Source of the DNA: Cetorhinus maximus
Taxonomy: Eukaryota
Direction of reading: 5' to 3'
Assembly: GCF_964194155.1 (NCBI RefSeq)
Contig: NC_135888.1
Span: forward strand, 1,798,001 to 1,862,000
DNA: 64,000 nt
Shown: piece after piece, positions 1 through 64,000 of the stretch
Layout: each line of letters begins with the position of its first letter
Position numbering within the stretch: position 1 is the stretch's first letter
Program-made: the position numbers and the translations under genes
The notes under the pieces: model-generated
The model's input: the letters and a program-made list of their open reading frames with translations, nothing else
Databases searched by the model: none
What the model was told of the DNA's origin: nothing

Positions 1-678
1 TAACATCCTATACTAATTATGAAAGCGAAGGTATGTATAGTTTGAATGAAAAGCTTCCCAGGACAAGAATCCTGTGGATTTCTTTGATGTGTATTTTTAT
101 CTTACCATAATATGTCGGGGGTAACCTTTTTGAGAATGTGGATTATGACAGTCAGCCAAAACTGCAGGCCATGAGGTAAGTGAAAAGATTCCCTTTTACT
201 CTTGGTTTCTGTATAGCATTTTTAATCTAATTGGTATTGGAATTATAAGGTTACATAATTTAATAGATTTTTTTAACATGGAGTTTTTGAATTCTTTAAA
301 ATAGATTATACCAATTGTCTTTCAGAAGCAGCATAGTCACTCTGTCTCTAATCATTAAAAGTAAAACGTTTATTTGAAATATTCTTCACAGAGGTTTCTT
401 TTTCTATTAATAACTTGTCACTAGGGTTTTGTTGAATGCAATTCCAATAAATAAATGTCCTACAGTTCAAAGATAACTCCTGGCACTAGAAATGCAGACA
501 GTTTAAAGCTCTTCACTCTGTTCAATCAGCTTATACACCATAAACTGTCCTGTAACTTGCTAATTTCTTAAATCAATCATCATTCAAAATAAAACATAGA
601 AATTGATATGGCTGTGATTGCTTTGTAATTTCTAGATTATTATGGGATTTGTTAAGTTTTTAACAGTTAAGCACATCT

Positions 679-785
679 TCAGTCATCTTTAAGTGCTAAA
701 GCAGCAATTTTAATCTTCTCATTTAGTTCTTCTGGTGATTTCAGCAGTTCTGCTAAGCGGTTGTGAGACATCTCAAGCAGCATTC
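679..785 (-). CDS. Tandem-MLLE protein, last coding exon (C-half of repeat 4, stop)
   Basis: tttttag| acceptor; GMLLEMSHNRLAELLKSPEELNEKIKIAALALKDD-TGA, close to PABPC [32 protein letters not shown]. Minus-strand AATAAA at 374-369. Confidence 0.88.
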
Positions 786-1619
786 CTAAAAAAGATAGCA
801 GAAGTATTAATGCTATTAAAAGGGGCTGCGTTCTTATCAAGATCACCAAAATGTTAAGTTGATGCCCAGACCCTTAAGTACTGTAAACATTTTTGACAAA
901 AATGTTAATGGATCCGATAGCTCCTTAACATTGCACAACCACAATTTGAAATGAGGCTAATATCCGAGGTATTTTATCAAAAAATTCCAACGTATGATTA
1001 GCATAGCACCTGAGAAACCTGTGTGTTTTCTTTACAAAGTCATGGATTCTACTGCTGTAAACATTAAAGATAAGCATTTTAGTGATCCCATCAACTAAGA
1101 CAGTTTAAAGCCACTTATGCTTGTACAGCTCCTTTGACATATGCTCCTAAAGCTTAAGGACCATCAATTTTATACAGTTTATCAAGTAGTCTACTTTGTT
1201 CTGTTTTCACAGTGACTTGCAGATAAACACATTTTTACCACTACCTAAGGGAGTAAGAGTTATATGTAAGCAAAAGATGTTGATCACCAGCCTGAGATGA
1301 TGTTTTTTGTACTTTGAAATGTTTTGAGATTTTTGACTATTTGGACTAGGAAGGATAACATGAATTAAGATGGTTCCATTGATTAGGTTAAGTTAAATAA
1401 ACCCACAAAAAGGTCCACAACAAAAACTTCTGAAATTTGATTTTTCCGTGTACCAAATGAGTCTGAGACAGAGGGTGGGCTAAGACATGCCCAGTGAACA
1501 TTATCCTTCAATGGCTTCAGTAACCAAACTGTCTGTAACAAGACTGCCATGTGACCCCAGACAAACTTCCAACCACATATTTGCACCACCTATTTCCACC
1601 TCTGTAACATTACTCGACT

Positions 1620-2225
1620 TCATTTCTGCCTCTGTTCATGTGTTGCTGAAACCCTCAGCCATGCCTTTATTAGCCTGAGATTCCACCATTCCCAGGTATT
1701 CCTGGCCTGCTTCCCACATTCTACCCTCTGTAGACCTGAAGTCATCCAAAACCATGCTGCACATGTTCTTACTTGCACCATGTCCCATACTCCTGTACTC
1801 ACTGACCTACACTAGCTCTCCATTAAGTAATGCCACAATTTTAAAAATCTCATCCTAGTTTTCAAATCCCTCCATAGCCTTGCCTCCCCATATTTCTGTA
1901 ATCCCCTCCAGCATCACAACCCTTCAGAGTATATCTACACTCCTCATTCTGGCCTCTTAAGCATTTTAAGTTCTCTACCACTGGTGGCAGTGCCTTCAGC
2001 TGCCAAAGCCCTAAGCTCTGAAATTTCCTAAATCACTCTGTCTTTCTACCTCTCTTTCCTCCTTTAAAAATTATCCTTAAGACCCACCTCTTTGGCCAAG
2101 CTTTTGATAATCTGCCCTATTACCTCCTTGCGTAGCTCAATGTCAAATGTTGTTTTATAGTGCTCCAATGAAGCACTTTGGAATGTTTTATTACATTGAA
2201 GGCACTATATAAATACACATTGCTG
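1620..2225 (+). mobile_element. L2-type LINE 3' remnant
   Basis: Shares the tail ...ccaagctttt...tgctcc...aagcacttt...ctatataaa with ~45600-46360 and ~53850-54370. Confidence 0.65.
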
Positions 2226-2759
2226 CTGTTAAGATCAGCACGGCTTAGTTGCCAGGAACCTACATCTAGGACAACAATAGCAGGTTTAATTGCCAGCTCA
2301 ACTGGCTAATCCCCAGACAGAGAACTGGGTGGTTCAGTGGTTCAATCTTTGGTTTCCCATCTAGCTAAGAAAGGATGACCAGTCTGTAGAAATCTCATGA
2401 GGAACTCAAGACATAGATGAGAAATCCCTGCTTACATTTAGTGTCAACTAGAAATTTCAAAGTAATCTGATAATGACCAGATAATCTGTTTGTGACGTTG
2501 GTTAAGGGATAAATATTGGCTAGGACATGAGGGAAAATTCCCCCTGCTCATCTTAGAAATATTGCCATGGAGTTTTACATCCAACCGAGGTGGCAAGTGT
2601 GGCCTCGGTTTAAGGTCTCATCCAACAATGCATCACTCCGTCAGTACTGCACTGGAATGTCAAAGACATCTAAGATGTGAAGAAAAATGTATAAAGAATA
2701 TAATTCCGTATGCAATAAGGGACAGGAATTTTCATAATGTCTTTAATAATTACATGTAC

Positions 2760-2996
2760 CTGTTATCCTGCTAGCATGCTCACTGTATTTTGTATTGCTG
2801 ATATAACAATATAACTCCTCTCCTAGCTTTTCAGTCTCACTGTCCAGATCACTTCCATCTTCATTATTCAGCAAGTCAGAATTCTGAGGAGCTGCCTGTG
2901 AGAGTGCTGCCTGTGCTTTTTCAACAGCAGCTTGTAGTGCTAATCTGTCAGTTAGCAACATCTGAATGGCTGAAGGATCCATTTCCAGTAGCATTC
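2760..2996 (-). CDS. Tandem-MLLE protein, coding exon 6 (C-half of repeat 3, linker, N-half of repeat 4)
   Basis: ttttag| acceptor; GMLLEMDPSAIQMLLTDRLALQAAVEKAQAAL...EKLGEELYCYISNTKYSEHASRIT-G; G|gtacat donor; phases 1/1. Confidence 0.88.
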
Positions 2997-4867
2997 CTAA
3001 AATCAGAAATGGCATTAGGGCCTTGACAAATTAGAACCATTTAGAGCATAGAATTTGGTAGATGTAGATTCTAAAACAGCAAATAGCCTCACCAACATTA
3101 ATGGCATGGATAGCTGCACAAAATGCATTTTAAAAGTATTTGCAGTGACAAAGACAGGCAATATGTACTTAAAATTAAGATCAAATCTGGAGTCTGGCTT
3201 CATCCGACAATAATAATTATAATTAACCATAATAACAATAATTTGTTTGCATTTTAATTCATAAAGTGAAATAATTCCTGCATTCAGCTTTCATCTTATA
3301 TCATGCTGCCGCTAAGGGAGACTTGGCCTTGTGAGTTTTTATAACACAACTTGATTAGTTTCATAGTCTGTTAAAAGTCACAGGTCTTTGTGCAAAAACA
3401 CTGGCTGTTGGTCTCATCTGGTCAAGTATTAATGTTCTTTTGAAGCAGTGTCAGCTCCAGCTGTGTCCAATTAACAACTGACATTCCAACTGGACGCAAC
3501 CAGGAGGATCGGCACGTCCAAGTCATAACAGCCCGAGAGCATAAATGTTATGGTGGGTGCACTGCATGTTCTGCCACTAGACATCACAATCCTATTTAGT
3601 AAATACAATTATAAAGGCATGTTATAGATTTCTGGGGTAGAATATCAACTTACCAATTTTGTTTCCACTATAAATTCCTTTAATCCAACAATATACTCCC
3701 AAAATCAGGTGGAGAAGCCTAAGGGGGCACTTCCCTTCAGAATCCTAGGTCTAACAGCATGCTCCAGTGTTAAATAAATGTGCTGGGGAGATTTTCATAA
3801 TATATTTAAATAACCAGTTTGTCTGAAGACAATGATCTTGTTTCTTTAGAACATCTCAAGCTGAGGTCTAGATATTTTACTGCTCATATTCAGGAAACCA
3901 AATGGACCTACTTCAAAATCAATTTGCAGCAAGATCCCAACTTTTAATTTAAGTCCTCATACAGAGAGTTATCAATCTCCCCACAGAATGTGTGGAAGTG
4001 TCATGTGGTTTCCCTAAAGGAAGAGACAGAAGTTGTTGCGTGTCTTGAATACATGGTCAACTCTTCCACAAGGTGTTCTTTCTTCTGATTTTATTATTCT
4101 ACATTCTGTTCTATATAAATACTGACTGCAGCAGAAATGTCTACCAATGTGACTAAGCAGGAGTTCACTTCCAATGGCAATGCCCAAAATTCCTTTTGTA
4201 GAGAAAAGATAATTCTGTCTATAAAATTATTGATAACACAGGAAAGGAAAGGCAAGCCACAGCAAAGCACTGACACACAATTTTGACACACTCAAGAAAG
4301 CTGGTATTTAAGGCTACTCTCCACAATATGTCCAGTCTAAAAATCATGGACCTAAAATGTTTTTTTTAAAATCACAGATAAGGGACTTGACTGACTCCAC
4401 TTAATTACAATATTTTTCACTATTCCATTTTCCAGTAAAGTCATAAAAGATTCCAAGCAATCGCGCTTAATAATTTGGCCTGTCGGGGAAGAAAACTACA
4501 TTTGGTCAGCCCTACAAAAGGTACTTGCCTTCCTTCCCTTATTTTCAGTTTTGACAAAAGTCTTTACTCAACGCATTTAGTCTATTCGCTCTTCTGATGC
4601 TGTGGGACCTGCTGTGTATTTCCATCATTTCCTATATTTATTCAGTGATGGTAAAGCAGTTGGGTTAATTGACTCAAACAATCCTAACTGCTAACCATCC
4701 AACAGTTTTTTATTGCAGTTTCTGCAAAATTACTTGGATTTGCTCAATTGATATCTCCATTGGAAGCATCTTCGTCCATTGAAGATTTTTGCTATTAATT
4801 CGTAATGGTGAAAATATATGCAAATTTATATCAGTATTTCTTGAAGACTTGATTCAGCAAGAAAATC

Positions 4868-5275
4868 TTGCATTTATATAGTATCACGCAATTACTTTTG
4901 AAGCATAGTCCACTGTTGTAATGTAGGAAACCTAGCAGCCGATTTGTGCATAGTGGGCTCCCACGAACAGCAATGTGATAAAGGCCAGATAAACCTGTTT
5001 TCTTTTTTAAACATGTTGATTGAGGGATAAATATTGGCCATAACACTGGGAACAACTCCCCTGTTCTTCTTCAAAATAGTGCCACGGGAACCTTTTACGT
5101 CCACCTGAGATGGTGGACAGGGCCTTGATTTAACATCTCATCCAAAAGAAAACATTTCCAAAAGTGCAGCTATTCTGCAGTCAGTCTAGATTTTTGTGCT
5201 TGTCTCTGGAGTGGGCCTTGAACCTCCAACCTTCTAACTCAGAGGCAAGAATGCTACCAACTAAGCCACAGCTCT
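4868..5275 (-). mobile_element. tRNA-derived Deu-domain SINE (SacSINE1-like)
   Basis: tRNA-like head (gtggcttagttggtagc...ggttcaag), central ggccaatatttatccctcaa...cacattgctg core, and a tatataaatgcaag tail. Confidence 0.75.
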
Positions 5276-5626
5276 CACAAATGTACTTCCATTTCTAAAT
5301 CAAAACGAATGAGGGGATTCACATTTAAATTTTCTATTATCAGTAAATCATTGCCATATCTCCAAGATCCAAAATAATGACAATTGGAAAGTAGTGCTAT
5401 TTACAGAAGATGGAGTTTTGTTTTAAAAAAGTGACATAGAGAAGATAATTCCTAACCTGGGTGAAAGGTTTGTGATTGACAATGAAATAAGTTTTCAAAT
5501 CTTTAGAACTCCCGTAAACGTCAGCCTGTTGCATTAAAGTAGTCTGCCAATGCTCCTGCTGTTCAACAGATTTGTCACCCCACAAAAATTAATTCATAGA
5601 TTCAAAAGGATAGGGGTTCCCCTCAC

Positions 5627-5751
5627 CAGTGATGTAAGCGCAGTTCTGTGGATCGATCTTTTCTACTTGTTCAAAAATCTTCTCTCCCAGCTTCTCTTTC
5701 ACATCATCAGAATCTGAATTGTTGGACGTTTTCCTCTCATTAGGCATTTTT
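5627..5751 (-). CDS. Tandem-MLLE protein, coding exon 5 (linker + N-half of repeat 3)
   Basis: tttttag| acceptor; KMPNERKTSNNSDSDDVKEKLGEKIFEQVEKIDPQNCAYIT-G; G|gtgagg donor; phases 2/1. Confidence 0.87.
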
Positions 5752-6182
5752 CTAAAAATGTGAAAAGCATTGAATTTTTGAAGTACTGTGCACACAGGAT
5801 ATTGTGCAAGGTGCTTGCTTATGTCTCTTAACTTCATACTAACATAGCTAGCGTATTGTAAAATAGTTTTATATTGTTTTTAGAAACAGGGACAGCAGAG
5901 TGATCTGTTTTAAATTTCAATGTGCTGACAACAATTTCAAGCATTTGAAAAGCAAACTTCCATTGTTAGTCCCTTGTAAACCATTAACTCAAACAATTTT
6001 CTTCTCTTCTCTAGCTTTGCGACCCATGGGGCAGCCCGTTCCTTCCACCGTTTTTAGATTCAGCAGGTCACGGGGACAAGCAATAGCTTCATCGGCTAGG
6101 GTATTCTGTCAATCACTACACAGTAAACCAGAACGTAAAATATTCTAAACAGAGTTTGCATTTATAATACACACAGACTTAC

Positions 6183-6282
6183 TGTTCAAGCGCATCCTGT
6201 GCAATCTGGATCTTTTGTTCTAACAGCTGCAAGTCACTGACCAGCTTCTTCACTTTGTTCCGTCCCATTTCCAGTAGCATAC
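6183..6282 (-). CDS. Tandem-MLLE protein, coding exon 4 (C-half of repeat 2)
   Basis: aaatag| acceptor; GMLLEMGRNKVKKLVSDLQLLEQKIQIAQDALEQ; CA|gtaagt donor; phases 1/2. Confidence 0.87.
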
Positions 6283-7745
6283 CTATTTAATAGGCACATT
6301 AATAAACCTGCATGCAGTACAATTAGAAGTATTTTAATTTGTGTTTAAACATTAACTTCAACTTGTTTTGCAACCATCTCCCTACATAATTCCTGTATCC
6401 AACTATATGTTTATTCCATTCAATTCAAAATTATGATAATTCCATCTTTATTCAAAGTTAGATCAAAAAATCTGATTTTCTAGACCATTCATTATTGTCC
6501 ATTTCATTTCAGTAGCCTGTCAATCCTAGTGTTGAATAGATTTTCCATCTTATACTGGGGTGGCCAAACCACAGCTTGTGAGCCACATGTGGCTCTTTTA
6601 AAGATAGAGTGCAGTGCAATAGGCAACTGGTTGGCTACCACCCGATTTACAGCCCTGTCGTTTTTTGAAGTCCTGCCCAGAGTTTTTTTTTTTAAAAAAC
6701 TGTTCAGGAAAGAGTACAAGGCTAATTTCTAAACATAGGATAGTTGAGTCAAGGAAACAATGGCTGTTCAAAAATGGACACAGTTTCACGGAGAGAACTG
6801 GAGAGCACTGGGAGGGGTTTCCCGCCAGACGAAGGGCTGTGTGACCTGTGCCATTTTGGAGCAGCCTATCTGGCTCCCTAACCCACCTTCTCGCTGCTGA
6901 ACCTCCAACTTGCAGCCTCCATCCAGAAAAAGGAAGAAACAGCTTAACACAGAACACAGAATCTACTGTATTAGGGCACAGGTGCTCTGATTCAGATTTG
7001 TTCTTCAGTAGGTGGTTACAACTTCTCCCCATTTCGCACCCCCCCCTCTCCCCTGCCCACACCCCACTCCCGTCCTTCCCCCAAGTGTAATCGGTCCTTT
7101 TTTTAAACTTCTAGACTGATTTTCCACATTGCAAGAGAAAGGCTGCCAAAACGAGTTAAGCAGTGAGCATGTGCTAGCTCTGATGTGTCTCAGTGAAGCA
7201 GTTTTGTTTTGTCTACCTCTAGCAGTGATTAGCCCTGATAACTGAAAGTTTCATCTTAAGGGATATAAACTATTATAATAGTTTATAAGGCTTTCCCTCG
7301 CAAAAGCGTGTGCAAGAATAGTAATAAAAATATGCCTGTAAAGGTTGCCTGTGTCTTGCAGCTATCAAATGTCTAAAGATGATCATATATGGCTCCAAAG
7401 TTCCGAGTTTGGCCACCCGAGTTACACAATATAATCTTATTATTCTTTAAAAATATGTTCGAGTTCCTTTCACCAGAAATGATTCAAACATGGACCTGTA
7501 TCCAGATTAATAATTATCTTGCTTAATATCTCCTCTTTTTAAAAAGCCTTTTGTTAGCATTCTTTACTTGCCACTTATTTTAGTTCTTTAGACAATTTGT
7601 TCTGAGACATTTTCAGTTAGCATATCTTTTCCCTCATTTGGAATTACTGGATCTTAAAGAAAGTTTGCACAAAACGCAGAACTTGAATGATGAGCAGACA
7701 GTATTGCAATGGAAGCAAAAGCAACCCAGCAACCAGTGGCTGGGT

Positions 7746-8865
7746 ATAAATAAACAATATACTGCACCACCTACATACATAAATAAACAATATACTGCAC
7801 CACCTACATACATAAATAAACAATATACTGCACCACCTACATACATAAATAAACAATATACTGCACCACCTACATACATAAATAAACAATATACTGCACC
7901 ACCTACATACATAAATAAACAATATACTGCACCACCTACATACATAAATAAACAATATACTGCACCACCTACATACATAAATAAACAATATACTGCACCA
8001 CCTACATACATAAATAAACAATATACTGCACCACCTACATACATAAATAAACAATATACTGCACCACCTACATACATAAACAAACAATATACTGCACCAC
8101 CTACATACATACATAAACAATATACTGCACCACCTACATACATAAACAAACAATATACTGCACCACCTACATACATACATAAACAATATACTGCACCACC
8201 TACATACATAAATAAACAATATACTGCACCACCTACATACATAAATAAACAATATACTGCACCACCTACATACATAAATAAACAATATACTGCACCACCT
8301 ACATACATAAATAAACAATATACTGCACCACCTACATACATAAATAAACAATATACTGCACCACCTACATACATAAATAAACAATATACTGCACCACCTA
8401 CATACATAAATAAACAATATACTGCACCACCTACATACATAAATAAACAATATACTGCACCACCTACATACATAAATAAACAATATACTGCACCACCTAC
8501 ATACATAAATGAACAATATACTGCACCACCTATATACATAAATAAACAATATACTGCACCACCTATATACATAAATAAAAAATATACTGCACCACCTATA
8601 TACATAAATAAACAATATACTGCACCACCTACATACATAAATAAACAATATACTGCACCACCTACATACATAAATAAACAATATACTGCACCACCTACAT
8701 ACATAAATAAACAATATACTGCACCACCTACATACATAAATAAACAATATACTGCACCACCTACATACATAAATAAACAATATACTGCACCACCTATATA
8801 CATAAATAAACAATATACTGCACCACCTATATACATAAATAAACAATATACTGCACCACCTATAT
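7746..8865. repeat. 33-bp minisatellite, about 34 near-identical copies, intronic
   Basis: Unit ATAAATAAACAATATACTGCACCACCTACATAC with few variants. It accounts for the three ~400 aa repetitive ORFs. Confidence 0.97.
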
Positions 8866-8914
8866 CGCAATCCTTTTTTTTGAAAAACAGTAAACAGTTT
8901 CTTACTGGCTAGTC

Positions 8915-9262
8915 AAGTTGTCAATGACAGCACTCTCATCGTTGAGTCAGAAAATTTCGGGTTCAAGGCCCACTCTTGGCAATCGTCCAGATAAGGCAGT
9001 CCTATCTACCCTCTCAGATGCACATAGAAGATCTTAATGGCACTTTTCAGTCAAGAAGCATAGAGGCGTTCTCTGGGTGTCATGGTAAATATTTATTCCT
9101 CAACCAACAGACTATCTGGTCATTTATCTCATTGTTCTGTGTGAAAATTGGCTGCTGCATTTCCCTACATTAAACAGTGACTCCACAAGTATTTCATTGG
9201 CTGTAAAGCACTTTGGGATGTCCTGAGGTTTTGGAAGTCGCTATAAGTGCAAGTTCGTTCTT
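8915..9262 (+). mobile_element. Deu-domain SINE copy
   Basis: Same head, core and tail motifs as 4868-5275. Confidence 0.7.
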
Positions 9263-9581
9263 TCTCACAGTTCTTATGAATTGAATGTCCATAAATAATG
9301 CTAAGGTACAAACAAAGACTTGCAACTAACCTGAAGACCTTTATCACATTTTGCCGACAACTGGAGAGTACTAACTGTTCATGAACTGCTAAATTGAACA
9401 CGAGTAAATTATGGAATCAGGATAATTTGTTGGTGTAACATGTTCCAGTTTGACCTTCAATAGTGAAGGCTAGAATAACTAAATCCCGAATAATATACAA
9501 ACATATGAAAAATGAGTGACAGGAAAAGACTCACTGGTCCATACAGCCTAACATAATTATGATGTACGGACAGACAGTCAT

Positions 9582-10025
9582 ACTTGCATTTATATAGCAC
9601 CTTTTACAACCTCAAGACGCCCCAAAGCCCTTTATTGTCAAAGTAGTAGTTCTGAAGTGTTGTCACTGTTACAATGTAAGAAACATGGCAGCCAATTTGT
9701 ACACAGTAAACTCCAACAAACAGCACCATGATAATCACTCAATCATTTGTTTTTAATGGTATTGATTAAAAGATAAATATTGGCTAGGACACTGGGGAAA
9801 ACTTCCCACCCCCTTCTTCAAAATAGTGCCATGGGGTCTTTTACAACAACCTGTGAGAGCAGGCAAGGCCTCTGTTTAATGTCTCATCTGAAAAATGGGA
9901 CCCCCGACAGTGCAGCACTCCCAAAGTACTGTACTCATGTGTCAGTCCAGATTTTTGCAATCAAGTCTCTGGAGTGGGACTTGAACATTCTGACTCGGAG
10001 GGAAAAGTGCCACCAACTGAACCAC
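9582..10025 (-). mobile_element. Deu-domain SINE copy
   Basis: Same motifs. Further copies lie at ~2480-2660 (-) and ~60395-60760 (+). Confidence 0.7.
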
Positions 10026-10247
10026 ATTGTGTACAACACATTCCTTTTCCACTGCAAGAAAAAAAAGTACACTGCTGAATTCCAGAACAGAGGGTGTTAG
10101 CATTTCTGCTCACCAAACTGCTGTCAGGCACTGATGTTAAGCTCTAACATTGTAAAAAGAAAACTCTCATAACTTCAAATAAAATTTTTGATTTCACAAA
10201 CATTTTTATAATTGAAGGTGGCAATCTTTTAAATTGTACTAACCAAC

Positions 10248-10360
10248 CTGTTATTTTCTCACTGTGCCCAGTATTATGGATATCCACCAGGTCATACAGC
10301 TGATCGCCTAATGAATCAGTCGAATCAGAATCCGTATCATCTTGCACAAGTTTAAACAGA
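10248..10360 (-). CDS. Tandem-MLLE protein, coding exon 3 (acidic linker + N-half of repeat 2)
   Basis: tttccag| acceptor; LFKLVQDDTDSDSTDSLGDQLYDLVDIHNTGHSEKIT-G; G|gttggt donor; phases 2/1 fit the neighbouring exons. Confidence 0.85.
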
Positions 10361-10454
10361 CTGGAAACCAAACAAATATTTGTTTCTCAAACATCAAAAT
10401 TAACACCATTATAGATGGAAAACATTAGCCATTTTGAGATTAATAAGGCACATT

Positions 10455-11835
10455 AAAAAGCAGGAAACTACAGGCCAGTTAGTTTAACATCTATCATCGG
10501 GAAAATGCTAGAAGCTATTATTAAAGATGTTATAGCAGGGCACACAGAAAAGTTTAAGGCAATCAGGCAGAGTCAACATGATTTTGTGAAAGGGAAATCC
10601 TGTTTAACCAATTTATTGGGGGTTTTTGAAGGGGTCACATGTGCTGTGGATAAAGGGGAACCGGTGGATGTACTGTACTTAGATTTACAGAAGGCATTTG
10701 ATAAAGTGCCACATCAAAGGATATTGTGGAAAATAAGAGCTCACGGTGTAGGGGGTAACATATTGGCATGGATAGAAGATTGGCTGGCTAACAGGAAACA
10801 GAGTTGGCATAAATGGGTCTTTTTCTTGTTGGCAAGATGTGACGAGTGGTGTGCCACAGGGATCAACGCTGGGGCCTCAACCTTTTACATTTATATAAAT
10901 GACCTGGATGAAGGGATTGAAGGGATGGTTGCTAAATTTGCTGATGATACAAAGAGAGGTAGGAAAGTAAGTTGTGAAGAGGATGTAAGACGGCTACAAA
11001 GTGACACAGATAGGTTAAGTAAATGGGCAAAGACCTGGCAAATGGAGTGTAATGTGGGCACATGTGAAATTGTCCATTTTGGCAGGAAAAATTAAAAAAA
11101 AAACATATTATCTAAATGGTGAGAGGTTGCAGAGCTGAGATTCAGAGGGATCTGGGAGTCCTAGTGCATGAATCACAAAAGGCTAGTATGTAGATACAGC
11201 AAGTAATTAGGAAATCTAATAGGATGTTATCATTTATTGCGAGGGGAATTGAATACAAAAGTAGGAAATTTATGCTTCAGTTGTACAGGGCACTGGTGAG
11301 ACCACATCTGGAGTATTGTGTACTGTATTGGTCTCCCTATTTAAGGAAAGATGTAAATGCATTAGAAGCAGTTCAGAGAATGTTAATTAGGCTAATACCA
11401 GGAATGGGCAGGTTGTCCTATGAGGAAAGGTTGGACAGGATAGGCTTGTATCCACAGGAGTTTAGAAGAATAAGAGATGACTTAAGATTTTGAGAGGTCT
11501 TGACAGAGTGGATGTGGAGAGGATGTTTCCTCATGTGGGAGAATCTAGAACTAGGGATTATGGCTTAAAAATAAGGGGTCGCTCGTTTAAGACAAAGATG
11601 AGGAGAATTTTTTTTTCTCTCAGTGAGTCTTTGGAACTGTCTTCCTTAAAAGGCAGTGGAAGCAGAGTATTTGAATATTTTTAAGGCAGACCTAGATAGA
11701 TTCTTGATTAACAAGGGAGTGAAAGGTTAACGGGGGTAGGCGGGAGGTTACAATCAGATCAGCCATGATCTTATTGAATGGCGGAGCAGGCTTGAAGGGC
11801 CGAGTGGCCTACTCCTGCTCCTAGCTCATATGTTG
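10455..11835 (+). mobile_element. CR1 LINE 3' fragment
   Basis: RT motifs KSCLTNL, YLDLQKAFDKVPH, KFADDTK and LVRPHLEYC, with frameshifts; CR1-type 3' UTR. Confidence 0.92.
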
Positions 11836-12118
11836 CATGAATTCAGTTTTAAAAAAAAGTTATTCTAGCATTGAAGAGTACCAGCAATCCAGCAACCACA
11901 TGATGGACAATACTAAGTAGTAATACTTAATACTAAGTAGTAATCGATCTCACACTCTAAAGCTGAACTGTACTCAAAAGGTCCACAAGACTTACTTAAA
12001 AGTAAAACAAGCTAATTATCTAATTTAGTTTGCAATGAAAATAATTAGAAGTGTCATTAGCTTCAAATCTCCTCATTATGAACATAACACTCCTGTGTAC
12101 CATTTATTTATGTCTTGC

Positions 12119-12233
12119 CATTTCTCTGTGGAATCCTGAAGTGTGTTGAGTGCTTTCTGAAGTCCAGCAGACAGCAATTTCTCATCCTGTATCATCTGAT
12201 CCAGCACAGGAACTGGGAGTTCCAACAGCATCC
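12119..12233 (-). CDS. Tandem-MLLE protein, coding exon 2 (C-half of MLLE repeat 1)
   Basis: cttacag| acceptor; GMLLELPVPVLDQMIQDEKLLSAGLQKALNTLQDSTEK. The 3' end is either a GC donor (TG|gcaaga, 12119) or a GT donor 18 nt further (TG|gtacac, 12101); both are phase 2. Confidence 0.8.
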
Positions 12234-13753
12234 CTGTAAGAGGCTCAAAACAAAAAGACACTTGAGCTTTTTATATAAATGCATGTATTATTTATGCCAA
12301 GGGATATTTACACGTGTCAGAAGTTAATTTGATATTAATGGCTAATTTCATGTTTTACCACTAAGCAGTAAGAAGATTAAGAGAGTCTGTAATGTACTTA
12401 CTATTTTGTTACAGTGAATCCTCATATCCTCAAATTGTTACAACCATGAAAGGATCTCCATTTGTTACTAATTTCACACAAATTTGACTGTTGTTAGGCT
12501 GATCCTTCTGGTCCTCTTTTGTCTGCCTCATATCACACAAACCTTTCTTTCTTCAGGAATGCAGCTAATTGCCTCTTGAATGATGTTTCACTGTGTTCAC
12601 TTCAATGCCCTTTCATCACAACTTATTCCACAATGCTTCTCACCTTCGCGGAATAGAAATGCACAACTATCGTTCTCATTTCCAACTTCCTCATTTTGAA
12701 CTAGGGTCCCTTGTATTTCAGTCTTCTGCTCAAGTGAATAATTACTTGAATCAATTTGTTAGTCCTCTACATAAACTTTAACGTTACAGTAGGACCACTT
12801 TGGAGTTTTTTCCCCCAAAAATATACAAACTAGGGATGTATTCCCTGGGCTTTAGAAGGGATAAGTTGATCAAAGGTTTCAGGATATTATGGAGACCAGG
12901 TAGAGTAGCTAGAGGGAACCTATTTTGCTGGTTAGGGAGTTTATAACTAAGTGGTCATGGTCTAAAAATTAGAGTTAGACCTTTCAAGAGTGAAATTGGG
13001 AAATACTTCTACACAAAAGGGTCAACAGCAATTGATGCTAGATCAATTGTTAACTGAAAATCTGAGATTGATAGATCTTTGTTAACCAAAGGTCTTAAGG
13101 GATATCTGGCAAAGGAGGGCATATGGAATTAGGTTGCAGATCAGCATGATCTCACTGAATGGCAGAACAGGTGTGAGGGGCTAAATAGCCTACTCCTGTT
13201 CCTCTATTTCTCAGCCCAACTTCTTTATCTTTCTTTCCAATTTGTGTTTCTGATATCTATCATCCTAGCTGCTAATATCTCAAGGGCTTATAATAGCTTC
13301 CCCAAGGTTCTTGAAATGCAATTTAACCAGTTATTCACAACTATATAACCTATTTGATTTCTATTCTATCCTCTGATAATATTTCACAGCATCTTATTTT
13401 TCTGCATTACTACTGGGTTAATGGGGTCATTGATTTACCCACATAACCCAAGGATTGGGTTCCTGCTCACTACAATTTTTGACAGTTCAATTTAACCCAC
13501 ACACCACATTTTGGTTTGATGCCTCCATACCAACTATTTTACTTAGCTATAGTGAACTATGTATCTTAACCAACTGACCGTTATCCAAAAAAATACAAAA
13601 TTCTTCTGATTCCTTTGCTTCTCTTCTGGTATTATCTACAAGCTTGGAGGTTTTGCAGGTGATACTTTCACACACATCCTCAGGCCTCTAAAACATATTC
13701 AGGATCCCAAGAGCAACCCCCTACAGTACAGGGTGAAAACGAAGCGGCTGTAC

Positions 13754-13835
13754 CTGTAAGTTTTATGGCCAGTTGCGGGTGTCGTGGAGAGATGGCATTA
13801 TAAAGTTTTTCACCTAGTGTATTCTGTTGCTCCAT
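13754..13835 (-). CDS. Tandem-MLLE protein, coding exon 1 (N-half of MLLE repeat 1)
   Basis: Translates MEQQNTLGEKLYNAISPRHPQLAIKLT-G, similar to PABPC MLLE ([26 protein letters not shown]). ATG in ccaATGG context with an in-frame TAA two codons upstream. Ends at G|gtacag donor (phase 1). Confidence 0.85.
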
Positions 13836-14289
13836 TGGTTACCCATTTAAAACCACTTGGAGGGAAGCCAGGAGAACGAAGGTGTGAGCTTCCCTCGGCC
13901 AGGTTGTCTTGTCCTCTTCATGGGGCAACTTGCAATGGGCGCCTCCTTCAAATTCACAGCCCCACTGTCACTGTCACAGAGAAAAAAAATCTCAGATTAG
14001 TCACACAGCTGGAAACAGGTCAGTTGCTCATCCATCCCCCTGACTGTCTGTGGACAATATTTCTGCCATATTCCCATGTCTAACAAACACTGAACGACCA
14101 GCTTCTGATGGAGGGGGAGGGGGAGGGGCAAGTGCAATGACCCCCCCTCCCTTAAACGTCATAAACACGACAAACCTTTTTTAAATCCCGTACATTCGAA
14201 GAATTGCCTTTTGTTTTAAACAAATGGGGGGATCCAGAGTAAAAAGAAGAAGCCGCTCCCTTTCTAAACAATCGCTTCACTCCGGTCCG

Positions 14290-15357
<1,068 letters not shown>

Positions 15358-16099
15358 TAAATCTAGCTCATGGCGATTTAATGTTTGGGTAAAATCTCAG
15401 CTGGAGTTTGTGGTTTTCTCCCATGCGCCATCATTGCCCGAGCTTTGTGCACAGGGTTTCGGTGAGTTTGTCAGTCAGTGTGCGGTTGGGGAGCGGTTAG
15501 TTTAATTGCTTTTGGGTTGTGAGGTTGAAAGATTTAGTAGATCAAGACATAGGTGAATTCTCTATGTTTGCTTCTCCCTTGGGAGAGTTTGTAAAAATGT
15601 GGACAGCTCTCACTGATGTGACATTTATTCTTGGGCCATTCTGGTGACTGATTATTTTCTGGACCTTAAACCAATGTCAGAGTTTGATTAGGGAGCTGAT
15701 CTGATGTCTTTCTTACAAACCTCTGCCAGCTGCTGCTCTTGATATACCTGCTGCCCATTTGTACTCTTAATAGTTCAGGAATAGACAAGTGTCCTCATGT
15801 GGTTGCTGAGTTTGATTCCCAGGTTAAGGTACTGCCATTACGTGTGTTCCAGTTTTAATTCTATTATTGGGGCTACTGATTTGTGGTAGTGTGTAGTTCT
15901 GCAGGCATTAATCACGGCAGTATTTTGCCATGGTGCCACTTTAACATCTGAAATTATTATTTGACTTGGAGTCATGCTGAGCACACAACAGCTCTACCCT
16001 TCCTGGTGTCCAGGACTCCTTTCTATACAAAGTTGTACCCATTTTGCTGTTGAAAGCTCTATCAGATACTTCAGTATTACTGTACCAGTGACACTTGGA

Positions 16100-17370
16100 A
16101 CATAAGAACTAGGAGTAGGCAATTCAACCCCTCGAGCCTGCCCCGCCATTCATGAAGATCATGGCTGATCTTATTTTGGCCTCAACTCCAATTTCCCACC
16201 CTCTCCCCATAACCTTTCAACCCATTAATTAAAAACCTGTCTTGTCTCCTCAAATTTATTCAGTGTCCTGGCATCCACTGCATTCTGAGGTAGTGAATTC
16301 CACAGATGCACGACCCTTTGAGAAAAGTAATTCCTCCTCATCTCTGATTTAAATCTATCACCCCTAAGCCTAAAACTATGGGCTCCTCGTTCTAGAATGC
16401 CCCACAAGGGGAAACATCCGCTCTACATCTACTTTGTCTATCCCCTTTAGCATCTTATATACCTCAATTAGATCTCCTCTCATCCTTCTAAACTCTAGTG
16501 AGTATAGGCCTAAACTGCTCAATCTCTCCTCATAAGACAAGCCCCGCATCTCTGGAATCAATCTAGTGAACCTCCTCTGAACCGCCTCCAGTGTAACTAC
16601 ATCCTTCCTCAAGTAAGGGTACCAAAACTGTGCACATTACTCCAGGTGCAGTCTCACCAATGCCTTGTACAGTTGCAACAACACTTCCCTATTTTTATAC
16701 TCTATTCCTTTAGCAATAAATGCCAAAATTCTATCTGCCTTCCTTATTACCTGCTGTACCTGCAAATTAGCTTTCAGCGATTCATGCATGAGGACACCCA
16801 GATCCCTCTGCACTGAAGCATTCTGAAGTTTCTCTCCATTTAAATAGTAAGTCGCCTTTTTATTCTTCCGACCAAAATGGATAACCTCACACTAATCCAC
16901 GTTAAACTCCATCTGCCAGGTTTTGGCCCATTCACCTAACCTGTCCATATCCATTTGTAAATTTATTTCTTCATTGCAACTTACTTTGCCACCTATTTTG
17001 GTGACATCTACACATTTAGCTATTGTACCTTCTACCCCTGAATCCAAGTCATTAATTTAGATTGTAAATAGTTGGGGCCCAAGGACCAAACCCTGTAGCA
17101 CCCCACTAGTTACAGCTTGCCATCCAGAAAAAGACCAATTTATCCCGACTCTGCTTTCTGTTGGTTAGCCAATCCTCTATCCAAGTTAATATATTACCCT
17201 TAACTCCGTGTGATCGGAGAATCTTGTGTATTAATCTTTTATGCGGCACCTTTATCAAAGGCCTTCTGGAAGTCCAGATATACTACATCTAGTATATCTA
17301 ATGGACCCCCATTATCCACTTTGCTTGTCACATCTTCAAAGAACTCTAGCAAATTAGTCAAACACGATTT
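16100..17370 (-). mobile_element. CR1 LINE 3' fragment in an rpl28 intron
   Basis: LEAVQRRFTRLIP...LGLYSLEFRRMRGDLIEVYK; same family as 10455-11835, in the opposite orientation. Confidence 0.9.
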
Positions 17371-17955
17371 ACTTGTGCTTTTTCAGCCAACTGCATTCTC
17401 TTGGTTGGTTTAGTTCCAGGTGTTTGTATTACAACTGAAATGACTTTTGACAGGGCTTTGTACTCAATTAATCAATTCTTGAGTTATCCAAAACTAGTTA
17501 GTCATTTATGGTACAGGAGGAGGCCATTTGGCCCATCCAAGACTGCCAGCTCCCCACGGAGCAGTCCAGTCAGTTCTATTCCCCTCTTCAATCCCTGTAG
17601 CTCTGCAAGTCTTTCAACTGCCCATCCAATTCCAATCTAAAATAATTGTTTCCGCTTCCACCACCCTTGTGGGCGGTGAGTTCAGGCCATTACCACTTAT
17701 TGTATTTTTTTAAAAAGATTCTTCCTCACATTGCCCCTGCATCTCTTGCCCAAAATCTTTCATCTGTATCCCCTAGTCCTTCTAGTTGTGCACCTTGTTA
17801 TTAATCTCTATGGTTTACTAGATATTGCTTCTCTGTATCTAAGATTTATGATGACTTGTTGACAGAATTAATCCAGAGTCTTGTTAATGTAATGAAATGA
17901 ATGTTGTGCTCCATTTTAAAAATCTTTTTGACACACTCTTGTACCTGCGATACAG

Positions 17956-18079
17956 GAGCCCAACAACTTGAAGTCCAGAAACTCTTTCCGTTACAATGGG
18001 CTTATTCACCGCAAAACTGTAGGTGTAGAGCCAGCAGCCGACGGAAAAGGAGTGGTGGTTGTCCTCAAAAAGCGGGCAG
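17956..18079 (+). CDS. rpl28: rpl28 coding exon 2
   Basis: [41 protein letters not shown]; AG/GT boundaries. Confidence 0.97.
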
Positions 18080-18529
18080 GTAGGTTGCATTGATCCTTAC
18101 TTGTGAATTATATGACTACACCTTATATTCTGTGCATTTCTAGTAGTTGGGTATGCCCATCGAGTCTGAATTGCTGTAATTGGACAGGAGTAGCTGAGTG
18201 CTTTGACAATTTTTTTCTCTACTTTCTCCCAGGCATCTAATTACTGTATTCTATTGAACTTTTTATTCAGTGGCTGAATAAGATTAATTTACCAATTCTG
18301 CTCTTTAGGTAGTCTCTCAGGCTGCTTTTTAGCCTGAGACACTATCTCTGAATTGCCGCTCCTTTCCCTATTCGGGCCTGTTTGCTGTGGCTGTGACCTT
18401 ATGTTGGGGCATTCCTTCTTGATGTTGAGTTTGAGTAAGATTGTCTGGTAATGTGGCCACTTGCACACTGCTTGTGGTACTTCATTTTTTATTGCTTTCT
18501 ATTCAGTTTTGTGCACTTGCCTATTTTAG

Positions 18530-18648
18530 GTCAACGCAAACCAGCGACATCCTATGAAAAGATCACCATCAACAAGAATGGCCGCGCCACCCTGAACAGT
18601 TTGCGACACATCATCCGTAAGAACAACTACCGAAAGGATCTTCGCATG
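18530..18648 (+). CDS. rpl28: rpl28 coding exon 3
   Basis: [40 protein letters not shown]; AG/GT boundaries. Confidence 0.97.
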
Positions 18649-19445
18649 GTACGAGATGTTTGATACTATATGCACAAACTCCAGCTTCGTGACTAATGAA
18701 GCTAGTCAAGTAATTTTGATTCTGTTTAATGCAGCAGCTGGTTAAAATATTTTTTCTGCATGATTTCTTTCTCAGCTGAAGCTTGTCTTTGCTAATTTGC
18801 AGTTCCCTGGGCATCCTCTGTTGCTGTGCCCAATTAACCACTTGTGTGCACACTGCACTGTTTCTGCCCCCTTCTCACCTTAATTCTTATTTGGCTGAGA
18901 TCAGCTGACTTTGCACACACTACAATTGGAAACTAAGATGTTTTCTATAGCTGAGAATTTGTCCGCTAAGCCACCAAGAGACCTCTTTGAATTCAACAGA
19001 AAAAAATCAGATGAGAACAGCAAACACCTTTGTTTCAGTTTGCAAAAATCAATTGTAGCACTTAAGTGGGATGTTTAACCCCACTGGTCAACAGAGGTGA
19101 GTCTTCAGTTTAGTCACCTAGTTTAATTGCATTTCCCTTCTCTTTCCCTTTTAACTTATAGACTCTGCTTCAACAATGATTTGTGACTGAATTCCATATT
19201 CAACAGAGAATGTTTTCTAACCTCACTTGTCTTTAATTCAATTTTAATTTGTGCCTCCTCATTACCTAGCTGACCACTGGATCTATCATTCACCTCTAGT
19301 CATATGGTGCCACTCCCCTTAATTCCATGCACTATTACATATGCTGTTACTATAAATCACTTGTGAAAAGTTTGTCCTGGAAGTTATAACCCTGCAGTTT
19401 ATTGAAAATAAGTTGATTTTATGATGGTGGGATTTTTTTTTCCAG

Positions 19446-19535
19446 GCTGCACTTCGTCGAGCCAGTGCCATCCTGAAGAGTCAGAAACCAGTTGTGGTCA
19501 AGAAGAAGCGCACTCGGGCTACCAAGAGCGCATGA
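19446..19535 (+). CDS. rpl28: rpl28 last coding exon (total 137 aa)
   Basis: [32 protein letters not shown]; AATAAA at 19563-19568. Confidence 0.97.
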
Positions 19536-21204
19536 ACTTGTAAAAGATTTGACATGATTCATAATAAAGGAAAATTTTAAGTAGCTTGTTCTGTGTGGTT
19601 GTGTTAAATGAGCTGCTTGTGCTTGGGGCTAGTATCACTATCATGGGAACTTGCTAACTGTCTTTAAGGAATCTTATCAACTCCATTGATGGACTGTTTC
19701 CTTTAGGTCAGGAGCCTCTTTTTTAAAAAATTAAACTCCAGAAGAATGTGCATCATTTAGATGTTTCCCTTCCAAACATTGGAATCTTGACTTCCATCAT
19801 ATCGAACCGCACTTCGTTCACCTGCAAGGATGGAGTTTGGCTATTTACAATCCATATTAATGACTCGAACGAGGAGACGGAGAGTAATGTATCTTAAGTT
19901 TAATTAAGGCAGAGTTGGACAGATTTTTGATATACAAGGGAGTTGAGGGCTATGGGAGGTAGATGGTAAAGTACAATTGAGAGCACAGCCAGATCAGCCA
20001 CAATCTTATTGAATTTGAGAGCAGGCTTGAAGGGCTGAATGGCCTACTCCAAATAATTGTACACATCTGTACGCAAAATATTTACACATTTACTGGAAGT
20101 GATAATGCTGCTCTGGCTGTTACTTTTTTCTTTCCAAGTTATATTCAAATACATGCTGACCATTACTTGAATATAACACTTAAGTAATAATATGCTGATC
20201 TGCTTTACCACTGGGAAGGATAAGTGTATATTTTCCAGAAGTAAAGCCTTCCCTGTTGCCATCCTAGTCAGCACTTTGTGTTGTCAACAAACATTAGAAT
20301 TGTTAAACGGTGTTTAATTAATGTTACACCATAAAATATGCTTGCAATTGAGCAGAAATGTCACAAGATAAATGGAAGGAAACTTGATTGGCTATCCAGC
20401 TCATCTTTGAAACATACCTCTTTGAATTAGAATATCCAACTCCCTATGAAATAATTCAGTTTGCGTCTACTACCCTATCCCAGGCATTGCAGCTTTTCCT
20501 GTTACAATAACTAAGCTTGTCCTTGTCCCACTATGTTCCTGTTCTAATCTTGTCTATGTTCTCCAACTTATTGCGTTTATCTTGTTTCATATCTCATAGT
20601 TCTAAATTCGAGGAAATTTTGTCTAAATCTAGTGTAGCTCTTTGACTGCTTTATTAGATTTTTGGATTTATCTGTCTTTTCCTCGCCCTTTTTCTCCAAG
20701 TTGACATTGTCTTCAACTTGGACCATTACCTCAGCAATTAATGTTTGCTGCTGTGTCTTTCAGTTTATCTTCTGTTTAAAATTTTATGTAGGAATGTTTT
20801 GAATTATAGCTTTCATATAGCACCCTAAGTCTAATAAAACACCCAATTCACAAGAGCATTAAGCAAAATTTGAACTCTGACAGATTAATGCTGATGACTA
20901 AAAGTTGGTCATTGGTAGTTTTTAGAACTATCATAAAGAAGAAAAGAGGTTTACGGGAGGGAATTCAAGAGTTTAGGGCCTTGGCAACTGAAGACACCCT
21001 TGGAAGCAGGGGAGTGCAGTTAGCTCAGATGGAGAAAATTGCAGTAGGGAATGGTGAGGCTGTGGAAGGAGTTGAAAACAAAGATAAAAATTTTAAAATT
21101 GAAGTTGCTTACCTGGAAGCCGAGTAAGGACTTGGGCCATAAGAATATACTTTTGTGCTTATTGACGTGTTTTTCTGGGTAAATGTGTCAAGGGTATTCT
21201 TTTA

Positions 21205-21359
21205 CAAAAACAGAATCCTCAGTTCTGTTGAAGGGTCGTGAGGACTCGAAACGTCGACTCTTTTCTTCTCCACCAATGCTGCCAGGCCTGCTGAGTTTTT
21301 CCAGGTAATTCTGTTTTTGTTTTGGATTTCCAGTATCCGCAGTAGTTTTTTGTTTTTAT
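21205..21359 (+). mobile_element. Short Penelope-end-like insertion with 15-bp TSD
   Basis: TSD AAGGGTATTCTTTTA at 21190-21204 and 21360-21374; internal ctgttgaagggtc...gactcgaaacgtc. Confidence 0.75.
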
Positions 21360-24300
21360 AAGGGTATTCTTTTAATGTGTGCCTGAGATCTCACTTAAAA
21401 ATGGAGGAAGTTGCCTCAGTTGAATCTTCCCTATTCCAGTAATTTATTTCCAGTAGATAGGCCTCAAATTTGTTGTTAATTCCTTTATTGTCGATTATTC
21501 ATGCAGGACGAATAGGCCAATAGAGACTTGACAGAAGTACTTTATTCAGTTGTGGGAGTACTGCCCAAAAGAAAAAGGCACCATTTACATTTCGGTTTGA
21601 GTTGCTTGAAATGTCTTTTCCAGAACTTGAACATTACTATCACCTGGATTACTTCAAATTTATCAAGGTGATAAAGTATTACATTTTGAGTAGTTCTGAA
21701 ATGACTGGTACCATCTAGGCCATTGCCAATTGATAAAGAAGAGCTGCTCTTGTATTTTGCTGAAATTCTTGTACTTTGTAGTTTGGTAATTTTAACAAGC
21801 TGTTAATTTTTCTCCCAGTCTTCAATAAATTTAATAATCTGATTCCCTGCATTCTATGAAGTGTTACAATCTGTGTTAGGAATACTGAAAACGATTGACT
21901 ATCCCTACTCTTATGTTGAATGTTTTGAATGGTTTTATCTTTGGCAATTGCGGATTGGAACCCTTACTAGATAAAGAGAAACTGTCAACCGTGTTTCTGT
22001 AATCAGCAAACTCTACTATTGCAATGCTTTCCTGACAGGCCTCCCATTTTCTTTCTGTAAACTTGAGCTCATCTAAAACAACTGCCCAGATCCTAATTCA
22101 CACCAAGTCCCATTCCTACATCACCCAAAAGATGAGACACTACAGAGATGGGGTATGGCGATAAGGCCACGGAGAGATTTTAACATAAAAATTGAGAATT
22201 TAAGTAGAGACATTGCTGAGGCAGCAGCTGATGTAGGTCACAGGTAAGGTGTGAATGGGACTTGGTGTTATTTAGGATACAGGCTGCATTGTTGTGGATG
22301 AGTTCAGTTTTATGGAAAATAGCCAGGAGAACATTGGAATAGTCAAGTCCAAAGGAAACACGTGGATGAGGGTTCAAACAGCATGAGTTGAGGCACGGGC
22401 AGAGGTAGGGTATCTTGGTGATAGTGGCTTTGTCGTCAGCGTGAGCATATAAGATGTGAAAAGGGTAGGGAGAGAATGTGACAACATAAGATGAGTCAAG
22501 GAACAAGAGTATATCTTTGTTCACAGGATGTGGGCCTCGCTGTTAAGGCAAGTATTTATTGTCCACCCCTAATTGCTCTTGAGCAAATGGTGGTGAGTTG
22601 TCTTGAGCCGTTGCAGTCCATGTGGTGCAAGTACACCAGTGCCATTAGGGAGGATATTCAAGGATTTTGACCCAGGGACAGTGAAGAAATATTAATTATA
22701 GTTCCAAGTTAGGATGGTGTGTGATTTGGAGGGGAGCTTTCAATTGGTGGTGTGTATGACCATGGATCATAGCCCCAAATTACTTATGGACATAATGAAC
22801 TTTGTAAGTGAGATCTGTTTTTTTTAAAAGAAAATAGGATCTACAAACAAAAGCTGGCTAAGACAGTAAAGTAACCACTTGCTGGAAAATATGTGGATTA
22901 CAATTGATCAACTAGTCCAGAGAGTGGAATGTCGCACCTAAAAAAGTGTCAAGGCCTACTTTAAACAGAAACACTTAAAAAAAAAGATGTAATGCAAAAA
23001 CTGAACTGTAATCTGGTTGCAGATATAATGAAGGCTGATAACCATTGTGGCAGAAACCATCTCCTGTGAGTTATATCCCAAACTGTGGACATGATGTGAG
23101 TTGAAAGAAAGCAGTTACTGGGTGAAAGACAGGTTTGTTTTCTCCCCTCCAGGAATACACAAAAAAGGGGGTTAAAAGCCAACTGCAGCTCTGGCCTGTG
23201 TGCTAGTTTTGGTGTTCCAGGCCTAGTGTGTGAGGGTGTGCTGTGAAAGTCACAGCTGAAGAACATCAACTAGGCATCCCTGTGCTTGCAGGTAAAAATA
23301 AGCCCCCTCTCTCATTGCTGACGGGAAGTCACAAATCAGCAAAGCCACAGTTGAAAAGGAAATGACAACTCCTTTCAGCTAACCGGCAGAACCAAGAATC
23401 TCCAAACGGCTGCAATATGTTGCCATCGACTCCTCACAGACAAGCCAAAGACTGATCCGTATTTTTTTTTAAATCTTCCTTTCTGCACTCACCACATTTC
23501 TAATCCGTGTGTATGTGTGTTGCAATTTTATTATTTTTTCTTGTGCTTTAGTAACTAATAAACCCACTCTTTCTTAAGAAAGCCTGATTAAATTGGCTCC
23601 TTTAATAACATAAATACATTTGGACTGGGATAAGGTACCCAGGAGGGATCTTTTTTAAATTAACCTTATTGTGACCAACCAAGGGGGTTGAATAAAACAG
23701 GGGAGCCAGCTCATTCCTCCTCACTGGTGGGGGAGAGAAGAGGGATAACAATTTAGGGGTACTTCGTCCAGGCTCATCATAAATTGGGGGAACCTCACCT
23801 GGGCACTGGTGGTAACAGGTGCTCCCATGCGTCTGCTGCTTTCTTCCAGGTGGTGGAAGCCTTGGCCAGTTACTGCTTAATGAATAGACATGCTGTTGAA
23901 GCTCTTTGCACTCACCAGGACAGATCAGTGCCAGCTCCTGGCCCGCTCTATTTAACCCTGTCACTACATCTCAAATTCACCAGGTAATCATTACACTTCA
24001 ACAAATGCACAGAAAACCCCTCGATAACAAGCGATTAAACTATAATATCGATAATTGTTACAGCCATAATCTGCCATTTCTGAAGGTTGTTGTCTACATA
24101 AAATTTATAAAACGAACAGTTTAGTGGTAATTGGATTTAATTTTAATAATAAGGCATTTTAAAACATGAGTGAAATCGATGGTATTTGATGTTCTATAAT
24201 CCTTTCACTAAATTACTGCAGGTTACAATGGGAATAATGATGCCGTATTCCAGCCATAAGATATGGCGCAATTGGACTAACTATAAATAAGTTAGTACTG

Positions 24301-24896
24301 ATGGAGAATGAGTGATGCTTTTCTGCTAAGTACTCTGCAGAACTCCAGCATCTGGTTGGGGGCGGGGTGGTATTTTTGCGCAGCATTTTGCTGATCTTTT
24401 ACCAACCCGCCCACCTGTAAAGATTATTGAGTGTCTTGGGGCGCCCTGCAGTATAGAGCTAAATGCAATGTAAGTCAGTGAAACGGCGAAACACATTAAC
24501 GGGGCCAGCAAAGGTCGCCTCGTTAAATCGCGCACCTGAGGTATTGTTGGGAAAGGTGGGCAACGGTTTGGGGCTCTGATATAAAACCGACCTTACTGCC
24601 TCTCATTGGCTGTGTAACGTGTGCCAAGGGAATACACCTGGAGAGTGGACATCGAGTCAGAAGCCTGGGGTCTGGAGGGTGGTCTCAGTCCCCCCCGCCC
24701 TCCCGGGTGGCTGCCCATTGCAGAAACAATTCAGTCAGAAAAGTGCAAGTCTGAAGACTGAGCCCTGGAACACGACTGTGTTCCTGGATCTGAATTCCTA
24801 TCTTCCGAGAAATGAGCAGGCGGAGTATGGAAAAGAAGCTTAAAAAAAAAAATAGCACCTAGACTAGAAAAACCAAGTCCAGTCGGAGGCTCCAAC

Positions 24897-25080
24897 ATGC
24901 AGTTCCTAGCCGCCCTGCTCCTTGTGTGCGCTCTCGACTCCTCTCCTCCCAGCGCAGCCTACCAGCTACAGGACACCATCGATGGGCTGAGAGAGGAGAA
25001 CGGTCACCTGCATGTGCAGGTGGAAAACCTGACCCAAGCTCTTCGGCAAGCCAGGCAGTTAGTGTGGAATTACTCCAGAG
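24897..25080 (+). CDS. Uncharacterised secretory-pathway coiled-coil protein, exon 1
   Basis: aacATG start; signal-peptide-like MQFLAALLLVCALDS; heptad segment LQDTIDGLREENGHLHVQVENLTQALRQARQLV; sequons NLT and NYS; strong AG|gtgagt donor (phase 1). Confidence 0.72.
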
Positions 25081-25779
25081 GTGAGTCTGCTTGGCCTGAG
25101 AAACACCAACATTGCTGATGGGGGTGCATCTCCCACCCAGGAATGTGACCGATGCAATTGGGATAAAGCTTTGCAGAGGGTCAGTCGGTGCTGAACGATA
25201 GTTACCACCCGTGTGTTAAATTATTCACAAAGTGAGTTAAACTCATTGGGAAGACAGAGAGGAAATTGGAAGATTTTGTTTTCAGACTAATGAGACGGAA
25301 TATTTTACCAGGAGTGGCTATTCAGACTGAAATGAAGGGAGTTGTATAAGTATTTGAATTGAAAGAATATAAAGGGATATAGTGAGAGGTCGAGGACATG
25401 CAGTTAGAGTAGGCATTCCAGTTGAAAAGCTAACAGTGACCCCAGGGCTGGATTTTCTTTTGAGTTGATGATACCTGCTCCCTCAGCAGCAGAGGAGGTT
25501 CCCTCCTCTCTCCAGTGAGGCAAGGCTGACGAGGTTAAAATCCTCAACCCAGGTCCCTGTGATTGTGGTAAAAGCAAAATACTGCAGATGTTGGCAATCT
25601 GAAATAAAAATCTGAAATAAATAAAGTGGTTGTGAATTGATCGCAGAAACCCAACTACATTTAGTGCTAAGGTAGTCAGTTCAGACAAGAGAAGCTGCAT
25701 GGAAAATGGAAATGTCATATTTTGTACCATATTAGACGGGAGCAGATTAAGGAGGATTACGAGAAAGACAAAACAGGGT

Positions 25780-26250
25780 TTAAATGGTTCCAGGGATGAG
25801 AAATTTGAGCTATGAGGATAGATTGGAGAGTTTGGGACTGTTCTCCTCAGAGAGGAGAAGGCTAAGAGGAGATTTGATAGAGCTGTTCAAAATCATGAGG
25901 GAGCTGGATAGGGTAAGTAGGGAGAAACTGTCCCTGTTCGTCAAGGGATTGTGAACGAGAGGGCACAGATTAATGTGATTTGCAAAAGAAGCAAGTGTGA
26001 CGTGAGAAAAAACTTTTTCACACAGCGAGTGGTTCAAGTCTGGAATACACTGCCTGGAAGTGTGGTGGAGGCAGGTTCAATCGAGGCATTCAAGAGGGCA
26101 ACAGAAGATTATTTGAATAGAAACAATGTGCAAGGGTACAGGAAAAAGCAGGAGAATGGCAGTAAATCATGATGCTCATTTGGAGAGCCGGTGCAGACAC
26201 AATGGGCCAAATGGCCTCCTGTGCAGTAACAATCCTGTGATTCTGTGAGA
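25780..26250 (+). mobile_element. CR1 3' end fragment
   Basis: RRLRGDLIELFKI and RKNFFTQRVVQVWNTLP motifs. Similar decayed pieces lie at ~12830-13205 (+) and ~55735-56190 (-). Confidence 0.8.
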
Positions 26251-28019
26251 ATGCTTGTATGTAAACGTACAAAGTGTGGTGAATAAAGGTGAATTACAAG
26301 TGCAAATAATTGTGTAGGCCTATGGTGTGGCTTAAAAATGGTGAGGACTGTGTGCTTAACATTCAAGGGTTTTGGACAAGTGATACAGTGAGGATGTGAG
26401 GAAGAACTTTTACTCATCAAGTGGTAATGAATTCGCTGTTTACAAGGGTGGTGGAAGCAGAGATGATCAATGATTGCAAAAGGAAAACTGGATGGACTCT
26501 TGACAGAAATAGACTTGGAGGATTCTGGGGGAAGGGGATGGTATGGGACTGACTGGATTGCTGTACAGGGAATTGTGATGGGCTTAATGGGCCACATGGC
26601 TTCCTTGTGTACCTTAATGACTGTATTGATGGTAGATTTCTTAGGTTGCAGATTGAGAAACATTGTGGCAGTGCAGTTCAAGCTTTCACATATTCTTAAA
26701 AAGGCAAAGGTGCTGTTAGGTAGGTAGAGTTTCAGGACATCAACTAACAATGATGAATGTACAGTGATATATGGCCAAATTGGGATGTTGACTTGGAGGG
26801 GAACGGAATGTAGTTAAACACATAACACATAAACCAATCACCCTCCCTGGCCTACTTACAAATGTTTTCTGTATATCACTGTAATAACACATAGAATTAG
26901 GTTGGTGATTGGTTTTGCATTAAGTTTGTCTTTTGGGAAAATGTAAGCCACACAGACTGTTCTGCTTTTCCTGGGATCATTTAGTTTATTTTCCCCCAGC
27001 GCAATGGAATTGTTAAGTTTCTTTCTCAAATAAATTAATCCCAGTAATTTACCCCTTCCTCAATAATGTATTATTTATTGTACATATTATACCATTTACC
27101 CCTGTTGATTCAAAGTTGTATTTGACAAAATTGCAAAAAAATTGAAATGATAAATATTTTGAATGAACCAACTTTAAGAGGAGATTGAGGAGTTTAAGTG
27201 TAATAAAAGATAGTTGAAAATTATATTGAATTTTTGATTATCTGAAGCTCTCCATTTGCAGCATCATGTATACATGAGTAGTTCTCATGGTGACAAGGCT
27301 AAAGGATATTTTCTCTGCTTGCTGTTCCTTTGTTGTTTCTAACCTTGGTGCATGCAGAGATTGTAATCTCTGTGAGGTGCAGGTGGTGTTGAGTTCCCTG
27401 TGTATAGATGAAACTGTGATAACTTCACATTTGTGTCATTGAAATATAGCTTTATTTTCACTGTTACAAAGAAATGAAAGTTTGCATTTCTGAAATGGGT
27501 TTCTGTAAATCCCAACTTTTGAGGTAAAAAAAGGTCCTTGGAATGAAATGTGATGTTCCAATCTAGTCAGTTTTTGCTTTGAACAATGAATGAAGCCAAA
27601 TCAACCACCACTGTTTATTTACGGGGAGAGTTAAGCTTGATAACTAATGTGAAATATACTCTCTGTTAATGTTGTTGTTCACTGTTTGATACATTTCTTT
27701 GGTGGTTAAAACTTAATGCACAGTGTAGAATAATCTTATTCTATCATCTTCTGAAATCAAGGAAAATATGTGATCAGTAAGCTAAAATAAATCCCTGGAT
27801 AAGTTACTTTTTTAACTTGGGTATCTGGGTAAATACGATAGAGACCAATGGTTCATCTACATTGTGACAAAAATGGTGTGGGATGACTGTTTTTGACACG
27901 GTGCAGGGCCGGGAGCTGGAAATTGTCCTGACGTCAGGTTCCTGATTCCAAATCCAAAAGCTAGCCCATTGTTTCATATGGACAAACAGGTAATATAATG
28001 AAATTTTCACTTATACCGA

Positions 28020-30460
28020 AACTGGAAGATTCCTTTGACTTTGTTTCCAATTTCAACCATTCTCTCACCTTCACATGGTCAATCTCCACTCTTCCCTTCC
28101 CTTTCTTGACTACTTTGTCTCCATTCCTGGGGATAGGCTGTCAACCAATATTCACTATAAGCACACGGACTCCCACAGCTACCTCAACTACATTTCCTCA
28201 CCCTCCATTTCCTGTAAGGACTCTATTCCGTTTTCCCAATTTCTCTGTCTCTGTCACACCTGTTCAGTTGATGTAACCTTCTAAACTTGTGCATCCAATA
28301 TATCTCCCATTGTCCTTAACTGAGGATTCCCCCTCCACAGTGGCTGACAGGGCCCTTGACTGTGTCCAATTTATTGCATGCATTTGTATTCTCAGCACTT
28401 CCCATCCAAAGCCATGTTAGGGTTCACCTTGCCCTCACTTTTGACACCTCCAGCCTTCATATTCAATGGATCATCCTCCACCATTTCTGCCACCTCCAGC
28501 ATGATGCCACCACCAAGCCACCTTGCCATCCCCTCTCACCATTTTGGAATGTCCCTCTGCGACACCCTGGTCCAGTCCTCAGCCACCCCAAACACTCCCT
28601 CCCTTTCCGAGTAAATGCAAGAGATGCAACATCTGCCCTTTCACCACCTCCCTTCTCATCATCAAGGCTCCAAACACTCCTTCAAAAAGAAGTAATGAAT
28701 TACTTGTACTTCTTTCAATTTAGTATACTACTGAATTTAGGATACTGTACAATTTAATATACTGCATTCGCTGCTCACGATGTGGCCTCCACTACACTGG
28801 GGAGACCAAACTGTTACAAAACCCAAACTTACCTTAATGTTGAGTGCAGCGGTCAGGAACTCCAAATCCTGACTAACCTTGGACTTCCACACATGTAAAG
28901 ACCAGGAGCGGGCTGCACACGCGCAATTCAGCAGATCTACATCTTTAAGTTCTTTGGACCCAGGACAGGTTCGGCGCGCCTGCGCATTAAGAGGGAGGAG
29001 GGAAAAACAGTGTGAAAACCCAGATCAGGTGACTGCAAGCGGAGCGCCATGAGCACCCAGACAGGAGACGAGGAGAACTCCCAAAAATAGGGAGCGTGGA
29101 CTGGGAGAGGTCCCAAAAGGAAGTTCCTGATAGGGGACAGAGACAAGGGACAAGAACAGGTCCCAGTTAAGTTAAGGAAAAAGAGAAGAGTGGAGAAGTA
29201 GACTCCTAAAAGGGAAAGGGCTGTGTGGGGAGCAGACTTTAAGTGAAGAAGGCAGCCAAATGTTGTGCTGCAGGCCACTGGGGCAAAGGTACCCATTTGG
29301 AGCAGTCGTGTTCTGCTTAGCGTGGCCAAAGAGCTGAAGCTGTGCTTGGGAGTTGCTGTTTGTGTGCAGACTTTGGAATCCAGGGGAACAGAATCTCAGG
29401 AGACGAGGTTGAAACCCTGCGAGGTGGGCCGTCATTGAAGCCATCTGAATTGGAGCAACTTTTGGAGAGAATTCCAAGGTGAGATCTTTGAAGGTGAAGA
29501 CTGGAAACCCTCTTGAGAGAGATGGAGTTTCAGCAAGATTGGATGACTCTCAGTGTTACTGACGCCTGGGTGGGTTGTTGAGAAATCCGTGGAATCTGTT
29601 TTGGTCACATTTGACATTTATTGTGCAGTGTGCTGTGTTCGACCACAATTTGCATGTTAATTCACATGTACCTCATATTAACCCTGAATGTTAGAGTATA
29701 AAATAGATATTGTAAATTGTTTTATCTTTCTGACCTTGTGTAGTAAAGTTTATTTTAATTTGTTCAAAACCCGTGGAATCTTGTGACTTTATTCACTTGG
29801 TAAGTGTCTTGAATCTCAAACTTTGGCTACATTAAACAAAATGTTATTGGTCTCTAATTGGATCTTAACAAAAACTTGAGTGTCTGGTCCAGGATCATCA
29901 TAAAATGCAGACCGATAACCATTTTGCAGAACACCTCTGTTCAGTCTGCAAACATGACCTTTCTCTACCTTACTCCCACTTTGGTCCTTCTATCCTTGGT
30001 CTGCTGCAGTGTTCCAATGAAGATCAACACAAGTTTGAGAAACAGCATTTTATCATTTGACTGGGCACTTCACAGCCTTCTGGGCTCAACATTTGAATTG
30101 AATAATGTTAGATCATAGCATCTGGCTCTATGTTGTTTCTTTTTTTTAATTAATTTGTTTGTTTTCTCTAGTTTCATTCTCAATCCATTTATTTTGCATT
30201 CAAACAGTTGTTATCCTGCCACTCACACCTCATCTAGGCAGATTTTTTTATTCCTTTCCTTGTCCCATTATCATTCTTTGTCTTTTGTAACATGAAATCT
30301 TTTGTCATTTAATCTCTCCTTCCCAACACCCTATCACAGACCTTCCCTCCTGTTCTTCTTCCTACCCTCCCCCCTTTCACTTCCTCAGAATCTATTTCTC
30401 TCTGCACAGATGCTGCCCGACCTGCTGAGTATTTCCAGAATTTTCTGTTTTTATTTTGAG
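28020..30460 (+). mobile_element. Penelope-like element remnant interrupted by a ~1.1 kb insertion
   Basis: YKHTDSHSYLNY...SCKDSIPFSQFL, then GIY-YIG-like IYCIRCSRCGLHYTGETK ending at 28810. The sequence resumes (HFAEHLCSV) at ~29905. Confidence 0.75.
28812..29903. mobile_element. LTR-like insertion within the Penelope remnant
   Basis: Begins TGTTACA and splits a coding motif. Its end resembles segments at ~23700-23820 and ~44650-44770. Family not determined. Confidence 0.45.
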
Positions 30461-31853
30461 GGGTTTGATTGATTTCTTGGTTCACTATCCCCACGCTAAG
30501 ACGTTTCTCTAATGATTGAATTCTCATTAATAAGTTTTTGAATTACAATTGGTGAATTTATATATTAGCTCACAGCTGTTTACATTAGCTGTAATAAAAT
30601 CGCTAATCTGCCAATTAAATGAGAGATATTTATATGTAATATATTTGCATGTAATATGTTAATTGTGATGTTAGCGGTTACACAGTTGTAAGATGGTATT
30701 AGAATATAGAATGGTGGGTAGGTTGAATAAATGAAGTGAAACATTTTGGAAAGATGCTATGAGGCTGTGAGGAAAATGCTTTTTACTTAGTTCCAAATCT
30801 TTAGGAGAATTGAACTTATAATTACTGCAATAGCTGAGAAGTGCCCAGAACTTCAAGAATGCTGGTAAGAACTGACCTGATGGTAGGAGTCTTCTCCATA
30901 ATGTACATGCTCAGACTGCAGCATATTGGGAATAGACAACAGTGTTCAAAGGAGTTCCTGGTGGTTCAGTTCCTCCAACTGAGTGGTGGCTCCAATGGAC
31001 AAATTAACTCCAGCTCTAGGCTATTCAGAGCAGTGAGACCTCATGAAAAACAGAATTATACACATCTTAAGCACATAAAACTGTATGGATGAGTTAATCT
31101 TCCCCTCTTTTTAAATGTTTTTATTATGTAAAGACCTTATTGCCAGTATCATGTGGATTTGGTCTCCACGTTGAAAAGTATTTGGATTTCACTTTGAGTG
31201 ACTTGTGGCCTAATCTGTATTAGGAAGTTTTCCCTCTACTCATGAGTGACTCGGGCCTAACTCAGGTAGGTTTCTTCAAAACTACTTTATTTACACTATA
31301 TACAGAATAGGCTTCTAGGTAAGTACATCTCTCTCATGTACAGATGATTCCATCTTATCATCTTAGTCTCTTACACATGACTGCTGATGTCACTGCTACA
31401 TCATGATACACATCACTATCTCATTACCATGACTGTTAACCTATTATTCAATGCCACGCTTCACAGCTAGCGTGAGCTTGGGTTGGCAACTGAAAAAAGC
31501 ATCAAAATAAATTTAGAGTAGTTTGATTGGCTTTCCTTTCCCCTTTCTTTTATTTCTGACGAACCCATAAACTTCAGGATTGATGGTTGTCTTTCATGTT
31601 TGCTGATTGGTAAGTTCCTGTCCTGGTTGTGATTTGTCACTGATTTATTGAGCCAATCGCATGCAAGCGTGAGGCAGAACTGAAGCTAGGATTATAATTA
31701 AGCAGGAGGCACGAGAGTTTGGCGCGACAGACAGGGATTAGGTGCTGCTATATTTTAGATTGATGACATGAATTTGGCTGCTTTATAATGTGATTAAGTG
31801 TTTATATTGTTACATCATTGAAGTGTTCTTATGATTTTATTGTGCCGTTTTAG

Positions 31854-32005
31854 GTTGGAGTTCTACTCCTCATCACATCCAAGAACACATTTTGTGCTCC
31901 TGTGACCCACACCGAGATGCTGCGCTGATTGTCTGGCCTTTGCAGGATCTGATATTCGGATGTTTAGTATTGATCATATTCTGGATGCAAAAACTATTCC
32001 ATTAA
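31854..32005 (+). CDS. Same gene, putative last exon with hydrophobic C-terminal tail
   Basis: gttttag| acceptor; a phase-1 join gives GWSSTPHHIQEHILCSCDPHRDAALIVWPLQDLIFGCLVLIIFWMQKLFH-TAA; AATAAA at ~32200. Confidence 0.6.
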
Positions 32006-34499
32006 AGTCATTAATAGCCTTGCTACACTGGTGAACTTCCTACTTGCAGCAACAATCAAATCTGCACAGCCTTGTAATCTGCTGTTTTACACAACGAGAG
32101 CATCTGTTTCTTCAATGGAAACTGAGTGAAAAGTGCAGTTTTTAAAAAATTAGTTGCACTTGGTTAACAACCGCTCTGTAGTGTTGAAGAACCAAACTAA
32201 ATAAATTGCCCATTGTATTTTCAAGCATGCAGTACAGTCTTCTTGTGATGTGGTTTTATGAAATAAGAATTTTGTCGAGACAAAAGGAGTGATATTCGAC
32301 ATGGGCGGGCACACACACAGCGTGCAGTATCAGATCAGCCTCTATTCTTCCTGCTCGATTTTACTTTCCATTGAAAATAAGGAAAAAGCTTCATTTCAAA
32401 ATTGCCCAGCTCTCATTTTAAGATTATACCCCTTGATCTGGTGGGGATCATTTCTCTAGATCTGACCTGTCAAATCACTTTATCACTTTAAAGACCTTAA
32501 TTATTTTTTAACCTTCTAAACCTACAAATCACATTCATGTAACTTAACCTCATAATTTAATCCTTCCAAGCTCTGGTTGCTTCCCTTGATGCAAAAATTC
32601 TGCATTAATCCAAAATTTTAGAAATTCTACCAGGGAAAGCTGTTGGGAGATATGGTTGAAACCTATGGTTCATGATGCTTTGTATAACCCATGCAGCTGG
32701 ACTCAAGCGCAGTACAATGAGGTCCATAGCCAGACCCAGGTGCTAATCCAGCAGACCTTCTGCATGCTCTAATCCAGTTTCAGATATGAATTTGCATTGT
32801 TGCTGCACCTCAAATGCCAGAATTCCACAATCATCTTGCTTAAGATATTCATTTTTCTCAAAAGTTGGGACCTAAGCTCTTTCAGAGCATTTAAATGTAT
32901 CATGTTGTGCTCTCCACAAACAAAGCAGGTGCACCATCTGTAAGAGAAGCCAATTTCCCCCAGGTAGATCAGGAAGGACCTCAACATTTTACAATTTATA
33001 TGCGTCTAGTCTGCTAGTTTCCAGAAATGTTCAGCCAACTGCAATATACGACGATACTTTGAATTCTGTTGTAAGGTTGTTTGCTGTTTCACTAAGAGAT
33101 CTGGAGGCTTGTGTGGTTGAACATAAACCATTTATTGTTGACACACAACTGTATACATATCTCCAAGGTAAAGCCCTGTCTAGGTGCTATCTTCAGGCCG
33201 ATTCCTCTCAGGCTTCACACACAGTCCACAATCATGTGACTCTCAATGTGGACTGTCCGGCTTCCCCAGTCCTATATTAACCCTTACTAACCTAAACACC
33301 CTTATACTACACATTCCCCAAAGCCCTTACCCAAATATATTTACAATATAATATTTCCATGCTATCCCATCTACCCCCACGTCCCTGACTTTACAAATTC
33401 AGACCCTTTGGGGACTTTACGACTCTCCCAGATCTCATCCTCTTCCCATTCGGAGGGCTGTCTTTGTTGGTTCAGAGTTGACATTGGAGTACTTGGTGCT
33501 TCAAATATTCAGGTTTTAACATCTGATTAGCTTTTTTCGTTCTTTAATGTTATGCTTTTCTTTGTTGACAATCCACCTTCAATTGGATACCATGGACTTA
33601 TTCTGTTCTTTCCAAGGAATGTTCACTCCGTTCATTCATAGAGTGGACTCAGTTTACCTTTTCCATGGGTCTGCCATGTTATTTCTGGAAGATAACATTT
33701 CAAAAATGGAACATTCATTTCCATTTGTTTCATAATTTTAGCCAGATATTTGTTTCCTCTCTTATTTTCCAATTCTTTTTCAAGCAGATTAATCTTTTCA
33801 TTTAGCTCAGCAACTGCTCTGGTTCAGTTCAGTTCTCTTCAGAGTTATCTGCGGAACCCTCACACAAGCTTAACAACTTCACCTGGGCACTCTGTTCCTT
33901 TCGGAGTTTTTATTCCATGGTCACTGATGGCTCCTTAGACTCTTTCAATTCACTCATTTAGAACCTCAATCTGTTTCTTACATTTTCCTTATCTGATTTT
34001 AAAGTCTGGATTTGCTCTTCCACATTGCGCACCTTATCTTTTATGTTCTTCAGATTGGATCGAAGTTCAAGAATTTCATTTCCCTTTTCATGGCGAAATT
34101 CTAACATTTCATCAGTTTGGGTTGTTGATTCAACCAACTGTTCTAATTCATCAGCAATTCCTTTTCCTGTTTCAGGCATTTTTCACAATACTTAATGGAG
34201 ATTTATGTACTTGAAGTTCGTCCAATTCTAATTTTTCATTAGCAAACTTGTCTTCTGAATGTGAAAGTTGGTTCTCCTCACTGAACAGACTTTCCTTGGC
34301 AGAGCCTAATTCCCCTGGGCTATCCTTCAAGCTCACATTCTGTCATTTTACTTCTGCTGGTTGTTTCAGATCTTCATGCTCCTTTGTGAGAACTTCTACT
34401 TTCTCTTGCAACTGTTACACTTTTCCTTGGCATTCTAGATTCTTGATTTTCACTGCAGCTATGCCATTTTTCAACAACTGAATGGTTCTCAGTAAGGTT

Positions 34500-36630
34500 G
34501 AGGTTAAATGGGATAGATTTCAAACAGATCTAGCAACTCAAGACTGGGCATCCATGAGGTGGTGTGGACCAACAGCAGCAGCAGAATTGTACTCCAACAC
34601 AATCTGTAACCTCGTGGCCTTGGCATATATCCCACTCTACCATTACCACCAAGCCAAGGGATCAACCCTGGTTCAGTGAAGAGTGCAGGGGGGCATGCCA
34701 GGAGCAGCACCAGGCATACCCAAAAATGATGTCTCAACCCAGTGATGGATACAACTCAGGACTACCTAAGTGCCAAACAGTGTAAGCAGCAAGCAATAGA
34801 CAGAGATACAACCCACAAACAACAGATCAGATCTAAGCTCTGCAGTCCTGCCACATCCAGTCGTGAATGGTTGTGTACAATTAAACAACTCGCTGTAGGA
34901 GGAGGCTCTACAAATATCCCCATCCTCAATGATGGGGGAGCCCAGCACATCAGCATTTGTAACAACCTTCAGCCTGAAGTGTCGAGTGGATGATCCACCT
35001 CGGCCTCCTCCGGAGGTCCCCAGCATCACAGACGCCAGTCTTAAGCCAATTTGATTCACTCCGTGTGATATCAAGAAATGGTTGAAGGCACTGGATACTG
35101 CAAAGGCTATGGGCCCTGACAATATTCTGGCAATAGTACTGAAGACGTGTGCTCCAGAACTTGCCACACCCCTAGCCAAGCTGTTCCAGTACAGCTACAA
35201 CACTGGCATCTACCCGGCAATGTGGAAAATTGCCCAGGTATGTCCTGTACACAAAAAAAAGGACAAATCCAACGTGGCCAATTACCGCCCCATCAGTCAA
35301 TACTCGATCATCTGTGAAGTGATGGGAGGGGTCATCTACAGTGCTATCAAGCAGCACTTACTTAGAAAACCTGCTCACTGATGCTCAGTTTGGGTTCAGC
35401 CAGGGTCACTTAGCTCCTGACCTCATTACAGCCTTGGTTCAAACATGGACAAAAGAGCTGAACTCCCGAGGTGAGATCAGAGTGACTGTCCTTCACATCA
35501 TGACAGCATTTGATCGAGTGTGGTATCAAAGTGCCCTAGCAAAACAAGAGTCCATGGGAATCATGGAGAAATCTCTCCATTGGTTGGAGTCATACCTAGC
35601 ACAAAGGAAGATGGTTGTGGTTGTTGGAGTTCAATCATCTCAGCTCCAGGACATCACTGCAGGAGTTCCTCAGGGTAGTGTCCTTGGCCCAGCCATCTTC
35701 AGCTGCTTCATTAATGACCTTCCTTCAATTATAAGGTCAGTAGTGGGGATGTTTGCTGATGATTGGACAATGTTCAGCACCATTTGCAACTCCTCAGATA
35801 CTAAAGCAGTCCAAATGCAGCAAGACCCGGACAATATCCAGGCTTGGGCTGACAAGTGGCAAGTAACATTCACACCACACAAGTGCCAGGCAATGACCAT
35901 CTCCAACAAGGGAGAATCTAACCATCTCCCCATGACATTCAATGGCATCGTTGAATCCCCCACTATCAACATCCTGGGGGTTACCATTGACCAGAAACTG
36001 AACTGGACTAGCCAGTGGCTAAATACTGTGGCTACAAAAGCAGGTCAGAGACTAGGAATCCTGTGGCAAGTAACTCCTGACTCCCCGAAGCCTGTCCACC
36101 CTCTACAAGGCACAAGATCGGAGATCAGTTGACATGCCTGCATGAATGCAGCTCCAACAATATTCAAAAAGCTCGACACCATCCAGGACAAAGCAGCTGG
36201 CTTGATTGGCACTTCATCCACAAACATTCACTCCCTCCACCACCGACGCACAGTAGCGGCAGTGTGTACCATCTACACGATGGACAGCAGGAATTCACCA
36301 AGGCCCCTTAGACAGCACCTTTCAAACCCACAACCACTATCATCTAGAAGGACAAGGGCAGCAGATGCATGGAAACACCACCAGCTGCAAGTTCCCCTCC
36401 AAGCCACACACCACCCTGACTTGGAAATATATCGCCTTCCTTCATTGTCGTTGGGTCAAAATCCTGGAACTCCCTCCCTAACAGCACTGTAGGTGTACCT
36501 ACACCACATGGACTGCAGCAGTTGAAGAAGGCAGCTCACCACCACCTTCTCAAGGGCAATTAGGGATGGGTAATAAATGCTGGGTCTAGCAAGTGACACC
36601 CATGTCCCATGGATGAAAGAAATAAAAATT
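34500..36630 (+). mobile_element. 5'-truncated CR1/L2-group LINE nested in the LTR element
   Basis: RT motifs NYRPIS, GVPQGSVLGP and MFADD across frameshifted ORFs; A-rich 3' end. Confidence 0.9.
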
Positions 36631-36639
36631 CAGTTCTGT

Positions 36640-38400
36640 AATCATGCTACTCATGGCTTCAATATCCGCTCACAGCTTAGAAAGTTCTATGGCTTTTCCT
36701 TCCAATGCCTCCCCTTTTCCATTCAGCTGGTTCTTCAGCCTAACAATATCCACATTCATCTTCTCTTTCAATTGGGTATGCTGCAAAAGTGGTAGATAAC
36801 TCTTTTTCTGGCTGTTGAATTGGAGCTGCAAGTTTTCTACTTTAGTTGCCCCTGTACACAAGAATTCTTCATCTTTTCCTTTTCCTGCTGTAGTCTTTCC
36901 CTCTGCAGTTCGGTCTCTACATACTTCCTTATCACTTTTTCTACACGTTCATCTTTTTCACTCATAGCATTAACAAACTTGCTTTCCATTTCTTCATATA
37001 TATCTTTGGAAACATTTTTCCAAGTTTTCTTTGAAATGTCCAACCATTTTCTTCAGCTCTGCAGTCTCTTTCTTATACCTCTTGGCATCCTCCTGGAATA
37101 TTGAACACTTCTGAGTCTTCTCTGCCAACTGGTTCTTCAGTTCTTTCAGAATGGCATTAAATTCATTTTGTTTCTCTTTGCAATCTTCCACAGTAACAAA
37201 CTTTGATCTGTGGGATCCTTGTGGTATGTGAAGGTCCTTCAACAGGTTTTCCTTTTCTTTGCAAAGCTCAATTGCTTCATTTTGAGTTTTCCTGAGCACT
37301 CCCTGTGCAGGCAGGGGGGTGGGTTCCCTGAATCGGGGCTTGCGCTCTTTCGCGCATGCACACGAAAGAGCGCTGAAATCACAGAGGTGCCTCAGGGAGA
37401 TTAGTATAATTTTAAAAAATTTTCTTTTCTTTATTTAAATTTTAAGACATGTCCCCCGACATGTGACAGTGTCACATGGGCTGGGACGTGTCAATTAATT
37501 TTTATAAAAATTTTTATTCAATTTATAAACACTCCATGAAACCTCATCCCGCCCGTGGATGAGGTTCCATGAAAAATGCGAAGGCAACCGGGGCTCCTTA
37601 AGGTTGGATGGGCAGCTCAGTTTATTAGTTTAATTTGTTTTTAAATAGCCTTAAGACTCGGCTGCGCACCTGTTGAACTCAAAATCTACACGCACGCCCG
37701 ATGTCACCCCATGTCATTTTATGCCTCAGTGAGTGGACCCCACCCCCGCTCACCGAACCGAAAATTCTGGCCCAAGAATCTGCTCAGCTTTTTTTCTGCT
37801 GTTCAAGGCAGTCTTCATTTCTTCATGCTGTTGAAGAGTTATGTACGCCTTTTGCATTTGATCTTAAAGCACGATTAGCTGTTCTTTCAGCTGTTTATTT
37901 TCTTGTTGACATTTTGCCAACTCACGCTGCGTTTTGGTGCCTTGCTTTGTTGCTACTGATAGTTCCAATGCAGCTTTTTCTGAAGTAATATTCAACATCT
38001 TTCTCTGCTCATGTTTTTCCAGGGCCATGTATTGATTCTCCATAGAGTCTTTCAGGGCAGCAACTTCTTTGAGTGCCTTTCCTGCCCGGCTGTTGTGCCT
38101 GGCTGTGCTTCTGGCTGAGTTCTTCCAACTCAGTTTTGATACGAACATTTTCCTGTGGAATAACTTCATTTGCTTTTTGCAAGTTTTGTTGTTTTTGCAT
38201 TACATCAGATAACTTTCCTTCATTCACAGCCATCTGCTCACTTCACACTTCCACCTGCTTTTGCAGTTTGGGTACCGTGTTGGCATTTTCAAAAATTTTA
38301 TTTTTAAGTCTTTCAGTTGCTTCTCAGCTGTTCTTTCCTCTGTACTAAACTCTTCCTCTCATGCACTTCATTACGCTGACATGGTTTGCGACCACCTTAT
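36640..38400 (-). pseudogene. Disrupted UACA/RAI14-family-like coiled-coil coding sequence inside the LTR element
   Basis: Frameshifted fragments ENQYMALEKHEQRK and KELKNQLAEKTQKCSIFQEDAKRYKKETAELKK resemble recalled UACA segments NQYVPVKTHEEVK and KELKDQLSEQTQKYSVSEEEVKKNKQENDKLKK. More coiled-coil fragments continue at 33500-34490. Confidence 0.6.
37300..37772. mobile_element. MITE-like copy inserted into the UACA-like sequence
   Basis: Same family motifs. The flanking coiled-coil reading resumes across it (AEQIL | LRKTQNE). Confidence 0.65.
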
Positions 38401-39125
38401 GTTTTGCTTGGGCATTGTCTCCCTCGCCCTAGGGTCTCCTTGCTCTTTTGGTGTTTTATTGGGGGGTTTAAGGCACTCTCCTTAAGGTCTGCACAACACT
38501 GAGTTTAAAATACTTGTCAAAGTCTTTTAGTATCTCGCTGAATGTGGTTGAGGATTCACCTGTACCTTTCTTGTGATTACCTTGTTGGCAATTTCACCAA
38601 ATAAGTACCAGAATATGTTAATTTGCACATCCCCTGATTTTTCATTTAATCCTGATGTACTCCTGTGATCTAAACATTTTCTTCTCTGTGACGCCTAATC
38701 TTGCATCTGGTTTGGCCCTTGCATGAGCTCCAATTGGTCTGTCAGTTTTGATTTACTATCCATGGCTCTTTTTCAGAACAGGGAAGTACAGGTTTAATTT
38801 TTTTTCGATATGGTGCCGCAGTGACCTTTTCTTCTCTTCTTCCCTGTGCTTGTCAGGTTTTGGCAGGCCCCCATTGCGATCTTCCAGCCATCTTTAAAAG
38901 TTTGCAATTCTGCAGGAGACCTTTTAAACCAACAGTTTTGGATAGTGATTTGTTTCTCTAAGCTTGGGAAATCAATTTGAAGGGAATTTATTTTTGGTCT
39001 GCCTTCTGTTTAAATGTTTTTATATTCATTCAAGCTTGGCCCCCACCTGGTATGTCGTTGGCTCTGGACCCAGCTACAGCGTCCATCTACCTGCTCTGCT
39101 TAAACAAATCGGCATGCTTTGCCTG

Positions 39126-39269
39126 GAAAAACTCAGCAGGTCTGGCAGCATCATGAGGACTCGAAACGTCAACTTTGTTCTTCTCCGCCGATGCTGCCAG
39201 ACCTGCTGAGTTTTTCCAGGTATTTCTGTTTTTGTTTTGGATTTCCAGCATCTGCAGTTTTTTGTTTTT
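39126..39269 (+). mobile_element. Short Penelope-end-like insertion with ~20-bp TSD and inverted 5' segment
   Basis: TSD AAATCGG(C/T)ATGCTTTGCCTG at 39106-39125 and 39270-39289. The 5' part is the reverse complement of the internal gatgctgccagacctgctgagtttttccagg. Confidence 0.75.
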
Positions 39270-41259
39270 AAATCGGTATGCTTTGCCTGATTAGTGCCCT
39301 GATTATTTTTAAAAGGCTAGTTCAGCCTTTTAGTGAATCCTGCTCACCCTTTTTTGATCTGGCTAGGTCCTTTGACTCTGCGTTCGATCAGGTTTGGGCA
39401 ATGGAGCTCCACGTGCTCTGGTGGAGTCCTTGTCAGCTACATAATGGATTTTTCTTCTGCCCTTCAGCCTTCATGCCTGTAATGCAGCTTTTTTTACGTG
39501 ATCTCCAGCCGTGTCTTCGATTTAGTGCACTTCACTCAGGTCAGACTGAAGTTTCTTTATTTTTTCATGTCTTGGGGTTTCGAGGTCCTTCTCCCGCTGC
39601 CACCATGTTGTAAGGTTGTTTGATGTCTCCCCAAGAGGTCTGGAGGCTTGTGTGGTTGAACATAAACCATTTATTGTTAACATATAACTATATACATATC
39701 TCTAATGTATAGCCCTGCCTAGGTGCTATCTTCATACCGCCTTCCCTCAGCCTATCTCTACACAGTCTACCATCATGTGACTCTCTACATCATAATGTGG
39801 GTGGTGTGGTTTTTCCAGTTCCACAATAACCATTACAAACCCAAACACCTTCACAATACAAATTCCACTGAAATTTTGTTGCTTACATTGACTGCCTTAA
39901 ATGTGTACATATTTTACTCTGATAATTTCTCCTCGCATTTAATCTCTGCTTCTTTTTTCTACTACTGATCTCTTGGCCCTCATTATGTCTGCCTAAATTC
40001 CAACTGTTGTTGCAGGAATGACATTCCCTACAATAGAGAATGGTGCCCACGGTAAAGTGAACATTTCTCTCTCCCTGACAGGTGCAGATATAAAGCAAAA
40101 AAAAAATCCTATAGACAAATGAAATCCTTCCTGGACGTTAGTTCTTCTCTTTCATACCAGTTACCTATGAATTCATTCTATGTTTAAATTTTTATGTAGG
40201 AATTATTACTTAGAAACAGACACTTTTATTGACTTAAAATTCAACGGCTGTTCCTGTCAATATTGTAAAGCCCATAAAGCCTTTATTTGGCCTTCACACT
40301 TACTCATGTCTGATTGTATATTTGGGCTGGTGTAAGGGCGTGAGCTGTAAACAGTGAACACAGTGGTTTATTTGAGCTGTAGCACTGAATAATTTTTAAA
40401 CAAGAAAGGACACAGTAAGCGCCTTGTATTCTGAGAAATGTTATTCATAGCTTGCGTTGCGATTTTTTCCCACGTGGGTTGTGTGTTTGGTTCAATGAAT
40501 AAACCATAGTAAAAAAAATAGAAAATGCACAATGTAACCCATTTGTGAACAATCTTGAAATAGGTTACAATACTTAAATCTTTGCTCTCTCCACTACCTT
40601 TTGATTCCTTGATAGCAAAGTACAGTCAACTCTCAAACATTCTAAATGGAACCTTTTGTCTAGCTTGTTGCATCTTACAATGCTTGAGTTGAGCTACAAG
40701 ATTTAAAATTGCAACACCAATCTCCAACACTGGATGTATTTTTGGTTGCAACATCTTCTGATCTACATCATTAGACCAGATGTGCTAAGATAATAATACT
40801 AAAGTTACTTTTCCTTCCATTGAATATTGATTCCAAGTACAATAACCACCTCCAAATAAATCTCTTGCAGCTGTAAGAAGCCCAGATGTTTGTCACGTAG
40901 TACTATCAGGTAACCAGCTGGGGATGCTAAAGATCTAAACCAACTCATTCTCTATATTAAATACTTGGTGGCTTCTGTTTTTCATTTAACTTATTTATAT
41001 TTGACAAGGTATTTAGTGAAAGGGGCCTGTTATGAGCTTAAATCTTGTACAGGTATTTTATCATGAATTGCATTTGGACACTTATGCAAGCAGTCTGAGT
41101 CTCTGATGGTTAGGGGTTTAGCCAGTCTCTCTCAGCTCCAGGTTTAAAGTGATGAGGCTATTACACACAGCTACCTTCATGTTAAACACCAAAAGTGGCA
41201 GGTGATGTAAAAAGCTAAATAGACCTGCAACCAAAGGCTCTGTAACCTTACTGTATCCA

Positions 41260-43920
41260 GTTGAGAATGGTGCTAGAGAACTATGCAGTTAGCAGGGGCA
41301 GGCTCCATGATCTATGCCTCACCCTCAACTGCGATGGTACTCAGCAGGTGAGTGCAAGAGACAAGGCTCAAATGTTTGCAAATATCATTAGCCAAAAGTG
41401 TGACGTAGATGAGCCCACTCAGCACCCCCATCTCCACTTCCAATGTCTTCACCGTAATAGATGACAGTGACCACTCCACAAGTCATTTGACAGAGCAAAG
41501 GCCATGTGTCAGAATAGTATCCAGATTGGACCGGTGTACCAGAGCTGGCTAATCCCCTGGCAGAGCTGTTCCAGTACTGCTGTAACATTGGCATCCATCA
41601 GACAACATGGAAAACTGTCCAAATATGCAGTACCCACAAAAATCAGAACAAATCTAATCCCACCAATTAATGCCCTATCAGCCTACACACAAACATCAGT
41701 AAAGAGATAGCATGGTCACTGGTAGCATAATCAAGCAACACCCACTCACCAATAAACGCACACATTGGTGGAGAGAGAACTAGAATTAATGTTTCAGGCC
41801 TGTGACCTTTTATCAGAACTAGGAAAAGTTAGAAATGTACTAAGTTCTGGGCAAGTGAAATGGGGGAGGTTGGGAAGGAAAACAAAAGGAATAAACTGTG
41901 ATAGGGTGAAGGGCAGGAAAGATTAAATGAGAAAAGCTTTCACGGTGCGAGATCAAAGGGAATAGAATGCAAAGTGAAAGAAATGAGAGAGAAACAAGAG
42001 AAAAACCAGCAAAGAAACAAAGAACAAAATGGGGGCAGAGGTTATGATCTAAAATTGTTGACCTCAGTGATGAATCCAGAAGGCAGTAAAGTGCCCAGTC
42101 AAAAGCTGAGCTGCTGTTCCTTGAGCTTATGTTGAGCTTCATTGACACCATCCTTTCTTCAAATGTCACTCCTTGCTGTGGATTCATGATAACTTCTGAC
42201 CCTTCATCCCCTTACACTCCCATCCCAATGAATTTCAAGCTTGGCACAATGCTGAGCTCTCCATGCCCAATTCTTTGGCAGGATTCCTGCCCTTGGACAA
42301 TGGACCTTATTACCTGTCTCCATTGTTCACCTGGATCCGTCCATCTGGCCTCTTAACCTCTCTGGATATTTTCATTGAGAACTGTCAGCTTGGCACAGGC
42401 CATCTCAATCAGACTCCTGATTCCATCAAAGCCTTGGGTCAGGAACTTACCTGTGTCGGGCGGGCTGGGTTGGAGCAGGTGGGGCCGGGCATGGAGCCGA
42501 TCGCCGCCTGCGATTGGCTGTGCGCTGCCATTTAATGTGGGCGGGCCAATTAAGGCCCGCCCAGCGTGATGCACGGCTGGTGGCGCTCAGCACGACCTGT
42601 GGGGGTGGGGGGAGGAGGCCTGCGCTCTTTCGCACATGCACACGATAGAACACAGGATCTCCCTGAGATATGGAGCTGCTTGATTGTAAAAATTTTGGAT
42701 AAATGATCTGAAAAATTATTTAAACATGGTCCCTCATTGTGACAGTGTCACATGAGCTGGGACATGTTTGTACATCTCGCAAATGTTATTTAACTATTTT
42801 GTTAAACTTTCAGGAAACCTCACCCCGCCCGTGGATGAGGTTTCCTAAAAAATGCGGAGGCCGCTTGGGCTCTTTGCCTTCCCACCAACCTCAAGGTTGG
42901 ACGGGCAGAGCTGTTAATGAGCTTAATTAGTTTAAAAATGACCCTAGTAGGCCTTTGACAGTTCAGCGGGCACGCAGCTGCCCCCAGCACACGCCCGCCA
43001 AACAAAATATCTAAATGACGCACAATGATGTCAGGATGCACGCCCGACATCATCGCGCATCAGCATGTCGGGCCCACCCCCACCACACCATCAGCAATAT
43101 TCTGGCCTTGATATAGACACGGGTATAAGAACTGAATACCAGAGGAGAGGCAAGAAGCAGAATTTTACTAAGAATTGCGCCAAGGAGCCATTACAAAACT
43201 AAGGGAAATGAGAATCAGTGGAAAACCTAGCAATGCCTGTAAATATACACCAAGAAAGGTGATTGTAACTGTTGGAAGTCAGTCATCTCTGGCCCCAGGA
43301 CATCAGTGCAGGAAACATTCTTGGTCCAATGATCTTCAGCTGCTTCACCGATGATCTTTTGACAGTGGGAAGGTTATGTGTGTAGCTATGAACTGACAAT
43401 TCCAGAATGTTTCATTCAACTCTTCAAATAATGGTGCAGCCCCCATCAGCTTATAGCAGCATCTGGGTAATATCTAGGCTTAGGCTGATAAGTGCTGGTT
43501 AATGCTGGAACAAGAGAAAGACTAGTCATCTCTCCTTGATCATCAATGGCACAACCATTGATAAATCCCCCACTATCAGCATCGGAAGGCCCACCATTGA
43601 TTAGAAGCTGAACCAGACCAGCCACCTTAACACCAGAGTGCAGTGCCAAGAGCAGGCAAGAGCCTGGCTATGTTGTTACAAGTGGCTCACCTTTTAATCC
43701 CTCAAAGCCTACCTACAAGACTCATGTCAAGAACATTAAACTGGATGAGTGTCACCAAACTTAAAAAACTCAGCAACATCTAGGTCGGAGCAGTTTGCTT
43801 GATTAATGCCACTGAACTGAGTGTCCAAACCCTCCATCTCTGGCAAACTAGGGCTGTTAGCCGTATGATCCGTAAGATGGACTGCAGTAATTTACAAGAC
43901 TGCTTCAACAGCATCTCCAG
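41260..43920 (+). mobile_element. Old decayed LINE (same group as 34500-36630) split by Penelope and MITE-like pieces
   Basis: Degenerate matches to the 34500 element (ccagagctggctaatcccctggcagagctgttccagtac; atctaggcttaggctgataagtg). Confidence 0.6.
42437..43107. mobile_element. Non-autonomous DNA transposon / MITE-like family copy
   Basis: GC-rich with imperfect termini ggtcaggaa...attctggcc and an internal hairpin aaacctca...tgaggttt shared with 37300-37772 and 47724-48360. Confidence 0.65.
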
Positions 43921-45619
43921 CCCTTGTAATACCTACTGGCATTATTTTATGGAATACTGCTACCAATTATTTGATAATTTTTGTTATGAATGCTGAACTT
44001 TGCAAGACAGTTACGTTTTAAAATGGCTCTTCTAACTTAAGATCCTGGAGAGGGATATGGTGTGATCATCCTAATTCTGCTCAAAGTCAGGCCCAAGTGA
44101 TCTGTAATGAAAGCTTGTATAAAGTCAGGGGTCCCTTTTCACAACTTGACAGAAAAGAGGGGCAGCTGGTTTTCTAGATAGAGAGAGACACAGCCTCAGA
44201 CACAGAGGGAGACAGAAACAGCTTCCACTGTGGAAAGAAGAGGAAAAGCCTGTTATGTTGTGTTAGCCACCAAGCAGGATGCTGGTGAGGACTGATTCTC
44301 TGTTCAAAGAGATGGGACATATGGAGGTTTAGGGACCAAGGCGCAGTGGGAATGGTCTTTGCTGCTGTAAGTCGGTTTGGGAATACTCAAAAAACAGTGG
44401 AGTGACTTTCAAAGAAGACTGGAAGACTCATCACAGTGTGGCTAGGAGAAGGGAGCCTACTGAAAATGTGGGGAGAAGTTTGGAACTTAAACTTCAAGGC
44501 TACATGTCTTCTGGAGGCATGGCATAAAGTAAAAATGTGCTGTAAAGTATTTCGGTTGGGTTGGTTAGTTAGAGGGGAAGTACCTTTTCTGTAGTTTGAT
44601 GTATTAGCTGCTTATTGTTAAGTATTGTTTAGCCTGTGTTGATTATATATTTTTTGTTACAGAAAAAGTCTTAAAACATGAAATTTTGTCCTGCGATTCT
44701 TTCTGCCAGGTGCTAGGAAATTAATCTCTCTTTTTAAAAAGTTATTGGTCTCCACAGGGATTGCAACATATTGAAGAGTGAAAATTATAGATTCTACGTT
44801 CACAGTGGCCTACTTAGCAAATTACAGAAGCTGTAGATCATAGGAATATAGGAAGAGCAGTGGTCTATTCAGCCCTTGAGTCTTTTTCATCATTCAATAA
44901 TAATGTATCTGTATCTTAACCCCATCTACCTACCTTGGTTTTCTAATGCTACTAACTTTGCCTAATAAAACTAAATCATACAAGCTATAAGGCCATGTAG
45001 CTTTGGCCCTATGGCTAGGAAGAGTGATATGACCATAGATTAATTTATATGTCACAAATCTTGTACTGTGATGTAACGTTATGAATTCTTCCACCCCATG
45101 GTAACATATCACTATACTTGAAAATTACAATAGGCCGGTGAGATCTGTTAAGCTGATCCATATGTTGTTGAACTGCTAGGCAATTTTTTTTCCAGAATAG
45201 TCATTTTTACCAGTAAAACCATTACTTTAAAGAGTGAATTGGTAGCTTTGATGAAGTTGCAAGGTTAATTTGAGCATTTGACCTAATGTTAGGGTTCATC
45301 CTCATTTTTTTGTATAAAAACATAACATCTAGGTAATCTTTACAAATAGAGTGGGATAGAGAACAATAATCCTAGTAATACTTGATGGTTAAGTCAAGGC
45401 TCGTGAGATATTTAAGTGGCATAGCCACAAAACACTTACTGTCTGTTAAACAGAACAGACTTGAGAAGGTGTTCTGAAACATCTGTTTCAAGAAACTGAG
45501 GGAACAATGTATTTTGCAGTGTTGTTCAATAAAGTTACTAAATTGTTGTGAGCTTGATTTTCCATAACCATAAGTCCCTACCTTTTGAGCATCAACACCT
45601 AACAACTTAAATCTGATTA

Positions 45620-46365
45620 AGTTAATTGTTCTCTCTTTAGGTACTGTCCCTCTCTCCTTTAAATCTGCCATTATCGCCCCTCTCCTCAAAAAAGCAACCC
45701 TGGATCCCACAGTTCTTGCAAATCATCAACCCCCCCATCTCCAACCTCCTCTCCAAAATCCTTTGGCATGTTGTCATCTCCCAAATCCATGCCCATCTTT
45801 CTCAAAACTGGTTGTGTAAATCCCTCCAAAATGGTTTCCACTCATCCTAGCCAGCCTCCCACATTCTACCCTTAGTAAGCTTGAGGTTATACAAAGCTCT
45901 GCTCCTGTGTCTTTACTCCTAATAAGTCTCCTTCATCCATCACCCATGTGTGCTAACTTATATTAGTTCCTGGTCAAGCTATGCCTTGATTTTAAAATTC
46001 ACCACTTTGATTTCAAATCCCTCCATGGCCTCATCCCTCCCTATCTCTGTAATCTCCTCCATCCGCATAAACCTCTGATAGATGAATGCAGGTAATTCTG
46101 GCCTCTTGAAGATCTGTGATTTTAATCGTTCTACCATTGGTGGCCATGACTTCAGCTGCCTTGGCCCAAACTCTGGAATTCCCTCCTTAACCTGTCCACT
46201 TCTTTTTATTCCTTTAAAAGACTCCTTAAACCCTACTTTTTTGACCAAGCTTTTGGCCATTTGCCCTATTAGAACAATGTGACTGTGTGTCAAATTTTGC
46301 TTTATAATGCTCCTGTCAAGCACTTTGCAATGGTTTACTATGTTAAAAGTACTATATAAAGTTGT
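45620..46365 (+). mobile_element. L2-type LINE remnant
   Basis: FKSAIIAPLLKKATLDP RT-proximal motif and the L2-type 3' tail. Confidence 0.7.
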
Positions 46366-47723
46366 TGTGCTGAATTAGCTAGCCTTTGCCAGGGAGACTT
46401 TGGGTAATTAAAGTAGACCTCGAGGTAGGGGAATCTATAAATCAGCCAGGTTTCCTGCTGATTGCTATCCAGTGAGTCTTGTTAGAAAGTATGCATGCAT
46501 TTCAGTTAAAGGACAAGATTGACTCAAAGCTGCAATGTCCCTCTTGCTCCAATAGCCAGTCAACATTCATTCTTCAGTTGATATATGAAGAATGGGCATC
46601 TGAAGGATTTAAGCAGAGCACAACAAATCATATCTGATTCAGCAGATTGGAATGAATTTTCCTCCTATTTCCCCGGATGATTTTCTTCTGCTTCATCGTA
46701 AACTGATTTGCTTTTTACATTAGATTAAGTATTAGCAGCTTCTTTAGAGGATAATAAAAACTTACTTTAACAGGGCAACTTTAATGTAGGAAAATATTCC
46801 ATGGTGCGTCACAGGAGTGTAATACAAAAGCTGCCGGCAGCCAAAAGGAGAGTCGAAAGGATGGCTAAATGTTTAGTCAAAGAGGTCTAAGTTTGACGGA
46901 GAATCTTACAGGCGAAAGGTGGAAAGGTTTAAGGAATTCTAGAAGCGAAGTCTTAGACAGATAAATTCACAAATCCACAGTTAGAGTTGGAGTATAGTCA
47001 AATAGGGAGAGGTGAGGATGAGTTGTAAAATTGAGGCATTGGTGAACAGGCAGCCAATGCAGGTCAGCAAACATAAGGGTGATGGAGGAGCTCAAACCTG
47101 GAGGGGTAACTATATCTGTAATACAAACTTATGTCCTGGATCCGCTTTGGAACATTGACCTGTGTCTGAAACTTTAGTCACATCACAACCGATCATCATA
47201 TTTTCTTTCACCATTGCTGCTCAATTTTCCTCTAGTTACTATTTACATTCAAATGCCCAGTAACTGCTTGTGAATTGTGTGTGCCATCCTCCAAATTCTA
47301 TGCCTGCAATCTCTTTCTAGAGCGGGAAGAGGGGGATCTGCAAGAATTGGTGCCAAGGGACTTTGCACTGCCCATATGGCCAGAACATAAATTCAGAATC
47401 CTTCATTTCATTTTTAAAAAGAGCAATAGTTGTTATCAGAATAACTAATTTGCATTTATGCAGCACCTTTCATATTTATTGAATTCCACAAAGTCCTCTC
47501 CAACTAATGGATTACTTTTGAATGGTTGCTGTTAATGCAAAGGGATCTTTTTAGGTCAATTTAAGGCAGGACCTTGGTTTACTGCCTCCTCCGAAAACAA
47601 ATGGCAGAGACTGGATTTAGGCAATACTGTATGAAGAGGGATATTTCAGCCCTATGCTACGGAGTGTTTCATGACTGAAAGCTTTTCTACTTGAATCAAT
47701 TTTCTTCTCCCTTTCATACCCAA

Positions 47724-48360
47724 TGGCTAGGATCTTTAGGTCGGTGAGCGGGGGATGGGGCCCGCTCACCAACAAGTAAAATGACGCGGGATGATGTTGG
47801 GCGGAACTCATGATGTCACCCCGCGTCATTTCAATTTTCAGGTCGGTGGCAGCCGAAATCAGCTGTGCGCCCGCCGACCTGTCAACGGCCTATTGAGGTC
47901 ATTTAAAAAGTAATTGAAATAATTAATGGACCTGCCCGTCCAACCTTAAGGTTGGTGGGCAGGCCGGGAGCCCTGGCGGGCTTCAGATAAAGCATCAAAC
48001 CTCATCCACTGGCGGGATGAGGTTTCATGAGGGTTTTCAAAAATTTAATAAATGTTTGATTAAAAGTGATGGATATGTCCCAACTCATGTGAGTGTCACG
48101 AGGGGACATGTCAGGGAAATTTTGTCTGTGCACCTTGACCATTTTTAAATTTGGCGCCAATCTCCCTGAGGCAGCACTTAGCCTCAGGGAGAGGAGTGCG
48201 CACTCTCAGCTGAGGGAACCCTCCCCGCCCGCACAGGGAGCACATAGCGCTTCCTGGCAGACGTCATGCTGGGCGGGCCTGCCTATGTAAAATGGTGGCG
48301 CAGCCCCAATCGGGGGCTAAAATCTTGCACCCCCCCCACCCTGACTGGGGGATAATTCTT
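47724..48360. mobile_element. MITE-like family copy (inverted relative to 42437-43107)
   Basis: Shares aaacctcatccactggcgggatgaggtttcatg and ccaaccttaaggttgg palindromes. Confidence 0.65.
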
Positions 48361-51039
48361 CTCAATGTTTACTTAAAGGTACCCTGCATTCAGTTTGTCG
48401 AGTGCCCTTTAAGACTGTGCTATATTAAGCATCTTTAATTATTTTTCTCCGTCCAGTGCGTTGGGCCCAACTGTGCTTAGTCCGTCAAGCACCCCCACCC
48501 CTAACATGCGCCTCCATCCTGAGTTCTCCGTGCAGATTCTTAGATACTTGCATGTATCTAGCCACCCGGTTTGCCTGTCCTAACTCTGGGTGCTAAAAAC
48601 TAATGTACTCACTCGACTTGCAGGACTGTCTGGAGATTGATACGAGCATCCTGCCAACTATGCCAATTGTTGTCGGATATATCAATCACCCATGGAGTCC
48701 AGAGGGAGTAGAGTTAAGCTGGTTTATTTGAGCATGCATGCAAGAGATAGTCCTTCTTTCCAATCAATGGTTACAGTAGCCATATTTAAACTTCCACTTA
48801 GAGGAAGCTGTGCATCACAAGACAGAGTTTCTGTGAACATGTTATTCCAGCTAACCCAATTAACAATTGTAAAATTCAATCAACAAAACAGAGTTTCAGT
48901 GGCCATATTGTTTCAGCTAACCCAATTAATCTTGACCCAATTAATGGCCACATGGGGATTCCCAATTTATTACTTATACTGCTAGTGTATAGAGCAAATT
49001 ATATTGAATTGTGGCAATTTTATTCATTTCTGTGTTAATGGGAGGTAGAGACTCACCAAGAACAGCCCAATGATCCAAAGAGCTTCATGAATACTGAACA
49101 CATTTTGAACTGACCCTCATACTAGAGAAACGTTAACTCACTGGCAGACAGATTCTTATTTGGAGTATCAAAAAGCGGTAGCTTTGCTATTTGAATAGCA
49201 ATGTTAAACATCTTCAACAAGGGTTGTAAGTGACTAAGCTAAAATTATACATTAATTGGCTGTGATACATAGGACGAATACGTCAAAAATGATTTATCTC
49301 TAGAGTGCTCAAAGGGTTGTAGTGTTCAGATCACTTTTTTTGCAAACAGAGTTTAGCAATGGTCAGCCTGCTAACACTCACCATCAAGGACCACACCTCA
49401 ATCTGCAGCTAGGCAAGGTGCCCAAGAACCAATGGAATTGCACCCCATGAAGTTAAATGCTTTCAAATGCAAAGAAAAGGAAAAAGAAAAATTAGCTATA
49501 GGGGAAAAATATTAAACCATTAACTACTTTTCATTTCAGTGTACAAGACTCATTTAATAAAACAAGGCCAGTGCAGCTGACCAGAGAAAACTTGGGAGAA
49601 ACACTGAAAAATGACCTTAAGGAGTGTTCAAATTATAGTAAATGAACAAATAATCTGATTATGTCACTTTTTTATTAGATTAGGAGACAATGGAAAAAGT
49701 ACATTTCTTTTCCTTTGTAATTGGAACTATTAAAAATACAGTGTGTTCACAGGAAGCAATATTACAAAAATTGCAATGTTAGACATTACACAATAGCTAC
49801 CCATCATTTGGGACATTTTAAACTCATCAATATACATTTACACTTCCAGAAGACAAATGCTGAGCACACAAATAATAACTGTTTAAAACTGCCTATAAAA
49901 TCTGGTGGTTACCATGCTAATGAGGCACCTTAACACGCAAGTGCTGCACTTATTGTAAATTTGGTGCTTATTTAAACTTCATGCAAATAATGTAACTTAA
50001 CATTAACAATCATGCTTCACAGTATAACTAACAGAAATAAATCAATTTTTGTATGTAGATATAATTAAAAAAACAGAAATTTCTTCAAGTTTAGAAAAAA
50101 TGTAAACTATTTGCTTTTATACGCAGCAGTCCACAAAGTAAATTCATTACAAATTACATGAAAGCTTTGGGAAAGTTACATAAATAAAAGGGACCAAGGA
50201 GGTAGAAATAAAAGTAAAAGTGATTCATGGTATCCCCTCAACTGCTCAAAGTTAGTCTTAGCGGTGGAGGTCGCTAACAGCTAGGATAGATCCAGATCTC
50301 TATCTAAGAATTTGTCAGAAAAAGTGCTTAATCTGTAGCATTCTGGTATAATTACAAAGGACTAAGACCCTCAAGAAATAGCAAGAAAGCAGATTATTTT
50401 CTTGTTAGAAAGTTTATCAGAAAAGTCAAATTTGGAAAAATATTTAGAATATGAAAGAAATTATATGCTACTGTATATCACCTTCAGTCGATATACTTAG
50501 GTGTCCAGAAACTAAGCATGCCGTCAGATTTCCATTATTTGCAATCATCTGTACGAATGTAATTGTATGTTTAGCATAGCTTCAACAAATGCATAGCTTG
50601 ACTTAAAGAGTTTTGTTGCAAAGAACATTTCCAATAACATCTTAGAACCACTCCAAAGCAAATATTTTCTACAGTAAACACATTGGAATGATTCAAGTTT
50701 TTCTCATATCAATAACAGCCCTGATGTTGGCAGGGTGGGGCGGGGGTAACTGTCTGCAGGAAGAAAAATTGAATTATAATATGTAAAAGTACAGGACCAT
50801 GATCAGAGGCTAAAGATAACCTGGGCAAAAAAAACCTTATGCTGGCCTGATTAACATACATCACTAAGAATGAGCTTGTGTAAAGATTAAAAACAGGCAC
50901 CACCTCAAATCAGTAGTCCATGTAACAATTTAGATACTGGTGGCTGTTCACTTTCTAGAAGAGTAATTTACTTTGAATTTGCTCTAGAAATAAACTAAGC
51001 CTCAATGATGACTGTCCTGAACTATTAAATTATAAATCG

Positions 51040-51588
51040 TTAGTCAACGTCCAGATCACTATCATCACTACGAGACACCGAAGCACTCTGTATGGATGTG
51101 GGTGACACCACATCTTTCTCTGGCAGTACACCGTACTCACGCAAAAATGCCTCCAAATCCACTGCAAAAAAGTCATATCCAAGTTGGTCAGTGATGCGTA
51201 CAAAGTTGCCAATCAAATCTCCACATTTGTAGACTAGCAGAGCAGGTAAGGCATTACCAGTGAATCTTGCACTGGCTCCAATTACAGAGCTGCGGACTTT
51301 GCAGAATTTCACAACTGGATATTCTGTGGCCAGACAGATCAGACACCCATTCATGGCTTCACATCCAGGCTGGTCATCTTCATAGATGTGCACCATTATG
51401 AGAGTATTCTTTTCCTCTTTGTCGATTGTGTCTAGGAAGGCTTGTGAGCTGTCCAGTTCATAGATCTCTTCAAAACGCTTTCCACTGTACAGATGTTCCC
51501 TCATTTCCTCCATTCGCTGCTTCCTGTACTGCTCCAAAAACTCTTCATCATCCTTTTCATGTAACATGTTGCATTCTTTCATCGTCAT
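51040..51588 (-). CDS. pdcl: pdcl last coding exon (thioredoxin-like domain; total 297 aa)
   Basis: EEFLEQYRKQRMEEMR...EYPVVKFCKV...ALPALLVYKCGDLIGNFVRITDQLG...SDDSDLDVD-TAA. Candidate polyA signal at ~49676-49671. Confidence 0.97.
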   Translation of the reverse strand: MTMKECNMLHEKDDEEFLEQYRKQRMEEMREHLYSGKRFEEIYELDSSQAFLDTIDKEEKNTLIMVHIYEDDQPGCEAMNGCLICLATEYPVVKFCKVRSSVIGASARFTGNALPALLVYKCGDLIGNFVRITDQLGYDFFAVDLEAFLREYGVLPEKDVVSPTSIQSASVSRSDDSDLDVD

Positions 51589-52035
51589 CTACAACATAAA
51601 AATCAACAAAAAAAGGTTAGATTTGAACGTGTACACTGCTAAACAAATTCAGGCGATTGCAATACATATTTCTCACTAATTTTAGTTACTTTATATGGTT
51701 CCAACAACATTAGCATTAATGTTCAGAACTAGAACCTACAATTCGCACACGAGGAACTTAAAAATTAAAAAATATTTTATGAACTGAAAAGTTTCTCTTG
51801 CCACTGGATGCACTTTACTTCAGTCAAGTTAATCTAACATTAAAAATGGAATTATGTAGTAAAACCTATTTTAATCAGATTTTTTACACACGGTGATCTT
51901 CCACAATTAGCATTTCGTTTTGACAAAATTTCTGCACATTTATGCTTCGGGGCTTCCATCCAATTCTAATTGTTGTATTTGATATTTCTGCAGCCCTGTG
52001 TTTCCTCACTGACAAGTTACACCTCAAACATTAAC

Positions 52036-52217
52036 CTTTCCATTGATTTTGTCCTGGAGCACTTGCTGCTTCTGCTGGTCTTTCTCTTCATCCAAATGAG
52101 ACCTACAACTCATTGAGAGTTTCTTGATGAGTCGCCGCACCTCCCGGCGCTGTTCTGCACGCTGCTCTGTTTCGAGCTGCTTGAACCGACGCCAGTCGTT
52201 TATCACTCCTTTAGGGC
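52036..52217 (-). CDS. pdcl: pdcl coding exon 2
   Basis: GPKGVINDWRRFKQLETEQRAEQRREVRRLIKKLSMSCRSHLDEEK..., completing the phosducin TGPKGVINDWR motif; AG/GT boundaries. Confidence 0.96.
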
Positions 52218-54795
52218 CTGCACAAGGGGGAACCAATACAATGGTGATTAACAAAATAAAAGCAACTGCTGGACAGTAAGTCTGAGACAAATGTTACAGA
52301 ACGTAATCTTCATAATTAATGAAATGTATAATATGCATTCTGTGTGTTCAATGCTTCTCTATTATTACAGGAGGTTAATGAATCCTTTTCACAAGTAGCT
52401 TTGAAAATTCATTTTAGCTTAATATCTAATTGAAGTCCATTACAAATTATAATACAAGCATGTTTTAATAAACTCTTGAGTTGTCCATTTCATTAATTTG
52501 TAAATTTATTCTCTCTTATCAAAATAAACTCAGCTTGGTGCACTTCAATGAGAAACAATGAACTACAGTGGTATCCAATAATGACATGTTTTTGTTGATA
52601 ACTATTTATTATTTGACTATAGAATCAAGAACACTCAAAATTAATGAAATCTGTATTTTAAAACATGCTACATTTAATCAAATACAAAACAAACATACAA
52701 TGTTTTTGATTAATAATGCAAAATTTGTTTTGACTGTAGACATAAGAAGTTCATGTTGGTATACTGTATTTAATTGATCAAATTCTATATCAACAATAAA
52801 TGATGCGATAGGAAGGATTTCAGAGTGTCAAAGCTATGAGCAGGTACCTTTGGCGTTTGCAGTACTATGAAACCATCAAAGTTATTTACAATAAAACTAT
52901 GGATGACTTGCACTGCAGAGTTTGTCAACTTAAAGAATCATGTTTGATGAACATCGGATCTGCAGTATTACTACAGTGCTTTCAACTCAATTTCATTTTA
53001 AAAGTGATGTTAAGTCTCACTGGATGCAGCTCAACTCTACCTTAGGAGTTAATTCTATTTATCAGAGGAGAGACCAACTTAAGGAGGTATTCTCCTAATT
53101 AGCCCTGCACTTTCTGCAGTGCTAACTGCAACCAGCCAAAGTAAATCTTTTAATCTTTAAAGCTACAGAAGTTGAGATAGAGATCATTGCAATTTTTGAA
53201 GGAATAGATAAATCTTTGAAGCAAAGGAAGATACAGAACTTACAGACAGAGCACAAGAGGAGCCAGGTCTGAATCCACACAAACAGGTTCCTGCGCCACC
53301 AACCCCCTCATCTTCAGTTACTAACCAAAGTCAGGAATGATATTTTTTGTAACACCAAGTATGATATGTTATCCTTCCTCGAGCTTCTAGTAGTTTTTGG
53401 CACTCCACCACAGTGTCCTCGTCGCCTCTCCTCTGTTGTTCACCTCAGTGGGGCCTTTGTTTGGTTCCAGTTTTAACTATTGAATCATAGCCAGAGCTTT
53501 TACCAATTTCTTCTCTTCCCATCCCTGCACTGTCACCTCCAGAATCCCCGAGAGATCAACCCTTAACACACATCCCCTCCGAATCTGCATTCTACCCTTC
53601 GTGACAACATTTGCAGGTATGGTTCCAGCTTCTGTTTGTAAACTGATATAAACATCTACTTCCCCTTAAACTCTCCAACAACTCTCTGCTGCCAAGATTA
53701 CTTGATCAACACTTAGTCTTGGTTGAGCTGCAAGTTCTTTTAATTAAATAATTAGCAAGACCAAAGCCATCATTCAGCAAAAAAAATGTGCGCGCTGGCC
53801 ATAGGCTATCTTGCTCTCCCTAGCACTATCACACACTGACCCTGAGCCCTTTCCTGGCCTATTTTCATGCAACATCGCCTACCTTCCACCTGGGTACAGT
53901 CAATCTGTTGCTGAAACCCTGATAATTAGCTTTGTAATCTTGACGTCCAATTACCCTTCTGGTTGGCCTCCCATTCTTCACTATCACTAAACTTCAAGCC
54001 ATCCAACACTGCATTTTATCCCATACCAGGTCTCATTCACCTGACACTTCTATCTATGCTAACCCATGTGCGCTCACAGTCGCAATGCCTCAAATTTAAA
54101 TTTTGCCATGGTGCTAACCTTTCTCTCTCTCCCTAACCTCAGCCAGCACTGCAACCACACCCCCTTCCCCCAACCTGAAATTGTCTTTTTCTTTGCATCA
54201 ATCTCTTCTGCATTCCCTCCTTCTTTTTACACCACCAGTAGTTGGACTTTCAACCACTCAATTGCAATATCTGAAATTCCTCTCTAACCCTTTTGCTCCT
54301 ACGTCTTTGACCAAGTTTTAAAGTCACACTTCCTTCTTTGCCTTGAGGCATTATACATTAAATAAACTATATTGATATTGAGATACTCAGGAACACTATA
54401 AGGAGAAAATTACAAGCTAAATTCAATTGCAAAGCACTAGCAGAGACAAATGGAATAAATTCAAATTTGCTTTCTTAGGATGGAGGATAGATGGTGAAAG
54501 ATTTCCTGTTTGCTATATGCAGCAAAAGCGTACATACATTCTGTATATTCATGTTTACCACTTTGCTACAATTAGTGAATGGAGGAAATCTTAGCCTAGA
54601 AATTTTTAACAATCTGTTTTAAATAATTACTGAAGGAGTGACAATCATGATTAAACACTCTATTGAATATAACCTGGTATCACCAATTTTTGGTTTTAAT
54701 CTTGCTGTAGGAGAAATAAAATGCTTGAAATGAGTCCTTCAACCTTAAGGTTAGCAAACATTTCCTGCTTTCCACTGAAATTTCTCATCAAGTAC

Positions 54796-54958
54796 CTGTG
54801 TTGACAGCACTCCGCTCTCGGACTTCTGCACCCACAGAAATTCCAGAATTTTTGATGCTCTTATGTTCATTCTCATCGCGGTCACTGTCTTCATCCTCAC
54901 TGCTGCTGTAATAGTACTGGAGCTTTTCTCCAAGGATCTTATCGTCCAAAGTAGTCAT
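54796..54958 (-). CDS. pdcl: Phosducin-like protein (PhLP1), coding exon 1
   Basis: MTTLDDKILGEKLQYYYSSSEDEDSD...AVNT-G, the characteristic PhLP1 N-terminus; acceptor at 54997; G|gtactt donor. Confidence 0.95.
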
Positions 54959-57223
54959 TGTAACCAGTGATTCAAACCAACAAAGTCAAAAATTTACTGG
55001 AAAAGAAAATCAGAGATTAGACCATCATGTTAACAGAGGTTACAAGTGTGTTAAAAATACTAATACCCCAGCACCTTCCTGATATGTCAATAACTTGCTT
55101 CAACATTAAAAGGGCATTTATTATCTAGTAATTCCAATTCAATTTAACTCCACTTTATTATCTTTTTGGAAATTCATTTTGGGTAACTTTTTACTATTTT
55201 TTTTAGTTTTAAACTTGTGCTCCTTACCAGGCTCAGTTTAATAATTCAATTTTGCCAGGTTAAAAAGTGATTGCTGTTAGCAGCCAGCAATAATCTTTCA
55301 TATTAAAACTGAATAGCAGTGATAATATTTTCGTGTGGGAATTAGGGAGTTTCAGTGTTCACTATTTTAAAGTACTGTGTGTTGTAATTTACTATACCAA
55401 GTTGAGTCCTCTAAAGAGACTTGGAAAATATTGAAAACTACTGTAAATGTGCTAGTTTCCACAAACAGGATTGCAGAAGATTAAGACAAAAATGTGTTTG
55501 TTCATGCTTGCACATGCTCCATGTTTCAAATTTATCTTATAAATCATTTTCACTGTTAACTGATTGCAAAATAATAATAAAACTAAGTTTACATCTTTGC
55601 TCTCGATATATCACCCCTATAAACCACAATTTTGAATCAAAATGATTTCTGGAAGTGTTTCTCAATGCCCTCAATAAGAGATCCAATTAAGTTGCATTTC
55701 CTAGTGGCCAGAAGGTACTATGAACATACAAAGGAATCACAGAAAATTTATGACACAGGAGGTGGCCACTCGGCCTATAGTGTCCATATCATTGAAGAGA
55801 TTACCCAGCTTAACCCAATTTTTCTGCATGAAGTCTGCAGTCTTGCAAGCCACTGCTCTTCAAATAGACATCCAAGTACTTTTTAAATGTAATGTGAGTT
55901 TCTGCCTCCATCACCCTTTCAGGCCGGGAGTTCTTGGTCTCTACCACATTTTGGGTGAAATTTCCTCGTCTCTGCTCTAATCCTTCTCCCAATTACTTTA
56001 AATCTGGCTTTTCACTGCTCTGCCAAGGCAAACAGGTCATCCCTATTTACTCTCTAAAGTCCGTCATAATTTTATGCATTTCAATTAAGTCAGCTCTCAG
56101 CCTCCACTGTTCCAAGGAAAACAAGGCCAGCATATCCAATTTTTCTTCACAGCTAAAAATCTTCCAGTCCTGGCAAAATCCTAGTAAATAATGTGGTATA
56201 ATACACCAAAGTGTACAGCTAAATAACACTCATACCAACAGAACGTGCTTCAAATACAATATCTGTTCTTCAGCAAGCAGACTATTAAGCAGAATCCAAC
56301 ACAAGATTGATTGCTACAGATTGTAGAAAAGTTAACTATATATTGACCAACCGTTTAATCCAGATAAGGCATGCGGTTTTATAGGATCATGGCTTTTAGA
56401 AGAGATGCTGTGCAACCAAATTTTGCATTTGCTTGTTATGCTTCTGCAAGATTCCCAAAGGAAATGACAAACCTACCTGCCTAAAACACTGAGGTAAAGG
56501 TAAATAGAATAATGGCAATTGAAGTACAGCCCCTAGTTGCGGACTCATCTTTCCCATTCTGCTCTCACCTGAAAATGACATCCAATCAAAACACACCAAA
56601 ACTGGCATCTCCCTGACCAATGCCAGTCAACAGGACGTTTCTTTTTCTATCACAAATGTTTTAAAATGAAAGCATTAATATAGCTTACCCATCTCACAAG
56701 CAGGTCACCACAAAACCCTTGTGTAACGCTAAATAATTCAAAACACAAACTGGAGGCAGGATACTTGCCACTTAGTCGTTAATGCAACGTCCAATTCGAT
56801 ACGGCAACACGGGGTAGAGCTTCCAATCAGCTGCGTGGTTTTTTTTATATGCAATTCGTTCAAGATCAGCATAAAATTCTGCATTCGTTGTGTGAGCTAA
56901 GTGCAAGTTACATTCAGTGCAAGCTGATTTTCTGCAATCTTCTGCACTCGTTCAAAGCAACATCACATTAGAAGCTGGCTGCGCCCACCAAACTGACCAT
57001 GCCCCAGAATGAATCAATCACCACTGCAAGTTCCTGCTAATCCCAGCATTTGCAGGCCTTCAAGGAGGGTTTAAAAATTAAGCTTCCTTTTGGGTGCAAG
57101 GTCATTAGCAAACATGTTCTAAATTCTAAAAGCTTTTGAATGTATATTCTTTAAGTTTACTAAAAAACTGACTATTGTACCACAATGTAACTAGCAAATT
57201 TGCTCTGTATAGTTTTAAAAAGT

Positions 57224-59412
57224 ATTTTTTTTTTGAAAAATATACTTTATTCATAAAATATTTGGAAGAACATACCAAACCATTTCAAAATCACCATCAC
57301 AAAAGTACAATCAGGTTCAACTTTTACAACATGTATCACGAGGTGCATCAATACAATCAATGAATATTACAATCATTTGCAGACATTCATTTTGAGCTGT
57401 ACAGCCCGAAGGGCTCTAAACAGTTCCCAGCCCCTCGGTGCACTGTGGCAGAAAGGTCTTACACAGCGACCCTTCCCCAATGCGCCTTTGCGGCGGCTGC
57501 CCCAAGCTTTAGTGCGTCCCTCAGCACGTAGTCCTGGACTTTGGAATGTGCCAGTCTGCAACACTTGGTCGGGGACAACTCTTTGCACTGGAAGACCAAC
57601 AAGTTTCGGGCAGACCAAAGAGCGTCTTTCACCGAGTTGATGATCCTCCAGCTGCAGTTGATGTTTGTCTCGGTGTGTGTCCCTGGGAACAGCCCGTGGA
57701 GCACAGAGTCCTGTGTCACAGAACTGCTCAGGATGAACCTCGACAGAAACCACTGCATCTCTCTCCAGACCTTCTTTGCAAAGGCACAATCCACAAGGAG
57801 ATGAACAATGGTCTCCTCCCCACCACAGCCACCTCGAGGGCAACGTGCCGAGGGGGTGAGACTCCTGGCGTGTAGGAAGGATATGACGGGGAGGGCCTTT
57901 CTCACCACCAGCCAAGCTACGTCTTGGTGCTTGTTGGAAAGTTCTGGCGATGAGGCATTCTGCCAAATGACTTTGACAGTCTGCTCGGGGAACCATCCCA
58001 CAGGGTCCACCCTCTCCTTTTCCCGCAGGGCCTCTAAGACGTTACGTGCCGACCGCTGCCTGATGGACTTGTGGTCAATGGTGTTCCTTTGCATAAATTT
58101 TTTCACGAGGGACAGGTGGTACGGCACGGTCCAACTACTTGGAGCGTTCCGTAGCAGCATGGCCAGACCCATCCTTCGCAACACCGGGGACAGGTAGAAC
58201 CTCAGCACGTAGTGACACTTGGTGTCTGCGTACTGAGGGTCTACGCACCGCCTAATGCAGCCACTCACAAAGGTGGCCATCAGTATGAGGGCGATGTTGG
58301 GCACGTTTTTTTCCCCCTTTATCTAGAGGCTTGTACATCGCGTCCCTGCGGACACGATCCATTTTCAACTCCCAGATAAAGCGAAAGATGGCTCAGGTGA
58401 TCGCCACCATGCAGGATTGTGGAATGGGCCAGGCCTGCGCCACGTACAGCAACAGCGAGAGTGCCTCACACCTGATGACCAGGTTCTTACCCGCAATGGA
58501 GAGGCAGCGTCGCTCCCACATGCCCAGTTTCCTTTTCACCACAGACACTCGCTCCTTCCAGTTTCTAACGCATGCCCTGGTCCCTCCGAACCATATCCCC
58601 AGCACCTTCAGGCCGTTAGCCCTGACGGTGAAGGGGACAAAGGATCGGTCAGCCCAGTTCCCAAAGAACATGGCCTTGCTCTTCCCACGATTTACCTTGG
58701 CTCCCGAGGCCAGTTCGAACTGGTCGCAGATGTGGATCAGTCTGTGCACTGACAGTGGATCCGAGCAGAAGACGGCGACATCGTCCATGTACAGGGAGGC
58801 TTTGATCTGAGTGCCTCCACTGCCTGGGATCGTCACTCCTCTTATGCCCGGATCCTTCCTGATGGACTCAGCAAAGGGTTCTATGCAACACACGAAAAGA
58901 ACAGGCGAGAGAGGACAGCCCTGCCTGACTCCAGATTTAATCGGAAAGCTATCTGATTCCCACCCATTGATTGAGACTGCGCTACTGATGTTAGTGTAGA
59001 GCAGTTGGATCCAATTGCGAATTCCCTCCCCAAACCCCATTTTGGAGAGCACATCCACCATGTAGGTGTGCGATATTCTGTCAAAGGTCTTCTCCTGATC
59101 CAGGCTGATGAGGCAGGTGGTCCACCCCCCTGTCCTGCACATAGGCAATCGTATCCCTGAGCAGCGCGAGGCTGTCAGAGATCTTCCTGCCCGGCACAGT
59201 GCAGGTCTGGTCGGGGTGGATCACCAATTCCAGAGCGGATTTGACCCGATTGGCGATGACCTTGGACAGAATCTTATAGTCCATATTCAACAGTGAAATG
59301 GGTCACCGATTTCTAATTTCCTCCCTTTCCCCCTTGTGCTTGTAGATGAGGGTGATAATGCCTTTCCTCACGGATTCTGACATACTGCCGGCCAGGAGCA
59401 TACTCTTGTACA
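57224..59412 (-). mobile_element. 5'-truncated Tx1/L1-clade LINE with target-site duplication
   Basis: RT motifs GVRQGCPLSP and LYMDDV; C-terminal zinc finger CPRGGCGGEETIVHLLVDC; AATAAA plus poly(A) tail; 19-bp TSD CTGTATAGTTTTAAAAAGT at 57205-57223 and 59413-59431. Confidence 0.93.
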
Positions 59413-62400
59413 CTGTATAGTTTTAAAAAGTCACTTTCAGTCATTTAAAACAAGGTTACCCACAGATGGTGGATTGACACTGATTAAAAATGTTTATTTT
59501 CTGTGACAAACCCATTTCAACTGCACTAACTAAACTTTATCAAGTTATCCCTCTTAAATATAATCAAGGAATATTTTTTAAAGCAAAATTTGATTTTTTC
59601 AAAAAAGGGTGCCTAATTACATTGGTTCATGGCAGATTTTATATTTGGCAATATGCAAACAAGTTTTCACAGGTACTCAAATAAAAACACTGCTCAAAGT
59701 GGGCCCAAATGCCAATTGAACCCAAAGTGGATAATCTATTACATAGGTTACTTCATGACTATCAACTGTCCCAACTCACAAGAAAATCAACAGCACGTGT
59801 TAAATATGTGTGTATGATTTTAGTTTCACATTTTTGCTATGCCATTCATCCAAAGGTTTTCAGATAAACGGTGATGCATTTAGGTGAGAATAAATGATGC
59901 CAGCATCATTTGACCATTTATGATGACTGATAGGAGTTATGCAAAAATGAACACTTTATTCACAAAAACAAAAAAGATTTTGTCATCATTCTCCCCTCTG
60001 CCAGTTGGCACTTATGGACAGACTCAAACCTGGAACCATCTTGAACTTTCTGATCTTACCACACCAGGTGATGTATTTATTCTCAAAATCATTTATGTTT
60101 ATAGATGTTTTAGTCATTCAGTCCAGGTACACTATTACATGTGCAGAGTTCATGAAAGCACACTGAACAACAGCCACAGCTCTCCTACTATACAGGCATC
60201 ACTTGTGGCTTCAGACACCCAAAAGCTATTACACTTAATAAACATGTCCATATTTGTAAACGTTCAGTTAAGTCCTATATCTAGAATTACATATTCATAA
60301 TGGAAATATAGTAATGACTTTAGAATAGACATTGAATTACATCTCTGCTCCCTAGCCCAATTATTCCCCATCCTCTAACTAATTCATGGTATCATCCTTG
60401 GTTCAGTGGTTGCAAACTTGCAACTGAGTCAGAAGAGCATGGGTTTTAGCTCACTCCAGCGACTTGAATACATAATCCAGGCTGTCACTTTGGTGCAGTA
60501 CTGAAAGAGCACTGCAATGTCAGGGGTGTCATTTGGATAAAATGTTAATCTGAGATTGCCTCTGCTCTCAGAGGGAGATCTTTTGGCAGTATTCGAAGAG
60601 CAGAGAGTTCTTCCGCTATCCTAGCCAACATTATCCTTCAACTAAAATATGATCAATGTAGATTATCTGGTCATTTATGGCACTGTTGCTTGTAGGTCTT
60701 TGCTATGCATAAACTGACTGCCACAGTTCTTAATGACTAGGCTTTAAAAGTAATTAGTTTCTTTGCCAGTGCAAGCTCAACTATTTTAAATGTGAGATGA
60801 GAAGGTGTCAGAGAAACGATCATGTCTGGAGACTCAGGAAGATTCCTCTGTGCAGCTGCAGTGCCATTCAAGATATTGTGCATCAACTAAACGGCTGCTC
60901 AAGCTGGGGGGCTGTGCTTTCCAGACTTCACAGTGTTGGCCGCAAGGCTACTGAATGGCTAAAACATGCATGATAACTAAACTATCCACTTTGAAACAAG
61001 TGGAATGCAAACTATAAAATAAAGGAATAAAGTAGTTTGGTTTTTGAATTTCATTCTAATCCTTTTCTACAATTGTGCAGCTTCTAATAGAGGATTGCTT
61101 TTCAAGTGGAAGACTCTTATTAACTTCTGACTATTGCTCTGTCTGCAGCAGGCAAGGATCTGCCACTTCCCAGGATATCAAACAGGCTAAACAGATCAAA
61201 AACTTGACTGAAAATTATAAAGATGTTAGGACATATCGCTAATAAATGTATACAGTACTACATTACTACCATTTGAATAATTGCCAGTTTCAGAAGGTAC
61301 AGCAACACCTGGTCAATGTATACCAGTACAGTAACTTTGTTGTAAAAAACCTCACAGCAAAGTGTGGCATCAAAAGGAAGGATTAGCGTCTATCACTCAG
61401 TTATACAACCTCAGATGAGCAAACACTAACCTAACAATCCAACCTGTCCAAACACAAAACCATCTATACAGCTTTCCTCCAGTGTCAAGCATAACAAGTG
61501 CATTACTGATCTCAAACTGTAGTTTGCAACTAGTAATCTAATAACAGTGTATTACTGGTCAAAAAGTAACCTTTTTTTAAAAAGTCCACAAACGGCAAAC
61601 ATTTTAAAATCTTTTCCATAGTACCTGGTCAAAAAAACAAAAGCCATCCCATACCTGTTCTCAATTGCCACCACACTTGCTGTGGTAGCTCAGTGAAATC
61701 AGAAGCAAAGCAAGTAAGACTGAGGTAAACCCCTGACATTCAATCACAAAACAACCTGGTTAGGAGTCAACTGAATAACCACTTGAGAGATTAGCTAACC
61801 ATTTTTTTCAAATCTACAGAACTCTAATTGGAGCACCAATGACAAAAACACATGACTGTTCACATCCTATAAATAAAACATTTCCAGATTTTTTGTTTTG
61901 ATGGAAAATATTTAAATACAGATGTGCACACATCTGTAACAGATGCAGTGAATTGGACCATGAATAACACGATGCAAATCAATGGGCTAGAGCTTAATTT
62001 CAAACACTCAACACTTAAATACAGCCATAAACAAATGTTTTCTAAAAAAAAAACTTATCTTTACACAAAGCACCTGCAAACCTTTGTTGGGACTATAATG
62101 AAGGTGAACAATACAAAAAAAATTGAATAAATCTCAGCATACATTTCAGTGTTAATGTAAGTCTTGTTCCAAATGCTTAAACAGAAGATACAGTAAAACC
62201 AGATAACTAGGCAGACAATCAGCAAGCAGAAAACCTCATTTGCTCTCTATGTGTATAGTAATCCTAGAAGATAGGTTCATAATCTTTAACAGCCATCTTT
62301 ACAGCAGAGTCAATTCCATATCTAAATATGTACAGCAGAAATTCCTGATGTACACACTCGCCTTTAACTTCAGGAAATGATAGTATAGACACTGCCATTC

Positions 62401-64000
62401 TGTGCCCATCTTTATTGACCTACTGCATGTCAACAAAGCTGGAAGGCTAAGTGGGATGTCAAAAGGAAACATAAACATTCCTAAATGTAATCATTCTTCC
62501 AGCATTGGCAACAGCTTCATCTCTTTACCTGAAAACAAATGAGTTTCAGCAGTAAAGTGTACAGAGTACAGAAATGCATAGAATGAAATGATGATTTGGA
62601 ATACATTAAAAGATTGAAATTGTTATAGGCTTGGATTAAAGGCTGCACCATCATTTAAACCACCATGGGGTTAAATTCAAACTGTACACAACAGCTGGTG
62701 CAGTCGATTTTACCATTATTGGGAATGGGATTGAGGGACAATTTTACAGCTTAGCTGATATATTTCCATCAGCAGACTGATTATCCTAAAACCAGAACAC
62801 TCTAGATTTGCCATTTACTCTGAGAAACAACATGATTGCAATTATACCCAGGCAGGGGGAAAGACAGCTGTTCAGATAAATGGTTTGCAGGCCTAAAGTC
62901 ACAGAACAACTTTTTAAAAACATGCTATATGAAACTATAAGATGGGAGCAACACAAAAGAAACAAGATATGAAGGAAAACTCCAATTACATTTCTTAAGC
63001 TTGAAATTACAATGAAAGTTAGCAAACATATTAAATTCCTCTGTCCATTATTTTAACAGCAGCATTAACAAATTTTTATTTTAAAGATCAACGTTAGAGT
63101 ACTAGAGGAATTTCACATACACGCTAATTTTTTCACAGCATGTTTCAGCAGTCTGGTCTCCTCTCCTCACTGTCCCCAAAATGTTTTCTCCAAACCCCAC
63201 AAGGGCAGTGGTACAGTTCAACAAAAAAAATGACAGCGTTTTCAAAACACATCAGCATAGGATGCACTTGGAGGGAGATTATACTTTAATTTGTCAGAAT
63301 GAAATTAGGGGATAGCAGCATAATCCCTTCCATCAAGTAAACCATATCCTTTCACGAATGGGCAGGATTCCTGGCAAAATATTTCAATAACCCAAGTGAT
63401 CTCTTCCGGAAATTTACAGTGCAGTTGAACACAAAAGAATTGTAAACAGTTAAAACAATTAAAAAAAACACTATATAATCTACCTAAAAATCCTCATATT
63501 TATGAACTAGTGTTCCTCTTATTTAAACTAAGAGAATGATGGAACATTTAGAAATTATGCATTTATGCTGACAATTAGCACAGTGTTTTAGTGTAGGACA
63601 ACTTGTCAGTTCTAGGTTTGAAGGTAAACTGTGACCCTTGATCACCGATGATGTACATACAGGAGAACCTGGCAAAATAAGCTTTTAAATTAAAATAGTT
63701 ATTCCTTCTCAGTTGACAATTACAACCATAATCTTGTGTCATTTTAAAACAATAAAATGACAAATAGACAAAAATCCAAATTATCTAGAAAAATTGTGTA
63801 GAGGTTAAGTAACAAAAATCTCCAATTATAGAACATAACAGGGATACGCAGAAAAAAAAAATCGAAACACAAAATCTCTCTGGGAGTGTTGTTGAGGGTG
63901 TGCAACACTCTCAGGGTTTGGATGATATTCATCCAAACCCCATGTGTCTTGCAATCTTGTGATATGTTTAATGTTATTCTCTGTGCAATTGAGAAAAGGT

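Follow-up and report, generated by a model that had tools for sequence, protein, structure and literature searches.

Positions 33067..39860 of the window (the whole 64,000-nt stretch of Cetorhinus maximus DNA that was analyzed) contain, on the minus strand, a decayed LTR element that belongs to a pol-less, multi-copy family. In this family, pieces of three host genes (UACA, ninein and TPR) are joined behind the start of Gag. The frame of these junctions across copies suggests that selection very probably acted on the open frame at the time when the family was replicating.

Structure of the element and of its family

The element presents paired LTRs, a target-site duplication, a primer site, a polypurine tract and homology to the Gag capsid, and is by these features a Ty3/Gypsy-type LTR element. 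Its features are listed below in the direction of the element, together with the insertions that it has received.

39861..39865, right target-site duplication, AATTC
39606..39860, minus strand, 5' LTR of 255 bp (TG...CA on the minus strand)
39594..39605, minus strand, primer-binding site, 12-nt match to the 3' end of tRNA-Leu genes of the same genome
~39126..39269, short insertion in the 5' leader, with an internal inverted repeat and a ~20-nt flanking direct repeat
38501..38763, minus strand, Gag start, broken in the window copy (ATG at 38763, ~88 codons, predicted to form one capsid lobe)
38219..38500, minus strand, linker, in the same frame as Gag and UACA across the family
37794..38218, minus strand, first UACA large-exon pieces (nt 865-962 and 1234-1573 of the host exon frame, separated by a 282-nt in-frame deletion)
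37296..37779, MITE-like insertion with an internal hairpin, missing from a sister copy
36629..37294, minus strand, second UACA large-exon pieces (nt 1617-2036 and 2149-2414, separated by a 126-nt in-frame deletion)
34505..36628, plus strand, nested 5'-truncated LINE with RT (Pfam match), missing from a sister copy
34308..34503, minus strand, ninein large-exon piece (nt 1169-1367 of the host exon frame)
33699..34313, minus strand, TPR spliced-mRNA pieces (CDS nt 294-1319, with three internal deletions)
33389..33698, minus strand, integrase-like C-terminal tail, ending RSGRVVKSPKGLNL-stop
33312..33319, minus strand, short polypurine tract adjoining the 3' LTR, read from the sequence
33067..33311, minus strand, 3' LTR of 245 bp
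33062..33066, left target-site duplication, AATTC

The first-pass annotation had reported the LTR pair, the AATTC duplication, the primer site and the polypurine tract, as well as a gag-N-terminus-like remnant and a pol-tail-like end, and all of these are present at the coordinates above (the remnant at 38763-38501, the tail with its RSGRVVKSPKGLNL end). The two LTRs, both TG...CA on the minus strand, have diverged by K2P = 0.198. The target duplication is intact in the window copy (5/5 bp); of 34 copies that have an LTR pair, 15 keep at least 4/5 of its bases. The flank-LTR joint is covered, with 0 differences, by a contig from a public sequencing run, which indicates that the element is not an assembly artefact. 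The view that the family is non-autonomous and Gypsy-type was borne out: unlike in autonomous Ty3/Gypsy elements, no pol (protease, RT, RNase H or integrase) was found in this element or the first 20 sister copies, and a Pfam scan of nine frames returned a reverse-transcriptase match from the frame of the nested LINE alone. An Rfam search of the window gave 0 matches. The LINE, the MITE-like sequence and the ~39126-39269 insert are later arrivals, and all three are lacking in one uninterrupted sister copy. At the LINE site, ~160 bp of the element are gone, comprising the 87-nt spacer and the beginning of the ninein piece. A second copy of the MITE-like insertion lies at ~42617-42946.

The family comprises at least 150 copies (151 matches from 150 scored candidates out of 2351), and the uninterrupted length of the first 20 sisters is ~4.1-4.3 kb. 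The first-pass annotation had pointed to compositional matches, or to sister copies free of the cargo, as ways in which it could be wrong; neither was found, and the cargo is present in 20/20 of the sister copies first retrieved. A one-off retrocopy inserted in an LTR element, or a set of compositional matches, has a practically negligible probability given the cargo and breakpoints shared by dozens of copies and the match to specific host exons at 77-88% DNA identity. Subfamilies are set apart by internal deletions, some of which remove most of ninein or TPR. No intact copy and no complete helper element were seen; the relative L093 belongs to a related family and presents a full gag and remnants of RT and RNase H, in that order, followed by an integrase-like tail, the integrase core not being seen in it. 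Together with L079, L087 and L094, which are likewise Leu-tRNA-primed Gypsy relatives in the same genome, it has the same primer-site start, a similar LTR start and tail, and a Gag N-terminus ~40-45% identical in translated matches. All four are decayed and run on into a second capsid lobe, and L079 and L093 also present a polypurine tract at the equivalent position.

Host donors and Gag lobe

We measured the DNA identity between the cargo of the window copy and its host counterparts (UACA exon, 81-88%; ninein large exon, ~80%; TPR, 77-81%), whose loci are located on three separate contigs in the same genome. The protein matches were to shark UACA (59% amino acid identity; E 1e-44), ray ninein (E 1e-6) and whale shark TPR (72%; E 5e-30). 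The captured UACA-like coiled coil of the earlier annotation therefore reflects true UACA homology that goes beyond coiled-coil composition, but UACA accounts for ~1.1 kb of the coiled-coil DNA of the window copy and the remainder is ninein (34503-34308) and TPR (34313-33699). Likewise, the transduction of a single cellular exon is an incomplete account of the cargo, which has three donor genes. The TPR piece of the window crosses five host exon junctions with the introns absent, and across the family six such junctions are intronless in 17-75 of 104 copies per junction, which indicates that the TPR source was a spliced mRNA. At 19 host-host junctions, exact repeats with raw lengths of 2-13 nt were found. 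The capture and the later deletions would almost certainly have arisen by template switching during reverse transcription, the copies being moved in trans.

All three donors are long coiled coils, and all contain 38-43% A. No donor was found for the 87-nt spacer or the Gag-UACA linker, for which the Atlas returned generic coiled coils only, and no catalytic domain was seen in the cargo, which contains coiled-coil pieces only. A rat TPR-raf fusion was present among the TPR protein matches; the element has no kinase. A predicted protein of catshark contains the same UACA-spacer-ninein join, which indicates that the capture is ancient; judged from these sequences, the join is common to two shark orders (lamniform and carcharhiniform).

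The Gag remnant of the window matched the full Gag of L079 (E 5e-7), and homology to full Gag stops after ~88 residues. The relatives match PNMA weakly, and a PDB sequence search with the Gag piece gave 0 matches. When the ~88-residue span of a relative was compared by fold, the best 17 of the 50 listed matches were all capsid domains, and the N-terminal domain of Ty3 CA was matched with Z 6.9 (rmsd 3.2; 72 aligned); the model has a mean pLDDT of 54, all Z values are <8 and Foldseek was empty at E<=0.001. On this modelling, the remnant is one predicted capsid lobe, N-terminal by position.

Probable selection on the reading frame

Among 104 copies, 22 of the 24 modal shifts common to at least two copies are multiples of three, a count that excludes junction clusters without a shift in at least two copies (45 singletons, of which 25 are in frame; many are compound). 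For comparison, 8/19 private deletions are in frame. At host-host junctions with measurable microhomology, the frame is kept in 19/19 cases against 9.6 expected (P = 1.4e-6) under a microhomology-length model in which the in-frame chance per junction is 0.36-0.71; this test excludes the UACA-spacer-ninein join, two short deletions and two out-of-frame satellites. As evidence on the other side, out-of-frame satellites of the major junctions occur in 2-8 copies each, with one 5-nt loss common to three, and four permuted copies present frame offsets of 1, 1, 2 and 0. The in-frame fusion of Gag to the cargo, also claimed earlier, was recovered: the linker and UACA share the frame of Gag in 54/60 copies, and the Gag-to-UACA frame is open in L080, L083 and L084. 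The 54/60 count comes from an indel-position test, used because a first Gag-to-UACA phase test was noisy (19/11/24); in the indel-position test the net shift across the whole 530 nt is uninformative (19/13/16).

Among the 147 differences from the host that at least 70% of copies have in common, 0 are stops, against 6.3% of private changes (codons with coverage below 25 copies were not scored). No family-wide fixed stop or frameshift was detected, and no small indel is common to 25% of copies, whereas 392 of the 492 single-copy indels are frameshifting. Amino-acid changes number 52 on the element lineage and 44 on the host lineage. It could be argued that no selection acted, A/G-rich codon-periodic coiled-coil messages template-switching in frame and the family spreading through its LTR and primer signals. 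The A content of the donors and the rise in in-frame chance due to microhomology are consistent with this; in addition, the error spectrum of reverse transcriptase may differ from that of genomic decay, and one subfamily may have spread carrying a stop. However, the 19/19 junctions relative to the private deletions, the absence of family-wide stops or small frameshifts despite the 52 element-lineage replacements and the substitution ratio of Gag (below) make this explanation very unlikely.

The stop in question occupies a CpG site close to where the UACA piece ends and is present in 19/27 copies of the window copy's subfamily and 13/53 of another, which speaks against a strict requirement for the complete frame. 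The frame of a late source copy may thus have stopped after UACA when that copy replicated, and ascertainment is not a clear explanation of the enrichment; the stop-bearing copies are not set apart by diagnostic sites (2 vs a permutation mean of 1.6). Two other candidate states were rejected. A stop at UACA nt 1747 (21/103 copies) is distributed across subfamilies and its presence completes a palindrome; we therefore read it as a recurrent mutation. Read-through from TPR into the integrase tail is found in L023 and L082, but 38/56 and 28/54 copies have a +1 shift relative to these; the tail is outside the fused frame in most copies, and read-through was rejected as the family state.

Purifying selection, for which the first-pass annotation had suggested a test, was found for the frame and the Gag lobe but not for cargo residues. 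Between subfamilies, the Gag lobe presents 6 N / 9 S changes against 762/284 private ones (ratio 0.25; P = 0.008), a test that rests on 15 changes in total and on two comparisons with copies in common. The cargo presents 20 N / 8 S (ratio 0.93) and its mid-frequency class a ratio of 0.90: cargo residues drift almost neutrally. Together with the loss of most of ninein or TPR in subfamilies, this supports no donor-specific function. The raw fixed N/S relative to the host (77/70; ratio 0.38) was set aside as evidence for cargo selection because these counts include host-lineage changes. The heptad phase of 14 deletion lengths is too weak a signal (10/14 at 0, 3 or 4 mod 7 vs ~0.5 expected), and proline depletion (0/87 fixed replacements) is not significant without the host-lineage changes.

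Long untranslated 3' regions trigger nonsense-mediated decay, and the open frame might have been kept merely to shield the RNA from it or to aid export, the protein being a by-product. The near-neutral cargo residues and the in-frame loss of large parts fit such a role, but the excess of silent changes in the Gag lobe, the fusion point at a domain boundary and the choice of coiled-coil-only donors, unneeded for decay avoidance, do not; moreover, the post-UACA stop enriched in one subfamily would leave a long untranslated tail. We regard this explanation as rather unlikely.

An architecture with a single capsid lobe on a multimerising rod would also be expected to poison the capsid lattice, and the fold matches include 9rxy, an endogenised Ty1 capsid restriction factor. 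The fusion protein could then have been dominant-negative against capsid assembly, curbing a helper or a competitor as capsid-derived restriction factors do. Yet the family reached its high copy number and needed helper particles, and none of the 125 copies examined (a minority of those in the genome) retains a conserved intact frame, unlike a domesticated restriction gene, which leaves this role little probability. A domesticated Gag gene of the Arc/PNMA/Fv1 type would be expected as one intact, conserved locus. Finally, host sequence might act as camouflage against small-RNA silencing, the frame being secondary, as is proposed for plant elements in the available text of PMC13317346; the frame, the Gag fusion and the coiled-coil-only donors are not predicted by camouflage, which appears extremely unlikely.

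Proposed role of the protein and known captures

We slightly favor the reading in which a pol-less Gypsy family kept its frame since a capsid-lobe/coiled-coil protein would dock its own RNA on helper capsids. A helper family would build the capsids and mobilise the pol-less element in trans, host mRNA pieces having been joined behind the first capsid lobe via template switching. The coiled coil would be a length-tolerant, self-associating rod replacing the second capsid lobe and the nucleocapsid, and the nascent chain would tether its own message at assembling helper capsids. Whether selection targeted the protein, in which the coiled coil would serve as a rod in place of lost Gag parts, is evenly balanced. 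The fuller scenario, in which the capsid-lobe/rod protein replaced the rest of Gag, docked the pol-less parasite and was re-cut in frame through the subfamilies, is possible but tentative at just under even chances. As part of this docking reading, the capture would predate the lamniform/carcharhiniform split, to which we likewise give slightly less than even weight.

Acutely transforming retroviruses are defective and helper-dependent, the start of their Gag running in frame into spliced host sequence, and TPR is an oncogene fusion partner. Unlike in these viruses, no envelope or catalytic cargo was seen in the shark element and its cargo residues drift; it has a Gypsy-type Gag rather than a retroviral backbone with a growth-promoting captured domain.

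In the accessible descriptions of maize Bs1 (PMC5131818, PMC13317346), an LTR element contains fragments from three unlinked host genes, assembled into a chimeric frame, and copies with shared switch points indicate that it was retroposed again after capture. The shark family similarly combines several unlinked host genes in one frame and was re-retroposed. However, PMC5131818 gives 1-5 copies for Bs1 and describes one of its donors as out of frame, whereas the shark family is vertebrate, reaches at least 150 copies in several deletion subfamilies, keeps all three donors, all coiled coils, in their native frame and has a join common to two shark orders. By analogy, the family is a high-copy, vertebrate and fully in-frame counterpart of Bs1. 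The LTR-mediated retrocopies of Tan et al. (2016; PMC5131818, as far as the text available describes them) have ORFs replaced by partial mRNA with microhomology at the switches, possibly from several parental genes, and undergo later rounds as non-autonomous elements. The shark element resembles them in the replacement of internal ORFs by intronless host mRNA, but these retrocopies are described as young and the shark family is ancient, widespread and repeatedly remodelled in frame, with the Gag lobe kept. In the portions consulted of PMC4299795, crocodilian ERVs captured KIT-ligand and nectin3 mRNA, with one donor each and at least one without loss of viral domains; here too a vertebrate LTR element took up and spread host mRNA, although the element is retroviral rather than Gypsy-type. 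No published description of the family was found; Repbase, Dfam, subscription papers and supplements lay outside the search and may catalogue it.

Copies of this kind are annotated as hypothetical proteins in the catshark genome and can mislead searches for UACA, NIN and TPR. The multi-gene LTR captures in the parts of the literature consulted are low-copy or young, whereas the shark chimera represents a successful lineage. With many independent in-frame junctions, selection on the mobile element itself becomes measurable, and the family makes protein function versus RNA surveillance testable as the cause of frame keeping in a pol-less element. If the protein was the target, exon shuffling served the transposon rather than the host, which would suggest a route by which non-autonomous LTR elements may gain priority at helper capsids.

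Structure of the element and its three host donors

The element, a Gypsy-type LTR copy, is delimited as follows:

33067-39860, minus strand, LTR element
39606-39860 and 33067-33311, LTRs, AATTC on both flanks

The LTR pair, AATTC target-site duplication and primer site proposed in the first-pass annotation were all recovered, the primer site being a 12-nt match to the tRNA-Leu 3' end (the tRNA-end pattern had 44 genomic matches; all 6 of the 6 scanned were tRNA-Leu). The two LTRs are separated by a K2P distance of 0.198, three later insertions interrupt the element and ~160 bp of it were lost at the LINE site. A public-run contig covered the flank-LTR joint with 0 differences. An organism B contig crossed this joint too, with 5 differences over 123 nt, and the interior matched contigs of organisms B and C at ~95%, so that the insertion likely predates their split. 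At window positions 14001-15000 the sequence is CpG-island-like, with a GC-content of 62%; a gene may start here, with the element inside it or close by.

The window also contains a phosducin-family exon (51040-51588, minus strand; Pfam PF02114, E 6e-85), what is left of a non-LTR retrotransposon, including RT and zf-RVT (57459-59220, minus strand), a long array of 24-bp tandem repeats that is open in several reading frames (about 7650-8880) and two copies of a MITE-like hairpin-containing repeat (37296-37779 and about 42617-42946).

A captured UACA had been proposed as the interior. This homology held, with a sister fragment matching shark UACA at 59% (E 1e-44; 8 of 955 candidates, all 8 UACA), but UACA is not the single donor, since ninein and TPR are also present: the middle fragment matched ray ninein, and a more 3' fragment matched the Pfam TPR domain above cut-off and whale shark TPR at 72%. 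The original observation stands, and its interpretation stands in part, widened from UACA to three donors. All three donor loci were found in this genome (contigs C27, C19 and C18). Aligned identity of the window copy is 81-88% for UACA and 82% for ninein, in both cases against the large exon, and 77-81% for the joined exons of TPR. TPR exon junctions are crossed without introns (five in the window copy, six across the family), so TPR must have been taken up as mRNA. For UACA and ninein, whose pieces each lie within a single large exon, an RNA origin is presumed. No source was found for the 87-nt spacer preceding ninein or for the Gag-UACA linker.

Parent family and age of the capture

The interior was common to all 20 sister loci fetched first, and these lacked pol, as had been reported for the window copy. 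A protein search yielded 151 matches from 150 scored of 2351 candidates; the family thus numbers at least 150, the count of candidates not being equal to copy number. The median LTR-pair divergence of 0.18 (n = 34 copies) indicates that the family has long been extinct in this genome. Shark substitution rates are roughly 0.6-1e-9 per site per year; the divergence would then correspond to some 100 million years in order of magnitude, a figure that CpG decay inflates.

Several loci depart from the common structure. A more divergent subfamily (L063, L084, L086, L089, L090, L184) has UACA joined directly to ninein and a less deleted TPR; the window LTR had no BLAST match in L084, L086, L089 and L090. 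Four loci are permuted, the 3' end of the UACA piece sitting upstream of UACA nt 931 (L053, L063, L183, L184; frame offsets 1, 1, 2 and 0). One copy carries a TPR piece duplicated in inverted orientation (L065, about 268-1130), and L081 presents an 8-codon in-frame tandem expansion within the linker (about 7861-8535, minus strand).

Related Leu-tRNA-primed elements of this genome (L079, L087, L093, L094) keep a full Gag, with RT and RNase H remnants in L093, and their primer sites and LTRs begin as those of the chimera do. Homology between the chimera and its relatives' Gag stops after ~88 residues. In a low-confidence model of a relative's Gag (mean pLDDT 54), residues about 8-93 align to individual lobes of capsid proteins, among them the N-terminal domain of Ty3 and the N-lobe of Arc, with every Z below 8; Foldseek with this model returned nothing significant. 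The break thus probably coincides with the border between the two lobes of the capsid.

Over the captured span, UACA of the host, itself a shark, is 95% identical to Carcharodon and 69-78% identical to other sharks. Where a UACA codon change is confined to this genome and Carcharodon, the copies keep the ancestral residue in 18 of 20 cases. They carry the derived residue at 8 of 9 changes that catshark and carpet sharks also have, and at 2 of 3 that occur in catshark but not in carpet sharks. The spacer-ninein join was also found in four predicted proteins of the catshark Scyliorhinus torazame (55-70% identical to the copies here), one of which has UACA ahead of it in a single frame. These codon states and the shared join place the capture near or before the lamniform-carcharhiniform split. 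The catshark 'hypothetical proteins' P0030, P0031, P0032 and P0034 are likely fragments of the chimera family.

Maintenance of the reading frame

Modal shifts common to at least two copies were multiples of three in 22 of 24 cases (104 copies), including the inter-gene joins (ninein-TPR, 64/75; UACA-spacer-ninein, 45/75); the two exceptions are one compound shift and one satellite of in-frame junctions. Codon-periodic microhomology raises the in-frame chance to 0.36-0.71 depending on length; under this null, 19 of 19 junctions in frame gives P = 1.4e-6, and 8 of 19 private deletions were in frame.

The Gag-UACA fused frame anticipated by the first-pass annotation was confirmed: 54 of 60 copies have linker and UACA in frame with Gag, and three loci (L080, L083, L084) are open from Gag into UACA. 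Two others (L081, L099) have one open frame spanning UACA-ninein-TPR. Every indel in Gag and linker is confined to at most 6 of 48 copies, and no small indel was common to a quarter of copies. Stops represent 0 of 147 differences fixed against the host and 6.3% of private changes. Among 101 fixed replacements, 44 were host-lineage, 52 element and 5 unclear; because some of the fixed differences arose on the host lineage, we estimate about five expected stops on the element side and a similar number of frameshifts. In most copies the frame ends soon after TPR, not at the integrase tail.

Between subfamilies (125 copies), the Gag lobe presented 6 replacements and 9 silent changes (ratio 0.25; P = 0.008) versus 20 and 8 for the cargo (ratio 0.93), and most of ninein or TPR was lost by in-frame deletion in subfamilies. 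Selection thus seems to have acted on the frame and on the capsid lobe, and not on the identity of the cargo. A CpG-site stop near the UACA end, found in 19 of 27 copies of the window copy's subfamily versus 13 of 53 in another, counts against a strict need for the entire frame; its carriers formed no detectable clade and had no clear ascertainment cause. If a late source copy carried this stop, its product would be the Gag-UACA fusion first proposed. A recurrent transversion at nt 1747 of the UACA host exon (21 of 103 copies, several subfamilies) perfects a short palindrome, possibly a quasi-palindrome mutation hotspot.

Proposed mechanism and relation to known systems

We infer that the second lobe of the capsid, the nucleocapsid and pol were replaced step by step as reverse transcription switched template to host mRNAs packaged alongside, with enzymes supplied by helpers; capture by template switching is described in PMC5131818. 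The chimera works like maize Bs1 and the animal LTR retrocopies of Tan et al. (PMC5131818, PMC13317346, PMC4299795). It differs from them in its copy number and age, in that every donor is in frame and is a coiled coil, and in its repeated in-frame remodelling. It belongs neither to autonomous Gypsy elements nor to transforming retroviruses. Our literature search, with repeat databases outside its reach, found no description of this family.

We regard selection of the predicted fusion protein as the most likely reading, at about even odds. The main rival, that the frame was kept for decay avoidance, appears rather unlikely, and restriction, pure mutational bias and camouflage are less likely. 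If the putative fusion protein was selected, it would enter helper lattices through its capsid lobe, while self-association and length would come from the coiled coil, keeping the message under translation at the assembly site.
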